The notes below the pieces were generated by a model. That model was given only the letters and a program-made list of their open reading frames with translations. It searched no databases and had not been told where the DNA came from. From positions 71,530-135,529 of the forward strand of contig DATDQB010000001.1 of the NCBI GenBank assembly GCA_035292445.1: a stretch of 64,000 nucleotides of DNA, given 5' to 3'. Numbering within the stretch: the first letter of the stretch is position 1; each line of letters begins with the position of its first letter. Below are positions 1 through 64,000 of the stretch, one piece after another. The position numbers and the translations under genes are program-made. This DNA comes from Candidatus Omnitrophota bacterium. Lineage in GTDB: Bacteria; Omnitrophota; Gorgyraeia; Zapsychrales; Zapsychraceae.

Positions 1-317
1 GGCGGACGCCGCAGATCCTTCAAGAATTTACGAAAGCCCTTTTCTATACCAATGATTGGAACATCATCTGGCTGGTGTTGCTTTTTTCTTTTATCCGCAT
101 CAGGGAGGGATTAAAACGAACTGAAGTTAAAGTCCTCTTGTTTACCGTTATTTCATATTTCGTCCTTTATTATGTCGTCTTCATTGCAACAAGCAACTAT
201 TACTGGATTGTGGGAGAAAAATCCTCGGACGCGTTGTCCCGGCTGGTCCTTCATTTCTTTCCTTTATCTACCCTACTGATCGTTCTTCTTAATTTCCCGG
301 CGACCAAAAAAGATTAG
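1..317 (+). CDS. 5'-truncated CDS: C-terminal fragment of a polytopic membrane protein, possibly a GT-C type glycosyltransferase
   Basis: The frame is open from the window edge, and the track ORF 75..317 merely starts at the first in-frame GTG. The fragment is hydrophobic (VISYFVLYYVVFIATSNYYWIV). It converges on the MT-GT2 gene. Confidence 0.35.
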   Translation, partial: RTPQILQEFTKALFYTNDWNIIWLVLLFSFIRIREGLKRTEVKVLLFTVISYFVLYYVVFIATSNYYWIVGEKSSDALSRLVLHFFPLSTLLIVLLNFPATKKD

Positions 318-1729
318 GAATTCTTATTAACCCTGGCCGGGACAAAGACCAGCTCCCTGAAACCACGCGCACAGGCCTTCAAAAGATGAAGCCCGTGCTT
401 AAACGCCTTCATTTTGGATTCCCCTGCACGACGGTTCTTATAATGAACGGGCACCTCCAGAATTTTATTGCCCATCTTGGCGGCACCGAATATAAGATCG
501 AAATCCCCCCATTTATCCAACCCCATTTGTATATATTGATAATCCTTTTTATATAAAGCCTTCGTGCCGCAGAGGGTGTCGGTCAATGCCTGATTGGTAA
601 GAAAAGACATCAGTAAGGAAAACAATTTGTTCCCCAACTGGTTCAAGAAACGCATGGATTGGCCTTCTTTGGGATAGACCATCCTGGTGCCGTTAACGAA
701 CTGGCAAAGCCCTTTGTTAAGAGGATCAAAGAACCGCGGCAACTCCTCCGGCTCAACGGTCATGTCAGCATCCAAGATCATGATCACCTCTTGAGTGGCC
801 GCATCGAAACCGGACTTCACCGCATAGCCTTTGCCATGATTGGGCGAATAATCAATCAGCCTTAAGTTAGGGTATTCATGTTGCATATCTTTGACCAATG
901 CAGCTGTTTTGTCCCGGCTACCGTCATTAACCACAATGATCTCCGTATACTTTCCCATTTTTGGAATTCTTTTAATAGCTCCGACGATGTTGCCCTCTTC
1001 ATTGTAGCAGGGAATCACCACCGAGCACCCCAAGCCCAAATCCATCGTATTTTTAGCCGTTGGCTGAATGAGCATATAGGAAACGAAAGAAAGCTTATTA
1101 AACCCCCACAACCGAACCCCCAGGCTGTTGGCCAAATAAGATAAAAGCGGGATAAAAATGGGACTAGAAAGCAAATACCCGGTCTGGTTAATCTTAAAAT
1201 CAACCAGCTCCAGGATCTTTCCGATGTTACGCATGTCCAAATAATTTAAAGGCACATCCGGCGCCTTCCACCCGCATTTCTCGGCCAACTTATATAACGG
1301 GTCCCACCACGGGTTGACGTATGTTACAATGACCCTCGTTTGAGGATGACAGAAGCGGTAAATTTTCTCAAAAACCGTCATCACATCATACACATGATGA
1401 ATCAAGTCCGTCATGATGATGAAATCAAACTTCTCATCCGATTCAAAATCTTCAACGGAGGAATGAATAAAGTGAAGGCCGGGAAATTTTTTCTGGGCGA
1501 TCTTGACCATTTCTCGGCTGATATCGATGCCCACGCCGTAAGAGGCTTGCGTAACGGCAAGGATCTCCCCCGTGCCGCAGCCGATTTCCAGCACCCGGCA
1601 CTTGGGCTGGACGCTCTTTTGAATAAACGTCTTAATATTATCGTAATAATAACGGTTTTTACGTTTATACATATCGTATTGAGGGGCAAGCTCATCAAAA
1701 TGATCCTTAACCAAATCCGTTGCCTGCAT
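314..1729 (-). CDS. Bifunctional class I SAM-dependent methyltransferase / family-2 glycosyltransferase (dolichyl/polyprenyl-phosphate sugar synthase-like)
   Basis: The N-terminus carries the SAM-binding motif VLEIGCGTGE. A hydrophobic linker follows. The C-terminus has the GT2 signatures VVIPCYNEEGNI, NDGSRD and ILDADM..PEELPRF. Confidence 0.8.
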   Translation of the reverse strand: MQATDLVKDHFDELAPQYDMYKRKNRYYYDNIKTFIQKSVQPKCRVLEIGCGTGEILAVTQASYGVGIDISREMVKIAQKKFPGLHFIHSSVEDFESDEKFDFIIMTDLIHHVYDVMTVFEKIYRFCHPQTRVIVTYVNPWWDPLYKLAEKCGWKAPDVPLNYLDMRNIGKILELVDFKINQTGYLLSSPIFIPLLSYLANSLGVRLWGFNKLSFVSYMLIQPTAKNTMDLGLGCSVVIPCYNEEGNIVGAIKRIPKMGKYTEIIVVNDGSRDKTAALVKDMQHEYPNLRLIDYSPNHGKGYAVKSGFDAATQEVIMILDADMTVEPEELPRFFDPLNKGLCQFVNGTRMVYPKEGQSMRFLNQLGNKLFSLLMSFLTNQALTDTLCGTKALYKKDYQYIQMGLDKWGDFDLIFGAAKMGNKILEVPVHYKNRRAGESKMKAFKHGLHLLKACARGFRELVFVPARVNKNS

Positions 1730-2523
1730 TAGAAACTCCTTCCTTGTTTACTCAATTGAATCGTATAAAACATCCCCAACCAACGATTAAACGGAATGAG
1801 AATAACCTCGAGTATTTTTATAAAAGAATAAGAAAATGAGGGTAACATCTGTTTCATGGACAGACCGCCACTGATTAAATAACAAAACGGCGTGTGGGCG
1901 CGTATGCTGTCAATGGAGAAACTGCCGAATGTGTCCAAGAAGCGTTGCCGGTCGCGGCAAAAGACGATCCAGGGAAGCGCGCCATTCGCATCCGACATCG
2001 GGCCGCTTCCTTCTATCTGCCAATCCGCTTTCCGGTCAAAATTTTCATGATGAAAATTGGTCCAAATAAATCTTGCCCATAACGTGTTGGCCGGCTCGAT
2101 CATCATGACCCGACCGCCCGGCTTGAGACAACGCTCCAACTCCTTAAGGAACATGCTAGGGTCTTTAATATGGTGAAAAACATCGATCATCAAAAAAGCG
2201 CTGACGCTTTGATCGCCAAAAGGGATGGATTGGCCGGAAAAACAAACGTCGACCTTAGGGATCTGTAAAATATCGCTGGTGACGACGGACGGCAAAACCT
2301 CTTTGATGAACCCGCCGCCGCTTCCCAATTCTACGATAACTTCGCCGCCACTTAAAGGCCCCAGCATTATAGCAAAGCGCCGATAAAAATCCTTATAAAC
2401 CTGGTACAAAAACTTCTTTTGACGGATGATCTGGGCATGGATCAACGTCGCGCCCGGATCATCAAGACTGGAGATACCCTTGGCCTGGGGAAGCCTTAAC
2501 CACTCGATTAATTTATCTTTCAT
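1729..2523 (-). CDS. Class I SAM-dependent methyltransferase
   Basis: Motifs VELGSGGGF (motif I) and LKPGGRVMMIEP (motif post-II) are present. The gene sits between two MT-GT2 paralogs. Confidence 0.75.
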   Translation of the reverse strand: MKDKLIEWLRLPQAKGISSLDDPGATLIHAQIIRQKKFLYQVYKDFYRRFAIMLGPLSGGEVIVELGSGGGFIKEVLPSVVTSDILQIPKVDVCFSGQSIPFGDQSVSAFLMIDVFHHIKDPSMFLKELERCLKPGGRVMMIEPANTLWARFIWTNFHHENFDRKADWQIEGSGPMSDANGALPWIVFCRDRQRFLDTFGSFSIDSIRAHTPFCYLISGGLSMKQMLPSFSYSFIKILEVILIPFNRWLGMFYTIQLSKQGRSF

Positions 2524-2529
2524 AAGATT

Positions 2530-3948
2530 TTAGATGAAACGGATCTTGCGCATGGCGAAAAAAGTCATTTTGATAAGCAGCCACCCATGCTGAAAACGGC
2601 TGATTTGACTCGTGCCGTAAGTCCTGGCTTTATACTGCACCGGTATCTCGATGATCCTCAAATGGAGTTTGGCGGCGCCGAAAAGAAGGTCGAAATCACC
2701 AAAGGGATCGAAATCACCAAAGTAGCTACGGTTAGCGGCGATCTTTTCATAATCTTGCCTCCAAAGGACTTTGGTCCCGCATAGAGTATCTTTTAAATAT
2801 TGGCCGAGCAAATACGTGAGCGCGTTACTGAACAATCGGTTGGCTATCATGTTAAGGAACCGCATCGCTTGGCTTTCCATGCGGTAAACCAACCGGCTGC
2901 CGTTGATGAATTCCCCTTTCCCTTTGACCAACGCATCAAAAAATTTCGGCATATCCTCGGGAGCGGTCGTCAGATCGGCATCCAGGATCATTAACACATC
3001 CCCCTTTGCCAGCGCAAAACCCTCGCGGACCGCATCCCCTTTTCCTTTGCCCTTTTGGACCAACACTTTAATATTTTTGTCCCGATACTTTTGCTGGACC
3101 CTGAGGCACTCTTCATACGTGCCGTCTTTGGAATGGCCCTCCACAAAAATAAACTCTGTCTTGGCACCCATGGCCGGCGTCCTGGCAACAGCCTGTTCGA
3201 TGTTCCCTTTCTCGTTGCGGCAGGGGATCACGACCGAGCAACTGACTTTGGCCGGGTCTTTTCTGGTACCGATGGGCTGAAAGATCAAAATATGATTGAA
3301 CGCCAAACTCCTGAAAAACGGCAAATGTACGATGTATTTGTTGAAAAGTGTTGAAAGAAACGGTATGTAAATCGGGAAAAGAAAATGATGGGTGATGGTA
3401 ACAACACGAAAATCGCTTAACTGAAGAAGGTTTTTTAAATCTTTGGTGGAGAGCCAGTGCTGTTCCGGCCATTTCATGCGTAGCCCCAATATTTCAGCCA
3501 ACTTCAAAACAGGGCGCCACAAATGGCTATGGTAGATCAGGATCACTTTTGTTTCAGGCCGGCAGACGGTGTGGATCTGATCGAAGGCCGCTTGAAGGTC
3601 ATCGGCGTAACCGATAATGTTATTGATCAAAACGTAATCGAATGTTTCATTGATAGAAAGCTGGTCGATTTGACCGACGTGGAAATCCAGGAAAGGGAAT
3701 TTTTTCTTGGCCAGCTCAACGGTGTGTTGGCTGAAATCAATACCCACGCCGCGTTTTGGGTCCAAGGCGGCGAGCTGCTCTCCGGTATGACAGCCGATCT
3801 CTAAAACGTTCGCTTGGGAAGGGATAAGAAACCGGACGTAGTTCCTTAAATGACGGTGGTAATACTCATTCTTGCGTATGAACTCTTCTCTCGATAAATC
3901 AACGGCCTCAAAATCGATACGCACCTTATTATGCGTTTGGGTATCCAT
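2530..3948 (-). CDS. Bifunctional SAM methyltransferase / GT2 glycosyltransferase, paralog of 314..1729
   Basis: Motifs VLEIGCHTGE, VVIPCRNEKGNI and ILDADLTTAPEDMPKFF are present. The architecture and length (472 aa) match the first paralog. Confidence 0.8.
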   Translation of the reverse strand: MDTQTHNKVRIDFEAVDLSREEFIRKNEYYHRHLRNYVRFLIPSQANVLEIGCHTGEQLAALDPKRGVGIDFSQHTVELAKKKFPFLDFHVGQIDQLSINETFDYVLINNIIGYADDLQAAFDQIHTVCRPETKVILIYHSHLWRPVLKLAEILGLRMKWPEQHWLSTKDLKNLLQLSDFRVVTITHHFLFPIYIPFLSTLFNKYIVHLPFFRSLAFNHILIFQPIGTRKDPAKVSCSVVIPCRNEKGNIEQAVARTPAMGAKTEFIFVEGHSKDGTYEECLRVQQKYRDKNIKVLVQKGKGKGDAVREGFALAKGDVLMILDADLTTAPEDMPKFFDALVKGKGEFINGSRLVYRMESQAMRFLNMIANRLFSNALTYLLGQYLKDTLCGTKVLWRQDYEKIAANRSYFGDFDPFGDFDLLFGAAKLHLRIIEIPVQYKARTYGTSQISRFQHGWLLIKMTFFAMRKIRFI

Positions 3949-3959
3949 GCGTATCCCAA

Positions 3960-4742
3960 TTATCTTCGGTCACGTAATTTGGACAACAAGCGTAATATCT
4001 CGATATACAGCCAAACTAACGTCACGATAAGGCCGAAGGCGGCGTACCATTCCATGTAACGCGGCAGCCCCATCTGGGATCCGTGTTCAATGAAATCAAA
4101 GTCTAATACCAGATTTAATGCCGCGATCGTAACAACGACCAGGCTAAAACCGATTCCCCAAGGGCCGCTGTCATGGATGAACGGCATGGACGCACCGAAA
4201 AAGCTCATGACCCAGCTGACCAAATAAATAAGGCATATGGCACCGGTCGCTGCCACGATGCCCAATTTAAAATTTTCCGTGGCTTTAACCATGCCTGATT
4301 TATACGCCATCAGAAGGCAAAAAAGCGTGCCGAAGGTCAAGGCGATCGCCTGAACGACGATCCCCGGATAGTTCAGTTCAAAAATGGCTGAAATCCCGCC
4401 GATAAAAAGCCCCTCGCACAGCGCATAAACGGGCGCTGTCACCGGCGACCAGGCTTTCTTGAAGATCGTCACCAGCCCAGCCACAAATCCCAGCACCAGG
4501 CCAAACATCATTAAGGGAGCGAACGTCTGGGAAATTTGCGTGGCTGGGCCTTCCAACCCTTCCATTAAGGGCGCCGGCTGCATCAGCTTGTTCCACACCC
4601 AGCTGGCTGAAATAACCAAAAGAATCAGTAAAACGAATGTCTTATTGATAGTACCCTGAAGGGTCATCGTCGCCCCGGCACCGAAGCTTCCGATTTGGGA
4701 AAACGTTTTTTCGTTTAAAGCAGGGTTTGCTGTTCTCATCAT
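3960..4742 (-). CDS. Bax inhibitor-1/YccA-family membrane protein (putative)
   Basis: About seven predicted TM helices, a short cytoplasmic N-terminus and a basic C-terminus (KLRDRR) typical of the BI-1/YccA family. This is a weak motif-level assignment. Confidence 0.5.
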   Translation of the reverse strand: MMRTANPALNEKTFSQIGSFGAGATMTLQGTINKTFVLLILLVISASWVWNKLMQPAPLMEGLEGPATQISQTFAPLMMFGLVLGFVAGLVTIFKKAWSPVTAPVYALCEGLFIGGISAIFELNYPGIVVQAIALTFGTLFCLLMAYKSGMVKATENFKLGIVAATGAICLIYLVSWVMSFFGASMPFIHDSGPWGIGFSLVVVTIAALNLVLDFDFIEHGSQMGLPRYMEWYAAFGLIVTLVWLYIEILRLLSKLRDRR

Positions 4743-4781
4743 GATTCCTTACCTCCTATGAATTTTTCTTTATTATACATT

Positions 4782-5228
4782 CTAAAACAACCCTACCGCA
4801 ATATGCATGATAATATTTGTATAAATGCCAGCCATGAGGTCATCCGCCATAATACCCAAACTGCCTTTAAGATTCTCCAGTCTTTTGATCGGATAGATCT
4901 TCGTGATATCAAACAGACGGAAAAGGACAAAAGCCCCTATCAAAACCGATGGTTGGGGCGGCAGAAGAAAACATGCCAACAACATGCCGGCAACCTCGTC
5001 AATGACCACCTCAGGCGGATCCCGGCGTTTGAGGACCCCTTCGGCCGGTTCGCTGATGATAAGCCCTAAAAGAACAAGGCCAACCAATACAAGTAAATAC
5101 AACGGAAAAACAGGCTGCAGGATGAGATAAATAAGAACGCCAACTGCACTGGCAACGGTCCCGGGAGCATAAGGGACACTACCGACATAAAAAAATGTAG
5201 CTATAAGTTTGATCAGTTTATCGGACAC
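4782..5228 (-). CDS. pgpA: Phosphatidylglycerophosphatase A
   Basis: N-terminus LIATFFYVGSVPYAPGTVASAVG, about 148 aa, immediately downstream of pgsA. Confidence 0.8.
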   Translation of the reverse strand: MSDKLIKLIATFFYVGSVPYAPGTVASAVGVLIYLILQPVFPLYLLVLVGLVLLGLIISEPAEGVLKRRDPPEVVIDEVAGMLLACFLLPPQPSVLIGAFVLFRLFDITKIYPIKRLENLKGSLGIMADDLMAGIYTNIIMHIAVGLF

Positions 5229-5793
5229 GGCTGAGCTTTCGATGGTTCTTTAAAAAATCCAGGCCGGAAATAACAGTCAAGAGGACGGCTACCCACATCA
5301 AGATCGCAACACCCATTTGCCAATACTGCCAAGTCTGGTGGGACCAGCCCGTTGTCTGCGCCGCGTCTTTAAGTATCATGTAAATTAAGATGACAGAAAT
5401 AACGGTCGTTTGGGAAACCGTCTTGATTTTACCCAAATTCTCCGCGGCGAGGACTTCTCCTTTTTTAATGGCATATAACCTGACCAGCGTAACCAGTACT
5501 TCCCGGAAACAAATGACCCAAAACATCCAGGCGGCGATCAACCGCAATATCATAAAAATGTAAAAAGCTGACAGCATCAGGAACTTATCGGCAATCGGGT
5601 CCATGATCTTACCGAAATCCGTAATGAGATTCCTTTTCTTGGCGATATAACCGTCCAAAATGTCTGTAAAGGAGGCCAATATAAATATCATGGTCGCAGC
5701 CAGACGCGCCGCTACTCCTTCCTGCAGAAGAAAGGCAATAAACACGACGGTAAGAAGCATTCGGGAAAGCGTTAATAGATTGGGAAAATTCAT
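5218..5793 (-). CDS. pgsA: CDP-diacylglycerol--glycerol-3-phosphate 3-phosphatidyltransferase
   Basis: CDP-alcohol phosphatidyltransferase motif DILDGYIAKK...DPIADK is present. N-terminus reads NLLTLSRM. Confidence 0.85.
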   Translation of the reverse strand: MNFPNLLTLSRMLLTVVFIAFLLQEGVAARLAATMIFILASFTDILDGYIAKKRNLITDFGKIMDPIADKFLMLSAFYIFMILRLIAAWMFWVICFREVLVTLVRLYAIKKGEVLAAENLGKIKTVSQTTVISVILIYMILKDAAQTTGWSHQTWQYWQMGVAILMWVAVLLTVISGLDFLKNHRKLSRVR

Positions 5794-7103
5794 ATGACCT
5801 CTCCGGACAAATCATATTCATAGGCATCATTGATCTGGACAGAAACGAAATCGCCGGGCTTAAGTTTTCTCGATGAATGGACATAAACGATGCCGTCAAC
5901 ATCGGGGGCGTCATATTCGCTGCGGCCCAGATAAATGCCTTTTGTCTGGTGTTGGACCTCATCGATCAAGACTTTCAGTGTGCGTCCCACGTAAGATGCT
6001 TGAATGTCGCGGGAAATATCCTGTTGCACGCGCATTAATTCATCCAGCCTCTGTTTCTTGATCCGGTTAGGCACCTGATCCGGCATGCCATAGGCGGCCG
6101 TCCCCTCTTCACGCGAATAGATAAAAACGCCCAGCTTTTCAAACCGCGTTTGCTTGACAAAATCGGTCAGCTCCTTGAAGTCCTCCTCCCCCTCACCAGG
6201 CAAGCCGACGATAAACGTCGTCCTTAAACTCCCTGCCGGTATTTTATCATGGAACTTTCTCATCAGCTCCTTGGTCTGCTGGGTGGTGATGTTGCGGTTC
6301 ATGCTCAGTAAAAGATGGTCGCTGATATGCTGCAGCGGAATATCGATGTATTTGCAAATTTTCTCTTCCCCGGCCATGACCTCGATCAATTCATCCGTCA
6401 CGTGGGCCGGAAAGGCGTACAAAAGCCGGATCCATTCGATAGAATGACAGTCCCGGGAAATTTTTCTCAGCAGCTTTGCCAAACTTAACTCATGATAAAG
6501 GTCCATCCCGTAAGCGGTAATGTCCTGCCCGATCAAATTGATCTCCTTGACGCCCTTCTCATCCAATCGTTGGACTTCCTCCTGAATGGACTCCATCGTC
6601 CTGGAAACGAACTTGCCCTTTATTTTCGGAATAATGCAAAAACTGCAACGGTTATAGCAGCTTTCGGAGATCTTGACGTAGGCGGTGTGCGGGGCTGTCA
6701 ACGAAACGCTGCTGGGGATGGAATTCTTGTCCAGCTGCTGCGTTCCGATGATCGCATCGATGTCCTTGAATTCTTTTTTAAGCTCCTGTGCGTAGCGCTG
6801 GGCCAGGCAGCCGGCCACGATCACTTTCTTGATCTTTCCCTCTTTTTTCGCTTCCAGCAGATCCATGATGGTATCAAGGGATTCCTGCTTGGCCTCCTCG
6901 ATGAAAGCGCACGTATTGACGAAAACGATGTCGGATTGCTCCACATCGACAATACGGTGCCCCTGGCGTTTGAGGTTGGAGAGGATGGTTTGCGAATCGA
7001 CCACATTACGGGCACAGCCCAGGTTGATGACACCCACCTTTGGGCCGATGGAAACACGCTGCTTGTGAAAATCCTTCGTTGTTTGAGGATGGTTCTTTAT
7101 CAT
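5790..7103 (-). CDS. rimO: Ribosomal protein S12 methylthiotransferase RimO (MiaB-family radical SAM)
   Basis: N-terminal MTTase cysteines (GCARN...NTCAF...GCLAQR), a radical-SAM CYNRCSFC box and a C-terminal TRAM domain. Length 437 aa. Confidence 0.8.
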   Translation of the reverse strand: MIKNHPQTTKDFHKQRVSIGPKVGVINLGCARNVVDSQTILSNLKRQGHRIVDVEQSDIVFVNTCAFIEEAKQESLDTIMDLLEAKKEGKIKKVIVAGCLAQRYAQELKKEFKDIDAIIGTQQLDKNSIPSSVSLTAPHTAYVKISESCYNRCSFCIIPKIKGKFVSRTMESIQEEVQRLDEKGVKEINLIGQDITAYGMDLYHELSLAKLLRKISRDCHSIEWIRLLYAFPAHVTDELIEVMAGEEKICKYIDIPLQHISDHLLLSMNRNITTQQTKELMRKFHDKIPAGSLRTTFIVGLPGEGEEDFKELTDFVKQTRFEKLGVFIYSREEGTAAYGMPDQVPNRIKKQRLDELMRVQQDISRDIQASYVGRTLKVLIDEVQHQTKGIYLGRSEYDAPDVDGIVYVHSSRKLKPGDFVSVQINDAYEYDLSGEVI

Positions 7104-7104
7104 T

Positions 7105-7980
7105 TTATTTGGTGACGGAAAGGCCTTCTTGGGTCACCAGGAGGCCCTTAGCCCCTCGGGAAGAACGGCCCAGCGAACCGATCAATTTTCCGTTTAACTC
7201 AAATTCCAACTGGGTGATGTTGCGGCCCGTAATTTCGATCTCATTATCCGCCTCCCATGTTTCGGCTTCGCCGGCATTTAACGTCGATTGAAAAACGACC
7301 ACGCCGTCGGATTTAACGCGCAGCCAACTGCTCTTTTTGGCCCGCACCGTTAAGACAACGTTCTTGCCGATGGAAGCGGCCTGCGTTGTTTGAGATTCCC
7401 CGACAGCTTCGACAACGGCTACGACCGAGGCGGCGGATTCTTTGGCTCTCTTATTTTCTTTGACCGCAGATGATACGGGGGGCATTAGCTCCTCAATAGC
7501 CGTTTCCTCAACTTGAGAGCTGGGGGGTTCTTTCTCGGCAGGTTTATGGGACATGAGAAAACCTATGATCTTAAATAACATGAATAACGCCGCCAGAGCA
7601 GCCATAACATACAAGATCTGCCGCTTTCTTTGTTTGGTGAAAATTTTATCCAACCCTTCCCCCAGATCAAAATCAAATACCGGTTCACGTTCGATATGCC
7701 TAGGAAGCATCTCTTTTTTATAATCGTCCAGCACTTGTGCCAGATCGACATCCAAATAGTTGGCATAAATTTTCATAAAACTTCGGTAATAAAAAGTGGA
7801 GAGATTGCGGACCTTATACCCTTCCTCGATGCCGCGCAAGGCATCCATGGGGATCTTGGTCGCTTCATGGACCGTTTGCAAGGACAGCCCTTTTTCTTCC
7901 CGGGCCGCTTTTAATATCTTCCCCTTGGGCGTGGGCTGGTCTTGAAGGGCCTGGGCATTTTCTGTTCGGGGATCACTCAT
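7105..7980 (-). CDS. rodZ: RodZ-like cytoskeletal protein (HTH-XRE, TM, C-terminal DUF4115)
   Basis: N-terminal HTH LKAAREEKGLSLQTVHEATKIPMDALRGIEEG, a central TM helix and a C-terminal beta domain. Confidence 0.6.
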   Translation of the reverse strand: MSDPRTENAQALQDQPTPKGKILKAAREEKGLSLQTVHEATKIPMDALRGIEEGYKVRNLSTFYYRSFMKIYANYLDVDLAQVLDDYKKEMLPRHIEREPVFDFDLGEGLDKIFTKQRKRQILYVMAALAALFMLFKIIGFLMSHKPAEKEPPSSQVEETAIEELMPPVSSAVKENKRAKESAASVVAVVEAVGESQTTQAASIGKNVVLTVRAKKSSWLRVKSDGVVVFQSTLNAGEAETWEADNEIEITGRNITQLEFELNGKLIGSLGRSSRGAKGLLVTQEGLSVTK

Positions 7981-10210
7981 TGGGTTTATTTTCCTGTCCC
8001 TTCTTCATATTCTCCAGAAGCCATTGCTCCCGATCGACCAAAATGTCCCGAGGCTTACTGCCGACATAAGGGCCCACAAGGCCGTTTTGCTCCATCATAT
8101 CGATGAGCCTCGCCGCCCTTGTGTATCCCAACCGCAGCCTTCGTTGCAAGATGGAAACGGAGGCTTGATTCGTCTCGATCACCAAACGCACGGCTTCATC
8201 GTAAAACTCATCCTGCTGCTGGGGAGAGCCGATAGCTCCGGTTTTTTGCTGTTCTAAGATGGCTTCATTGTAACTGGGCGCCTGTTGGTTCTTAATGAAA
8301 GAGATGACGCGGCCGATTTCCTCATCACTGACCAAATTGCTCTGGCCACGGATAGGCTTGGCATCCCCGGGCTTGAGAAAGAGCATATCGCCTTTACCCA
8401 AAAGCGTCTCAGCGCCGTTCATATCCAATACCGTACGGCTGTCAACTTTGGAGGCCACCTTAAAGGAAATGCGTGCCGGGAAATTTGCTTTAATGACGCC
8501 CGTGATGACATTAACCGACGGCCGTTGCGTGGCCAGAATCAGATGGATACCGACCGCCCGGGATAATTGGGCGAGCCGTGTAATCGCGCTTTCTACACCT
8601 TTTGCGGCGACCTGCATCAAATCCGCCAACTCATCAATAAGAACAATAATATAAGGCATGCGATGGCCTTTTTCGTTATAGGAGCTTATATTTCGGGTAC
8701 CGGCGTTGGAGAGCTTCTTATAACGGTTCTCCATTTCCCCGACAACCCAATTGAGAACAGCTGAAGCCCTCTTGGTATCTGTTACCGTTGGGCATAAAAG
8801 ATGCGGAATATCATTATATTGGGCCATCTCGACCATCTTGGGATCGACTATGACCAGTTTTACCTCATCGGGTGCGGCGCTCATCAAAAGAGACATGATA
8901 AGCCCGTTCACACAAACCGTTTTACCCGATCCGGTCGTTCCCGCGATCAGAAGGTGCGGCATATCCGCCAAATCCGCCACAATTGGTTTACCGGCCGTAT
9001 CTTTTCCCAAAGCCAGCATAATCTTAGAATTGGAAGAACGAAACTCCTGGCTCATCAATACTTCTTTAAGATACACCATGGCCGAGGCGCTGTTGGGGAC
9101 TTCAATGCCCACTCTGTTCTTGCCCGGGATGGGCGCAACAACACGCACCGTTGCGGCCTTCATGGCAAGCGCGATATCATCCTGAAGGGTGGTGAATTTT
9201 TGGACCTTGACGCCGGGGGCTGGCTCCAATTCATACCGCGTAATCGCCGGGCCGCGCTCGATATCGGCGACCCTGGCGCTAACGCCGAAATCGGCCAACG
9301 TCTGTTCCAAAAGCCGCGCGCCGCTCATGAGATCGCTTTGTAACTTGTTGGTTGAAATGGCCGGAGGATCATTAAGAAGGTCCAGCGCAGGTAATGTGTA
9401 GGTTCCGATCACCGCAGGCTCCTCTTCCTCGAAATCCTGAACCTGCGTAACAGGCTCGGCGATCTTGATCTTGGGTTTCTTCGCTTTCTCTTTCAACTCT
9501 TCATCCGGCGCTTTTTTTCCATTCTTTTCGGTCTCTTCTCTTTTCCCGTTTTTCAAAACAGCTTCCTTGGCGGCAACATTATTTTTGGACATAACCGGTT
9601 GTCCCCAATTAATATGAGGACGAATCAAGGGTGATTTGATCTTTGCTTCTTTACCGAATTTTTCTTTGAGGTCGGGAAAAAACAGCCTGATCTTCTCAAA
9701 AAACTCCATAAATATCGGCGTGACCAAAAACTCTCCCGTCAGAATAAGCGCCATCATGCCCACCGACAATAACATAATATAACTGCCGAATTCTCCCAAA
9801 TATTTGACAAGAAAATTCGATAACAGCACCCCCACCAAGCCGGAGAGTTCAAAACGGTGTACCGCCTCCGGATTACCTATCATGCTCAACAAAGCGCTAA
9901 TTATGCAGATGAGGACGACGGAGCTGATCAATTTTGGCCAGGTAAATCGGATGTCCCTTGAGGCGAATTTGTTCCAGCTCCAGAAGAAAAGAAACACGAC
10001 CAGCGCATAGGCACTGCGACCAAAAATAAACAGCAACACCCCCGCGAGATAGGCGCCACTGATGCGGATCAGATTCTTAGCCGGAATATTGGGGGAGGAT
10101 GTGTACCAGGGAAGGTCTCCGGGAACGAATGAAATCAGGCTCGCAAGAAGAATCATCCCAGCGGCCAGAACGATGATCGCCTTGATTTCATTAATATGTT
10201 CTTGTTTCAT
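7973..10210 (-). CDS. ftsK: DNA translocase FtsK/SpoIIIE
   Basis: N-terminal TM helices, a Lys/Glu-rich linker, the Walker A motif GTTGSGKTVCVN and a C-terminal gamma winged-helix domain. Confidence 0.9.
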   Translation of the reverse strand: MKQEHINEIKAIIVLAAGMILLASLISFVPGDLPWYTSSPNIPAKNLIRISGAYLAGVLLFIFGRSAYALVVFLFFWSWNKFASRDIRFTWPKLISSVVLICIISALLSMIGNPEAVHRFELSGLVGVLLSNFLVKYLGEFGSYIMLLSVGMMALILTGEFLVTPIFMEFFEKIRLFFPDLKEKFGKEAKIKSPLIRPHINWGQPVMSKNNVAAKEAVLKNGKREETEKNGKKAPDEELKEKAKKPKIKIAEPVTQVQDFEEEEPAVIGTYTLPALDLLNDPPAISTNKLQSDLMSGARLLEQTLADFGVSARVADIERGPAITRYELEPAPGVKVQKFTTLQDDIALAMKAATVRVVAPIPGKNRVGIEVPNSASAMVYLKEVLMSQEFRSSNSKIMLALGKDTAGKPIVADLADMPHLLIAGTTGSGKTVCVNGLIMSLLMSAAPDEVKLVIVDPKMVEMAQYNDIPHLLCPTVTDTKRASAVLNWVVGEMENRYKKLSNAGTRNISSYNEKGHRMPYIIVLIDELADLMQVAAKGVESAITRLAQLSRAVGIHLILATQRPSVNVITGVIKANFPARISFKVASKVDSRTVLDMNGAETLLGKGDMLFLKPGDAKPIRGQSNLVSDEEIGRVISFIKNQQAPSYNEAILEQQKTGAIGSPQQQDEFYDEAVRLVIETNQASVSILQRRLRLGYTRAARLIDMMEQNGLVGPYVGSKPRDILVDREQWLLENMKKGQENKPNE

Positions 10211-12366
10211 TGAGGCTTTGAGCTTAATTCGGCTTCGGCTTGTTTCTTGCTTAGATTCATCCTTTTCATTTGATCAATTTCAACCAATTTAACCTTGAAC
10301 GTATCACCGACTTTAACAACACTGTTCACATCTTTAACGTACTGGTCGGACAATTCGGAAACATGGACCAGCCCCTGCCTGCCGGGCAGGAATTCACAAA
10401 AAGCGCCGAAGTTGGCGACCTTCATAACGGTCGCGTCATAAATCCTGCCGACGATTGGCTCCTCGGCAAAACCCTGAACGTATTTTAACGCCCTCTCAGC
10501 CGCGTCTTTATCTATGGCAGAGATGAAAACCATTCCATCGTCTTCGATATCGATGGATTCGGCTCCCGTTTGCTCCATGATCTTCTTGATCGTCTTTCCT
10601 CCCGGGCCGATAACTTCCCCGATCTTCTCGACCGGAATCCGCACCGTCAAAATACGCGGGGCGTACTGGGAGATCTCAGGCTTAGGCTCAGCGATAACCG
10701 CTTTCATGTTATCCAAAATCTTAAGCCGCGCCTCCTTGGCCTGCTGAATGCCTTCTGAGAGGATCTTAATGGAAACTCCCTTGATTTTCAGATCCAGCTG
10801 AATGGCGGTGACGCCATTTTTTGAGCCGGCAATCTTAAAATCCATATCGCCAAAATGATCTTCCAATCCCATAATATCCGTCAATAAAGAATATTGGCTC
10901 GGCTTCTTCCCTACGATCAAACCAATGGAAATCCCGGCAACCGGGCTGGTAATGGGTACACCGGCGTCCATCAAACTCAAACACCCGGCGCATACCGAGG
11001 CCATGCTGGATGAACCGTTGGATTCTAAGATTTCGGAAACGACACGCACGGTATAAGGAAAATCTTCTTTTTTGGGAAGCACTCCCTTAAGGGCCTTGGC
11101 GGCTAATGCCCCGTGGCCGATTTCCCGGCGGCCCGGGCCGCGTGAAGGCCTGGCTTCGCCCACACTAAAGGCGGGGAAATTGTAATGGAGCATGAAATTG
11201 TGGTAATCCACCCCTTCCAATGATTCGACCAACAACTCATCGCGTTTGGTGCCCAGAGTGACAACGGCCAGACTCTGCGTTTGCCCGCGCGTGAACAGGC
11301 TGGAGCCGTGGGTGCGGGGAAGAATGCTGATTTCAGAACTGACCGGGCGAATATCTTTAGGGCCTCGGCCGTCGGCGCGCAAATGCTTTTCAAAAACCAT
11401 ATCGCGCACGATATCATATTCGATCTGGTCAAACATGGTCTTGATGTGCGCCTCGCTGACGTCGCGTTCGCCGACCTTAAATTCCTCAAACACGCTCATG
11501 TCGCTTAACACTTCTTCCACCAATTCGTGCAGCGCGTTCTCCCGCTCTGTCTTATCTTCAATCTGGTAAATTTCCGTAAGGCGGTCCGAAACCAACTCGG
11601 CGATCTTTCCCTTAAGGCCTGGATGAGGTTGGAATAATTCGACTTCGACCTTTTCCTTTCCGGCTTTTTCGCGGAATTTCTTCTGCTGTTCGATAAGCGG
11701 CTGGATGTGCTTGTGGGCAAGCTCCAATGCCTCGACAATCTTGACTTCAGGGACTTCTTTGGACTCCCCTTCGATCATCACAATATTTTCATTGAGGCCC
11801 ACGACGACCAAATCCATCTGGCATTGTTCTCGCTGGGCATAGGTAGGATTAAGGATGAATTCATCGTTGAGTAACCCAATGCGCACCGCTCCTATGGGAC
11901 CGTCAAAAGGAATGTCCGAAATGTGCAACGCGGCGGAAGCCCCTATAATTGCCAAAATATCAGGATCATTTTCGCCATCACTGCTGAGGACGGTTGCCGT
12001 AACAACCAATTCTGTCAAGAATCCTTCTGGGAATAAAGGCCTGATAGGCCTGTCAATGACACGGGAGGTCAGGATTTCTTTTTGGGTAGGGCGGCCTTCA
12101 CGCTTAAAGAATCCTCCGGGGATGCGGCCGGCGGCATAGGTCTTCTCATAATATTCGACCGTTAGCGGGAAAAACTCAGCATTCTCTTTGGCCTTTTTGG
12201 CCATACAGGCCGCGACCAAAACGGTGGTACCGCCGCAGCTGACAGTCACCGATCCGTTGGCCTGCTTGGCTAACTTTCCGGATTCTAAAATAAGCTGTTG
12301 GGCTCCAAAAGGTATTTCAATATGGACTGATTTCATAGCTGTCTCCTGACTATTTGCGAAGATCAA
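10207..12366 (-). CDS. pnp: Polyribonucleotide nucleotidyltransferase (PNPase)
   Basis: Two RNase PH domains, a KH domain and an S1 domain. It lies immediately downstream of rpsO in the conserved rpsO-pnp arrangement. Confidence 0.95.
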
Positions 12367-12619
12367 GTTTATTGATCGTCTCTTGATATTTTTTAGGGTC
12401 TGTCTTTTGGAGGTAGGAAAGTAAACGCCTGCGTTTACCGATCATCATCAGGAGCCCGCGCCGGGAATGAAAGTCCTTTTTATGGGCCTTGAAATGCTCC
12501 GTAAGATAGTTAATCCTTTCCGTCAAAAGAGCGATTTGGACAACGGACGAGCCGGTGTCCTTGGGGTGTATCTTGAAATTCTCGATGACCTGCGTTTTCT
12601 TGGATTGAATTAATACCAC
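12350..12619 (-). CDS. rpsO: 30S ribosomal protein S15
   Basis: [37 protein letters not shown] matches the S15 signature. It has a GTG start with an AAGGAG Shine-Dalgarno. Confidence 0.95.
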
Positions 12620-12745
12620 TTTTTCTTCTCCTTTTTTCTTTTTCTGCCAGTGGGATTATCATAACCGCTTCATGCGAAAGAAGTTTCAACATGAGGCAGT
12701 CCCGGTTAGCCTCTAACCGACCGATATCCCTCAGCTAAGGGTCGC

Positions 12746-12774
12746 ATTATACTATTACTATATATTATAGTCAA
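12746..12774 (-). promoter_or_regulatory. Sigma-70-type promoter for rpsO: TTGACT-N17-TATAAT, followed by a ~125-nt structured leader
   Basis: On the minus strand, TTGACT (12769-12774) and TATAAT (12746-12751) are separated by 17 nt. The leader contains the perfect hairpin CGGTTAG-agg-CTAACCG. Confidence 0.5.
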
Positions 12775-12821
12775 GATATTAAAGTTACGGCGCCTTTGAA
12801 TTTATTGTTTTCTTCCCTATA

Positions 12822-13790
12822 TCATGGTTTTAAAGGCAGTAGATTATCCCTGGAGAAATTCCCGCCATTTTTGGGCTTGCTTTCATTAAGCGTCTGCCCC
12901 TGCCGCAGTTTCTCATACAATTTTAAGTAGTTCTGTGTCATATGTTTAACCGTAAACTGGCGGCACACATACTCATGGCAGCGTTTGGGATCGAAGCGAT
13001 GAAGATTTCTGACAGCCTCCATCATTTCGTTGACCGATAAGCTTAAAAAGCCGACTTCTTTGGGCACCAACTCCGGCAAAGAGCCGTAAGGGCTTCCTAT
13101 CACGGGGCAGCCGAAATAGAGGGCCTCAATAATCGCGATCCCAAAGGGCTCATGCCAACGTACCGGGAAAAGAAGCGCCTTTGATTGCTGGAGGGCTTTA
13201 TTTTTCTGTTCTCCAGCGAGAAAATCCATATAGCGGGCCCACGGCCGCCGGCGGTACCATTTATCTTTACCGCCCACCACCGCCAGAATACTTTTGGTCT
13301 GGCGGGCTATCCTCAAGCAGTCTTTTAGGTTCTTCTCCGGGCGTTTGGCGTATCCCAAAAAAAGCAAGTAAGGGCGCTGCGCCTCAAAATCGACGGGGCC
13401 GTACTCCTGCGGATCGATGCCATTATAAACAAACGTACTCGAGGCGTTGCGCCGCGCCTGGTCCTTGGAAACAAAGACCGTGTTGATATCGAACTCGCTG
13501 TCGGGATGAAAATTGTATTGGTGCATCATCAGATACGGTTTTTTGATTTTCTCCTTCGACTGAAAGCATAAATGGACAACATCGGTATCATCCGGGATTT
13601 GATCATTCACAAATTTTTGGGGGTCATAAATTTGGACTTTAGCAAAAGGACAATGCGACCCCTCCCCCGCCAAATAGCACACCTCATGGCCCAGGCGCAC
13701 CAATTCTTTTCCCAGCCACCAAATGATCCGCTCCACCCCGCCATAGTCTTTAACAGGAATCGCCGTGTTATTAACAATCAGTATCTTCAT
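12822..13790 (-). CDS. Glycosyltransferase family 4 (GT-B, RfaG-like)
   Basis: C-terminal GT4 motif EPFGIAIIEALYFGCPVIGSPYGSLPELV. Confidence 0.75.
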   Translation of the reverse strand: MKILIVNNTAIPVKDYGGVERIIWWLGKELVRLGHEVCYLAGEGSHCPFAKVQIYDPQKFVNDQIPDDTDVVHLCFQSKEKIKKPYLMMHQYNFHPDSEFDINTVFVSKDQARRNASSTFVYNGIDPQEYGPVDFEAQRPYLLFLGYAKRPEKNLKDCLRIARQTKSILAVVGGKDKWYRRRPWARYMDFLAGEQKNKALQQSKALLFPVRWHEPFGIAIIEALYFGCPVIGSPYGSLPELVPKEVGFLSLSVNEMMEAVRNLHRFDPKRCHEYVCRQFTVKHMTQNYLKLYEKLRQGQTLNESKPKNGGNFSRDNLLPLKP

Positions 13791-14227
13791 TCTTGGGGAG
13801 TTGCCGGTTCCGCGGAGGATACTTCAACCGTCTTGATTTTATTAGGATCGATACTCTTAAGGACGTCGGAATCGATGTGGGAAGAACCTAAAAGTGTTTG
13901 GGCCATTTGAAGGAGCATCATGAGTTCCTCCTTATCTCCTTCGATATAATATTGGGGCCAACGGGTCTGCTCAATAACGCCACGCAATTCTTCTTCGGTA
14001 AAACCCTTCAACCGCTGTGCAATAACCTCCTCCCAGACCAGACGAAAGAGATGCTCTTTATCGGAGGCTTTCTCGACGGCCTCTTGAATGACCGATTTAA
14101 GCTGTTTTAATTGATAAAAACGGAGAGAATCGATCTTCTTCCCACCGACATAAATCTCGATCTCTTTGGGAGTGCCGCGTCCGCTCTTCGCCTCATCGGC
14201 ATAGGAGGGCCCTGCAAAAAGCAACAC
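13787..14227 (-). CDS. Hypothetical secreted protein; true start probably upstream (~14264)
   Basis: The in-frame upstream extension reads KYRRFYLFSVFVLLFAGPSYA|DEA, a classic signal peptide. No ATG/GTG/TTG precedes it. Confidence 0.5.
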   Translation of the reverse strand: MLLFAGPSYADEAKSGRGTPKEIEIYVGGKKIDSLRFYQLKQLKSVIQEAVEKASDKEHLFRLVWEEVIAQRLKGFTEEELRGVIEQTRWPQYYIEGDKEELMMLLQMAQTLLGSSHIDSDVLKSIDPNKIKTVEVSSAEPATPQE

Positions 14228-14280
14228 AAAAACAGAAAAAAGATAAAAACGCCTATATTTAATTATTGGGAAGCCTTTGA

Positions 14281-14601
14281 TTATTCAGTTCTTTTGATCA
14301 AGACCCTTACCGCCCTTTGGTCTTTTTCCAATTTTTCGACATCTCCGACTAATTTCTTTAATTGAGCAGCCGGCCTTTTGGTCTTATGGGATCTTACATA
14401 TTCCTTACCGATATCATGATACAATCGTTCAATTTTCAGGCTCATGGCCGTTGCATCCAAATGCAACTTCCCCTTTCTTGAGAACTTAACGACCTCTTCC
14501 TCCCCTTTTTTGGCCAAGACAACCGCCTCTTGACTGAATTTCTGTAATTGTTTTTTAGTTTTTTCCCATTCCTTTTTGAAATCAAACTGTCTATTCATCA
14601 C
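14281..14601 (-). CDS. Hypothetical coiled-coil protein (106 aa)
   Basis: The ORF is charged and Lys-rich with no recognisable motif. Confidence 0.4.
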   Translation of the reverse strand: MMNRQFDFKKEWEKTKKQLQKFSQEAVVLAKKGEEEVVKFSRKGKLHLDATAMSLKIERLYHDIGKEYVRSHKTKRPAAQLKKLVGDVEKLEKDQRAVRVLIKRTE

Positions 14602-14699
14602 CAGCCTCCTCTATGCCTTTTGATTATTGGTATACTCCTAATTAGTGTCCATTATATCAATCTCTCGACAATCTGCGCAACATCTAAATTGGAAGTTAT

Positions 14700-14990
14700 G
14701 TGATTATCGAAAAGGCTGTTGAAGGGCTTGCGTGTTCATTCTATAATAAAGGCATCATGAAAGACGCGATTATTCTTTCCTTACTGTTTTGTGCCGTGGC
14801 TGTGCTTCTGTTTTTTGGGGCCGTTTTTCTGTTCAAAAAGTCCATCAAGTCCACCCCCAAGATCGAAAGCAACGAAGAATACCAACAGATGATGACCGAT
14901 CAGCGCTGGCGCATGCAGGATATCCAACAAAGGCAGAAAGATTCCATGCGGGACCAACAGCAAAGAATCCGCGATCTGCAGCGGCGTTAA
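14700..14990 (+). CDS. Small single-pass membrane protein with a Gln/Arg-rich C-terminus; likely start at ATG 14757
   Basis: It has one TM helix (AIILSLLFCAVAVLLFFGAVFLF), and AAGG lies upstream of the internal ATG. Confidence 0.35.
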   Translation: MIIEKAVEGLACSFYNKGIMKDAIILSLLFCAVAVLLFFGAVFLFKKSIKSTPKIESNEEYQQMMTDQRWRMQDIQQRQKDSMRDQQQRIRDLQRR

Positions 14991-15008
14991 TAGATTTTCC
15001 TGTTCTGT

Positions 15009-15461
15009 CTAAGTGTGCTCGGTGGCGGCCAAAATCCGGCGGGTCATTTCTTCTTCATAAAGCCGGCGGATCGCATCCAGTTCTTTTTTACCAAGAAAAA
15101 CGACGATAGCCTTTTCAAGTGCGCCAAAACGGTTCTTCAGGTATTGATACTGCGGGTCTAAGCGGGTGCGCTTCCCATCAAGGAATTTCTTTTTAAGAAC
15201 ATTTCTCCTCTTCTCTTCCATATATTCCTCAAACTGACCCACTAACATGCGATACGGCTGGGCATTAGCGCCACTTTTATAATCCGCCGTTTTCTTCAAG
15301 CTATCTAAAACAAACGCATCGACTTCCAATTGGGTAAAATAACGGTCGATGTGGTCTAAATCTTCCTTGGTCATTTTATAGCACCAGATAAGGTAGCGTC
15401 GGATCAAATCCTTTTCTCTTTGGGGCTTTACTCTTGATTTCGCCATAGAAGACATTACCAA
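15009..15461 (-). CDS. Hypothetical protein (150 aa)
   Basis: The ORF has no recognisable motif and is operonic with the Flp pilin gene. Confidence 0.4.
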   Translation of the reverse strand: MVMSSMAKSRVKPQREKDLIRRYLIWCYKMTKEDLDHIDRYFTQLEVDAFVLDSLKKTADYKSGANAQPYRMLVGQFEEYMEEKRRNVLKKKFLDGKRTRLDPQYQYLKNRFGALEKAIVVFLGKKELDAIRRLYEEEMTRRILAATEHT

Positions 15462-15649
15462 GTGCTATTGACGATATTTTCCAGACCAGTGATGGAAAGA
15501 TCAAGCGACTGGTCAATCGACTGGGTCAGGAATCCGCCGGGGGCTAGCGCCGCCCAAATAGCCAAAATGACACAGACAAATAAGAGAATATACTCGATGG
15601 CGTTCTGTCCTTTTCTATTTTGCAGCATGATATCACAACCTCTCGTCAC
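15455..15649 (-). CDS. flp: Flp/Fap family type IVb pilin (probable start at ATG 15628)
   Basis: The Flp motif KGQNAIEYILLFVCVILAIWAAL (G-Q-x-x-I/V-E-Y followed by a hydrophobic helix) is present. Mature length is 57 aa. Confidence 0.75.
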   Translation of the reverse strand: MTRGCDIMLQNRKGQNAIEYILLFVCVILAIWAALAPGGFLTQSIDQSLDLSITGLENIVNSTW

Positions 15650-15692
15650 ACATTAAAACTATAACACATCGGCTTTTGATCGCCTAACTTTT

Positions 15693-16115
15693 TTATGACA
15701 GAAGGAACACCTCATCCCCTTCTTTGGCTTTTTTATCGACCTTTAAACCGACCAACTGCCCCTTCCTGGCTGCCGGCACATCAACGCTTTCGATTTGAAT
15801 GGAACGGATTTTCTGTTTAAAATTTGTCGTTTTTCCTTTGATATGAACCTGGTTCCCTACCCTCAACGGGCCTTTAAGTTTAACAACCACCACCTGAATA
15901 CGGGAAAAGAAATGAGTGACCTTGCCCACACACACAGGCTTAGGTTGCACCTCCGAAACCTTCTTTGGTCTCTTGGTTATCCTTTTACTTTTGGAAGCAG
16001 CTTTTTTTGGGCGAGCAGTATTTTTACGCTTTGACTTTCTTTTTCGCCTTAAACCTTTTTGCTTTTTCTTAAGATATTTGATAGTGGCTGAAAGAAGATG
16101 ATCCAATATCGGCAT
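15693..16115 (-). CDS. Hypothetical protein: Lys/Arg-rich N-terminus plus a C-terminal beta-barrel domain resembling an elongation-factor domain-2-like fold
   Basis: The N-terminus is KKKQKGLRRKRKSKRKNTARPKKAASKSKRITKRPKK. The C-terminal ~80 aa show alternating hydrophobic beta-strand pattern. Confidence 0.45.
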   Translation of the reverse strand: MPILDHLLSATIKYLKKKQKGLRRKRKSKRKNTARPKKAASKSKRITKRPKKVSEVQPKPVCVGKVTHFFSRIQVVVVKLKGPLRVGNQVHIKGKTTNFKQKIRSIQIESVDVPAARKGQLVGLKVDKKAKEGDEVFLLS

Positions 16116-16138
16116 GGGAGGCCTGGTTAAGGGTAAGT

Positions 16139-16465
16139 TTATAAAGTGATTTTATCGGCTATATCGGCAATGATCGGCAACCGGACGTACTCGCTCTGCA
16201 ATACCTTGATGATGCCAACCAAAGAAAAAATACCCGCAATAAACATGCCCAACCTTAAAAACCATTGCCCCAGGATGATATGGACGATGAAAACGCCCAC
16301 TTCCCCCACAAAAAGGACAAGGCCTTGTTTGCCGTGGCTCAAGACAAACGGGTTTTCCTTCTTTAAAACGAGGGGAAGGATACAAAAGATGGAAAGATAG
16401 GAAAGGATGGCGAAAACCTTTCCTTCGATAATCTGTGAATCCTCACTCGCTCGCCTTCTGTTCAT
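16139..16465 (-). CDS. DUF4870-family small membrane protein
   Basis: AILSYLSIFCILPLVL...HGKQGLVLFV is the typical DUF4870 pattern. It overlaps the ParA-fusion gene by 23 nt. Confidence 0.5.
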   Translation of the reverse strand: MNRRRASEDSQIIEGKVFAILSYLSIFCILPLVLKKENPFVLSHGKQGLVLFVGEVGVFIVHIILGQWFLRLGMFIAGIFSLVGIIKVLQSEYVRLPIIADIADKITL

Positions 16466-17615
16466 TGCCCATGACCTCGATCAGCGAGTTGATATCACCG
16501 AAAGAATTGCGTTCTTTTTGGGGGTTATTGGGGTCTTCTTTCCAGACCCCGTCGATGATAAACTGGTATTTATAGACGCCGGGTTTAAGAGGCATGTCGA
16601 TTTCCCAGCGGCCGGATTCTTTGGCTTCCTTTAACCGGCAAGATTCATCCAGCGCCCAGTCGTTAAAACTTCCGGTGACATAAGCGGACTTTGCCCCGGG
16701 GGCTTCGATAAAGAAGCGTATGGGGATAAGGGACTCCGCCTCTTTCTTGATCAGCTTCTCCATTTTGGGGGAGAACTGGTGCGCCGCTTCTTTTTCTTTC
16801 GCAGTCTTTACTTCTTTAAATGCCTGCTCTTCCTCAAGCGTTGCTTGACCCTCCTCTTTCTTCTCGAGAAAAAGGATCTCTTTGGCCAACGTGAAATAAT
16901 CTTTTGAACCCCGGCAATACTTATCATAGGAAGAAACGGGTTTCCCCATGACAGCTGCTTCTTTCAATTTGACATTAATATGCACGATTGTATCAAATAA
17001 CATATTCTTAAACCGTTCTTTAATTTTGGAAAGCATGGAAAAAGAATGGCGCAACCTGGAATCAAACATGGTCACCAAAACACGGCATTTGACTTCATGA
17101 TTAAGCCTATCGCGCACGAGATTGACGATGTCCAGCAGATGCTCCACCCCCTGCATGGAAAAACGGCTCATTTCGACCGGAACAAGGATCTCCTGGCTGA
17201 CGCGGATCGCGTTGACCGTGAGGATCCCCAAACTCGGCGGGCAATCGATCAAGATATAGTCATATTGGTCTTTGATATTCTGGAAAACAGAAACCAGTTT
17301 GAGCTCCCGGCCGATCTCATCGGAGAGCTCCTGCTCCAGCGTACCTACCAGAATGTTCGAAGGGACCACATCAAATTTATTTTCAATGCGTTTGATGATA
17401 TTCTCGATCTTGAGCTTGCGGGGAGTGAGATTGGAAATAACATTGTAAATGCTGTCTTGGCTTTCGATATCCAACCCCAAAGAAGCGTGAGCCTGAGGGT
17501 CCAAATCCACCAAAAGCACCTTTTTATCGTTTTCGCTTAAGGCCGCCGCCAGGTTGATCGCGGTCGTTGTTTTGCCGCAACCCCCCTTCTGATTGGCTAT
17601 TGATATGACTTTCAT
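16443..17615 (-). CDS. ParA/MinD-family ATPase fused to a C-terminal AMPK-beta/CBM48-type glycogen-binding domain
   Basis: The deviant Walker A ANQKGGCGKTTTAINLA and a ParA fold occupy ~250 aa. A charged linker leads to a C-terminal CBM48 domain. That domain aligns to the AMPK beta GBD consensus through WExDPNNP: FFIEAPGAKSAYVTGSFNDWALDE...GRWEIDMPLKPGVYKYQFIIDGVWKEDPNNP. Confidence 0.85.
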   Translation of the reverse strand: MKVISIANQKGGCGKTTTAINLAAALSENDKKVLLVDLDPQAHASLGLDIESQDSIYNVISNLTPRKLKIENIIKRIENKFDVVPSNILVGTLEQELSDEIGRELKLVSVFQNIKDQYDYILIDCPPSLGILTVNAIRVSQEILVPVEMSRFSMQGVEHLLDIVNLVRDRLNHEVKCRVLVTMFDSRLRHSFSMLSKIKERFKNMLFDTIVHINVKLKEAAVMGKPVSSYDKYCRGSKDYFTLAKEILFLEKKEEGQATLEEEQAFKEVKTAKEKEAAHQFSPKMEKLIKKEAESLIPIRFFIEAPGAKSAYVTGSFNDWALDESCRLKEAKESGRWEIDMPLKPGVYKYQFIIDGVWKEDPNNPQKERNSFGDINSLIEVMGNEQKASE

Positions 17616-17642
17616 GGTCCGTTCTCTTTAGAATAAATTTGA

Positions 17643-18230
17643 TTAACCGGATTGGGCGCTGGAAAACCGCACATGGTCGATCAAAACAACGCCTTTTTCC
17701 TTATTCACGTTCCACGATTCAAGGATAAAGGAGATGTCTTTGAGATTCGACCAATCCGAAATTTGTTTAAATTCGGCCAGTGGAATGGCAAATTCCTTCC
17801 AATTGTAACTGATGCCTTGCACATAATACGAGGCCATTTCATTCTTATCATTTTGAATAACGACTTTGACGATTCCCGGGTTGCCTTCCTCTTTGGCACG
17901 GATGGAAAACTGCAGCCAGCCGTATTGGGCGGCATCTATCTCGGGAACGGTTAAGGCGATCGTTTTGACCGGGGCGATGTCTTTCTTGAAATCATACGGC
18001 AGGAAAATGCGCCCGCTGTGCAAGGAATAGATGATTTTGCTCTCGAAAAACGAGGTTCGTTGCTTCAAAAAGGCCGTCAACCCGTAAAAAGCGCTGGCAA
18101 AGATGATGACGGTAATGAGTAAATTGATCAAAAGCCAGGCATTGAACTCGGACTTCGTTTTTTGATCGGCCTTTTTGCGCTTGCCCAGATACACTTGGGC
18201 CAGGTGGTCGTAAATTTCGTCTCTTGTCAT
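17643..18230 (-). CDS. Hypothetical membrane-anchored protein with an extracytoplasmic beta-rich domain
   Basis: It has a short cytoplasmic N-terminus and one TM helix (WLLINLLITVIIFASAFYGLTAF). The C-terminal ~140 aa domain is possibly carbohydrate-binding. Confidence 0.45.
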   Translation of the reverse strand: MTRDEIYDHLAQVYLGKRKKADQKTKSEFNAWLLINLLITVIIFASAFYGLTAFLKQRTSFFESKIIYSLHSGRIFLPYDFKKDIAPVKTIALTVPEIDAAQYGWLQFSIRAKEEGNPGIVKVVIQNDKNEMASYYVQGISYNWKEFAIPLAEFKQISDWSNLKDISFILESWNVNKEKGVVLIDHVRFSSAQSG

Positions 18231-18444
18231 ATATATAAAAGTTATTCAATCGTTAAGAAATAATCTGCCCACCGAAAGGTGATAAGATAAATTTTATATT
18301 AACAAATAATACTAGAATTGGAAATAGAATTTATACTTTTTATATATATATTTCAAAATATTGTCGACGAGAATGGTCAAAAATCAAAAAGGCGGGTAAA
18401 CAGTTGTCTCAATTCATTCTTAATTAGCTCATTTAAGCGCCCAT

Positions 18445-18481
18445 AAAAAAGCCCCTGCTACTTTTTTCAAGTAGCAGGGGC
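18445..18481 (-). terminator. Rho-independent terminator downstream of the outer-membrane protein gene
   Basis: A perfect 13-bp stem (GCCCCTGCTACTT / AAGTAGCAGGGGC) with a 5-nt loop is followed by a U6 run on the minus strand. Confidence 0.65.
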
Positions 18482-18506
18482 AAAGAACGTTAACTTTTGA
18501 CTTTGA

Positions 18507-19856
18507 TTAAAAGTTTACGTTAACGTGGACGATCGCTTGCTTGGCTGTCTGACCACTAGTTGATGTGAATACGCCCTTGGGAATGAACCATCCAAGATTA
18601 CCTCCGATTTGGACATCTTCGGTGTAATCATAGATTAATTCAAAATCGATTTCTTTACCAAGATCGGAGTTCTCTCTCTTGATCTCAACATCTACATCGC
18701 TGCTACTACCTGGCTGATTCAAGCTGATTTGAGAGATACCTGCACCTAAGTCTCTTTCCAAGAAAAGACCCGTCACGGAAAGTTTGGCCAATAAATCTTC
18801 CATCGGGTTAAACCCGAGGGTTATTGTATGGATTTCCGCGTTTGTCAGATCAAAGAGGGCGTTATAAATCTTGCCACCCGCTTGATTTTCAAACATGGGG
18901 TCCCATCCTGTAAAGTCACCATCATCATCAGAATCTTCAGCATTTCCTGTGACTTTGGTGTAGACGTATTGCGCGGTCGGGTTGTATTCATCAAAAGCCG
19001 GAATCTGGTAATTGGCGATGAATTGGACCGCCCAAGCATTACGTCTTGCGTGATTAGTACCAAAATTATGCGTACCTTTTTGGTAAGCATTTTCCACTTG
19101 AAGGTTTAACCCTTCAAACGGATTGGTGCTAACACGTCCACCAACGGTATATACCTCATCAGCTTTTATGCCTCCTGCAGGGTTTTGATCAACCTTTTTC
19201 CAGAAGTAGGCTTCGATGATGGAATTATAATCATCACCGAGCTGATAATTGGCGTTGATACCAGCAAGCATAGTATCATCATCGTGTGTATATATGCTGC
19301 CGCTGCTTGTTTCGTCAATCTGGGCATACACGATGTCGATGGTGAGCGGATTGTAATCCAAGATCGCTCGGATCGCATCCAGTGTTGTTTGCTTGGTTAG
19401 GTCATCAGCCACATCCGCGAGCCCTGAAGTGTCTGGCGCATGGTTATTGGTTCCGGATGAATCAACAATAAGGCTGTTTCCATAACGGAAACTTTGACGA
19501 CCGATGATCAACGTTAACGGAGAATAGAGCATTTCCCTTAACGTTACGTAGGCCAATAGGATATCGACGCTCGAGTTGCTGCTATCCTCATGCACCCATG
19601 GTCTTTCATTGATTAAGGCGATCGTTGCCCCGACTTGATCCGTCAGGTCGGCATCGACTTGCAAAATAGCCTGCGTGAGAAAAGTGGATTGCTTTTCATC
19701 AACGCCGGTATTATGGCCTAAATCAAAGTTTTTTCTGAACAAATACGTGCTGTCAACGCTGCCGCTGACGCGCACGTTTTGTACAGCAGCGAATGCTGAG
19801 CCAGCAACCATCGCTGTAGCCAAGAGCATCGCTGTTATCATTAATAATTTTCTCAT
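18507..19856 (-). CDS. Outer-membrane beta-barrel protein (porin-like)
   Basis: The signal peptide is MRKLLMITAMLLATAMVAGSAFA. The sequence has alternating beta-strand character and a C-terminal Phe (..VNVNF). GGAGGAG lies upstream. Confidence 0.6.
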   Translation of the reverse strand: MRKLLMITAMLLATAMVAGSAFAAVQNVRVSGSVDSTYLFRKNFDLGHNTGVDEKQSTFLTQAILQVDADLTDQVGATIALINERPWVHEDSSNSSVDILLAYVTLREMLYSPLTLIIGRQSFRYGNSLIVDSSGTNNHAPDTSGLADVADDLTKQTTLDAIRAILDYNPLTIDIVYAQIDETSSGSIYTHDDDTMLAGINANYQLGDDYNSIIEAYFWKKVDQNPAGGIKADEVYTVGGRVSTNPFEGLNLQVENAYQKGTHNFGTNHARRNAWAVQFIANYQIPAFDEYNPTAQYVYTKVTGNAEDSDDDGDFTGWDPMFENQAGGKIYNALFDLTNAEIHTITLGFNPMEDLLAKLSVTGLFLERDLGAGISQISLNQPGSSSDVDVEIKRENSDLGKEIDFELIYDYTEDVQIGGNLGWFIPKGVFTSTSGQTAKQAIVHVNVNF

Positions 19857-20139
19857 TAGTTTTCTCCTCCAAAAAGTACAAGTTATGATTAACCTAAGTT
19901 GTTAAAACGATTTATGACTAAACTAGACGTTATATTGCCTAGATAGTTTCGCCTTACGTCCAGCATACTGATGATACCGACACAATAGTATTCCATCCCT
20001 CCTTTCTATGTCAAAAATGGAATCATCGCTGGTTCATGCAGTTACTAAAGTTGAGTGTATTATCACACTCACTCAAAAGGGTGTCAATAATTTTTAATTT
20101 TTTTTTAAGACCCCTTTTAAAAAAAGGGTACCTAAAAAA

Positions 20140-20214
20140 TGCGCCTGGGTGGATTCGAACCACCCACGCCGGCCTTAGGAGAGCCGCGCTCTATCCATAC
20201 TGAGCTACAGGCGC
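20140..20214 (-). tRNA. tRNA-Arg (anticodon CCT)
   Basis: The reverse complement folds as a 75-nt cloverleaf. It has a GCGCCTG acceptor stem, a GGTTCGAATCC T-arm and the anticodon loop CT-CCT-AA. CCA is not encoded. Confidence 0.85.
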
Positions 20215-20347
20215 ATACTACCACAAAATCTTTTATTGAGAGAAGTATGCGCCAGTCCTCGCTTCATCTAAATTAAAATTTAAGCTAAGCGAGGGCAGGC
20301 GCTTTTATTAATAATATTTATATTCTAAAAAAACTTAACAATACGTT

Positions 20348-20881
20348 TTAGTATTTAATAATCGAATAGACCAAAACATCTTTTAATTTATCCTTACCCT
20401 TTAAAAATCCCAATTCAACGAGAAAAGCGACTCCTGCGATTTGAGCCCCCTGCGCCTTGACCAAATCACAAACAGCCCGAATCGTACCCCCGGTAGCCAA
20501 TAAATCATCCACGATTAAGACACGGCTATTAGGGGTAAGCGCGTCTTCATGGATCTCCAACTCATCTGTGCCATATTCCAATGCATACGAAATACGTTTG
20601 GTTTTATGCGGCAATTTTCCTTTTTTACGCACCGGGATAAATCCCGCCCCCAATTTATAGGCAACAGTCGCCCCAAAGATAAATCCCCTCGCCTCCACCC
20701 CTACCACATACTCAATATTTTCTTTCTTAAATTTTTTTACCAACAAATCGACGGATTTCTTAAAAGCGTCCTTTTGTTTAAGGAGGGTCGTGATATCCTT
20801 GAAAATGATCCCTTCTTTAGGAAAATTCGGAATATCCCGGATATGCGATCTCAATTCACTCTTTCTGACTTTAGCGACCAT
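20348..20881 (-). CDS. apt: Adenine phosphoribosyltransferase
   Basis: PFKEGIIFKDITTLL is present together with the PRPP-binding motif VLIVDDLLATGGT. Confidence 0.9.
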   Translation of the reverse strand: MVAKVRKSELRSHIRDIPNFPKEGIIFKDITTLLKQKDAFKKSVDLLVKKFKKENIEYVVGVEARGFIFGATVAYKLGAGFIPVRKKGKLPHKTKRISYALEYGTDELEIHEDALTPNSRVLIVDDLLATGGTIRAVCDLVKAQGAQIAGVAFLVELGFLKGKDKLKDVLVYSIIKY

Positions 20882-20891
20882 GGACGAAGTC

Positions 20892-21842
20892 CTATCCCTT
20901 GCAAGAGGTGATTGATTGACGTTTAATAAATTTGGTCGGCAAAACCACTTTGACAGGCAGTTTCACTTTTCCTTGACTTATCTGGCTTAAATTTTCTGCA
21001 CCCAAACGCCCCATCTCTACCAAAGGCTGCGCCACCGTCGTCAACGAAATGGAACTCGTCGTATTCAACGGATTATCGTCGAATCCGATGACCGACAGAT
21101 CATCGGGAACGCGAAGGCCCATGCCCTTGGCCACATCCATCAGTTCCAAGGCCATCACATCGGAGGCGGCGAAAACCGCCGTCGGAGGACTGTCCAAGGA
21201 AAGAAGTTTCTTGGCCGCCTGGCGGGCGGGAGTACGAAGAAAATCGCCAAAGATCGTATAATTCTTGGGCACACGGATACCGTGTTTTTGTAATGCTTCG
21301 CGGTAACCCTCAAGGCGCATTAAACCCGATTGTGTTGAAGCATCGCCGGCAATGGTGGCGATGCGTACGTGTCCCAATTTGATCAACACCTCGATACATT
21401 CAACCGCCGCTTTTTTATTATCGACGGCCACAAAATTCATCGGCGTATCCAAAATATTATTCAGCACCATGCAGGGAACGCCGCTTTGAATGGCCTTCTT
21501 GACGACATTCACATCATTATCAATATCGGCGAAAATAATACCGTCAACATAATCCTTATCCATTAAAGAAGAATCCAGCCAGCCGCGATGATCGCTGCGA
21601 TCCACAATGTGAATAAGGATATCCGCCTTCAGCCGGCTCGCTGACAGGCTCACACCATGAATGATCTGGCCCGCATAATAGGAATGAAAAATGTCTTCAA
21701 AACGGGGAATAACCAATACAAAGGTGGGTTTTCGTTTCTTACTCATCCTTTTCTTCCTGTTCTTGTTCTCGTTGCTTGATGATCTGCCGAATTTTCTTAA
21801 TGGTGGCCGCTTCCAGCTGTCGGACACGCTCACGGGAAACAC
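20892..21842 (-). CDS. LacI-type periplasmic-binding-fold (PBP-I) ligand-binding domain protein without an HTH; probable start at ATG 21746
   Basis: A sugar-binding-domain-like core (VFAASDVMALELM...VIGFDDNPL) lacks any N-terminal DNA-binding HTH. The ATG at 21746 overlaps the sigma-factor stop in ATGA style. Confidence 0.55.
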   Translation of the reverse strand: MFPVSVSDSWKRPPLRKFGRSSSNENKNRKKRMSKKRKPTFVLVIPRFEDIFHSYYAGQIIHGVSLSASRLKADILIHIVDRSDHRGWLDSSLMDKDYVDGIIFADIDNDVNVVKKAIQSGVPCMVLNNILDTPMNFVAVDNKKAAVECIEVLIKLGHVRIATIAGDASTQSGLMRLEGYREALQKHGIRVPKNYTIFGDFLRTPARQAAKKLLSLDSPPTAVFAASDVMALELMDVAKGMGLRVPDDLSVIGFDDNPLNTTSSISLTTVAQPLVEMGRLGAENLSQISQGKVKLPVKVVLPTKFIKRQSITSCKG

Positions 21843-22569
21843 CGAGCTCTTTGGCGATCTCGGCCAGCGTATGGGCCGTCCCGTCGGTTAAACCGTAGCG
21901 CATATCCAATATCTTTCGTTCCCGCTCATTGAGGGTTTCCAAAAATCCTATCGCCCTTTCTTTATTGATAAAAATCTCAAGGCTTTCATCAGGCGCAACA
22001 ATATTCTCATCTTCAATGATATCGATCACCTGCCCGTCACCGCTTTCTCCAATTGGCGCATCCAGACTCGACATCTTGGCGATCGATTTTTCCAAATCAC
22101 GCACCTTATCCACGGCTATCTTCATGGACTTGGCCACTTCCCCCATCCGCGGCTTGCGTTTCAACTTATGCGTCAATTTCTCAACGGTCTTTTTATATTT
22201 GAGGATTTCCTCATTCATGTAAACGGGAACGCGGATCATCTTCCCCTGGTCGATGATGGCGCGTGAAATCCCCTGTTTGATCCACCAAGCCGCGTAAGTC
22301 GAAAAACGAAATCCTCTATCAGGATCAAATTTTTCAACGCTTTTCATAAGACCGATGTTGCCTTCTTCGATCAGATCGGAAAGGGCCACGCCTAAGTTGG
22401 TATAACGTTTGGCGATGCTGATGACCAGCCGCAGATTCGACCTGATCATCTTTTCGCGGGCCTTCTTATCGCCTTTCTGTATCTTACGGGCGAGATCAAT
22501 CTCTTCCTCAGGAGTCAACAAAGGGATCGGCCGCACGTCTTTAAGGTAAGCTTTGATCGGATCGGTCAT
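21739..22569 (-). CDS. RNA polymerase sigma factor, sigma-70 family (RpoD/SigA-like, compact)
   Basis: Region 2 is KFDPDRGFRFSTYAAWWIKQGISRAI. Regions 3 and 4 (TLAEIAKELGVSRERVRQLEAATIKKIR) are present. Length 276 aa with no region 1.1. Confidence 0.85.
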   Translation of the reverse strand: MTDPIKAYLKDVRPIPLLTPEEEIDLARKIQKGDKKAREKMIRSNLRLVISIAKRYTNLGVALSDLIEEGNIGLMKSVEKFDPDRGFRFSTYAAWWIKQGISRAIIDQGKMIRVPVYMNEEILKYKKTVEKLTHKLKRKPRMGEVAKSMKIAVDKVRDLEKSIAKMSSLDAPIGESGDGQVIDIIEDENIVAPDESLEIFINKERAIGFLETLNERERKILDMRYGLTDGTAHTLAEIAKELGVSRERVRQLEAATIKKIRQIIKQREQEQEEKDE

Positions 22570-22572
22570 AAA

Positions 22573-25335
22573 TTAACGTTTACGCGTTTTTTTCTTTGAC
22601 TTATACCCGTTACCCATGGCCAACGCCGCTTGGGCCGCCGCCAACCGGGCGATAGGGACACGATACGGCGAACAGCTGACATAATCCATGCCCACTTTAT
22701 GGCAGAAATGGATCGATGCCGGATCACCGCCGTGCTCGCCGCAAATGCCGATTTTCAGATTCGGCCGCTTTGATCGCCCCTTTTGGACGCTGATCTCGAT
22801 CAGCTGCCCGATGCCGGCAACGTCGATACTTTGGAACGGATCCTCGGGCAAAATGTTTTTCGTTACATAATCCGGTAAAAAGCCCCCAATGTCATCGCGA
22901 GAAAAACCAAAACCCATTTGAGTCAGATCGTTCGTCCCAAAAGAAAAAAATTCAGCGTCTTCGGCGATTTCATCGGCTGTTAACGCGGCTCGCGGGATTT
23001 CGATCATCGTCCCCCAAAGATACGGAATCTTTTTTACCTTATATTTTTTGCATACCTCCTGCTCGATACGATCCATAATCTTCCTTTGATCCCTTAGTTC
23101 ATTAACAGAACATACAACAGGAATCATGATCTCCGGATACACTTTCCTCCCAGCTTTCAACAACTCGATAGTCGCCTCTAAAATGGCCTTGAACTGCATT
23201 TCGCTTATCTCCGGGAACGTGACCCCCAAGCGCACACCGCGGTGGCCCATCATCGGATTGGTCTCATGCAATGAGGCCGCCCGCTTCTCCAATTCCTCCG
23301 TCGAAATTCCAAGACTCTTGGCCAAATCCACCAATGCCTCTTTCTTTTTCGGGACGAATTCGTGAAGTGGCGGGTCCAGCAAACGGAATGTGACCGGAAA
23401 TCCGCTCATCGCCTCCAAGGTTCCCTTAACATCACTTTTGACGTGAGGATATAACTCATCCAATGCACGCTGACGCTCCTCCGGCGTTGATGAAACGATC
23501 ATTTTTCTTAATTTAAAAAGGGGCTCTTCGGAATTCTTTCCGTAAAACATATGCTCGGTCCTGAAAAGACCGATGCCTTCCGCCCCGAATGCGCGGGCCT
23601 TCGCCGCATCTTCGGGCGTATCCGCGTTGGTACGGATTTTTAACGTGCGTATCGTATCGCAGATCTTAAGGAATTCCATAAAATAAGGGTTTTCTTCGGT
23701 CGCATCGATCATCGACAGGCGCTTTTCATAAAAAGTCCCTTTGGTCCCGTTAAGCGTGATCCAATCGCCTTCTTTAAGAGTTGTTCCATCAACCTGAACC
23801 GTTTTATGATGCCTGTTAAGCTCCATGTCGGAACATCCCACGATACAACATTTGCCCCACCCGCGGGCAACGAGGGCCGCATGCGAGGTCATCCCGCCGC
23901 GTGCCGTTAAAATAGCTTCGGAGGCGCGCATGCCTTCGACGTCTTCGGGGTTTGTTTCTTCGCGCACAAGGATGACCTGCTTGCCATCTTTTTTCCATTT
24001 AACCGCATCCTCGGCGGTAAAAACGATCTGACCGCTTGCCCCGCCGGGTCCGGCGGGTAATCCTTTGCCTAACACTTTGGCATGTTTTTCTTCGGCAGGA
24101 TCGATAATCGGATGAAGCAATTCATCCAACTGGGAAGGTTTCACGCGCTTAACGGCCTGCGCGTTGGTGATCAATCCTTCTTTGACCATATCCACGGCCA
24201 TGCGCACCGCTGCCGGGCCGTTTCTTTTACCGGATCGGCACTGAAGCATATAAAGCTTTCCGTTCTCAACGGTAAACTCGATATCCTGCATATCCTGATA
24301 ATGTTTTTCCAGCCGACGACGGATGTCTTCCAGCTGCTTATAGATTTTGGGGTTTTCCTGCTCGAGGGTCTGTAAATGCTTGTTATTATCGGATTGGGAG
24401 TATCTGTTGACCGGCGCGGGCGTGCGGATACCGGCGACCACGTCTTCCCCTTGGGCGTTGACCAAATACTCGCCGTAGAATTTGTTTTCGCCGTTGCCGG
24501 GATTGCGCGTAAAAGCAACTCCCGTGGATGAGGTGGTGCCCGTGTTGCCAAAGACCATGCTTTGGACATTGACGGCCGTTCCCCACTCCTCCGGAATATT
24601 TTCGATCCTGCGGTAGGAAACAGCGCGCTTGCCCTTCCAAGAAGCGAACACCGCGGTGATGGCACCCCACAATTGCTCTTCGGGATTGTCTGGGAATTCC
24701 TTCCCCAAGACTTCCTTTATGCGGGTCTTATATAACCCGCAGACCTTTTTTAAATCATCGGCATCCAGTTCGGTATCTAACTTAACGCCCTTTGCTTTTT
24801 TCGTCTTCTCAAGAATTTTATCCAATTGAACACGGATGCCCTGTCCTTCGGGCGGCTCGATACCGGCCGCTTTTTCCATGACAACGTCCGAATACATCGT
24901 AATAAGCCGTCGGTAGGCATCATAGGCAAAACGCTCGTTCTTAAATTTCTCAATGAGGCCGGGTATCGTCTTTTCCGTTAAACCGGCATTGAGGATGGTT
25001 TCCATCATCCCCGGCATGGACGTGCGGGCGCCCGAGCGGACCGAAACCAAAAGAGGGTTCTTGGGATCGCCGAATTTTCTGCCCAAGATCTTTTCAATTC
25101 TTTTTATAGCCGTATTGACTTGCTCTTTTAATCCGACCGGATATTTTCTGCTGTTTTGATAGTAATAGGTGCAGACCTCCGTTGAGATCGTGAAACCAGG
25201 CGGGACAGGCAAGCGCAGATCTTTATGGCCGGACATCTCAGCGAGATTAGCCCCTTTTCCTCCCAATAGATTTTTCATTGCCGCGACACCTTCCGCTTTT
25301 CCGTCTCCGAAAAAATAAACATACTTCTTTGCCAT
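22573..25335 (-). CDS. ppdK: Pyruvate, phosphate dikinase
   Basis: N-terminus FGDGKAEGVAAMKNLLGGKGANLAEM. A central phospho-His domain and a C-terminal PEP-utilising TIM barrel follow. Length 920 aa. The C-terminus carries an unusual tail, KSKKKTRKR. Confidence 0.95.
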   Translation of the reverse strand: MAKKYVYFFGDGKAEGVAAMKNLLGGKGANLAEMSGHKDLRLPVPPGFTISTEVCTYYYQNSRKYPVGLKEQVNTAIKRIEKILGRKFGDPKNPLLVSVRSGARTSMPGMMETILNAGLTEKTIPGLIEKFKNERFAYDAYRRLITMYSDVVMEKAAGIEPPEGQGIRVQLDKILEKTKKAKGVKLDTELDADDLKKVCGLYKTRIKEVLGKEFPDNPEEQLWGAITAVFASWKGKRAVSYRRIENIPEEWGTAVNVQSMVFGNTGTTSSTGVAFTRNPGNGENKFYGEYLVNAQGEDVVAGIRTPAPVNRYSQSDNNKHLQTLEQENPKIYKQLEDIRRRLEKHYQDMQDIEFTVENGKLYMLQCRSGKRNGPAAVRMAVDMVKEGLITNAQAVKRVKPSQLDELLHPIIDPAEEKHAKVLGKGLPAGPGGASGQIVFTAEDAVKWKKDGKQVILVREETNPEDVEGMRASEAILTARGGMTSHAALVARGWGKCCIVGCSDMELNRHHKTVQVDGTTLKEGDWITLNGTKGTFYEKRLSMIDATEENPYFMEFLKICDTIRTLKIRTNADTPEDAAKARAFGAEGIGLFRTEHMFYGKNSEEPLFKLRKMIVSSTPEERQRALDELYPHVKSDVKGTLEAMSGFPVTFRLLDPPLHEFVPKKKEALVDLAKSLGISTEELEKRAASLHETNPMMGHRGVRLGVTFPEISEMQFKAILEATIELLKAGRKVYPEIMIPVVCSVNELRDQRKIMDRIEQEVCKKYKVKKIPYLWGTMIEIPRAALTADEIAEDAEFFSFGTNDLTQMGFGFSRDDIGGFLPDYVTKNILPEDPFQSIDVAGIGQLIEISVQKGRSKRPNLKIGICGEHGGDPASIHFCHKVGMDYVSCSPYRVPIARLAAAQAALAMGNGYKSKKKTRKR

Positions 25336-25355
25336 TTCTCGTTACCTTTCTTTTC

Positions 25356-26660
25356 TTATGATAATTGTTCCGTTAAATAACTCTTCAATTGAGTGATCGA
25401 AATGCGCTTTTGTTCCATGGTGTCGCGCTCACGGACCGTGACTTTCTGGTCGCTTAAAGAATCCACGTCCACCGTAACACAAAAATATGTCCCGACTTCA
25501 TCCTGCCGGCGGTAAAGCTTGCCGATGGCGGCCGTGTCATCATACACGCAAACAAATTGCTGTTGAAGGTCCTTTTTAATGTTTTGGGCCATCGTCACCA
25601 AGTCGCTATTTTTCTTCAATAACGGCAAGACGGCCACATGGCGCGGCGCCAAATGTTTATTTAATTTTAATACGACCCGTATTTTTCCTTCAACCTCTTC
25701 TTCATGATACGCGTCCACCAAGAATGCCAGTGTGGCCCGGTCAACGCCGCCGGACGGCTCGATAACATAGGGAAAAAACTTTTCTTGGGTGATCTGATCA
25801 TGGAATTGCAAATCCACGCCGGAAAATTTCGCATGCTGCTTTAAGTCATAATCCGCGCGATTGGCAATGCCTTCCAGCTCCGACCAGCCGAAAGGAAATT
25901 GGTACTCGATGTCACTGCACGCTTTGGCGTAATGCGCCAATTCGTCTTTAGCGTGTGGCCGGATCTTTAACTTCTCTTTTTTGATGCCCAGTTTCAGATA
26001 CCAGCCGAAACGTTCTTCGATCCATCTCTTGTACCAGCCCTCCGCATCCTCGGGCCGCGTGAAATATTCGATCTCCATCTGTTCGAATTCGCGCATACGA
26101 AAGGTGAAATTTCCCGGTGTGACTTCGTTACGGAATGACTTGCCGATCTGGGCGATGCCGAAAGGAAGCTTACGGCTCGTTGCGTCCACCACATTATTAA
26201 AATTGACAAAGATCCCTTGGGCTGTTTCGGGCCGCAAATACGCGGTCGATGACTCATCCTGCACCGCGCCCATATACGTTTTGAACATCAGGTTAAACGG
26301 GCGGCCTTCCGTAAAATCCTTACCCCCGCAGTTCGGGCATTTCCCTTTAAGATGGTCCTGACGGAACCTTTTCTTGCATTTCTTGCAATCAACGAGAATA
26401 TCGTTAAAATTTGCCGTATGGCCCGAGGCTTCCCAGGTCTTGGGGTTCATGAGAATGGCGGCATCAAGCCCCGCCATATCGTCGCGCTCATGGACGACCG
26501 CCTTCCACCACGCTTCTTTGACGTTTCGCTTAAGCTCAACACCCAAGGGACCGTAATCCCACGTGCTTCCCAATCCTCCATATATCTCGGAAGATTGATA
26601 AATGAAGCCCCGCCTCTTGCAAAGCGAAACGATCTTTTCCATTAAATCCGTGTTAGACAA
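25356..26660 (-). CDS. glyQS: Glycine--tRNA ligase, alpha2 (archaeal/eukaryote-like dimeric) type
   Basis: CKRRGFIYQSSEIYGGLGSTWDYGPLG is present with class II motifs and a C-terminal anticodon-binding domain. The track start is TTG; an ATG lies 6 codons downstream. Confidence 0.9.
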   Translation of the reverse strand: MSNTDLMEKIVSLCKRRGFIYQSSEIYGGLGSTWDYGPLGVELKRNVKEAWWKAVVHERDDMAGLDAAILMNPKTWEASGHTANFNDILVDCKKCKKRFRQDHLKGKCPNCGGKDFTEGRPFNLMFKTYMGAVQDESSTAYLRPETAQGIFVNFNNVVDATSRKLPFGIAQIGKSFRNEVTPGNFTFRMREFEQMEIEYFTRPEDAEGWYKRWIEERFGWYLKLGIKKEKLKIRPHAKDELAHYAKACSDIEYQFPFGWSELEGIANRADYDLKQHAKFSGVDLQFHDQITQEKFFPYVIEPSGGVDRATLAFLVDAYHEEEVEGKIRVVLKLNKHLAPRHVAVLPLLKKNSDLVTMAQNIKKDLQQQFVCVYDDTAAIGKLYRRQDEVGTYFCVTVDVDSLSDQKVTVRERDTMEQKRISITQLKSYLTEQLS

Positions 26661-26784
26661 GTAACTTCCCCGCTGGCGTAATCTTTAATTAGGTTGCCTC
26701 TTTTATATTATTAATACTAAAGGGCCGATTGGAATTGACACATGGAGAAGTTATTTTAACGAAAACCATTTCAAAAAGCAATAT

Positions 26785-27753
26785 TTATGTTTGCTGAGAT
26801 TCCTCTTCTTTAAGAAAATCCAGAATCCGTTGCTCTTCAATGACCCTGCTTTTCCAGCGTTTGTGCATCCAACCACCCCACTCCCAAGGCCGCTCCCGCA
26901 CATGCTGTTCAATGATCTTAGTCAGTTTCGCAATATTAGCGACAATCGTTTCTTGGTCATCATCAAAACGCTCCAATTGAAAAGGCGGTTCAATGACCAA
27001 TTGATGACGGTCGCCTCCTTCGTGCCTCATAAAAACGGGCAAAATAGGGGATCCCGTGCGAATGGAGAAAATAACGGGGCCGGTCGCCGTCGCCGCCGGC
27101 TCTCCGAAGAAATCCACAAAGACGCGTCCGTCACCGCCGTAATTCTGATCCAACAAAATATAAAGAATCTCATTATTGCGTAAGGCTCGGATGCATTTCT
27201 GAACGCACTGCCTGGGTGGCAAATCATAAATGGTTCCCACACCCCGTTCGTTACGAAACTGCGAGATATACTCTTCCCATTTCTCATCACGCACACGGCG
27301 CATGATCACGTTGGTTTTGTACCCGGCAAGAACCGTTTTTAAATACATCAAAATAAAACTTCCGTAATGGGCGCTGACGAGAATGGCCCCCTTACCTGCT
27401 TTGAGAACATTATCCAGGTTCTCTTGTCCTACGATCTTGACTTTCTCGTTAATTTCCTTCGGCCGGTCGATGAAATAAATAAGATCAATCATCCCGCGGG
27501 CGAAGTGGTTATAGCATTTGTGATAAATTTGTTCGATCTCCTCGGAAGAGCGCTCATTCCCGAAAGCGATGCGAAGGTTCTCCAAGGCGATTTTCCTTTT
27601 TTTATTTAACAACGGAAAACCCAAGGCCATAAAAAAATGGGCGAGCACTTTATAGAGAGGATACGGCAGGCGCGCGATGATCCAGCGCAACACATAAAAG
27701 GTGTTGCGCGCCAGTGCCCGGTTGAACTTTTTTGTATTTTCCTTGAAAGACAT
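26785..27753 (-). CDS. Lipid A biosynthesis acyltransferase family protein (LpxL/HtrB-like)
   Basis: An N-terminal TM anchor plus a Lip_A_acyltrans-like core. Length 322 aa. The assignment is family-level only. Confidence 0.6.
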   Translation of the reverse strand: MSFKENTKKFNRALARNTFYVLRWIIARLPYPLYKVLAHFFMALGFPLLNKKRKIALENLRIAFGNERSSEEIEQIYHKCYNHFARGMIDLIYFIDRPKEINEKVKIVGQENLDNVLKAGKGAILVSAHYGSFILMYLKTVLAGYKTNVIMRRVRDEKWEEYISQFRNERGVGTIYDLPPRQCVQKCIRALRNNEILYILLDQNYGGDGRVFVDFFGEPAATATGPVIFSIRTGSPILPVFMRHEGGDRHQLVIEPPFQLERFDDDQETIVANIAKLTKIIEQHVRERPWEWGGWMHKRWKSRVIEEQRILDFLKEEESQQT

Positions 27754-27756
27754 CAG

Positions 27757-28026
27757 TTAATACTCTCCCCCCAACATCTTGTAATATTCGCTCATCTTTT
27801 CGAAAGAAACGATCGCCCCTTTAATCAAGGCCGCCGATATCGCGAGGATAATGATGGAAAGGATAACCTTTTTTGACGAAGAATACCGCGGATTGAACCA
27901 CACCAACGGCAATATAAAGGGGCCGACGCACAGAAACCCGATAACAATACTCGACGTCGAAAAATACCATTTTGGTTTTTCAGATGTTTTCATTTCTGTC
28001 TGCTGATTTATAGGTTGATCGCTCAT
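27757..28026 (-). CDS. Small membrane protein, hypothetical
   Basis: Two predicted TM helices. It is co-directional and tightly packed between lpxL-like and panB. Confidence 0.4.
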   Translation of the reverse strand: MSDQPINQQTEMKTSEKPKWYFSTSSIVIGFLCVGPFILPLVWFNPRYSSSKKVILSIIILAISAALIKGAIVSFEKMSEYYKMLGGEY

Positions 28027-28868
28027 AGGGATTTTGCCTTTACGGTTGTTAGTTGTTCTTTATCGATATGATAACTATGCGCCTCATCCGGAAAACGTTT
28101 TGTTTTTACTTCATGACAGTATTCCTTTAAAGCCGTTAAGATCACCTCGTCCAGATGCGCGTACTTCTTCGTAAACTTGGGCTGGAAAAGATCGACGTAT
28201 CCCAACAGGTCATGCGTGACCAATACCTGCCCGTCGCAGTGAACGCCGGCCCCGATGCCGATGGTCGGGATGGATAAAGTCTGCGTGATCATGCTGGCCA
28301 ACTCCATCGGGATACATTCCAGGACAACGCAAAAACATCCCGCCTCTTCCAACGCCTGCGCGTTGGCCATGATCTGCCGGGCACTTTGGGCGTCTTTCCC
28401 CTGGACCTTAAGCCCGCCCAAACGATCCGCCGTTTGCGGGGTCAACCCGACGTGGCCCATCACGGGAATGCCGGCCTGGATAATTTTTCTAACTACTTTT
28501 AAACATTGATCAAACCACTCCAGCTTGACGGCCTGGCAGCCCGCTTCCTCGATAAAACGCCTGGCATGGACAACGCTTGTCTCGATATTTTCTTGATAGG
28601 CTTCATACGGCATGTCGCCGACCAGCATAGCCTGCTTCACGGCCCTGTTAACGGCTTTGGCATGATGGATCATCTCGGCCATGCCGACATCTTTCGTTCT
28701 TTCCAATCCCAACACCACATTGGCCAACGAATCCCCGACCAAGACAATATCCGCCCCCGAACGGTCGATCAAGGAGGCCAAGGGATAATCATAAGCGGTG
28801 AGCATCACGATCTTCTCACCTTTTTTCTTTTTTTGAAGAATATCTTCTTTTGTTTTCCGTCCGCTCAT
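28023..28868 (-). CDS. panB: 3-methyl-2-oxobutanoate hydroxymethyltransferase
   Basis: KIVMLTAYDYPLASLIDRSGADIVLVGDSLANVVLG matches the PanB signature. Confidence 0.9.
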   Translation of the reverse strand: MSGRKTKEDILQKKKKGEKIVMLTAYDYPLASLIDRSGADIVLVGDSLANVVLGLERTKDVGMAEMIHHAKAVNRAVKQAMLVGDMPYEAYQENIETSVVHARRFIEEAGCQAVKLEWFDQCLKVVRKIIQAGIPVMGHVGLTPQTADRLGGLKVQGKDAQSARQIMANAQALEEAGCFCVVLECIPMELASMITQTLSIPTIGIGAGVHCDGQVLVTHDLLGYVDLFQPKFTKKYAHLDEVILTALKEYCHEVKTKRFPDEAHSYHIDKEQLTTVKAKSL

Positions 28869-30229
28869 TTTTTTACCTGAAGAACAAATTGTTCGATACC
28901 GCGGGCCGCTTTTTTACCCGATGCCATCGCCTCCACCACCGGGCCGGCGTTGGTCATAACGTTGCCGCAGGCAAAAATCCCGCTCACAGACGTCATGAAC
29001 GTTGTTTGGTCGACCTTGATGGTACCGTCTTTATTTAACGCCAATTTGGAAGACAATTTGCTGACCAGCGAATTGGGGCGATGCCCGATGGCGATCACGA
29101 CCGTATCCACATCAATGATAAACTCCGAATCCGGCACAGGCTCAAGCTGCCACTGGTTATTTCCACCCGCATCCGCGTAATCCATCCGCACGCATTTTAA
29201 ACCAGCGACAAAATGATTCTGGTCCGCCAAAATTTCGACGGGCTTGGCCAACGGTTCAAAATGGATCCCCTCTTCTTTAGCCAAATCGCGCTCTTCGGCC
29301 CTAACGTACATTTCCTCCTCGGTGCGCCGGAAGATCAAGGTCACCTCGCCCCCCAGACGCCTGGCGCAACGGGCGCAATCAAGGGCCGTATTTCCGGAAC
29401 CGATGACGACAACTTTTTTGCCCACGATAAAATTGGATTGATTTCTGCCAAAGGGGGCTGATTTCGTCAAATTAACACGCATGAGAAATTCTTCTCCGTA
29501 ATAAACGCCGCCCAGATGAGCCCCGCGCAATTCCATAAATTTGGGGATCCCGGCTCCCATGGCCAGGAGGATTGCCTCATAACCGTCCTTCTTTAATTCA
29601 TCCAGGGTGATCGTCTGGCCGATAAAAATATTTGTTTGGATGTCAACCCCCAGCGCTTTGATCTCGTTGATCTCCTGGTCCAAGACCTTTCTGGGGATCC
29701 GGAATTCAGGGATCCCGTAGCGTAAAATCCCGCCGGGGCGGTCCAGCGATTCAAAAATGGTCACTTGAAATCCTTTTTGGGCGAGTTGGGCCGCGGCCGT
29801 CAACCCCGCCGGCCCGCTGCCAACGACAGCGATCTTTTTACCCTTATGTTCTTTGGCTTTTATGGGACGGGCCCGGCCGTTATCGCTGGCGTAGCGCTCC
29901 AACGCCCGGATGCCGATGGGCGCTTTTTCTTCATTCAAGACGCACGCGGCCTCGCATGGGGCCGAGCAGATGCGCCCGCAAACCGCCGGCAGCCAATTGG
30001 CTTCTTTAATGACCTGATACGCGTTGGCAACATCCCCTTCGCGTAAATAACGGATAAAACGAGGAATGGCAATGCCGAGCGGGCAATGTGCCATGCACAC
30101 CGGATCGGCGCACTGAGGGCAACGCGCCGCTTCCTCGGCGGCTATTCTTTTAGGATACCCGAGAGAAACCTCCTGAAAGTTACGGATTCGTTTCTCTGGG
30201 ACAGCTGTTGTAATTTTTGACCCTGCCAT
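28865..30229 (-). CDS. NADPH-dependent oxidoreductase, GltD/SudA/NfnB-like large subunit (2x[4Fe-4S], FAD, NADPH)
   Basis: N-terminal cysteine clusters CPQCADPVCMAHCP and CGRICSAPCEAAC are present. Dinucleotide-binding motifs VVGSGPAGL and VIGSGNTALDCAR follow. Confidence 0.8.
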   Translation of the reverse strand: MAGSKITTAVPEKRIRNFQEVSLGYPKRIAAEEAARCPQCADPVCMAHCPLGIAIPRFIRYLREGDVANAYQVIKEANWLPAVCGRICSAPCEAACVLNEEKAPIGIRALERYASDNGRARPIKAKEHKGKKIAVVGSGPAGLTAAAQLAQKGFQVTIFESLDRPGGILRYGIPEFRIPRKVLDQEINEIKALGVDIQTNIFIGQTITLDELKKDGYEAILLAMGAGIPKFMELRGAHLGGVYYGEEFLMRVNLTKSAPFGRNQSNFIVGKKVVVIGSGNTALDCARCARRLGGEVTLIFRRTEEEMYVRAEERDLAKEEGIHFEPLAKPVEILADQNHFVAGLKCVRMDYADAGGNNQWQLEPVPDSEFIIDVDTVVIAIGHRPNSLVSKLSSKLALNKDGTIKVDQTTFMTSVSGIFACGNVMTNAGPVVEAMASGKKAARGIEQFVLQVKK

Positions 30230-31020
30230 TGGTTGTGTCCCTCAAAGGCATTTAAACGGATTTTGTAATCTTTGAAATCCACCTGATGACCGTTGAACTC
30301 CGGCCCGTCGGTACAGACCAATACGGTCTTGCCGCCGATACGCACGCGGCAAGAGCCGCACATCCCCATGCAGTCGACCATCATGGGATTGAGCTGCACC
30401 AGTGTCTTGATTTTTTTCTTCTTTGTCATCTCGCAGACCGCTTCCATCATTTCAGCGGAGCCGATCGCGTAGACCAATTGGATGTCGCGGGTCTGTAGCA
30501 ACTGGCGCAGCACATCGGTTGCCAAGCCCCGGCGCTCATAGGAACCATCCTCGGTGGTGATGAAAATCTTCTCGCAGGCAACCCGCATCTGGGCCTCCAG
30601 CATCAGCTTCTTTTTTGTTTTGGCGCCGATCACCCCGATCACTTTATTGCCGGCTTGCCGCAGCGCGCGGGCGATAGGCAGGATCTGGGCGGAAGCGATG
30701 CCTGTTGCGATGCAAACCACTTCCCCTTTTCTTTCAATGGTGGCTGGATTTCCTAAAGGCCCGAGAATGGAAAAAAGGGATTCGTTGATGGGAAGGGCCC
30801 CCAACTTCTTCGTTGTTGCGCCGGCTTCATGAAAAATAAGAGAAATAATCCCCTTGGCCCGGTCACAATCGACGACAGTTAAAGGAACGCGCTCATCGCC
30901 TTCCTCGCAGCAGACACTCACAAATTGTCCGGCCTTGACGTTCTTGGCAACCCTCGGCGCGCGGATATCAAGACGCTTGATGCCTTCGGTTAATATAAGC
31001 TTATTGACGACCTCAAACAT
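30142..31020 (-). CDS. Ferredoxin-NADP+ reductase-like small subunit (SudB/NfnA/PyrK-like, FAD + [2Fe-2S])
   Basis: It has an FNR-like fold and the C-terminal cysteine motif DCMGMCGSCRV...C. The gene overlaps the large-subunit gene by 88 nt. Confidence 0.75.
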   Translation of the reverse strand: MFEVVNKLILTEGIKRLDIRAPRVAKNVKAGQFVSVCCEEGDERVPLTVVDCDRAKGIISLIFHEAGATTKKLGALPINESLFSILGPLGNPATIERKGEVVCIATGIASAQILPIARALRQAGNKVIGVIGAKTKKKLMLEAQMRVACEKIFITTEDGSYERRGLATDVLRQLLQTRDIQLVYAIGSAEMMEAVCEMTKKKKIKTLVQLNPMMVDCMGMCGSCRVRIGGKTVLVCTDGPEFNGHQVDFKDYKIRLNAFEGHNQWQGQKLQQLSQRNESVTFRRFLSGILKE

Positions 31021-32744
31021 TACGATTTTTCCAACGTTTTTATAAAATCCTTTAAGGGTTTCGTGTTAGCCACGTCCTCTTTGGTTAACCACGCCCGGCG
31101 GGCGATCTTAATGCCGAATTTCATATAATCCAGATGGCCAACATGATGGGCGTCGGTGTTGATCACGAATTGCACGCCCTGAGCTTTAGCAAAATAGGCG
31201 TTGGCTGAATTGAGATCGAGACGAACGGGAAATGAATTGATCTCCAACAAAACGCGATGGTCCACGGCCGCCTGACAAACCGCTTTGAAATCAACATTAT
31301 ACGGCTCGCGCTTGCCCAAATGCACCCCGAAGGGATGCGCGATCACGTTCACATATTTATGCTGACAAGCCTTAAGGAGCCTAGCCGTCAATTTCTTCGT
31401 ATCCTGCTCAAATCCTGAATGGATGGCCGCGATCACGATGTCAAACTCGCTTAATATTTTATCATTGTAATCCAAATCGCCTTCTGTGTCTATTTCTACT
31501 TCCGTCCCGAACAGCACGCGAAAGTCCTTGAGCCTTTTGTTGATGGTCTCGATCTCTTTTTTCTTCCTTTTAAGATCTTCCGGGCTAACGCCCCCCGCTA
31601 CCCGCAGCCGCGGGGAATGGTCGCTGATAGCTAAATACGAATACCCCCGCTGACGCGCCGCCGCCACCATTTCATCGATGGTGTTCCGGCCGTCCGAATA
31701 GGTCGAATGGACATGGATTTCGCCACAGATATCTTTTTCCTCGATCAACCGCGGCAACTTCTCGCCTTGGAAGATACGCTCTTCCCCAATTTCTTCGCGC
31801 AACTCCGGCGGCACAAAAGGAAGACCCAACGCCTTAAAGCATTCTTCTTCCGTTGCACAGGCCACGCGTGTTTCTTTTTCGCCGCTGACTTTAAAGACCC
31901 CGTATTCGTTGACTTTCAAATTTTTTTTGATCGCCAGCTGGCGCAGTTTGATATTGAAACTCTTCGATCCCGTAAAATATAAAAGAGCGGCTCCCCATTC
32001 GCTGGGATTGACGACCCGTAAATCGACCTGTTTATGTCCGTCGACCAAAACGGATGATTTTGTTTCCCCGAACGCGTTGACGGACTCTACCTGCGGCAAA
32101 TGCACGAACGCATCCATCACCTTCGCCGGTTTAGGGGAATCGATCAAAATATCAATGTCTCCGATGGTTTCTCTGCCCCGGCGCAGACTCCCGGCCGTTT
32201 CGATATGCTTCACTTCAGGCAATTGCTTAAGCGCCTGCATGATCGCATCCGCCAAACGGGTAGCCGTCCCCAAATTCATCCGCTCTTGGCCTTCCTGAAC
32301 GATCTTTATACCGCGCAAAATGTTTTCAACCGCCTTTTCCTTGAAGCCCTCCAGATTAAGGAGCTTGCCGCTTTCGGCCGCGCTCTTTAAATCCTCCACC
32401 GTTTTGATCTTTAATTTATCAAAGAACAGCTTGGCCTTCTTAGGGCCGACCGAAGGGATGTTCATGACATCCAAAACGCTTTCGGGAATTTCCTTGGCTA
32501 GATCTTGATAGGCCTTTATTTTACCCGTATCCAGATACTGGCCGATTTTTTCTTCCAGGGCCTTGCCGATGCCCGGAATGTCACCCAGGCGGTTCTCTTT
32601 TCTGATAGTCTCAATGTCTTCGCTCAAAGCTTCGATATTATCCGCCGCCTTGTAATAAGCGCGGACCTTGAAGACGAGTTCCCCCTTGATCTCAAGGAGA
32701 GTTCCCATCCGTCGGAAAATTTCGGCAACTTCCTGATTTTTCAT
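31020..32744 (-). CDS. polX: DNA polymerase X family protein with a C-terminal PHP phosphoesterase domain
   Basis: A Pol beta-like N-terminus (helix-hairpin-helix motifs, GDIDIL) is followed by a PHP domain (HVHSTYSDGR). Confidence 0.9.
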   Translation of the reverse strand: MKNQEVAEIFRRMGTLLEIKGELVFKVRAYYKAADNIEALSEDIETIRKENRLGDIPGIGKALEEKIGQYLDTGKIKAYQDLAKEIPESVLDVMNIPSVGPKKAKLFFDKLKIKTVEDLKSAAESGKLLNLEGFKEKAVENILRGIKIVQEGQERMNLGTATRLADAIMQALKQLPEVKHIETAGSLRRGRETIGDIDILIDSPKPAKVMDAFVHLPQVESVNAFGETKSSVLVDGHKQVDLRVVNPSEWGAALLYFTGSKSFNIKLRQLAIKKNLKVNEYGVFKVSGEKETRVACATEEECFKALGLPFVPPELREEIGEERIFQGEKLPRLIEEKDICGEIHVHSTYSDGRNTIDEMVAAARQRGYSYLAISDHSPRLRVAGGVSPEDLKRKKKEIETINKRLKDFRVLFGTEVEIDTEGDLDYNDKILSEFDIVIAAIHSGFEQDTKKLTARLLKACQHKYVNVIAHPFGVHLGKREPYNVDFKAVCQAAVDHRVLLEINSFPVRLDLNSANAYFAKAQGVQFVINTDAHHVGHLDYMKFGIKIARRAWLTKEDVANTKPLKDFIKTLEKS

Positions 32745-32750
32745 AAGACG

Positions 32751-32909
32751 TTAAAACACCCCGGGCGGCGGTTTGGGCAAGCGGGCGGCGAGATCTATCA
32801 ATTTTCCTAATATCTTGAACGTTCCTCCGATCAGCTCAGCGGGGATCGCTAAAAGTGAAGCGCACCCCGATAACGAGAACAAAAGCACCAAACAAAGAAA
32901 TAATTTCAT
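32751..32909 (-). CDS. Unlisted small lipoprotein candidate (52 aa)
   Basis: ATG at 32909 opens MKLFLCLVLLFSLSGCAS..., a signal peptide with the lipobox L-S-G-C. The ORF lies in the 206-nt gap between the large hypothetical gene and polX. No good SD is present. Confidence 0.3.
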   Translation of the reverse strand: MKLFLCLVLLFSLSGCASLLAIPAELIGGTFKILGKLIDLAARLPKPPPGVF

Positions 32910-32950
32910 CCAGCCCCGCGAACGTCTCATTCCCCTCCTGCTTAATTCAT

Positions 32951-35044
32951 TTATGGCCTGACCATGAAAAGAAGCGTCGATTCGAAAACGTCCCCTTCTA
33001 TCGTGGTGCGCCCGGCAAAGGCGTTGATGGAATTCAAGCCGCTCAAAAACGGATACACTAAACTTTCCAACAACAACTGCCGCTTTTGCGAACTTAGCCC
33101 CGTTTCTTCGTAGCTTCCGATCAATTCCTCCAGTTCGGCCTTTTGGTCCTGCGAAGCCTGAAGGTCTTTCTTCTTGGTTTCCAAAGATTGTTCCAGAAGG
33201 CCGACGGCCTCAATAGAGGTTGGATCTTCCTCCGCCTGGAGCTGAGTTCCCGTCACCTGAACAGTCACCGAGCTTTTTTCTTTTTCCATCTCTTGGATGT
33301 CTTCTTGAAGCCGTTTGATATCGGCCAAAACGATATCAAGGCGCTGTTGACTTCCCGCCTGAAAAGCCTCGCGTTGCTTTTGCTGGCTCTCCGCCCAAAG
33401 ATTGGCCCATTCGATCATGTCTTCCAGCTTGTTGGCAAAGGCCGCCATCCGAACGTAAAAAACGTTGAGGTTCTCTTGCGTCAATCCGTCATCAATCTCT
33501 TTAAAAGCAGGATCCGCCGATAACGATGGCGCCTTACCAGTATAAGCGTCAATAGAATCTTTTAATACCTTCCGATTGATCGCCAGCAGCAAATAATTCT
33601 CCAAATAAGCATAACCCGGCTGGATGTCTTCCCCGCCCAACAGCGGGTTAATGTAATTGATCGTGACATCGGCATATTCTTCCTGTTGAAAAGCCAGCAA
33701 AGGAGTCCGCGTCAGCAAAGAAAGGATTTTATCCGTTTTGTTCTTGTCTTTAACCTCCACGAAGAATAAAAACTTAGGGATAGGAAACGGACCGCCGACC
33801 GAAATATCGGCCAAGTAACCGCCGAATTCGTCACCGAAGGCGGGAAGAACGTCATTTTCAATGCTTAGGCCTAACGTCGCCTCGATCTGTTGAACTTGTT
33901 CGGATATGTTGCCCCCGCCGCCATCAGCCTGTTTCTTGGCGAATTCTTTCAACACCTGGTCCCAATATTGTTCCAGATGAAAGCAACTGTTCCATTGATA
34001 TCCCATCACCCCCGGCGGCACAAGTTTGAGCGTCTTATTTAAAGTAGCTTCGCACGTGTAATAGCTGGCCAACTCGGGGCTAAGCTTGGTCCTGTCCATA
34101 AACATGTTGAATTGCAATTTGCTTAACGAATCGAAATGCCCTGATAAAGTAAACGTTTTAAAGCCGGCAACGGCCGCAAACGCTTGGTTAAGTTGCTCGG
34201 TTACTTGAGCCGCATCGGTTTCTTGCGCCTGCTGTGTCACCAACGAAGAAAGCGCCTCCACCTGGTCTTTCATAAAGGAAAGGAATATTTCCATATCCCA
34301 GTACAAAAAAAGCTCCCGGTCTTTGACGGAACGTTTCATGGCCTGGGTGAATTGGGCATCTTGCGCCAGCGAAGGGCGCTCTTTCTTAAAAACGTCGATG
34401 CATTTTTGGGCGGCCCGTTCTCCCACGGTGATGACCAAAAGGTCTTTCATGCGCACGTACGATAACCGAAGATTGGCCTGGGGAAAAAATACCGTCTGAA
34501 TCGTGAAATCCTTGTAATTCAGCGTTTCTTTTTTTGTATCCCCCCCGAAATCCTGAAACAGCCCCGAGAAAAACTCGGCCACTTGCACATCCGCAGGTAT
34601 CCGCGACACGATCAAAAGATTGGATAACGCATCGTCCATGAACGTCGATGTTGTCAAAACGGCCGGGTTGGACAAATCGCTAATCTTGATCGATATCGGA
34701 TAAACAATGACGGCAAATTCCTTCCCGAACAATTTATTCAGGATCAGCTGAGCTTGAGGGTCGGAGAGTTTAGATTGAATGCCCTGAAACAGCATAAGCT
34801 GTTGCGGATCGACCAAGCCCTGTTCCGCCAGCCGATTATAATCAATCTGGCTCATGCTTTGCCACAGCTGGCTGCGGCCCAAATGGTTAAGATTGCCTTC
34901 GACATTATCAAAATACGCGTACAGTTGCGCTTCCTGCGGAAGAACCTCTTCGATGGCCAATTCTTTTTTCTGGAATTTCACGACGACGACCGCCAAAACG
35001 CCGGCCACAACGATGGCAGCCAAAATAAAGACCAACTTTCTCAC
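32951..35044 (-). CDS. Large hypothetical protein (697 aa), N-terminal TM anchor, extracytoplasmic domain with a C-terminal coiled coil
   Basis: The N-terminus (MRKLVFILAAIVVAGVLAVVVV) is a TM anchor. No catalytic motif was recognised. Confidence 0.5.
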   Translation of the reverse strand: MRKLVFILAAIVVAGVLAVVVVKFQKKELAIEEVLPQEAQLYAYFDNVEGNLNHLGRSQLWQSMSQIDYNRLAEQGLVDPQQLMLFQGIQSKLSDPQAQLILNKLFGKEFAVIVYPISIKISDLSNPAVLTTSTFMDDALSNLLIVSRIPADVQVAEFFSGLFQDFGGDTKKETLNYKDFTIQTVFFPQANLRLSYVRMKDLLVITVGERAAQKCIDVFKKERPSLAQDAQFTQAMKRSVKDRELFLYWDMEIFLSFMKDQVEALSSLVTQQAQETDAAQVTEQLNQAFAAVAGFKTFTLSGHFDSLSKLQFNMFMDRTKLSPELASYYTCEATLNKTLKLVPPGVMGYQWNSCFHLEQYWDQVLKEFAKKQADGGGGNISEQVQQIEATLGLSIENDVLPAFGDEFGGYLADISVGGPFPIPKFLFFVEVKDKNKTDKILSLLTRTPLLAFQQEEYADVTINYINPLLGGEDIQPGYAYLENYLLLAINRKVLKDSIDAYTGKAPSLSADPAFKEIDDGLTQENLNVFYVRMAAFANKLEDMIEWANLWAESQQKQREAFQAGSQQRLDIVLADIKRLQEDIQEMEKEKSSVTVQVTGTQLQAEEDPTSIEAVGLLEQSLETKKKDLQASQDQKAELEELIGSYEETGLSSQKRQLLLESLVYPFLSGLNSINAFAGRTTIEGDVFESTLLFMVRP

Positions 35045-35059
35045 AATCCCCTCGCTTTC

Positions 35060-35833
35060 TTAATTAAAACGGAAAAAATCTTCAGCATTCTTATTGAGGA
35101 TGTCCAGGGCCTTGTGTTCCTCGAAATTCTTTAAAACACAATACGCTTTTAAGGTACGGAACACATCTTTGGGCTGCGCCTGGAATCCTTCATTCGTTTG
35201 CGGGTTCCTGTAAAAAACGGGACAGTCGGTTTCAATCAGCGTGCGTTCAATAGGGGCGTGGCGCATGGCCTCTTGAGATTGAGGGCTATACGCAACGCTG
35301 GGGCCCGTTGAAACATAATACCCGCTTTTTAAGAGCTCATCCAAAACATCCAGGGGGCCGCTGTACCAATGAAATTCGGCGCTTCTGACGCCAACGTCCA
35401 AAGCCGTTTGCAGGCATTCTTTCCACGCCCCGCGTGAATGGATCACTGCCGGAAGATGAAGGTCTTTGGCCACCTCCAACAATCTTCTGTACACTTGACG
35501 CTGTTCGTTCTTTTTGCCCTCATCCTTCTTGACCCATTTATACCAAAAATCCAAACCTATTTCACCTATGACATGAATATGGTCATGATGCTCGTAAATG
35601 AGCTTGACAATTTCATCCAGATCGGCAGGTTTGGCTTCCGAAGGATGCATCCCCAACCCCAAATAAATATGGGGGCGTTTATATTTGTTCTTTATTTCCA
35701 GATTCTTGCGGCAGCTGGCCAGATCCATGCTGATGGCGACGATCCCCGCGACCCCGGCTTCATGGGCGGCCTGAAGCGTCTCATCGAGGGCCTCCAGCTG
35801 GTCCAAATGGGCATGGGTATCGTAGATCTTCAT
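35060..35833 (-). CDS. tatD: TatD-family metal-dependent hydrolase (DNase)
   Basis: MKIYDTHAHLD is present with conserved His/Glu/Asp positions. Confidence 0.9.
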   Translation of the reverse strand: MKIYDTHAHLDQLEALDETLQAAHEAGVAGIVAISMDLASCRKNLEIKNKYKRPHIYLGLGMHPSEAKPADLDEIVKLIYEHHDHIHVIGEIGLDFWYKWVKKDEGKKNEQRQVYRRLLEVAKDLHLPAVIHSRGAWKECLQTALDVGVRSAEFHWYSGPLDVLDELLKSGYYVSTGPSVAYSPQSQEAMRHAPIERTLIETDCPVFYRNPQTNEGFQAQPKDVFRTLKAYCVLKNFEEHKALDILNKNAEDFFRFN

Positions 35834-36276
35834 CTCGGCCGGCTTTCCACGATCAACGTGACCGGGCCCTCATTGACAAGCTGGACGTTCATCATCGCCC
35901 GAAATTGGCCGGAAGCGACGTTCATGCCCTGCTTCTTCAATTGCTCTATAAAAAAATCATACAATTTTTCCGCTTTTTGCGGATCGGCCGCGCGGTCAAA
36001 AGAAGGCCGCCGCCCTTTGCGGCAATCACCGTAAAGCGTAAATTGAGAAATAACAAGAAACGCGGCCCCGACTTCCTGCGGGGAAAGGTTTAAATTACCT
36101 TCTTTATCCTCAAACATCCGAAGCTGAATAAGCTTTTTCACCAAATAGTCGGCATCCGCCTCGCTGTCCTCTTTGCCGACGGCTAAAAAAACAAGAACAC
36201 CTTTACCGATTTGACCAACGATCCTGGAATCGACTGAAACGCTTGCTTGGCTGACTCTTTGAAGAACCGCTTTCAT
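35830..36276 (-). CDS. dtd: D-aminoacyl-tRNA deacylase
   Basis: MKAVLQRVSQASVSV...SQFTLYGD...NEGPVT matches Dtd. The track ORF extends 55 codons further upstream; the real start is the ATG at 36276. Confidence 0.9.
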   Translation of the reverse strand: MKAVLQRVSQASVSVDSRIVGQIGKGVLVFLAVGKEDSEADADYLVKKLIQLRMFEDKEGNLNLSPQEVGAAFLVISQFTLYGDCRKGRRPSFDRAADPQKAEKLYDFFIEQLKKQGMNVASGQFRAMMNVQLVNEGPVTLIVESRPR

Positions 36277-36291
36277 ATGTAGAAAAGTATT

Positions 36292-36321
36292 ATTCTTAAT
36301 AATACATATATTACTAAGAAT
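36292..36321. promoter_or_regulatory. 30-bp near-perfect inverted repeat (candidate operator) in the divergent dtd / helicase intergenic region
   Basis: ATTCTTAATAA-tacatata-TTACTAAGAAT shows 10 of 11 arm matches. It is followed by a second palindrome, TTACAA-gtcct-TTGTAA. Confidence 0.3.
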
Positions 36322-36487
36322 TACAAGTCCTTTGTAATGATTGACACATTCGGTGGCAAGCCTAAACTTTTCTCTCACTTGTGGTGAATTGATTCTGAAT
36401 CCTCCATAACTAGCATGCGGGCTTGCCGCTCTCAGTGTCAACCCTGAGAACGCCCTGTGCGATTAAAATATAAAGTGTTCGAATGGG

Positions 36488-38686
36488 TTGACAAGGCCCG
36501 ACAATTGTGTTAGAAAAACCGTTATGCTATTGGAGAAAATCTTAAACGACCACCGTTTTCCAGCCGATTTTATCAATCAATTCACCTCCAGCGGGATCAC
36601 AACACTCTACCCTCCCCAAGCGGAAGCCATCCAAAAAGGCGTCCTGGAAGGCAAGCATCTTTTGATGTCGGTGCCGACCGCCGCCGGCAAGACCCTAGTG
36701 GCCGAAGTGTGCATGGCAAACGCCATTTTTAACCATGGCGGACGCTGTTTATACATCGCGCCTTTGAAGGCCCTAGCCAGCGAGAAATACAACGAATTCA
36801 TGAAAAAATTCTCCCCCTTAGGAGTAGAGGTCGCCCTCGCCATCGGCGACGCGGACTCCCCCGTCAAAAGGTTGAAATCGTTCCAGATCCTGGTGGCGAC
36901 AGCGGAAAAAGTGGATTCACTGCTTCGTACCAGGGCCAAAACCATGATCGGCTCGTTAACGACCGTCATCCTGGATGAGATCCATTTTATCAACGATGGC
37001 AACCGCGGGCCAACGATGGAGATCCTGGCTGCCCGCATCAAACAGCTTAACCCAAAGACACAGATCCTCGCCCTAAGCGCCACCGTCAGTAATGCCCGCG
37101 AGATGGCCGATTGGCTTAAGGCGCAACTGGTCGTAAGCTCCTGGCGGCCCATCCCGCTTAAAGAAGGGATCTTTTATAACGACCGGATCGTTTTCGAGCA
37201 TGACGCGACCCGCGTTATTAGTGAAGAAGCTTCCGAGGACGTGAATAAACTGACCCTTGATACATTAAGGGGACGGGGCCAGGTCCTCATTTTCGTCAAC
37301 TCGCGCCGCTCCGCCCAGGCCGTGAGCCGGCAGGTCAGCAAAGATGTCGCCAAGATATTGACGCCGGAGGAACAGAAAAGATTGAAAGAGTTATCGAAAA
37401 AGATCCTGGGCAACGAATCCGATGCCACCAAAATATGCAAAACCCTGGCGGGGGTTATCCATCATGGCGTTGCTTTCCATCATGCCGGGCTAAAACCGCA
37501 CCAGCGCGAGCTGGTCGAGGAGAATTTCAAGGGTAATCTGATCAAGGTCATCAGCTGCACCCCGACCTTGGCGGCCGGCGTCAATCTTCCGGCCCGGCGG
37601 GCGATCATCCGCGACTACAAGCGCTATGAAAGCGGGATCGGCATGGCCTATATCCCCACCGCCGAATACAAACAATGCGCGGGGCGCGCGGGGCGGCCGC
37701 AGTACGATGAATACGGAGAGGCGATCTTGATCGCCAAGACTTCGAACGAGGCCTCCACCTTGTTCGAGCGATACATCAAGGCCGCTCCCGAACCGATCCT
37801 TTCTAAATTAGGGAACGAAGCGGCGCTGCGCATCCACGTGTTGGCCTCCGTCGCCGGCGGCTACATCCATGATACCAACGGCATGTTTGACTTTATCAAA
37901 CACACTTTCTTATACCACCAGAATCAAAGCAGCCATTTAATGGAGCTGATCGGTGATATCTTTGAATTCCTTCAGCGCGAAAAATTCATCGAACAAAGCG
38001 GAACCCGCTACTTTGCCACCCCCTTCGGCGCCCTCACCAGCAGGCTTTATATCGATCCGATGACCAGTATCACCATCCGGGAGGCTCTGAATAAAATTCC
38101 GGCCGACGCAACGCTTTCGGCCGTCGGCATGCTGCACGCGCTTACTTGCAGCCCCGATGGGCTCCATTTAAATGTCGGAAAGAATGATTCGGAAGAATTG
38201 GAGAGGTTTGCCGGACGTTTTGAGGACGAATTTATCCTGACGCCCCATAACTGGCATGGCCTGGATGATTACTTTGAATATTTATCCACCGTCAAAACGA
38301 CCTCCATGCTGTATCAATGGATCGAAGAAGAAAAAGAAGAAATGATCTGCGACAAATTCGGCATCGGCCCCGGCGATGTATTCCGGCACATCGAATCGAC
38401 CCAATGGCTGCTCTATGCTTCAACCTCCATCGCCGATTACTTGAATAAGCGAAGGCTGACATTTCAACTGGAAAATCTAAGAAGCCGCGTGCGCTACGGC
38501 ATTAAGGAAGAACTGCTCGAGCTGACCAAGCTCAAAGGGGTGGGCCGCATCAGGGCAAGAAACCTATTTGAAAAGGGTTTCCGTAGATTAAGCGATTTTC
38601 AATCCACCAATGCCGAAGAACTGGGGCAGATCAAACAAATCGGCAAACAGCTCGCCAAGGATATCTTAGTCCAAACCGGCCGCTGA
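36488..38686 (+). CDS. Hel308/Ski2-like superfamily-2 DNA helicase (archaeal Hel308/Hjm-type); probable start at ATG 36524
   Basis: Motif I is VPTAAGKT, motif II is DEIH and motif VI is QCAGRAGR. The C-terminal winged-helix/ratchet region ends in a helix-hairpin-helix (LKGVGRIRARNLFEKGF). Length ~720 aa. Confidence 0.8.
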   Translation: MTRPDNCVRKTVMLLEKILNDHRFPADFINQFTSSGITTLYPPQAEAIQKGVLEGKHLLMSVPTAAGKTLVAEVCMANAIFNHGGRCLYIAPLKALASEKYNEFMKKFSPLGVEVALAIGDADSPVKRLKSFQILVATAEKVDSLLRTRAKTMIGSLTTVILDEIHFINDGNRGPTMEILAARIKQLNPKTQILALSATVSNAREMADWLKAQLVVSSWRPIPLKEGIFYNDRIVFEHDATRVISEEASEDVNKLTLDTLRGRGQVLIFVNSRRSAQAVSRQVSKDVAKILTPEEQKRLKELSKKILGNESDATKICKTLAGVIHHGVAFHHAGLKPHQRELVEENFKGNLIKVISCTPTLAAGVNLPARRAIIRDYKRYESGIGMAYIPTAEYKQCAGRAGRPQYDEYGEAILIAKTSNEASTLFERYIKAAPEPILSKLGNEAALRIHVLASVAGGYIHDTNGMFDFIKHTFLYHQNQSSHLMELIGDIFEFLQREKFIEQSGTRYFATPFGALTSRLYIDPMTSITIREALNKIPADATLSAVGMLHALTCSPDGLHLNVGKNDSEELERFAGRFEDEFILTPHNWHGLDDYFEYLSTVKTTSMLYQWIEEEKEEMICDKFGIGPGDVFRHIESTQWLLYASTSIADYLNKRRLTFQLENLRSRVRYGIKEELLELTKLKGVGRIRARNLFEKGFRRLSDFQSTNAEELGQIKQIGKQLAKDILVQTGR

Positions 38687-38691
38687 ATCCA

Positions 38692-39423
38692 TTAAAGAAA
38701 CCTCGCCGACTTTAACCGCCGCTCCAAATGATAGACCAAAAAATTATTCAGGATATATTTTAATTCCCGCCGGGTCGTCTTGATCAATCCTAAGCGCAGC
38801 GCCTTGGCCCAATCGTTTTGCTCCACATGCAAGATGGATGAAACGGTGCCTTTCGAGATCATGATCAAGGAAGTTTCGCGCGTCGGGCAATCGGGGCAAA
38901 TGAGCCCGCCGAGCGCCATACTGAAACGCGAGCGGCCGTGGATCTTCTTGGTGCAGCTCACGCACGAGTCTAAATGGGGGCTAAACCCCGACAAATGAAG
39001 GATCTTGACCTGGAAAATGAAGATCAACTTGTCAATATCCTCAATACTTTGAAGGGAGTGCAAAAAATGCATCAGGGTCCCGTACACCATTTCATTCTTT
39101 TCTTCCGCCGGCATAATGGCGTCGATCAGCTCGAGTGCGTAATTGGCCGCCATGTTGCGCTTATAATCCTGGCGGATCGGATAAAAAAACTGTGTCAGAT
39201 CGCACTGGCTGATAAGGTGGACGTCGGAGCGGCGATACTGATAAAACACGATCTCATTGACCGAGAACTTATCAACGCTGCTGCCGAATTTTTTGTGGTC
39301 TTTGCGGATGCCCTTAAGAACACCCGTCACTTTGCCGTGGGTTTTGGTGAAGAAAACGCTCAGGCGGCTGGTTTCACGAAGGTCTCTTGATTTTAAAACG
39401 ATGGCCTCTGTCTTGACAATCAT
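38692..39423 (-). CDS. recO: DNA repair protein RecO
   Basis: An OB-fold N-terminus (MIVKTEAIVLKSRDLRETS) and a C-terminal zinc finger (CVSC...CPDC). Confidence 0.85.
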   Translation of the reverse strand: MIVKTEAIVLKSRDLRETSRLSVFFTKTHGKVTGVLKGIRKDHKKFGSSVDKFSVNEIVFYQYRRSDVHLISQCDLTQFFYPIRQDYKRNMAANYALELIDAIMPAEEKNEMVYGTLMHFLHSLQSIEDIDKLIFIFQVKILHLSGFSPHLDSCVSCTKKIHGRSRFSMALGGLICPDCPTRETSLIMISKGTVSSILHVEQNDWAKALRLGLIKTTRRELKYILNNFLVYHLERRLKSARFL

Positions 39424-39866
39424 TTCTTCATCACAATCGATGGGATCTTGGGCCCGATGAACGCCATCAACTTCTTTTCCTCCCGGCGCATTCTCACGAT
39501 ATCTTTCTTTCTATGGTCATCGTATCCCAACAGATGAAGGATCCCGTGGACCAGATAAAGCGCCAATTCCTGGGAAACGCCGGTGCCGTACGTTTTGGCG
39601 TTGGCGGATGCCGCATCGACAGAAATGATCACATCGCCCGCCAGACATTTTCTGCTCGTGCCCAAATCGAAGGCCAACACATCGGTCGTGTAGGTTCTCT
39701 TTAGGAATTTGCGGTTTAAAGCCCTGATTTTCGTAGCCGTGACAAAAACAACGGTGAGCGTCGCTTGAGCGATACCCTTACGACGAATGATTGTTCTTGC
39801 GATCTGACGGATCTTGGGAAGATTGAGGCGTATTTTCTTTTGATAGTTTTCGGCTTGGACTGCCAT
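39420..39866 (-). CDS. ybeY: Endoribonuclease YbeY (rRNA maturation)
   Basis: The zinc-binding motif HGILHLLGYDH is present. Confidence 0.9.
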   Translation of the reverse strand: MAVQAENYQKKIRLNLPKIRQIARTIIRRKGIAQATLTVVFVTATKIRALNRKFLKRTYTTDVLAFDLGTSRKCLAGDVIISVDAASANAKTYGTGVSQELALYLVHGILHLLGYDDHRKKDIVRMRREEKKLMAFIGPKIPSIVMKK

Positions 39867-41238
39867 TCTTTTTCTCGGGATATTTGACGCGCGTGTGGTA
39901 CATCGCGCTTAGAATACGGATGAAGGTTTGGGATATTTTCTCGATCTCTTTCAAAGTCAACGGGCATTCATCCAGCTGGCCGTCGATAAACTTGTTATTG
40001 ATGACTTTCTTGACCGTTTCCTCAACGTTCTGGGGGGTGGGATCATCCAGCGCGCGTGTGGCTCCTTCCACGGAATCCGCCATTAACGTAATCGCCGTTT
40101 CCCTCGTCTGAGGCTTGGGCCCGGGATAGCGGTAATCGTTCTCATCGATGGCCCCTCCCTGCTCGGCGCTTTCAACCGCCCGCTGATAGAAAAAATGCAT
40201 GAGGCTCGTGCCGTGATGCTGCGGGATAAAATCAATGATGACCTGGTTCAGTTTATATTTTTTGGCCAGGTCAATGCCTTCTTTAACGTGGTTCAACAAG
40301 ACCAACCGGCTCATGGACGGCTCGATGTTGTCATGCTTGTTGGCGCCCATCATCTGGTTTTCGGTAAAATATTCCGGTTTGGTCATCTTGCCGATATCAT
40401 GATAATATGCCCCCACCCTCGTCAACAGCGCATCCGCTCCGATAGCATTCGCCGCCGTCTCCGCCAAATTACTGACGACCAAACTGTGGTGGTACGTGCC
40501 CGGCGCTTCCATCACCATGCGCTTTAACAAAGGCTGGTTGAAATCGGAAAGCTCCAGCAGCGTAAAATTCGATACCGCATCAAACATGTATTCAAAAACC
40601 TTGAGCGTCCCTATGACGAAAAAAGAACAAATGAGCCCGTTAGCCGCCAGAGGGTAAAGGTGCGCCATCGTAAAATCCCTGTTAAAAAAAAATTTATAAT
40701 CAGGGAATATGAGCGTCAGGCAAACCAAATTCGCCACGCTGACAAATATCCCCGCGACCATGACCTTACCGCGCGTGCGGGCATCCTCAATGGAATAAGC
40801 CGCCACCAGGCTGCCCACGAAAAAAGTGACCATCATGCCGAAATCCCCTTTTAAGATGAGGCTCACCAAAAGGCTTGAGGAAAATGCCATCACAAACGAA
40901 AGCCACAGATCTTTGAACAAAAGGACCGTCAGCATGGAAATGCCGGCCACGGGAATATAATAATAGGGCAGCGTCGTATATGTTTTCAACATATGCGCCG
41001 TGAAAACGACCAACGTCAACAACAGCCCCAGGTTCAAATACATCCGTAAACTGGCCTTTCTCACAAAATACAAATGAAGCCCGATCAACACCAAAACGAC
41101 CGGGATCATCAAAGGGTAATTGGCCAGCGTGCAAAATATAAAAAGCACCAACAGGATCCCGGCAGGCGCCAGGAAATCTATCCATGTTCGAATGTCTTTT
41201 TTATTGCTTTCTTTCCCCATCGTGTTCATACGCCTCAA
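39778..41238 (-). CDS. 7TM-HD membrane phosphohydrolase (PgpH/YqfF-like)
   Basis: Seven predicted TM helices are followed by an HD domain (HHSLVVSNLAETAA...YYHDIGK). It sits between phoH and ybeY as in the Bacillus yqfF arrangement. It overlaps ybeY by 89 nt. Confidence 0.8.
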   Translation of the reverse strand: MRRMNTMGKESNKKDIRTWIDFLAPAGILLVLFIFCTLANYPLMIPVVLVLIGLHLYFVRKASLRMYLNLGLLLTLVVFTAHMLKTYTTLPYYYIPVAGISMLTVLLFKDLWLSFVMAFSSSLLVSLILKGDFGMMVTFFVGSLVAAYSIEDARTRGKVMVAGIFVSVANLVCLTLIFPDYKFFFNRDFTMAHLYPLAANGLICSFFVIGTLKVFEYMFDAVSNFTLLELSDFNQPLLKRMVMEAPGTYHHSLVVSNLAETAANAIGADALLTRVGAYYHDIGKMTKPEYFTENQMMGANKHDNIEPSMSRLVLLNHVKEGIDLAKKYKLNQVIIDFIPQHHGTSLMHFFYQRAVESAEQGGAIDENDYRYPGPKPQTRETAITLMADSVEGATRALDDPTPQNVEETVKKVINNKFIDGQLDECPLTLKEIEKISQTFIRILSAMYHTRVKYPEKKNGSPSRKLSKENTPQSSQDPSDRKNNHSS

Positions 41239-42157
41239 TAATCCGTTGGACCAACTCGTGACGGACCACGTCCTCGCCCGTCAACGTAACAAATTTGATG
41301 CCTTCGATGTCTTTCAAAACCCGCTGGCAATCCGCCAGGCCGTTCATCGTGCCCTTGGGCAGATCGCTTTGCGTCAAATCCCCGGTAATGACCGTCTTGG
41401 AATCGAAGCCCAAGCGCGTTAAAAACATCTTCATCTGATAAGGGGTGCTGTTCTGCGCCTCATCCAGCACGACAAAAGCGTCGTTCAACGTACGCCCGCG
41501 CATAAAGGCCAGTGGCGCGACCTCAATGATGCCTTGTTCGCTTAACTCCTCGACCCTCTCCGCCTCCATCATATCGTAAAGCGCATCATAGAGCGGCCGC
41601 AGATACGGCAAAACTTTTTCCACCAGATCGCCCGGTAAAAATCCGAGATTCTCCCCCGCTTCGATCGCCGGGCGGGTCAAAATGATCCGGCGCACAATGC
41701 CTTTTTTCAACGCGTTGACGGCCATCGCCATCGCCAAATACGTCTTGCCCGTACCGGCGGGGCCGACCCCAAAAACGATATCGTTCTTCTTAATGGCCTC
41801 AACGTATTCGATCTGTCCCTTCGTTTTAGGCGTGACCAACACACCCTTGACCGAAACCTCGATCTTCTCCTTGGCCAGCTGCTTGAAATCGACCCCTTCT
41901 TCCGGCTTGGTCAATTTGAGCGCATAAGTAATGTCCCTGGTCTTGATCTCCGACCCGTTGTTGAGAATATCCAGAAGATAATCGAACAAACCGCAGGCCT
42001 TATCGACCTGGGAGCGATCCCCCGAGATCTTAAGGCCCTCGCTGACCCGGATGATCTTGACCAATAGCTCTTTCTGGATGAGTTTAATGTTCTGGTCGTA
42101 TTTCCCAAAAAGCGACTGAAGGTCTTTATTGTTATCTAAACGGATGGTACGGTCCAT
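41201..42157 (-). CDS. phoH: PhoH-like ATPase (YbeZ)
   Basis: Walker A motif GVGPAGTGKTYLAMAMAV. Length 318 aa. Confidence 0.9.
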   Translation of the reverse strand: MDRTIRLDNNKDLQSLFGKYDQNIKLIQKELLVKIIRVSEGLKISGDRSQVDKACGLFDYLLDILNNGSEIKTRDITYALKLTKPEEGVDFKQLAKEKIEVSVKGVLVTPKTKGQIEYVEAIKKNDIVFGVGPAGTGKTYLAMAMAVNALKKGIVRRIILTRPAIEAGENLGFLPGDLVEKVLPYLRPLYDALYDMMEAERVEELSEQGIIEVAPLAFMRGRTLNDAFVVLDEAQNSTPYQMKMFLTRLGFDSKTVITGDLTQSDLPKGTMNGLADCQRVLKDIEGIKFVTLTGEDVVRHELVQRIIEAYEHDGERKQ

Positions 42158-42182
42158 AGTTAACAGACTAACACCCTGATGA

Positions 42183-42758
42183 TTATTCCTTGGGTATCCT
42201 GATAACGATACCCGGCTTGATAAAATTGGGGTTGGGGATCAGGTCTTTGTTGGCTTCATAAATCTTCGGCCATTTGCTATGGGTGTTATAGAATTTCATA
42301 GAAATCTTCTGGAGCGTGTCGTCTTTCTCGACTTTATACTCCGTATACTCACCTGCTGCGGCGGGCACTGACGGTTGGGTGGGCGTGTCTTTCAGGCCGG
42401 ATAGGTCCAAAGTTCTTTGTTGGGGCTGGGTTTTTTGTGTCGGCTCATTCGAGCCCGGGAAAGATTCGGATGCCGTCGTGCTGGAGGATTTCTCCTCAAG
42501 CAGTTTATCCGCTTCCTCGAACGGGTCCGCTTCCTTGCTGAATTCCAGATAATACATCTTTCTGGTCGGCTTGCGTTCTGGGTCTTCGGCCATAGGGGCA
42601 TTTTCCCAATTGCCTACGGCTCCCTGAATATCCTGGTCGACCCTGGGCTTATCCTGCATATATCCCCGGACATCGATCTTCTTCACCGTTGAACATCCCG
42701 TCATAAAAACGAACATGGCAACAACAACCATGCCTTTGATAAGTCCTTTAGGCATCAT
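42183..42758 (-). CDS. LysM-domain lipoprotein
   Basis: A signal peptide with lipobox (FMTGCST) is followed by a Pro/Thr/Glu-rich linker. A C-terminal LysM domain follows (YKVEKDDTLQKIS...GIVIRIP). Confidence 0.7.
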   Translation of the reverse strand: MMPKGLIKGMVVVAMFVFMTGCSTVKKIDVRGYMQDKPRVDQDIQGAVGNWENAPMAEDPERKPTRKMYYLEFSKEADPFEEADKLLEEKSSSTTASESFPGSNEPTQKTQPQQRTLDLSGLKDTPTQPSVPAAAGEYTEYKVEKDDTLQKISMKFYNTHSKWPKIYEANKDLIPNPNFIKPGIVIRIPKE

Positions 42759-44148
42759 CGCCTCCTTTTTTTAATATCATTAATCCCAATTCCTGTAATT
42801 GTTTTTTCTCGACAGTAGCCGGGGCATCGCTCAACAGACAGCTTCCCTTTTGCGTTTTGGGAAAAGCGATCGTGTCCCGGATTGAATCCAGCCCCATCAA
42901 AATGGCCACCAGACGATCGATGCCGTAGGCGACCCCCGCGTGCGGCGGCGCACCGTACTCAAAAGCGTTCAATAAAAAACCGAAACGCATCTGAGCCTGG
43001 CTTTCGTCCAGCCCTATTATATCAAATATTTTCTTTTGCATATCCTTTTTATGGATACGCACCGAACCGCTGCCAAGCTCGTTGCCATTAAGGATCAGAT
43101 CGTACGAGCGAGCCCTGATTTTACCATATTCTTTACTTTCAAGGTATTTTAAATCTTCCTCTTTAACAGAGGTGAAGGGATGATGTTCGCTTTCCCAGCG
43201 CTTCTCTTCCTTGTTATATTTGAACATCGGAAAATCAACGATCCACGTAAGAGAAAACTCTTCCCCCGGCTTTCGCAGATCCGGCTTGTCACTTTTATAT
43301 TGGGACATCGCCTCCTGGTGGGTCATGCGCGGGAAAGGCGTTTTAATATCGACGCCCTTGATCTGCTTGAATACCTCTTTGAACAATTTTTCGGTAACGG
43401 CAAACACGTCTTCTTCGCTCACAAAAGACATTTCCATGTCCAGCTGCGTAAACTCCGGCTGGCGATCCGCCCGCAGATCCTCATCGCGGAAACATTTGAC
43501 GATCTGGTAATATTTGTCAAAGCCGCTGACCATCAACAATTGCTTGAAAAGTTGCGGTGATTGCGGGAGTGCAAAAAATTTCCCCAGATTGAGCCGCGCC
43601 GGCACCAGGAAATCACGCGCCCCTTCGGGGGTGGACTTGGTCAACACGGGCGTTTCAACGCCTAAAAACCCCTCCGAATCCAGCAGCCGATGGATGATCT
43701 GGCATAATTTGTGGCGGATCTGAAAAGCCTCGGCCGTTTTGCGCCGGCGCAGATCGAGATAACGGTAGGTTAAACGCAAATCCTCTGCCACCTCTACATT
43801 ATCATCGATCTCAAACACGGGGACTTTGCTGGGGTTTAAAATTTCCAATTTTTCCGCGCAGACTTCGACTTCGCCGGTCGGCTCATGGGGATTAACGGTC
43901 TTGGCCGATCGCGGGGCGACTTTCCCCGTCACCCGGATCACAAACTCCGGCCCCAATTTCTGCGCCGTATCATGGGCCTCTTTGCTCACCGATGGGACGA
44001 AAACGACTTGGGTAATTCCGTAGCGGTCGCGGATGTCAATAAAGATGAGCTTCCCATGATCGCGCCGGGCGTGCACCCAGCCGCAAAGGGTGGCTTCTTT
44101 ATTGGCTTGTTCTTTCCTAAGCTCTCCGCAGGTGTGCGTTCGCAGCAT
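42748..44148 (-). CDS. aspS: Aspartate--tRNA ligase, bacterial-type but lacking the GAD insertion domain (466 aa)
   Basis: MLRTHTCGELR...LCGWVHARRDHGKLIFIDIRDRYG is the bacterial AspRS N-terminus. Class II motifs are present. Catalytic motif 2 runs directly into ...DLRKPGEEFSLTWIVDFPMF with no ~130-aa GAD domain. Confidence 0.85.
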   Translation of the reverse strand: MLRTHTCGELRKEQANKEATLCGWVHARRDHGKLIFIDIRDRYGITQVVFVPSVSKEAHDTAQKLGPEFVIRVTGKVAPRSAKTVNPHEPTGEVEVCAEKLEILNPSKVPVFEIDDNVEVAEDLRLTYRYLDLRRRKTAEAFQIRHKLCQIIHRLLDSEGFLGVETPVLTKSTPEGARDFLVPARLNLGKFFALPQSPQLFKQLLMVSGFDKYYQIVKCFRDEDLRADRQPEFTQLDMEMSFVSEEDVFAVTEKLFKEVFKQIKGVDIKTPFPRMTHQEAMSQYKSDKPDLRKPGEEFSLTWIVDFPMFKYNKEEKRWESEHHPFTSVKEEDLKYLESKEYGKIRARSYDLILNGNELGSGSVRIHKKDMQKKIFDIIGLDESQAQMRFGFLLNAFEYGAPPHAGVAYGIDRLVAILMGLDSIRDTIAFPKTQKGSCLLSDAPATVEKKQLQELGLMILKKGGDDA

Positions 44149-44150
44149 GG

Positions 44151-45431
44151 TTATGCCCCTAATACATTTTTTATGATGTCGGTCGCCTGGTTGAATTCAA
44201 CGAGCTGGTCTTCTCTCGTTTTCATGTTCTTTAACCTGACCTTCCCGATCTTTTCTTCCTCTTCGCCGATAACGATGGTAAAGACACAATCGGTCTTGGC
44301 CGCTTTCCCTATCATATCGCCTATATTTTTCGGGGTCGCGCTTTGATAGCTCATATCGCTGGAAATATTTTTGCTGCGCAAAATGTGTAAATATTGGAAT
44401 ACCTGGCTCAACGAAACGTTACCCAAGGGGATGATAAAAACTTCGGGGCCGCCTCTTTTTTCAGGCTGGGCCTTGGATTGGGAAAGCATGACCCTTTCGA
44501 TACCGAGTGCAAAACCGATTGCCGGGACATCCGCACCTCCCAGCTGAGCGACCAAATGATTATACCGGCCCCCGGCGCAAATGGCGTCCTGGCTGCCGAG
44601 CTGAGGGTTGGTGACCTCAAAAACCGTGTGCGTGTAATAATCGAGCCCGCGCACCAGCCGCGCATCCTGCGTGCATTCGATATCAAGGCTTGCCAGAGCG
44701 TCCAAAACGGTTTTGTAATGGCCCATGCTTTCCTTCGACAAATACGAATTGTCCAGCTGAAGTTGGGCAACGACCTTTTTGCAGGGCTCATTCTTGCAAT
44801 CCAGAATGCGAAAAACGTTCCGATCCAGCCTGTCCTTGCAATCGTCGCAAAGGGAAGATTTCTTAGGCTTCAACTTCTCCCTCAAAAGCTTTGATAGATT
44901 TTCTTTGTCTTTCGGCTCCCCGAGGCTGTTGATCTTCAATACCGAACCTTCCACGCCAAAACTTTTAAGCAGCTCCAGGCAAAGTACAATTGTTTCGACA
45001 TCCAAAAAAGGGTGGTTGGCTTTTGGCCCGATGATCTCCGCACCGATCTGATGGAACTGGCGCAGGCGCCCCTTTTGTGGGCGTTCTCCACGGAACATCG
45101 GCCCCACATAATAAAGCTTGGTCAGTCCTTCTTTCCTGTCAAAACTGTTTTCGATATAAGAGCGGACGATCGAGGCCGTCCCTTCCGGGCGCAAGGCGTA
45201 GCCTTCTTCTTTGGAACTTTCCAGTTCCAGCAATTGCTTTTTGACCACATCACTGGTTTGCCCAAGAGAGCGTTTGAAAAGACGGGATTCCTCGAAAATA
45301 GGTGTGCGGATCTCCTGATAATTATAAACGCTGAAAACCTGGCGGGCTTTTTGTTCGATGGCTTGCCAGCGCTTGGCTTCTTCTGGCAGAATATCGGCAG
45401 TGCCTCTGGGGACTGATAGCTTCTCGGCCAT
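44151..45431 (-). CDS. hisS: Histidine--tRNA ligase
   Basis: VPRGTADILPEE...IRTPIFE is present with class II motifs and a C-terminal anticodon-binding domain. Confidence 0.9.
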   Translation of the reverse strand: MAEKLSVPRGTADILPEEAKRWQAIEQKARQVFSVYNYQEIRTPIFEESRLFKRSLGQTSDVVKKQLLELESSKEEGYALRPEGTASIVRSYIENSFDRKEGLTKLYYVGPMFRGERPQKGRLRQFHQIGAEIIGPKANHPFLDVETIVLCLELLKSFGVEGSVLKINSLGEPKDKENLSKLLREKLKPKKSSLCDDCKDRLDRNVFRILDCKNEPCKKVVAQLQLDNSYLSKESMGHYKTVLDALASLDIECTQDARLVRGLDYYTHTVFEVTNPQLGSQDAICAGGRYNHLVAQLGGADVPAIGFALGIERVMLSQSKAQPEKRGGPEVFIIPLGNVSLSQVFQYLHILRSKNISSDMSYQSATPKNIGDMIGKAAKTDCVFTIVIGEEEEKIGKVRLKNMKTREDQLVEFNQATDIIKNVLGA

Positions 45432-45487
45432 ATACTAATAGACCTTAAAAGGCGCTTGGTTTGATCTACGCCTTACTCTCAAATTTT

Positions 45488-45760
45488 TTACCTAATTTTA
45501 TGCTTCATCTCAAGACCGGGCTTGAATATGACGACCTTGCGGGGCGGGACCGGAACGCTTTCGCCGGTTCTGGGATTGCGTCCAAACCGAGCTTTTCTTT
45601 CCTTGATCTTGAATACGCCAAAATTTCTCAATTCGACCTTCTCGTTACGGACCAATGATTCCACAATGACATCAAAGGTCTTTTGGACAATTTTTTTGAC
45701 GTCAACTTGTTTAATTCCAGTCATATCCGTAATCCGTAACACTATGTCTTTCTTGGTCAT
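45488..45760 (-). CDS. hup: HU/IHF-family nucleoid DNA-binding protein
   Basis: MTKKDIV..., a beta-arm (RNPRTGESVPVPPRKVV) and a strong SD (AGGAGGTGA). Confidence 0.9.
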   Translation of the reverse strand: MTKKDIVLRITDMTGIKQVDVKKIVQKTFDVIVESLVRNEKVELRNFGVFKIKERKARFGRNPRTGESVPVPPRKVVIFKPGLEMKHKIR

Positions 45761-45831
45761 GCTGTCACCTCCTGAATTCCCCTTCTAACATGTATCATAA
45801 TTGACAAAATAAAACTGATAATATGGTAAGT

Positions 45832-45860
45832 ATAGTAACAACAAGGATTTATAGTGTCAA
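45832..45860 (-). promoter_or_regulatory. Sigma-70-type promoter for hup: TTGACA-N17-TACTAT
   Basis: On the minus strand, TTGACA (45855-45860) and TACTAT (45832-45837) are separated by 17 nt, about 70 nt upstream of the hup start. Confidence 0.45.
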
Positions 45861-45959
45861 GAAATTATTTTGACGGCTGGCAGGACTTCGAGGCGGGATA
45901 AAATTTCAACAAACCTTGAAAACAAAAGAGTTACGAATGGAAAGATAAGTATTGGAAAG

Positions 45960-48900
45960 CTAAAGAGTTACGGCGAAATTCTCTTTGCCGACCAGCTCCT
46001 TGATCTCATTCATCAAGTCTTCATTGGGGGAAACATAAAGATCTTCTCCCACAAGGATTTGCACGCTTTTGTGCGTCTGGGTATCGATCTTTAAATAAAC
46101 GGGGACCTTCCCGGGAAAATGGGATAATTTCGTCTTTAAGTCTATCAATCCCTTCTCCCCCACTTTCCCTAAATCGACCTTAATGGATTTAATCGCGCTA
46201 TACACATCCCGTACGTGTTTCATCTCATTGGCGATAATCTTCGGCTCATTATCACGGTAATTCATCCGGCCGCTGATAAAAACGACTTCCCCTTCCTTAA
46301 GATATTGGGCGAGTTGCGGATAGGTTGAAGGGAAAACCACCACCTCCACATCGCCTTCCATATCAACGACTTTCAAAATAGCCATCCGTTCATTTGTTTT
46401 ACGGGTATTGGTCAATTTGACGTTCTCGATCAAACCGACAAGGCGAATCTCCTCCCCATCAATGGCCTGACTGAGGTTCTTGGTGCTCATATCCGTAAAT
46501 TCTTTGATTTCAACTTGATAATGGTCCAGCGGATGACCGCTGATATAAAAACCCAAGATCTCTTTTTCATAGGAAAGAATCTGGTTTTGGCTCCATTCTT
46601 TGATATCCGGCAGGCTTTCCGTTTGGCTCTTAAATCCTGCATCGGCCCCCGCCAAATCGAATAAAGACACCTGACCCTGGGCTTTCTCTTTTTGGGTTTT
46701 CGCCGCCAATTGAAGAGCCTTTTCCAGAACGGTCATCATCTGGGAACGAAAGGCGCGAAAACCGTCCAAGGCCCCGCATTTAATCAAGCTCTCCAAAACT
46801 TTACGGTTAACGAGGCGCAGATCGATGTGCTCACAAAGATCAAATATCGACGCATAAGACCTTTCGTTACGACCTTCAACGATAGAGTCGATCGCGGAGG
46901 AACCGATATTCTTGACCGCCAGCAATCCGTAACGGATCGTCTGCTGGTCCACGACACTAAAATGTTTAATGCTTGCATTGATATCCGGCGGCAGGATCTT
47001 GATGCCCATGGCCTCGCTTTCCTTGACGTATTCGACCAACTTATCCGTGTTGCTCATTTCACTGTTCAAAAGCGCGCACATGAACTCGACCGGATAATTG
47101 GCCTTAAGGTACGCCGTCTGGTACGTGATCATGGCGTAGGCGGCGGAATGGCTGCGGTTGAAGCCGTAGCCGGAGAAATAATCGATCAGATCAAAGAGCT
47201 TGTTGGCCTTTTTTTCATCGATCTGGCTGGTCTTAAAGCACCCGTCGATGAAATCCTGGCGCAATTTTTCCATGACGGAGGGGATCTTCTTGCTCATCGC
47301 CCGCCTTAAATGGTCCGCCTGGGTCATGGAAAATCCGGCGAGCGCGACGGGGATCTGCATGACCTGCTCCTGATAAACGATAATGCCATACGTTGCTTTG
47401 AGGATCGGCTCAAGTTTCGGATGGTCGTATTTGATATCGATCTCGCCGCGTTTACGCTTGGTAAAATCCTCCAACATCCCGCTTCCCATCGGGCCCGGCC
47501 GATACAACGCAAGGATCGAGATCAAGTCCTCGAACTCGGAAGGCTTGATCTTCTTAAGAAGCTCGCGCATTCCTGAGCTTTCCAGCTGGAAAATACCGAA
47601 ACTGTTTGCCTCCTCCAGCATCTCATATGTTTTTTTATCATCCAAAGGCAACTGGCTGACGTCGATCTTCACCCCGTGTATTTCTTTGATCTGCCGGCAG
47701 GCTTCATTGATGACGGTAAGCGTCCTTAAACCTAGGAAATCCATTTTGAGAAGACCAATCTTGGCGATCGCGTTCATCGAATAACCGGTCGTGATCTGCC
47801 CCTCGGAGGGCTTAAAAAGCGGGACATATTCCGTGAGCGGCTTATCGGAGATCACAACTCCGGCGGCGTGCGTCGAAGCGTGACGTGTCAGGCCTTCCAG
47901 GACCTGGGCCATCTCAATGATCTCCCGGGCCGTCTTGTCATCCTCGGTCAGCTTTTTAAGCTGGGGTTCTTTATCCAACGCGTCCTTTAGAGAAATGCCC
48001 AGCTCATTGGGCACCAACTTCGCGATGCGGTCCACCTCGCCGTAAGAAGCGCCCATCACGCGTCCCACGTCGCGGATGGCCGCCTTGGCCTGCAGCGTCC
48101 CGAAGGTGATGATCTGCGCGACGTTGTCCTTGCCGTATTTGTTGGTGACGTACTCAATGACCTCGGGGCGGCGCTCATAACAAAAATCGATGTCGATATC
48201 CGGCATGCCGGCGCGGTCCGGGTTCAAGAACCGCTCGAACAATAAGCCGTACTTGAGCGGGTCCAGATCCGTTATCCCCAACAGGTAACTCACCAGGCTT
48301 CCGGCCGCCGAACCGCGCCCCGGTCCGACGGGGATGCCGCGGCTCTTGGCAAAATTGATGAAATCCCAGACAATGAGGAAATAACTTTCGAAATCCATCT
48401 TATTGATCGTTTGAAGCTCGAAGGCCAAACGCTGGCGGATCTCAGGGGTGATCTTGGTAAAGCGCTTCTTCAGGCCTTCCTCGCACAGCTCCCGCAAATA
48501 ACCTTCCTTGGATTTCCCTTCGGGCGGGTTAAAACGCGGCAAGTGGATCTCATCGAATCCCAATTTTAAGTTGCACTTATCCGCCACTTCAAGGGTCGTT
48601 GCCAGCGCTTCGGGAACCCACGAAAAAAGCGCGCGCATCTCATCGGCGGATTTAAAATACAGCTGGTCCGATTGAAGCCGCATCCTTTTCTCGTCGCTGA
48701 TCATGGACTGGGTCTGGATGCACAACAGCGCATCGTGCGCTTTGGATTGCGCCTGTTGCAAATAATGCACGTCATTGGTCGCCAGTAGCGGAAGCTCGAG
48801 CGAGCGCGCGATCTTGACAAGCTCCTCATTGACCCTCTTTTGTTCGCTCAACCCGTGGTCCATCAATTCGATGTAGAAATTGTCTTTGCCGAAAATCTGG

Positions 48901-49397
48901 CGAAAATCGTCCGCCGCTTTTAACGCCGAATTAAAATTCCCTTTCAACAGATGGTTCGACACCTCGCCCCTTAAGCAGGCGGAAGAGGCAATGAGGCCCT
49001 TGGCGTATTGGGAAATGACCTGTTTATCGATGCGCGGATAATAATAGAAGCCTTCAAGGAAACCGGCGGAGGTGAGCTTCATCAAGTTGTGGTAGCCGGT
49101 TATGTCTTTGGCTAGAAGAAGAAGATGCGACACGCTGCCGCGCGAAGATGGGTTTTTATCGAAGCGCGTCCCCACCGTCTCGACATAAGCCTCACAGCCG
49201 ATAATGGGTTTGATGCCGGCTTTCACCGCGGCGCTATAAAAATCAACCGCCCCGAACATGTTGCCGTGGTCCGTCATGGCCAAGGCGGGCATATTGTTCT
49301 CTTGGGCTTTCTCTATGAGTTTTTCGATGAGGCAGGCTCCATCGAGGAGGCTGTACTGGGTGTGGACGTGCAGGTGGACGAAACTTGAATCACTCAT
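45960..49397 (-). CDS. dnaE: DNA polymerase III alpha subunit
   Basis: A PHP N-terminus (HLHVHTQYSLLDGA), a polymerase core and OB folds. Length 1145 aa. Confidence 0.95.
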   Translation of the reverse strand: MSDSSFVHLHVHTQYSLLDGACLIEKLIEKAQENNMPALAMTDHGNMFGAVDFYSAAVKAGIKPIIGCEAYVETVGTRFDKNPSSRGSVSHLLLLAKDITGYHNLMKLTSAGFLEGFYYYPRIDKQVISQYAKGLIASSACLRGEVSNHLLKGNFNSALKAADDFRQIFGKDNFYIELMDHGLSEQKRVNEELVKIARSLELPLLATNDVHYLQQAQSKAHDALLCIQTQSMISDEKRMRLQSDQLYFKSADEMRALFSWVPEALATTLEVADKCNLKLGFDEIHLPRFNPPEGKSKEGYLRELCEEGLKKRFTKITPEIRQRLAFELQTINKMDFESYFLIVWDFINFAKSRGIPVGPGRGSAAGSLVSYLLGITDLDPLKYGLLFERFLNPDRAGMPDIDIDFCYERRPEVIEYVTNKYGKDNVAQIITFGTLQAKAAIRDVGRVMGASYGEVDRIAKLVPNELGISLKDALDKEPQLKKLTEDDKTAREIIEMAQVLEGLTRHASTHAAGVVISDKPLTEYVPLFKPSEGQITTGYSMNAIAKIGLLKMDFLGLRTLTVINEACRQIKEIHGVKIDVSQLPLDDKKTYEMLEEANSFGIFQLESSGMRELLKKIKPSEFEDLISILALYRPGPMGSGMLEDFTKRKRGEIDIKYDHPKLEPILKATYGIIVYQEQVMQIPVALAGFSMTQADHLRRAMSKKIPSVMEKLRQDFIDGCFKTSQIDEKKANKLFDLIDYFSGYGFNRSHSAAYAMITYQTAYLKANYPVEFMCALLNSEMSNTDKLVEYVKESEAMGIKILPPDINASIKHFSVVDQQTIRYGLLAVKNIGSSAIDSIVEGRNERSYASIFDLCEHIDLRLVNRKVLESLIKCGALDGFRAFRSQMMTVLEKALQLAAKTQKEKAQGQVSLFDLAGADAGFKSQTESLPDIKEWSQNQILSYEKEILGFYISGHPLDHYQVEIKEFTDMSTKNLSQAIDGEEIRLVGLIENVKLTNTRKTNERMAILKVVDMEGDVEVVVFPSTYPQLAQYLKEGEVVFISGRMNYRDNEPKIIANEMKHVRDVYSAIKSIKVDLGKVGEKGLIDLKTKLSHFPGKVPVYLKIDTQTHKSVQILVGEDLYVSPNEDLMNEIKELVGKENFAVTL

Positions 49398-49445
49398 GGT
49401 TGCATTATATCAGATAAACAAAACGTAAAACAATAAAAAGGACAT

Positions 49446-49561
49446 TGGGTTATTAGGTAATTAGGTCGCAGGATATTAGGGTATGAGGATATTGGGGCAT
49501 TACACCTAATATCCCAATCTCCTAATACCCTCCTCCCTGATTTCCTGATAACCCAATAACC
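49446..49561. repeat. ~115-nt imperfect palindrome built from ATTAGG(G) motifs on the left arm and CCTAAT on the right arm
   Basis: The left arm reads tATTAGGtaATTAGGtcgcaggatATTAGGGtatgaggatATTGGGG. The right arm reads caCCTAATatCCCAATctCCTAATaCCCtcctCCCtgatttCCTGATaaCCCAATaaCC. The arms are reverse complements at roughly 75% identity. The element lies between the guaA stop and the dnaE start. Confidence 0.5.
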
Positions 49562-49568
49562 TTTATTA

Positions 49569-51326
49569 TTACTCCCACTCAATCGTCGCAGGAGGTTTGG
49601 AGCTGATATCGTAAACAACGCGGTTGACGCCGGCAACCTCATTGATGATGCGGTTCGATATGCGCCCCAGCACGTCGTAGGGCAGCTGGGCCCAATCGGC
49701 GGTCATGCCGTCGGTGCTGGTCACGGCGCGCACCGCGATCACGTTCTCGTACGTGCGCTGATCGCCCATGACACCGACCGTCTTGACCGGCACCAAAACC
49801 GCAAAGGCCTGCCAGATGTCGTTGTACAACCCGGCGCGGCGGATCTCTTCCATGACACGCTCATCCGCCTCGCGAAGGATCTCGAGGCGTTCTTTCGTGA
49901 CCTCACCGGCGATGCGCACGGCTAGGCCCGGACCGGGAAAAGGCTGGCGTTTCAAAATGGATTCGGGCAGCTCCATCTTCTTGCCGATAGCGCGCACTTC
50001 ATCTTTGAACAGTTCACGGAACGGCTCGATGAGCTTAAGCTTCATGTTCTTAGGCAGCCCCCCGACGTTGTGGTGCGTCTTGATCGTGGCGGACGGGCCA
50101 CCGATGGGGGAAGCGGATTCGATGACGTCCGGATACAGCGTCCCCTGGGCGAGAAAATTGACGTTCTTGATCTTTTTGGCTTTAGTCGTAAAGACCTTGA
50201 CGAACTCCTCCCCGATGATCTTGCGCTTCTGCTCGGGGTCCGTAATGCCCTTGAGCCGGCTCAAAAAGACCTTCTCGGCGTTGATGACCGCCAGGTTCAT
50301 GTTGAAATTGCCTTTGAACATCCGGGAGACGTTGGCGGCCTCGTTCTTGCGCAGCAGGCCGTTATCGACGAAAATGCAATAAAGCTTCTTGCCGATCGCC
50401 CGCTGCAGCAGCATGGCCGTGACGGATGAGTCAACCCCTCCGCTTAAGCCTAAGATCACTTTCTTGTCGCCGACCTCCTCCTTGACCTGTTTCATGGCGG
50501 CCGCGATAAATTTATCGACGGTCCAGCGCGGCAGGCAATTGCAGATGTGGAAAAGAAAGTTGGAAAGGATCTCATTGCCGCGTTGGGTATGGACCACTTC
50601 CGGATGGAATTGCACCGCAAAGATCTTCTTGGTGCGATTCGCGAATGCGGCCATAGGCGCGTTGAGCGTATGCGCAATGGCGACGAAACCTTTGGGCATG
50701 GTCTTGATCTGGTCGCTATGGCTCATCCAGCAGGTCAGATTCGTCGGCAGATTATTGAAAAGGTCTTTATTGCTGTCGACGAAAAGCTCGGCGCGGCCGA
50801 ATTCCCGCTCTTTGCTCGCCTCCACCTTGCCGCCGAAAATATCGCAGATAACCTGCATCCCGTAACAAATCCCCAGGACCGGAATGCCGAGCTTAAAAAT
50901 GTTTTTATCCGGAGAAGGCGACCCCCTGTCATAAACGCTCATCGGCCCGCCGGAGAGGATCAGCCCCTTGGGCTTGATCTCTTCGAGTTCCTTGACGGAA
51001 ATGTTGTACGGGACGATCTTGCTGTAGACTTTGCACTCGCGCACGCGCCGGGCAATGAGCTGCGTGTACTGGGAACCGAAATCCAAAACTAAAATGATGT
51101 CTTTTTGGCGGAACTTGCGGATGCGGATCGATTTGGCCATACGGCCAGTGACTTTTTTCAATTTCGGCAGCTTGCCGATACGCTTTTTGGGGCTGGCCCG
51201 AAAACGCGTTTTTAACCCTTTGATGCGGGAGGGAAATTTCTTCACTTTTTTCTTTTTGACAATTTTACGTCTGACTATTTTACGGGCGGGTTTCTTCTTT
51301 GCTGCTTTTCTTGTCTTTTTTGCCAT
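49569..51326 (-). CDS. guaA: GMP synthase (glutamine-hydrolysing) with a 62-aa Lys/Arg-rich N-terminal extension
   Basis: A GATase-1 domain ([20 protein letters not shown]), a PP-loop (SGGVDSSV) and a dimerisation domain. Upstream of the conserved start (ATG 51140) the frame stays open for 62 codons that are 50% K/R. AGGA lies 8 nt before the ATG at 51326, and the guaB stop is 31 nt further upstream. Confidence 0.9.
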
Positions 51327-51357
51327 AGACCGATCCTGTCATCTTAAATGATTGAAC

Positions 51358-52518
51358 TTATTTGCCCATGCCGACCCGCTGGCCGACCTGAAAGACTTTT
51401 CCTTCGGTCTGGATGGACGGGGCAATGATGATTTCAACATCATGCATTTCTTTAATATTGGAAGCGCCCAGCGAGCCCATCGATGTCTTGAGCGCTCCGA
51501 TCAAATTTTGTGAGCCGTCATCCACCTTGGCCGGCCCCGCAAGAATTTCTTTGAGCGAGCCGGTCGTGCCGACCCAGACGCGCGTTCCCCGCGGCAAATT
51601 CGCATGGGACGTGGCCATGCCCCAGTGATACCCGCCGCCCGGCGCTTCTTTGGCGCGGGCAAAAGCGCTTCCGACCATGCAGGCGTCAGCTCCCGCAGCG
51701 ATCGCCTTACAAATTTCTCCCCCTAACCTCATGCCGCCGTCAGTAATAATGGGGCGGTATTGGCCGGTACGCTTATAATAATGGTCTCTCGCCGCCGCGC
51801 AATCGACCGTTGAGGTGATCTGCGGGACACCGATACCCAAAACCCCGCGTGTCGTGCACGCAGCCCCAGGCCCGATGCCTACCAGCAATCCGGCCGCGCC
51901 AGCTTCAAGAAGCTCTAAAGCGACCTCATAACCGACGCAGTTCCCGAGGATGATGGGCATTTTGGATTGTTTGACGAGCTTAGCCAGATCAATGACTTTA
52001 TATTGGGTGGCAATATGCTTGACGGTCGCGACTGTCGATTGGATGATAAAAATATCGCAGCCCGCTTCCTTCGCGATCGCCGAATATTTCGGGGCATTTT
52101 GAGGGATACAGCTGACAACGGCCGAAACTTTCTTTGATTTGATCTCCCGTATGCGCTTGGTGATCAATTTCTCTTTGACCGGCTTTAAATAAATGGATTG
52201 AACTAATTTTGTCGCGTCTTCCGGACTTGCTTTGGCGATCTGGTCGAGGACCTTGGAAGGGTTATCGTAACGGGTCTGGACACCGTCTAGGTTAAGGACC
52301 GCGATAGCGCCCATTTTACCCATCGTCACGGCAAAATCAACGTCCACCACGCCATCCATGGCGGCCGCCAGAATCGGAACTTGGAATGTCCGGCCCGCTA
52401 TTTTCCAGCTGATATCGACTTCATTAGGATTAACGGTAAGAGTGCTGGGAGCAAGCGCGACTTCATCGAAGCCGTAACAACGCCTTGCGCGCCGTCCGAT
52501 TCCAATCCATTCTGCCAT
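51358..52518 (-). CDS. IMP dehydrogenase-family protein lacking the CBS subdomain (GuaB3-like)
   Basis: A TIM-barrel with the active-site loop GIGPGAACTTRGVLGIGVPQITS. Length 386 aa with no CBS pair inserted. It is co-operonic with guaA. Confidence 0.8.
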   Translation of the reverse strand: MAEWIGIGRRARRCYGFDEVALAPSTLTVNPNEVDISWKIAGRTFQVPILAAAMDGVVDVDFAVTMGKMGAIAVLNLDGVQTRYDNPSKVLDQIAKASPEDATKLVQSIYLKPVKEKLITKRIREIKSKKVSAVVSCIPQNAPKYSAIAKEAGCDIFIIQSTVATVKHIATQYKVIDLAKLVKQSKMPIILGNCVGYEVALELLEAGAAGLLVGIGPGAACTTRGVLGIGVPQITSTVDCAAARDHYYKRTGQYRPIITDGGMRLGGEICKAIAAGADACMVGSAFARAKEAPGGGYHWGMATSHANLPRGTRVWVGTTGSLKEILAGPAKVDDGSQNLIGALKTSMGSLGASNIKEMHDVEIIIAPSIQTEGKVFQVGQRVGMGK

Positions 52519-52589
52519 AATGCCTCCAAAATCTGAAGTAGGTTAGTAGGTAGGTTGTTACCGATTTTATGGCCTGTAATTAGAGATAT

Positions 52590-52618
52590 AATATAGTGAT
52601 TTTAATATTAAATGTCAA
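52590..52618 (-). promoter_or_regulatory. Sigma-70-type promoter for the guaB-like/guaA operon: TTGACA-N17-TATATT
   Basis: On the minus strand, TTGACA (52613-52618) and TATATT (52590-52595) are separated by 17 nt. The leader contains ACCTA repeats, and GGAGG lies 5 nt before the ATG. Confidence 0.45.
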
Positions 52619-52622
52619 TATT

Positions 52623-52658
52623 AAAAAAGGGGACAGATGCCTTTAGGTATCTGTCCCC
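52623..52658 (-). terminator. Rho-independent terminator of groEL
   Basis: A perfect 10-bp stem (GGGGACAGAT / ATCTGTCCCC) with a 10-nt loop is followed by a U6 run on the minus strand. It lies 75 nt downstream of the groEL stop. Confidence 0.7.
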
Positions 52659-52732
52659 AAATTCTCTATGGAACGGTTTTCCGCCAGAGGCGGACCCGCC
52701 TTTGGCGGGGAAACCATTCTTTCAAAACACTC

Positions 52733-54382
<1,650 letters not shown>

Positions 54383-54412
54383 TTAATTAATTTTCAAAAT
54401 TTTTAAACGCCG

Positions 54413-54709
54413 TTACTTTTTGGATTTTACGATCGCCAGCACATCTTCTTCTTTTATGACCAGCACTTCCTCTCCGTCCACCTTAAATTCCGTACCGCTG
54501 TATTTACCGTACAAAATGCGGTCCCCGACTTTCACTTCCAATGCGTGCACTTTCCCTTCATCGGAAACTTTCCCCTTACCCACAGCGAGGACTTCGCCTT
54601 CCTGGGGTTTCTCTTTGGCTGTGTCAGGCAAGACGATACCGCCTTTGGTGATTTCCTCGGCCTCTAGCTGCTTGACAATGATCCGATCGCCTAATGGTTG
54701 AAGTTTCAT
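54413..54709 (-). CDS. groS: Co-chaperonin GroES
   Basis: [14 protein letters not shown]...[22 protein letters not shown]. Confidence 0.95.
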
Positions 54710-54763
54710 TTTTATGACCTCCCTTAAAATTTGTTAGATTATGGTGTGTAAAAAAATTCTAAT

Positions 54764-54790
54764 TTAGCAATGTTCTTCTAAGAGTGCTAA
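54764..54790. promoter_or_regulatory. CIRCE element (HrcA operator) upstream of groES
   Basis: TTAGCAATG-N9-GAGTGCTAA fits the consensus TTAGCACTC-N9-GAGTGCTAA. The right arm is perfect and the left arm matches 7 of 9. Confidence 0.75.
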
Positions 54791-54816
54791 TTTAACAAAA
54801 ATTTATTTTTTGTCAA
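54789..54816 (-). promoter_or_regulatory. Sigma-70-type promoter for groES-groEL overlapping CIRCE: TTGACA-N16-TAAATT
   Basis: On the minus strand, TTGACA (54811-54816) and TAAATT (54789-54794) flank the CIRCE element, in the classic HrcA-controlled arrangement. Confidence 0.5.
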
Positions 54817-54862
54817 GAAAATTTTTTAACCAGAGGATTTCTGAAAAGAAGGCTGTGGAAAA

Positions 54863-56215
54863 TCAGGAATTGTTTTCCGGTGAGAGGTTTTTGACATCCC
54901 ACAAATACTTTTTCGTTTCTTCGACGATCACGCGGTTTAAAACGATCAACGAAATCAAATTGGGAATGGCCATGAGCGCGTTGGCGATGTCGGCAAATGA
55001 CCAAACAGCCGGCAGTGATATAACGGAACCTGCCATGACCGCCCCCACCCACGCCCAGCGGTAAGGCTTAACGATTTTCGTCCCCCACAGATATTCGGCC
55101 GCCTTCTCTCCGTAATACGACCAGCCGATGATGGTGGCGAACACAAATGTTAAAAGCCCGACAGTTAGGATCAAGGGCCCGATGACGGGAAATTCTTCGA
55201 ACGCCGCTTTGGATAAAGAAGCGCCGTTTAAGCCTAGCGTCCATTTTCCTGAATTCACAAAAACCAATCCCGTGAGCGCGCACATAACGACCGTATCCCA
55301 AAACGTTCCCGAAGCCGAAACAAGCGCCTGGCGCACCGGATTCTTGGTCTGCGCCGCGGCCGCGACGATCGGGCCGCTGCCCATCCCAGATTCATTGGAG
55401 AAAAGTCCGCGGGCAACGCCGAAACGCATGGCCTCTTTCATGCCCGCGCCTAAAAATCCTCCCACGGCCGCTTGGCCGGTGAAAGCGCTCTGCACGATCA
55501 GAGCGAGCGTCTCCGGGATCGTCTCAAATTTCATGGCCAACAAAATCAGGCAACCAACGATATTAAAGACCGCCATGAATGGGACCAATTTTTCGCAGGT
55601 ACCGGCAATGGTTTTGATGCCTCCTAAAATGACGAAGGCCGTCAACGCCGTCACCACCACCCCCGTTATCCAAGGAGCGATATTGAATGTTTCCTTGACC
55701 ATGACCGCGACCGAATTCGCCTGGACCATATTGCCGATGCCAAAAGCGGCAAAGGCGGTAAAAAAAGCAAAGGCCATGGCCAACCATTTGTTGTTCATCC
55801 CCCGCTCAAGGACATACATCGGCCCGCCGGCCATCATGCCGTTAGGAAGGGTCACTCGATATTTGACGGAAAGCACGGCCTCGGCATATTTGGTGGCGAT
55901 GCCGAAAACCCCGGTCAGCCACAGCCAAAAGACCGCGCCGGGCCCGCCTGAAGCAATGGCCGTTGCCACACCAACGATGTTTCCGGTCCCGATGGTGGCG
56001 GCCAACGCGGTCGTGAGCGCGGCGAATTGGCTGACGTCCCCTTCGCCTTCTTTGGTGCGCTTAAAGGAAATCTTGATCGCCTGGATCATGTACCGCTGGA
56101 TAAACTTAAGCTGGAACGAAAGGAAAATATGGGTGCCGAAAAGAAGGATCAGCATCGGCGGGCCCCACACAACGCCGGAGATATCGGAAAGAATATACTC
56201 GAGGTTAGACAACAT
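54863..56215 (-). CDS. agcS: Alanine/glycine:cation symporter (AGCS family)
   Basis: Multi-TM with N-terminus MLSNLEYILSDISGVVWGPPMLILLFGTHIFLS and an AGCS-like core. Confidence 0.8.
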   Translation of the reverse strand: MLSNLEYILSDISGVVWGPPMLILLFGTHIFLSFQLKFIQRYMIQAIKISFKRTKEGEGDVSQFAALTTALAATIGTGNIVGVATAIASGGPGAVFWLWLTGVFGIATKYAEAVLSVKYRVTLPNGMMAGGPMYVLERGMNNKWLAMAFAFFTAFAAFGIGNMVQANSVAVMVKETFNIAPWITGVVVTALTAFVILGGIKTIAGTCEKLVPFMAVFNIVGCLILLAMKFETIPETLALIVQSAFTGQAAVGGFLGAGMKEAMRFGVARGLFSNESGMGSGPIVAAAAQTKNPVRQALVSASGTFWDTVVMCALTGLVFVNSGKWTLGLNGASLSKAAFEEFPVIGPLILTVGLLTFVFATIIGWSYYGEKAAEYLWGTKIVKPYRWAWVGAVMAGSVISLPAVWSFADIANALMAIPNLISLIVLNRVIVEETKKYLWDVKNLSPENNS

Positions 56216-56227
56216 AAATATTGATCG

Positions 56228-56974
56228 TTATTCGATGAGCAATAACAAGGCCATGACCGCGATGCCGCCAAGAATGCTCGCCAACTGCCCAAAAGAAGCA
56301 GCTAGCCGGACATCATGCCGGTGCAGTTCCGGGATAAGGTCAGAGCCCGCGATATATAAAAACCCTCCCGCGGTGACCGGCAGGACATACACCGACAGGT
56401 TTTCGATCTGCGGGCCAACGATAAAAACCAAAAAAGCCCCGACGAACGCCGCCAACGCCGAAATAAAATTGCACCAAAGGGCCTTTCGAATGGAAAACCC
56501 GCTGTGAACTAAGACGCCGAAGTCGCCGATCTCCTGGGGGATCTCGTGAAAAATAACGGCCAATGTCGTCGCAAAGCCGATGGTGGGGCTCACCATAAAA
56601 CTGGAGGCAATGATCATGCCGTCCAGCATGTTATGGACGCCATCACCGATCAAGTTCAAGGTTGCCACCGGATGCTCGTGGTCATGGGAAGTGAGTACAT
56701 GGCAGTGCTGCCAGCGCAGGAATTTCTCCAGTATAAAAAACAAGATAATCCCTAATAAAATCAAAAATGAAGTCGTTGGATTGAATCCGATCTCCTCGAA
56801 GGTTTCCGGCAGCAGATGAAGAAATGCATCCCCAAAAAGCGCCCCCACCGCGAAACTGACCATATATAAAAGAAATTTATTCAGGCGTTCGGGCTTGAGA
56901 GATAGGGTAAAGACGCCGACCAAAGAAATGAGGCCGACCGCCGTGAGCGCGAGGAACGTATAAAGTGCGGGCAT
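56228..56974 (-). CDS. zupT: ZIP-family zinc/metal transporter
   Basis: HEIPQEIGDFGVLVHSGFS is present together with His-rich motifs. Confidence 0.85.
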   Translation of the reverse strand: MPALYTFLALTAVGLISLVGVFTLSLKPERLNKFLLYMVSFAVGALFGDAFLHLLPETFEEIGFNPTTSFLILLGIILFFILEKFLRWQHCHVLTSHDHEHPVATLNLIGDGVHNMLDGMIIASSFMVSPTIGFATTLAVIFHEIPQEIGDFGVLVHSGFSIRKALWCNFISALAAFVGAFLVFIVGPQIENLSVYVLPVTAGGFLYIAGSDLIPELHRHDVRLAASFGQLASILGGIAVMALLLLIE

Positions 56975-56977
56975 GCC

Positions 56978-58738
56978 ATGATTCTAGACAAATCACGCCA
57001 AGAAAACAAGATAAAATTATTTTTATTGCCCCTATTTCTTCCATGTATTAATATTGAACTGATGAATTTACTTTTCCTTGTCCTTTGCTCGATCATTCTT
57101 CTCTTATTGGGCTATTACACCTACGGCATTGCCCTGGCCAAGTGGTTCAAGCTTTCCGATGCGAACGTCACTCCTGCCCACTGCCTGCGTGACAACCAGG
57201 ATTTTGTCCCCACGCCCAAATTTTATTTGGTCAATCAGCACCTTTCCGCTATTGCTGCCGCCGGCCCGATTGTCGGGCCTATCCTCGCCGGCATGTGGTT
57301 CGGGTGGCTGCCGACCTTCTTCTGGATCGTTTTGGGCGGGATCTTTATCGGCGGCGTGCACGACTTTCTATCGCTTCTTGCTTCCGTCCGCCATCAGGGC
57401 CGCTCCATCGCGGAGATCATCAAAGAAACGATGGGACAAAAGGCCTTTATTATTTTTCTTCTCTTTTTATGGTTCTCGCTCGTCTACATCATCGCCGCCT
57501 TCACCGACGTCACCTCAAGCACCTTCGCGGAAGCGCAGCACGGCGCCTCCATCGCCTCCTCTTCCATGCTCTATCTTCTCTTGGCCTTCATCATGGGGCT
57601 TATCCTGAAAATATTCAAACCGCCGCTGATGTTGGCCACCTTTATCTTTCTTCCTTTAGTATTTGTGTGCATCTGGCTGGGGCCGTATCTTCCGTTGAAC
57701 CTGCCGTCTCTTTTCGGTTTGAATTTGCGCATGAGCTGGAACATCATGCTTTTGGCGTATTGCTTTATGGCAGCCGTCATTCCGGTTTGGGTCCTCTTGC
57801 AGCCGCGCGGTTACTTAGGCGGATTTTTCTTAACGCTCACGGCTGTGGTGAGCTTTATCGGGCTTGTCATCGGAAGCTTCACCCATACGATCGCCATGCA
57901 ATATCCGGCGTTTGTCAGCTGGAACAATCCGCAAGGGCTTCCGTTACTGCCGCTCCTTTTTACGACCGTTGCCTGCGGGGCGTGTTCGGGGTTTCATTGC
58001 CTGATCGCCTCCGGCACCACGTCAAAGCAGCTTAACAAAGAATCTGATGTCCGTTTCGTGGCCTACGGCGGGATGCTAATGGAATGTTTTGTCGCGGTCA
58101 TGGCGCTCTCTTGCTTGATCATCCTCTCGACAACCCAGGCGCAGGAACTCAAAGACCCCAACCAAATCTTTGCCCACGGGGTCGCGGCTTTTATAAGCAC
58201 CTTAGGTATCAACAAAGAATTCGCCTTGAATTTTGCGCTGTTGGCTTTCGCCACGTTTGTCTATGACACCCTTGATGTGGCGACACGTTTGGGCCGTTAC
58301 ATTTTTGAGGAATTGACGGGCTGGAAAAATAAATGGAGCCCGTACGTGGCGGCCGCGCTGACACTTGTTTTGCCGTTGTGGTTTCTGACGCGCACCTTTA
58401 CCGATGCACAAGGCAATCCGATCGCGGGATGGAAAATGTTTTGGACGGTCTTTGGTTCGAGCAATCAACTTTTGGCGGCCATGGTTTTATTCGGGCTGGC
58501 CGTGTGGCTGTTCAAGCTGGGGCAAAAATTCCGCGTGGCGCTTCTTCCTTCAGTATTTATGATCGTCGTTGCGGTCAGTTCCCTGTTTCTTATCATCCGC
58601 CCGTGGCTAGGCAAAATCCTTCAGGGCAATTTTTCCGCCGACCCGGTCGGCTTGACCTGCATCGCCCTTTTTATCCTCACCGGTTTTCTTCTCATCGAAG
58701 GCGCCGTTATCTTTCTTAAAGGGAAGAAAAATCAATAA
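56978..58738 (+). CDS. cstA: Carbon starvation protein CstA (peptide/pyruvate transporter family); probable start at ATG 57062
   Basis: LLGYYTYGIALAKWFKLSD...GPIVGPILAGMWFGWLPTFFWIVLGGIFIGGVHDF. The ATG at 56978 lies 3 nt from the divergent zupT start, so the downstream ATG (MNLLFLVL) is more plausible. Confidence 0.9.
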   Translation: MILDKSRQENKIKLFLLPLFLPCINIELMNLLFLVLCSIILLLLGYYTYGIALAKWFKLSDANVTPAHCLRDNQDFVPTPKFYLVNQHLSAIAAAGPIVGPILAGMWFGWLPTFFWIVLGGIFIGGVHDFLSLLASVRHQGRSIAEIIKETMGQKAFIIFLLFLWFSLVYIIAAFTDVTSSTFAEAQHGASIASSSMLYLLLAFIMGLILKIFKPPLMLATFIFLPLVFVCIWLGPYLPLNLPSLFGLNLRMSWNIMLLAYCFMAAVIPVWVLLQPRGYLGGFFLTLTAVVSFIGLVIGSFTHTIAMQYPAFVSWNNPQGLPLLPLLFTTVACGACSGFHCLIASGTTSKQLNKESDVRFVAYGGMLMECFVAVMALSCLIILSTTQAQELKDPNQIFAHGVAAFISTLGINKEFALNFALLAFATFVYDTLDVATRLGRYIFEELTGWKNKWSPYVAAALTLVLPLWFLTRTFTDAQGNPIAGWKMFWTVFGSSNQLLAAMVLFGLAVWLFKLGQKFRVALLPSVFMIVVAVSSLFLIIRPWLGKILQGNFSADPVGLTCIALFILTGFLLIEGAVIFLKGKKNQ

Positions 58739-60864
58739 TTATTTATCGGCGAAGGCAATGCCTTTTCCTTGATGCGGTTGATGTCCTCATCGCTAATTTC
58801 ATATCCCAGCTCCCTGGCTTTTAAAGCATCCGCCAGCGCCTTCTCCCATTGTTGTTGTGCTTGAAAGGTAAGTGAGCGGTTCATGTAAGCTACGGCATAA
58901 CGGGAATCGAGCGCGATCGCTTCGTTGAGATCGACCAGCGCTAAATCATATTGGCCTTGGGCCATGTAATTGGTGCCTCTGTTATTGTACCCGCGGGCAT
59001 AATCAGGACCAAGCTCCAAAACTTTATCAAAATCTTTTTGCGCCAGATCGTAGCGGCCCGCCAGGTAATACTCGGTCCCTCTTTGGTCCAGCATGAAGAA
59101 ATCATCGGGCTTTAACTGCAGCGCTTTATTAAACTCGGCAATGGCGGCATCATGTTTGCCCTGCTGGCTTAAGAAAAACCCCCTGTCATAATACGTTAAA
59201 TAATTTTCCGGGTTCAGGTAAACCGCTCGGTCCAAATCGGCGAACGAACGTTCAAAATCACCCCTTAGCCCGTAGGCCTTGCCCCTCATGGCGTAGGCTT
59301 TGGCATTGTTCGGCTCCAGCTCCACGGCCTTATCGCCATCCGCAATGGCTTCATCGAACCTTCCCATCGCCACATACACATTGGCCCGGTTAATAAAAGA
59401 GGTCGCTTGTAAGGTATTGCGGCTGATGACCTGATTAAACTCCTCCAAAGCCAAATCATCGTTTCCCCGATGGCTGTAGACAATGCCCCTGACATTTAAA
59501 GCAGAATCGGAATAAGGATTCCCTACCAAAGCGGCGTTAGCGTCTTTAAGGGCAAGGTCCCACTCTTCCTTTTCAACATACGCAGAGGCCCTTAAGCCAT
59601 AGGCCTTGGCCACATACTGGGGATTCTTCTCAATGACGTACGTCCAAAAAGTGATGCTGTCCTTCCAAACCCGGGCAAGAAGAAATGTCTTGGCCGCGAA
59701 GGACAGGTACACGAGCGCCACGGCAATAACCACCGCCGCTTTGACAAAGGCACCCTTTCGCCCCAGCTTTTGAAACCCCGTATAAAACAGCCAGCCGAAA
59801 AATAAACAAAACCCGATACTCGGTATATAGATGTGCCTGTCCGCCACAACGCTGGTGTAACGGACCAAGACCCCATAGCGCAATAAAAAGAAAATGGTCG
59901 CCATAAAAAAAAGAAACGCGAAAATAAACCAACGGCTCTTGCGGAAACGCACCAAAAAGGCCATGTAAACAACAAAAACAATGACCGCGGACATATACGG
60001 CCACTCGCCGAAACCGATGGGCTCCGGCAGTTGGTAATAGGGGATGACATTGAACGGCCACAGGAATTTCTGGATGTAAAAACTGAACGTCCAGAAGAAA
60101 ATAGGGATCGCTTTGGTGATGTCCTCTCCCGGCAACGGCGCCACCAGTTCCGTGTGATGCTGGAAGGTCATATACGTAAGGGGGATGATGTAAAGAAAGT
60201 ACGGGATCTTATCCAGCAACGTTCTTTTATCGAACTTCCTTCCCGCAAACCAATCCAGGACAAAAAGAGCGACCGGCAGGCTCAACGCCGTCGGTTTGGA
60301 AAGCATGCTCAATAAACCGAGCAGTACCGAGACGGAGTAACTTCTTTTGCTGTGCTTCTTCAGATAGGACCAGTACGCCAAAAGTGCCGGCACGTAAAAG
60401 CTCGCGAACAACACGTCTTTGCGCTCGGACATCCAGCAAACGGATTCCACATGCATGGGATGCACCCCGAACAAAAGCGCCGCCAAAGCGCCCGCGTACG
60501 TCGGCAACCCCAGGCGCAGCGCGAGCACAAAGACACACCCCGTGACCCACAAATGAAGCAAAAGATTGTCCAGATGAAAAATAAAAGGGTCGAACCCGAA
60601 AAAGCGGTGTTCCAGCGTCCAGCTCAAGACCGTTAAGGGGCAATAGACTTTTACATAAACCGTCTTGAAGCTGTCCTTGATGTGTTCCCAGTCAAGGGTG
60701 AGGACCGCGGCGTTATCCAGGATAAACTCCGTGTCGTCCCAGTTCGTGAAGTCATTTTGCAATGTTGGCAGGAATGACAGAAACGTGATGCCTAAAATAA
60801 GGATTAAAAGAAAGAATTCCCTTAAACCGAAGCGTTGATGGGATGTGGGTGCGGCTGGTTCCAT
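58732..60864 (-). CDS. TMTC-like protein: N-terminal polytopic GT-C/PMT-like membrane domain (DUF1736-type) fused to C-terminal TPR repeats; putative protein O-mannosyltransferase
   Basis: About 11 TM helices (~400 aa) are followed by ~8 TPR repeats (AYAMRGKAYGLRGDFERS..., NNRGTNYMAQGQYDLA...). Confidence 0.65.
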   Translation of the reverse strand: MEPAAPTSHQRFGLREFFLLILILGITFLSFLPTLQNDFTNWDDTEFILDNAAVLTLDWEHIKDSFKTVYVKVYCPLTVLSWTLEHRFFGFDPFIFHLDNLLLHLWVTGCVFVLALRLGLPTYAGALAALLFGVHPMHVESVCWMSERKDVLFASFYVPALLAYWSYLKKHSKRSYSVSVLLGLLSMLSKPTALSLPVALFVLDWFAGRKFDKRTLLDKIPYFLYIIPLTYMTFQHHTELVAPLPGEDITKAIPIFFWTFSFYIQKFLWPFNVIPYYQLPEPIGFGEWPYMSAVIVFVVYMAFLVRFRKSRWFIFAFLFFMATIFFLLRYGVLVRYTSVVADRHIYIPSIGFCLFFGWLFYTGFQKLGRKGAFVKAAVVIAVALVYLSFAAKTFLLARVWKDSITFWTYVIEKNPQYVAKAYGLRASAYVEKEEWDLALKDANAALVGNPYSDSALNVRGIVYSHRGNDDLALEEFNQVISRNTLQATSFINRANVYVAMGRFDEAIADGDKAVELEPNNAKAYAMRGKAYGLRGDFERSFADLDRAVYLNPENYLTYYDRGFFLSQQGKHDAAIAEFNKALQLKPDDFFMLDQRGTEYYLAGRYDLAQKDFDKVLELGPDYARGYNNRGTNYMAQGQYDLALVDLNEAIALDSRYAVAYMNRSLTFQAQQQWEKALADALKARELGYEISDEDINRIKEKALPSPINNY

Positions 60865-60936
60865 AAGAGGCGGTCCGTTTTATTAAGATTATACAGAAAA
60901 ATAAAAGGTTTGTGGATTTTGAAATGGATTATTTAA

Positions 60937-61615
60937 ATGTTGTCCGCTGTATCCGAAAAAGCTACAATAACCAGCGTGACCAAAATGCTTCTTAAACTGT
61001 ATATCCCTTCGCTTATTATTCTGCTAATCGTTTTCTTGATATGCAAAATTAAAGAAATCCCGATCGAGGTCATGCTCAGCGACCCCTTAGCGCTGGTTGA
61101 CGCCTACCCGTGGCTTGGCCTTGTCTCCAACTTAGGCATCTTAGTCTGGACCGGCTGCGTTGGCGTGTGTTTTTTTTACAGCGGCGGTGTTATCACGGAA
61201 AAACCAAGAAAAGGAATACGTCGGCTTTCTTGTGATCGGCGGGACGATCACCGCGGCACTGATGCTGGATGATCTGTTCATGCTGCATGAATACATCTAT
61301 CCCGATTTCCTTCATATATCGCAGAACATCGTCTTTTGTATTTATGCCATGGTCATTCTTTTATATCTAGTAAGGTTCAACGCCTTGATATTAAAAACCG
61401 ATTTTCCCATCCTTATTTTATCCCTCGCATTCTTCACCCTATCATTAGCAGCCGATATCCTCTCGGAATATCATGACCTGCCATGGCTTGTGTTCTTTGA
61501 TGATGGGGCCAAGTTTCTTGGGATCGTCAGCTGGGTGGGGTATTTCATCAATCTGTGCTTCCAAACGCTTATTTTTGTTTCTCCTCAGCAATACGGACCT
61601 GGTAAGGCGCGTTAA
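60937..61615 (+). pseudogene. Polytopic membrane protein gene interrupted by a frameshift at a T8 homopolymer
   Basis: Track ORF 60937..61272 and track ORF 61160..61615 (TTG start) overlap in adjacent frames, and both are hydrophobic. Removing one T from the run at 61170-61177 joins them into one ~226-aa membrane protein (...WTGCVGVCFF/TAAVLSRKNQ...). Confidence 0.45.
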
Positions 61616-62003
61616 GTTTTTGAGCGATGGCTTCGAATTCTTCCCTGGTCGGGGCCGTGATCGCCACCTCGCCAAGCTCGAGCGCCTGCTCGATCACGGG
61701 CGCCATCATATATTTCTTGTCCACAAAAATGGCAAGCCTCCTGCCGATGGAGGCCTTGGTGAGCTTATAAAATTTCTTCCTGCCTTCTTCCGTCATCTTC
61801 AGTAACAGATGGGGCTGTTCGAAATCAACAATGGTGATGGTCGCGATGTCGTCCTGCGTGATCCTGACTTTCTTCTCGATGTAAATATCGCCGTTGACCG
61901 TGCTCACCTTCTCGGCCTTCTTGCTCAACTTATCAACGACCAGGTGGAACTCAACCGGGATATTCGGTTGTTGGGCATTGGATGGGGCGGCAACCGCCAG
62001 CAA
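61569..62003 (-). CDS. Hypothetical secreted protein; signal peptide encoded upstream of the annotated TTG (to ~62045)
   Basis: The in-frame upstream sequence reads IKIRKIIFIFACLSLLAVAAPSNA|QQ, with n-, h- and c-regions and an AxA-like cleavage site. No ATG/GTG/TTG occurs before the upstream stop at 62115. Confidence 0.5.
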   Translation of the reverse strand: MLAVAAPSNAQQPNIPVEFHLVVDKLSKKAEKVSTVNGDIYIEKKVRITQDDIATITIVDFEQPHLLLKMTEEGRKKFYKLTKASIGRRLAIFVDKKYMMAPVIEQALELGEVAITAPTREEFEAIAQKLNAPYQVRIAEEKQK

Positions 62004-62267
62004 GCTAAGGCAGGCAAAAATGAAAATAATTTTTCTGATCTTAATCCCTCGTGGCCTGGTAAATGGCGTAGGAGGCGCCGGCGGCCAGGGCCGTTCCCAG
62101 TACAGAGCAACCGCTTATCGAGATGGCGATGATGGCGACGAGCGTCAGGTTGAAGGCGTTTTTAAGCACGCGTCCTTTGGCGTTATGCGGCTTGGTGTGT
62201 TGTTTCCACTATAAAGGGCGGGCATTCGATTAGCAAGGTGAAACTGATAAAAGAAATACTTTAATTC

Positions 62268-63737
62268 TTATTTTTTCTTTTCCCTTCTTCGCAATTTAGG
62301 TTCGTCCTTGAGGATCTCGAGAAAGGCATCGACCACTTTGGGATGGAACTGGGTGCCCCTGTTGAGCTTAAGCTCCGCAATGGCTTCCTCCCTGGATAAC
62401 GCCTTGCGGTAGGAGCGGTCCGAGGTCATCGCATCATACGCGTCCGCAACAGATACGATCGCCGCGAACAAATTGAGCTGTTCCCCTTTTAATTGGTCGG
62501 GATAGCCTTTCCCGTCGTAACGCTCATGGTGGCCCCGGACAACGGCCAGCATTTCATCGTTGGTCAAAACCGGCTTGAGGATCTTCTCCCCGATCAAAGG
62601 GTGCTGCTTCATCTCATCCCATTCTTCCTTCGTCAACGGCCCGGGCTTATTAAGGATATTGTCCTTGACCCCGAGCTTGCCGATATCATGCAGCAAGGTC
62701 ATCCTCTTGAACAATTTGACGGTCTGCGCCGAACACCCTAGTTTCGTGGCGATCTTTCCCGAAAAAATAGCGACCGCCTCCGAGTGGCCGCGGGTGTATT
62801 GGTCCCTGATCTCCAGGATGTGCACCAGCGAGCGCACCACCCCGTAAAAATAACCGATCAACCGTTGGCGGGACTCATCCAAATTTTTGGCCATGTGGTT
62901 AAAATCTTTGGCAAACTCGCTGAATTCGCTGTCCCCTTTGATGCGGACCTTATACTTTAGATCCCCTTTGGAAATCCGGCGCGTCCCTTCAACCAGCTCC
63001 TGGACCGGCCGGCTGATGTGCGTGGAGAGGATCGTCCCCAATATCAAAGCCAATAGAAGCCCTACCGCAAAAACAACAAGGACACGCTTTTGCACTTCTT
63101 GCTGCATCTGGTAAACGTCATCGGCCAGGACATCAACCCCCAGCATGGCGATGGCCCGATGGTTCTCATCATAGATCGGGGCATAGCCCGAAAGAGTCAC
63201 CCCCCATTCATCGACCTGAAGTTCCCGGTCCGCGGAAGGGCCGTCAAAGGCCTTGAGCATTTCCGGAAAACGGCTGGCGTCATAATGGTCGCCGGGATAG
63301 GCGGTCGTCTTGCCTTCCGTCGTTTGGTCAGGGTCGACAATAAACTGCCAAATCCCCTCCTGCTCGGTTTTCGTCATCGTGTAGATATACGTGATCATAG
63401 GGCTTATGTCTTTGATCTTATTTAACTTCTCAACAATTGTCTTAAAAGCGGGGGATTCAACGCCCGAAGGGGTAAGCGGCACCTGCATGAGAGTCTGCGC
63501 TTCGATAAATAACGCCGTGGTTTGCGCCATGACCATGAGCTGGTTGCGCAAGCCCTGCAATTGCGCCTGCGCGCTGAAACGGTAGATCAGCATATTGCTT
63601 AAGACCAGGATAAAGACCATCGCCAAAAGGAAAGCGATCGTAATTTTCGCCCGGAAAGACTTAAATAGCAAAGTGAATTTTTTCAGGATCCGATGCATGA
63701 TAGTAAATAGGGCTGTCCCTATCTCTCTTCTTGTCAA
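62268..63737 (-). CDS. Membrane sensor HD-GYP phosphodiesterase (TM, periplasmic sensor domain, TM, HAMP, HD-GYP)
   Basis: The HAMP region is VQELVEGTRRISKGDL. The HD-GYP domain has HSEAVA...LHDIGKLGV...HHERYDGKGYP. Confidence 0.85.
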   Translation of the reverse strand: MTRREIGTALFTIMHRILKKFTLLFKSFRAKITIAFLLAMVFILVLSNMLIYRFSAQAQLQGLRNQLMVMAQTTALFIEAQTLMQVPLTPSGVESPAFKTIVEKLNKIKDISPMITYIYTMTKTEQEGIWQFIVDPDQTTEGKTTAYPGDHYDASRFPEMLKAFDGPSADRELQVDEWGVTLSGYAPIYDENHRAIAMLGVDVLADDVYQMQQEVQKRVLVVFAVGLLLALILGTILSTHISRPVQELVEGTRRISKGDLKYKVRIKGDSEFSEFAKDFNHMAKNLDESRQRLIGYFYGVVRSLVHILEIRDQYTRGHSEAVAIFSGKIATKLGCSAQTVKLFKRMTLLHDIGKLGVKDNILNKPGPLTKEEWDEMKQHPLIGEKILKPVLTNDEMLAVVRGHHERYDGKGYPDQLKGEQLNLFAAIVSVADAYDAMTSDRSYRKALSREEAIAELKLNRGTQFHPKVVDAFLEILKDEPKLRRREKKK

Positions 63738-63826
63738 GGTTATTATATCATGGGCAACATGTCAAGGGAGAGTTTGGGAGAGAAAGTATTTGGAGGTAAG
63801 CCTTTTGTCTTCTATAATTAAATACA

Positions 63827-64000
63827 ATGAATGAAACGCCCCTTCCCACTGATCCACTGAACCAACCCGCGGTCAAAGGCATCCCCCATAAACGTATCTG
63901 CGCGTTTGTGATCGATACCGTCTTCACGGGCGTCATCAATATTTTAATAATCAGCGGCCTTTCGGAGAAATTTTTCGGATCGCCCATTCTATTACCTGTT
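63827..64000 (+). CDS. 3'-truncated CDS: RDD-family membrane protein
   Basis: ATG at 63827 opens MNETPLPTDPLNQPAVKGIPHKRICAFVIDTVFTGVINILII, the R-x-x-A-x-x-I-D RDD motif followed by a TM helix, and runs off the window. A TATAAT at 63813-63818 lies just upstream. The track lists only the antisense ORF 63748..63987. Confidence 0.55.
   Translation, partial: MNETPLPTDPLNQPAVKGIPHKRICAFVIDTVFTGVINILIISGLSEKFFGSPILLPV

Follow-up and report, generated by a model that had tools for sequence, protein, structure and literature searches.

Within the 64-kb window (the whole stretch of Candidatus Omnitrophota DNA that was analysed), the open reading frame at 16443..17615 on the minus strand encodes a 390-aa protein composed of a ParA ATPase, a linker and a C-terminal AMPK-beta-type CBM48, as seen from the reading of the ORF and from Pfam and PDB comparisons. 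This ParA-CBM48 fusion is genuine and does not stem from a chimeric contig; it is under selection and conserved over several phyla. Tethering and positioning of glycogen granules on the nucleoid is considered to be the best reading of its role, with a probability of roughly 0.4. An earlier note, made from the letters of the window, had taken the fusion to be undescribed, and searching the literature for ParA together with CBM48, glycogen or granules brought up no earlier account.

The fusion gene and its distribution

The fusion gene and its parts are as follows.
16443..17615, minus strand: ParA-CBM48 fusion gene, 390 aa
16851..17615, minus strand: Soj-type ParA ATPase domain, residues 1-255 (profile, PDB and motif matches)
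16776..16850, minus strand: charged linker, length-variable, predicted to be disordered (pLDDT and orthologue lengths)
16731..16775, minus strand: conserved pre-CBM helix, F-x-P-[LM]-S-x-K-M... (alignment and AF2)
16467..16727, minus strand: predicted CBM48 / AMPK-beta-type alpha-glucan-binding module, residues 297-383 (profile and contact residues)

The three minus-strand ORFs reported by the earlier note (17643..18230, 195 aa; 16443..17615, 390 aa; 16139..16465, 108 aa) were all recovered, and the aligned span that it had quoted, AKSAYVTGSFNDW...DGVWKEDPNNP, is found at residues 309-365 of the fusion protein. The proposed ParA plus AMPK-beta/CBM48 architecture was borne out by the Pfam search, in which AAA_31 (PF13614; 188.8 bits, GA 27), CbiA (PF01656; 71.2 bits, GA 25.4) and AMPK1_CBM (PF16561; residues 307-383, 54.0 bits, GA 26.8, E 1.9e-14) all score above the gathering threshold, the last of these marking the C-terminal domain as CBM48-like. 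CBM_48 (PF02922) lies just under its threshold in the fusion (21.2 vs 22.4) and was recorded for Planctomycetota-type relatives. In the AF2 model of the whole fusion, which is of moderate confidence (68.7), linker residues 259-279 have a pLDDT below 50. Across Omnitrophota orthologues the linker is 23-129 aa long and carries a net negative charge in 80%. It is followed by the pre-CBM helix, in which S282 is near-invariant and M285 invariant in the alignment, and residues 283-294 are helical in the AF2 model. Neither a signal peptide nor a transmembrane segment is present in the protein; therefore, its ligand must be cytoplasmic.

The fusion is not confined to one assembly. An identical 390-aa protein is present on 6 independent contigs of different assemblies, and hundreds of homologues have both domains. 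More than 120 Omnitrophota clusters contain the fusion, and both domains are found in all of the top 120 Omnitrophota homologues. The same applies to the top 120 homologues of the Planctomycetota type (120/120), with Planctomycetota representing the second large clade of fusions. Further fusions were found in Myxococcota, Gemmatimonadales and Gammaproteobacteria MAGs. Zapsychrus exili carries the fusion as P0112, and it belongs to the majority of studied Omnitrophota MAGs in which GlgA or GlgABC is encoded.

The ATPase and carbohydrate-binding domains

The best PDB matches of the ATPase half are ParA/Soj proteins (8ray_B with 177 bits, 6iub and 1wcv), and its AF2 secondary structure is ParA-like. 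The Walker A motif KGGCGKT, at residues 10-16 (17568-17588, minus strand), is shared by 23 of the 25 fusions aligned over this region; L007 reads KGGCAKT, L012 has Ser for the final Thr, and L022 is truncated at this point. The signature Lys of the deviant Walker A is present in the aligned fusions, and A' (DLD, in VDLDPQ) and Walker B (IDCPP, in ILIDCPP) are kept in all of them. The deviant Walker A and full ParA fold described in the earlier note are thus agreed upon by motif, Pfam, PDB and AF2 evidence. With its catalytic motifs intact, the ATPase looks active and Soj-like. Compared to the chromosomal ParA/Soj proteins of H. pylori (6iub/6iuc) and T. thermophilus (1wcv) and to 8ray, the fusion shares the ATPase fold, its length, the signature Lys, A', B and two experimentally validated positions of non-specific DNA binding. 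It differs in having KGGCGKT instead of KGGVGKT as Walker A, no adjacent ParB or parS, a separate clade, an altered IP[KR][SN] loop, and an addition of about 135 aa at the C-terminus consisting of the linker and CBM48.

The DNA-binding patch was compared at BsSoj R189, R215 and R218 and at HpSoj K199, K227, K230 and K247. R187 and K216 of the fusion are conserved and correspond to BsSoj R189 and R218. The equivalent of HpSoj K227 / BsSoj R215 is Ile213, the basic residue having been lost in Omnitrophota (VH-I-N), and DNA binding by the fusion is therefore uncertain. K232, R235 and K238 sit near the position of HpSoj K247.

The ParA_partition equivalog (NF041546, NCBIfam) scores 111.9 bits, below its cutoff of 180, and the MinD equivalog (TIGR01968) reaches 59.6 vs a cutoff of 212.9, the C-terminus being the CBM beta-sandwich with no amphipathic membrane-targeting helix. 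For the BcsQ equivalog (TIGR03371) the score is 74.5 vs 157.85, and bcs genes are absent nearby. In a neighbour-joining tree of ATPase domains, built without bootstrap support from a sample biased by the search pattern, all 26 fusions fall outside the clade that holds 54 of the 56 plain Soj proteins. The fusion has no ParB neighbour, either in the window or at some 30 related loci, and the 64-kb window as a whole contains no ParB box motif. Because of the missing adjacent ParB and the clade apart from canonical Soj, sequence comparison identifies the fusions as a Soj-like subfamily of orphan ParA proteins.

The C-terminal tail matches the CBMs of AMPK beta1 and beta2 in the PDB, and the family profile compared with 1z0n gives an E-value of 4e-17. 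The motifs GSFNDW (W320), DGxW (W358) and NSFGDxNS (F372, N376) are at least 95% conserved. W320, W358, F372 and N376 align with AMPK Trp100, Trp133, Leu146 and Asn150, which stack on or hydrogen-bond the glucan, both Trp being needed for binding (PMC9788615, PMC4339375). Within the Omnitrophota family, W320, W358 and N376 do not vary; across phyla both Trp are invariant, and the Asn position is usually Asn and sometimes Asp. Regarding the glycogen-contacting Trp and Lys residues singled out by the earlier note, both Trp are retained, but the equivalent of AMPK Lys126 is Gln in the fusion. This position is Gln in 116 of 120 Omnitrophota members and Arg in 119 of 120 Planctomycetota-type members. 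Apart from AMPK, the PDB structures related to the domain belong for the most part to proteins that bind alpha-glucans (LSF1, SEX4, pullulanases and GlgB), and the closest carriers of the domain outside ParA include a GH13 amylase with seven CBMs. Matches of the CBM query to PPR proteins were rejected as artefacts of summed low-scoring repeats, as they contained no significant stretches and disappeared with the family profile. Judged by its conserved sugar-site residues and its relatives, the CBM looks functional.

The operon in Omnitrophota

The elements that surround the fusion gene are listed below.
18451..18481, minus strand: intrinsic terminator of the upstream porin gene and 5' boundary of the operon (13-bp GC-rich stem and T-run)
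18231..18450, minus strand: AT-rich leader/promoter region of the p195 / ParA-CBM / p108 operon (sequence), with a promoter-like site at 18356-18328 that is a consensus match only
17643..18230, minus strand: p195, single-pass inner-membrane protein, first gene of the operon (ORF and hydropathy)
18171..18230, minus strand: cytoplasmic N-terminal peptide of p195, MTRDEIYDHLAQVYLGKRKK (orthologue alignment)
18066..18140, minus strand: transmembrane helix of p195, residues 31-55 (hydropathy scan)
17655..18041, minus strand: extracytoplasmic beta-jelly-roll of p195, CBM-like in fold (AF2 and Foldseek)
16139..16465, minus strand: p108, small polytopic membrane protein, weakly DUF4870/MamF_MmsF-like (ORF and Pfam)
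15693..16115, minus strand: p140, poly-K/R tail and conserved beta-barrel, possible member of the operon (conserved position)

The genes are tightly spaced, with 27 nt between p195 and the fusion, a 23-nt overlap of the fusion with p108 (16443-16465, as the earlier note had it), and 23 nt between p108 and p140. In all 11 Omnitrophota-type loci where sequence covers this region, p195 immediately precedes the fusion, and 24 pairs of p195 and ParA matches lie on contigs of equal size. p108 directly follows the fusion in 9 Omnitrophota-type loci, and the position of p140 is likewise conserved in 9. The porin was rejected as a member of the module: it is set apart from p195 by the strong terminator and by an AT-rich leader of 220 nt, and the terminator places it in a separate transcription unit. 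In the Rfam search, a tRNA was the only match within the window, and the operon leader contained no Rfam element. The module flanked by membrane proteins, as envisaged by the earlier note, is found in Omnitrophota-type genomes only; in the two Planctomycetota loci the gene stands alone, with no partner gene adjoining it.

p195 belongs to a family of about 500 members that is confined to Omnitrophota and has no Pfam domain. The expectation of a membrane anchor and a possibly carbohydrate-binding outer domain held as far as topology and fold are concerned, since there is one transmembrane segment and the outer domain is CBM-like in Foldseek (AF2 pLDDT 83.8; CBM11 6r3m with E 8e-9, then CBM28, CBM8, CBM4 and CBM16, at about 15% identity). 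No sequence-family match to this domain was obtained with Pfam or a further profile search. The hydropathy scan places the N-terminus in the cytoplasm, as 7 basic residues precede the transmembrane segment and 3 follow it. Among 38 orthologues, which are 57-90% identical overall, the N-terminal 19-mer is near-invariant, and I6, Y7, D8, H9, L10, A11, V13, Y14, G16 and K17 are invariant. In the AF2 model the peptide is helical, and residues 3-63 form one continuous helix. We infer that this peptide is a candidate binding motif for the ATPase.

A regular expression written post hoc for a p195-like N-terminal peptide matched 14 of 44 adjacent ORFs vs 0 of 230 others. The idea of a shared ParB-like N-terminal peptide in p195 and the neighbours from other phyla found no support, as three cross-validated profile tests, trained on p195, on other phyla and on intermediates, were negative. 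The partner proteins of other phyla were also considered as degenerate ParA folds and rejected (hhalign probability about 0).

p108 is a polytopic membrane protein; its assignment to DUF4870 (PF09685, MamF_MmsF), made in the earlier note, is sub-threshold, with 18 bits vs a GA of 25, and the match of its orthologues is weak too. p140 has a weak match to EF-Tu D2 and none in the PDB, and the PDB search with p150 gave nothing informative. Glycogen and ParB genes were sought in the 64-kb window, in 100 ORFs neighbouring the fusion at 18 loci outside Omnitrophota and in two Planctomycetota loci, and neither kind turned up near the fusion. In accordance with the earlier note, no glg genes are present in the window; also, none are linked to the fusion in the roughly 30 loci of any phylum examined.

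Possible roles of the fusion

ParA/MinD ATPases are a general bacterial means of placing large cytoplasmic objects. Like the fusion, McdA of the McdA/McdB system that positions carboxysomes, PpfA, ParC and PomZ are orphan ParA proteins, and the fusion may distribute a metabolic cargo over the nucleoid. Its match to the McdA structures 6non/6noo is weak (about 51 bits). In systems of the McdA/McdB type a separate, cargo-borne adaptor makes a transient, stimulating contact, whereas in the fusion the presumed cargo binder is covalent; no McdB-like or cargo genes are linked to it. In both structure and sequence, the C-terminal domain comes closest to the AMPK beta CBM (1z0n, 2f15, 4y0g), with the equivalents of Trp100, Trp133 and Asn150 kept and Leu146 changed to Phe. 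The AMPK module sits on a kinase scaffold, whereas the CBM of the fusion is bacterial, cytoplasmic and placed on a P-loop ATPase. Plant PTST (PROTEIN TARGETING TO STARCH) resembles the fusion in being non-catalytic and in anchoring another activity on alpha-glucan granules through a C-terminal CBM48, where the same two Trp are essential (PMC4339375). In PTST, however, the CBM48 is combined with a coiled coil carrying starch synthase and not with a nucleotide-switched ParA, and homology is limited to the CBM.

The bifunctional proteins PhaM and PhaF bind both the storage granule and DNA, so that PHB granules are inherited by both daughters. They are not ATPases, and histone-like tails mediate their DNA binding; the fusion follows the same functional idea, with an attachment that would be ATP-gated. 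PHB granules, listed in the earlier note among ParA cargoes, are a doubtful precedent, since they are tethered to the nucleoid by proteins of the PhaM/PhaF type and are not known to be tethered by a ParA. BcsQ, a ParA/MinD-family protein of cellulose secretion, is a P-loop relative tied to polysaccharide biology. Its match to the fusion (CBP_BcsQ, 48 bits) is much weaker than that of Soj, and no bcs genes are near the fusion.

According to the preferred tethering reading, the fusion is an orphan Soj-like ParA with a built-in cargo binder, its CBM48 being carried on a long, flexible and mostly acidic linker. The ATP-bound ATPase, whose catalytic motifs are intact, would form the usual sandwich dimer. 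This dimer would bind the nucleoid non-specifically, for which R187 and K216 are kept and one near-universal basic residue is missing. The two CBM48 modules per dimer, with their conserved Trp-Trp-Asn platform, would hold particles of cytoplasmic glycogen or another alpha-glucan. Many weak, nucleotide-gated links could then tether glycogen particles and spread them over the nucleoid, by which reserves would reach both daughters and granules would be kept off the poles and the septum; ATP hydrolysis would release the link. If confirmed, such a design, with motor and cargo binder in one protein, would imply tethering and not a diffusion ratchet. In Omnitrophota, where the fusion is probably co-transcribed with p195 and p108, the invariant, amphipathic and basic cytoplasmic peptide of p195 is the best candidate for a partner regulating the ATPase.

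Several observations weigh against tethering. They include the lack of glycogen genes linked to the fusion in about 30 loci, and the classical ParA ratchet itself, which depends on a cargo-bound activator and a transient contact and is poorly suited to a fused cargo binder. The sole candidate activator, p195, is in the membrane and off the granule, and its peptide was unconnected to the neighbours of other phyla in the three profile tests. Additionally, the basic residue of HpSoj K227 / BsSoj R215 is lost, the AMPK Lys126 equivalent is Gln, Planctomycetota have no adjoining partner gene, and the fusion model reaches no more than a moderate AF2 confidence of 68.7.

The sugar-binding module could instead serve a glycogen-sensing switch, in which CBM48 reports on reserves as in AMPK and glycogen sequesters or releases the ATPase while granules are not moved. 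Such a switch might gate the function or placement of p195 and p108, the choice of division site or nucleoid organisation. This is unlikely, despite several points in its favour: among solved structures, the domain is nearest to the regulatory AMPK-beta CBMs, the operon partners in Omnitrophota are membrane proteins and not granule proteins, and sequestration suits a fused cargo binder better than a ratchet does. More speculatively, the acidic linker exits the ATPase near the DNA-binding face and could be a regulated autoinhibitor. No regulated output can be named, however, and genes for a shared output would have to lie elsewhere, as the Planctomycetota gene has no conserved neighbours. At the level of sequence, sensing and tethering are indistinguishable. 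Conversion of the beta-sandwich into a protein-protein domain for another cargo, with carbohydrate binding lost, has a small chance of being correct. E-set/CBM48-like folds are reused in this way, as in the weak match to a type IX secretion plug protein, and the Gln at the Lys126 position in Omnitrophota and the missing glg linkage would agree with it. Against it, conservation across phyla falls on the two stacking Trp and, usually, the Asn of the sugar site, and the domain is most closely related to tandem starch/glycogen-binding arrays and an amylase.

Two further explanations start from the ATPase. Chromosome partitioning by a Soj/ParA with an accessory C-terminal domain, its ParB-parS being located elsewhere in the genome, would account for the top-scoring PDB and profile matches (8ray_B at 177 bits, HpSoj and TtSoj), the roughly 40-45% identity to plain Soj of other phyla, the extremely conserved core, the phylum-wide synteny with housekeeping genes and the database name. 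It is nonetheless quite improbable, given that parB adjoins the gene in 0 of about 30 loci with no ParB motif in the 64-kb window, that ParA_partition remains at 111.9 vs 180 in NCBIfam, that the fusions lie outside the clade of 54 of the 56 plain Soj proteins, and that the conserved IP[KR][SN] basic residue is absent. Moreover, Gammaproteobacteria and Myxococcota as a rule have canonical parAB, so the fusion there must be an extra paralogue. An organiser of envelope polysaccharide, similar to BcsQ or BY-kinase-type P-loop ATPases, would place or regulate a glucan complex of p195 and p108, its CBM48 binding a cytoplasmic primer or product. The CBP_BcsQ score and weak BY-kinase matches, the periplasmic CBM-type fold of p195 and a GT1-family glycosyltransferase about 2.6 kb downstream (12822-13790) point in this direction. 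Little likelihood can be given to it, since BcsQ and BY-kinase profiles score far lower than Soj and fall short of the NCBIfam cutoffs, the operon has no synthase or exporter, the porin is cut off by a strong terminator, and the neighbours do not accompany the fusion outside Omnitrophota.

Beyond granule tethering as such, we tentatively propose an adaptor-less ParA: possibly the first ParA-family ATPase with a covalently fused cargo binder, which would partition glycogen by ATP-gated nucleoid binding and, in Omnitrophota, be wired to the envelope via the p195 peptide. This more specific proposal is doubtful as it stands. To our knowledge, every new ParA cargo so far came with a separate adaptor protein. 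The finding corrects the database label 'chromosome partitioning protein' that many fusion sequences carry. If the proposal is true, a storage polysaccharide would join the cargoes of ParA, and the ParA switch would have a second, non-ratchet use. The conserved, multi-phylum ParA subfamily would thereby provide a molecular handle on how bacteria control the number, placement and inheritance of glycogen granules.

Architecture and distribution of the ParA-CBM48 fusion

The three open reading frames proposed in the earlier note are all present on the minus strand, at the positions it gave.

Open reading frames of the fusion and its adjoining neighbours
16139..16465, minus strand, ORF of p108
16443..17615, minus strand, ORF of the 390-aa fusion
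17643..18230, minus strand, ORF of p195

The claimed combination of a ParA ATPase with an AMPK-beta/CBM48 module was recovered with Pfam, both domain types being matched in the 390-aa protein. AAA_31 (188.8 bits) and CbiA (71.2 bits) were found, and residues 307-383 matched AMPK1_CBM at 54.0 bits versus a gathering score of 26.8; the CBM_48 score was slightly below threshold (21.2 versus 22.4). The solved structures closest to the ATPase half are ParA/Soj proteins (8ray_B, 177 bits; H. pylori Soj, 6iub; T. thermophilus Soj, 1wcv), and the tail matches the carbohydrate-binding modules of AMPK beta1 and beta2. A profile of 27 fusion tails, drawn from several phyla, matched the AMPK beta1 module 1z0n (E 4e-17), followed by LSF1, SEX4, pullulanases and GlgB, the remainder being mostly alpha-glucan binders. 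Designed PPR proteins, which headed the single-sequence tail search, were discarded as summed-repeat artefacts with no significant stretch.

The earlier note had considered that the fusion might appear only in this assembly, for example through a chimeric contig. The identical protein was found on six contigs of different assemblies, and homologues in other genomes carry both domains; the fusion is neither a chimera nor limited to one genome. Both domains are present in all of the best 120 database clusters (62-100% identity), the named ones being Candidatus Omnitrophota. A scan with the pattern NQKGGCGK, in which each species was represented by a single genome, also revealed full-length fusions in MAGs labelled Planctomycetia, Sedimentisphaerales, Tepidisphaerales, Kuenenia, Myxococcota, Gemmatimonadales, Thiogranum and another gammaproteobacterium. 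A profile of the distant fusions revealed a second large clade, in which 120 of the 120 best matches are fusions and the named members belong to Sedimentisphaerales or Planctomycetota. In a neighbour-joining tree of ATPase domains, calculated without bootstrap support from a sample shaped by the same pattern, one clade holds 54 of 56 plain Soj proteins, all 26 fusions fall outside it, and the nearest neighbour of 24 of the 26 is another fusion. We read the fusions as one distinct ParA subfamily rather than as repeated independent fusions.

Conserved features of the two halves

The signature lysine and the Walker A (KGGCGKT), A' (DLD) and Walker B (IDCPP) motifs are intact in all fusions. The fusion is an orphan ParA, Soj-like and catalytically competent-looking. 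Its Walker A motif (17568-17588, minus strand) has Cys in place of the canonical Soj Val, as do nearly all fusion loci; for loci outside Omnitrophota, this apparent universality stems in part from selection by the scan pattern. KGGCGKT also occurs in two relatives lacking the CBM, from Nitrospirae (L025) and Pirellulales (L059).

DNA contacts have been assigned to K199, K227, K230 and K247 of HpSoj and to R189, R215 and R218 of BsSoj (PMC6393308). In the fusion, R187 (BsSoj R189) and K216 (BsSoj R218, HpSoj K230) are invariant, and K232, R235 and K238 lie near the position of HpSoj K247. In the IP[KR][SN] loop, the near-universal basic residue is replaced by Ile213 (sequence VHIN). Since R187 and K216 are kept but the loop residue is changed, DNA binding seems plausible, not assured.

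The linker between the halves is predicted to be disordered. Its length is 23-129 aa in Omnitrophota; in the Planctomycetota-type clade it is 64-161 aa. The net charge is negative in 80% in both clades, and ahead of the CBM comes a short helix that is conserved (F-x-P-[LM]-S-x-K-M). Among 120 homologues, the CBM motifs GSFNDW, YKYQF, DGxW and NSFGDxNS show conservation of 95% or more. In the HMMER alignment to 1z0n, W320, W358, F372 and N376 correspond to AMPK Trp100, Trp133, Leu146 and Asn150. In the AMPK-cyclodextrin complex, the two Trp stack on glucose units while Asn150 and Lys126 form hydrogen bonds (PMC9788615), and binding is lost both in AMPK and in plant PTST when this Trp pair is mutated (PMC9788615, PMC4339375). 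Of the Trp/Lys contacts that the earlier note had sought, the Trp pair is present, as is the Asn of the sugar platform; the Lys126 position is Gln in Omnitrophota fusions and Arg in the Planctomycetota-type clade.

An exhaustive search with the tail retrieved 8260 representative proteins at E<=1e-3. An alpha-glucan as the likely ligand class is supported by this search, because its best-scoring proteins consist of 3-18 CBM modules in tandem, one of them fused to a GH13 amylase. These arrays form a large family (P0241-P0390, e.g. P0254, P0259, P0250 and P0242), typically with four AMPK1_CBM repeats in about 480 aa; one member joins seven repeats to the GH13 alpha-amylase domain. Among proteins without a ParA half, they come closest to this CBM subtype. 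The fusion lacks both a signal peptide and TM segments, so the ligand must be cytoplasmic, and glycogen is the obvious candidate. GlgA or GlgABC is encoded by most of the Omnitrophota MAGs studied in PMC8542988, including that of Zapsychrus exili, which carries the fusion (P0112). The Ace Lake genera Kappaea, Aadella and Orphnella lack glg genes and have trehalose only.

Operon and genomic surroundings

The window is ordinary chromosomal territory, with genes for GroES/EL, GuaA/B, DnaE, HU, tRNA synthetases, RecO, PPDK, a sigma-70-family factor, APRT, S15, PNPase and FtsK. The window scan bore out the reported lack of glycogen synthesis genes; no glg gene and no ParB was detected in the 64 kb.

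Further features of the window
314-1729 and 2530-3948, minus strand, two paralogous genes of about 471 aa, SAM-methyltransferase and GT2 glycosyltransferase fusions
1729-2523, minus strand, stand-alone methyltransferase gene flanked by these paralogues
15009-15461, minus strand, p150, conserved hypothetical with the motif LIRRYLIWCYKTTKE..., downstream of the fusion in several Omnitrophota loci
15693-16115, minus strand, p140, Omnitrophota-conserved, always two genes downstream of the fusion
18451-18481, minus strand, very strong intrinsic terminator (13-bp stem) 3' of the porin gene
18507-19856, minus strand, porin, 449-aa outer-membrane beta-barrel, syntenic across Omnitrophota and transcribed separately from the ParA operon
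20140-20214, minus strand, tRNA gene between the APRT and porin genes

The genes at 314-3948 probably constitute a glycan-modification cluster. Between the porin terminator and p195 lies a 220-nt AT-rich leader, after which p195, the fusion, p108 and p140 are packed with a 27-nt gap, a 23-nt overlap (the overlap with p108 noted earlier is real) and a 23-nt gap; the transcription unit therefore begins at p195 and excludes the porin. The porin itself has no Pfam match and a weak NCBIfam match to a Desulfovibrio-type porin, while the orthologues from related genomes carry the annotation Alginate_exp (PF13372). The order p195, ParA-CBM, p108, p140, (p150) is conserved in 9-11 Omnitrophota-type loci, and 24 p195 matches and ParA-CBM matches are on contigs of equal size.

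The p195 family, of about 500 members, is restricted to Omnitrophota and has no Pfam domain. Its most conserved part is the nearly invariant cytoplasmic N-terminal peptide MTRDEIYDHLAQVYLGKRK, followed by a lysine-rich stretch, one TM helix (N-terminus cytoplasmic) and an outer beta-jelly-roll. The near-invariance of the peptide is the only point established here; from operon position alone, we infer that it binds the ATPase. Peptides of ParB and MinE are seen close to the nucleotide, where the two subunits of the ATPase dimer meet. The jelly-roll model (pLDDT 83.8) matches CBM11 (E 8e-9) and also CBM28, CBM8, CBM4 and CBM16, so that the guess of a carbohydrate-binding domain holds for the fold, but at fold level only. 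The neighbouring p108 is indeed a small polytopic membrane protein, but its DUF4870 label (PF09685, MamF_MmsF) falls below threshold (18 bits versus 25). Neither p140 nor p150 gave an informative match, p150 having none in Pfam or PDB. In p140, a poly-Lys/Arg N-terminal tail of variable length is joined to a conserved beta-barrel (about 85 aa) that weakly matches EF-Tu domain 2; p140 might bind the nucleoid or polyanions, or act instead as an alternative partner of ParA.

Outside Omnitrophota, none of p195, p108, p140 and p150 recurs beside the fusion, and the fusion gene stands alone on two megabase-scale Planctomycetota contigs. When 100 ORFs neighbouring the fusion at 18 loci were scanned together against Pfam, no family recurred, and neither a glg gene nor ParB was seen. 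Several downstream genes start with a motif such as I-[SGA]-H-[YLH]-F-L-[SP] or KLGRGLDEV, resembling ParB N-termini.

Directly downstream genes with a ParB-like start at ParA-CBM loci of other phyla
L013:7100-7598
L015:7179-8033
L019:1851-2507
L023:7111-8016
L024:7102-7845
L027:7479-9086
L028:7229-8215

These proteins carry a basic stretch and a motif such as ISHYFLS or KLGRGLDEV, like the N-terminal ParA-stimulating peptide of ParB; they have no Pfam domain and no detectable mutual relatedness beyond this peptide. A regular expression devised post hoc for the motif matched 14 of 44 ORFs beside fusions and none of 230 others. Three cross-validated profile tests for a link to the p195 peptide were negative, and the idea that the partners are degenerate ParA folds failed in hhalign. 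At the two loci from Gammaproteobacteria, the gene immediately upstream, on the same strand, codes for a MerR-family HTH regulator (L016:5146-5601, L021:5383-5913). In a Kuenenia stuttgartiensis MAG, the product of the downstream gene (L022:1544-2200) is a secreted protein whose C-terminus forms a PEP-CTERM-like anchor.

Possible role of the fusion

The fusion is real and selected; its orphan ParA half is Soj-like and looks catalytically competent, and the sugar platform of its CBM48 is conserved. As to its role, the CBM would bind cytoplasmic glycogen, the ATP-bound dimer would bind the nucleoid, and both together would tether or distribute glycogen particles. This reading is tentative (probability about 0.4): nothing in the genomic context ties the fusion to glycogen metabolism, a cargo binder fused to the ATPase sits badly with the ratchet model, the candidate activator is bound to the membrane and the DNA-binding loop is altered. 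A glycogen-sensing switch is a less probable role. A chromosomal Soj with an accessory domain appears improbable, and there is slightly less to be said for a BcsQ-like role in organising an envelope glycan machine or, equally, for a CBM fold repurposed for protein binding.

Database entries label the fusions 'AAA family ATPase' or 'chromosome partitioning protein', and full-text literature searches turned up no account of a ParA-CBM48 protein or of glycogen positioning by ParA. We place the fusion among the ParA/MinD positioning ATPases, to which it adds a fused cargo-type domain that has no precedent. Such a protein would make the organisation of bacterial glycogen granules directly testable.
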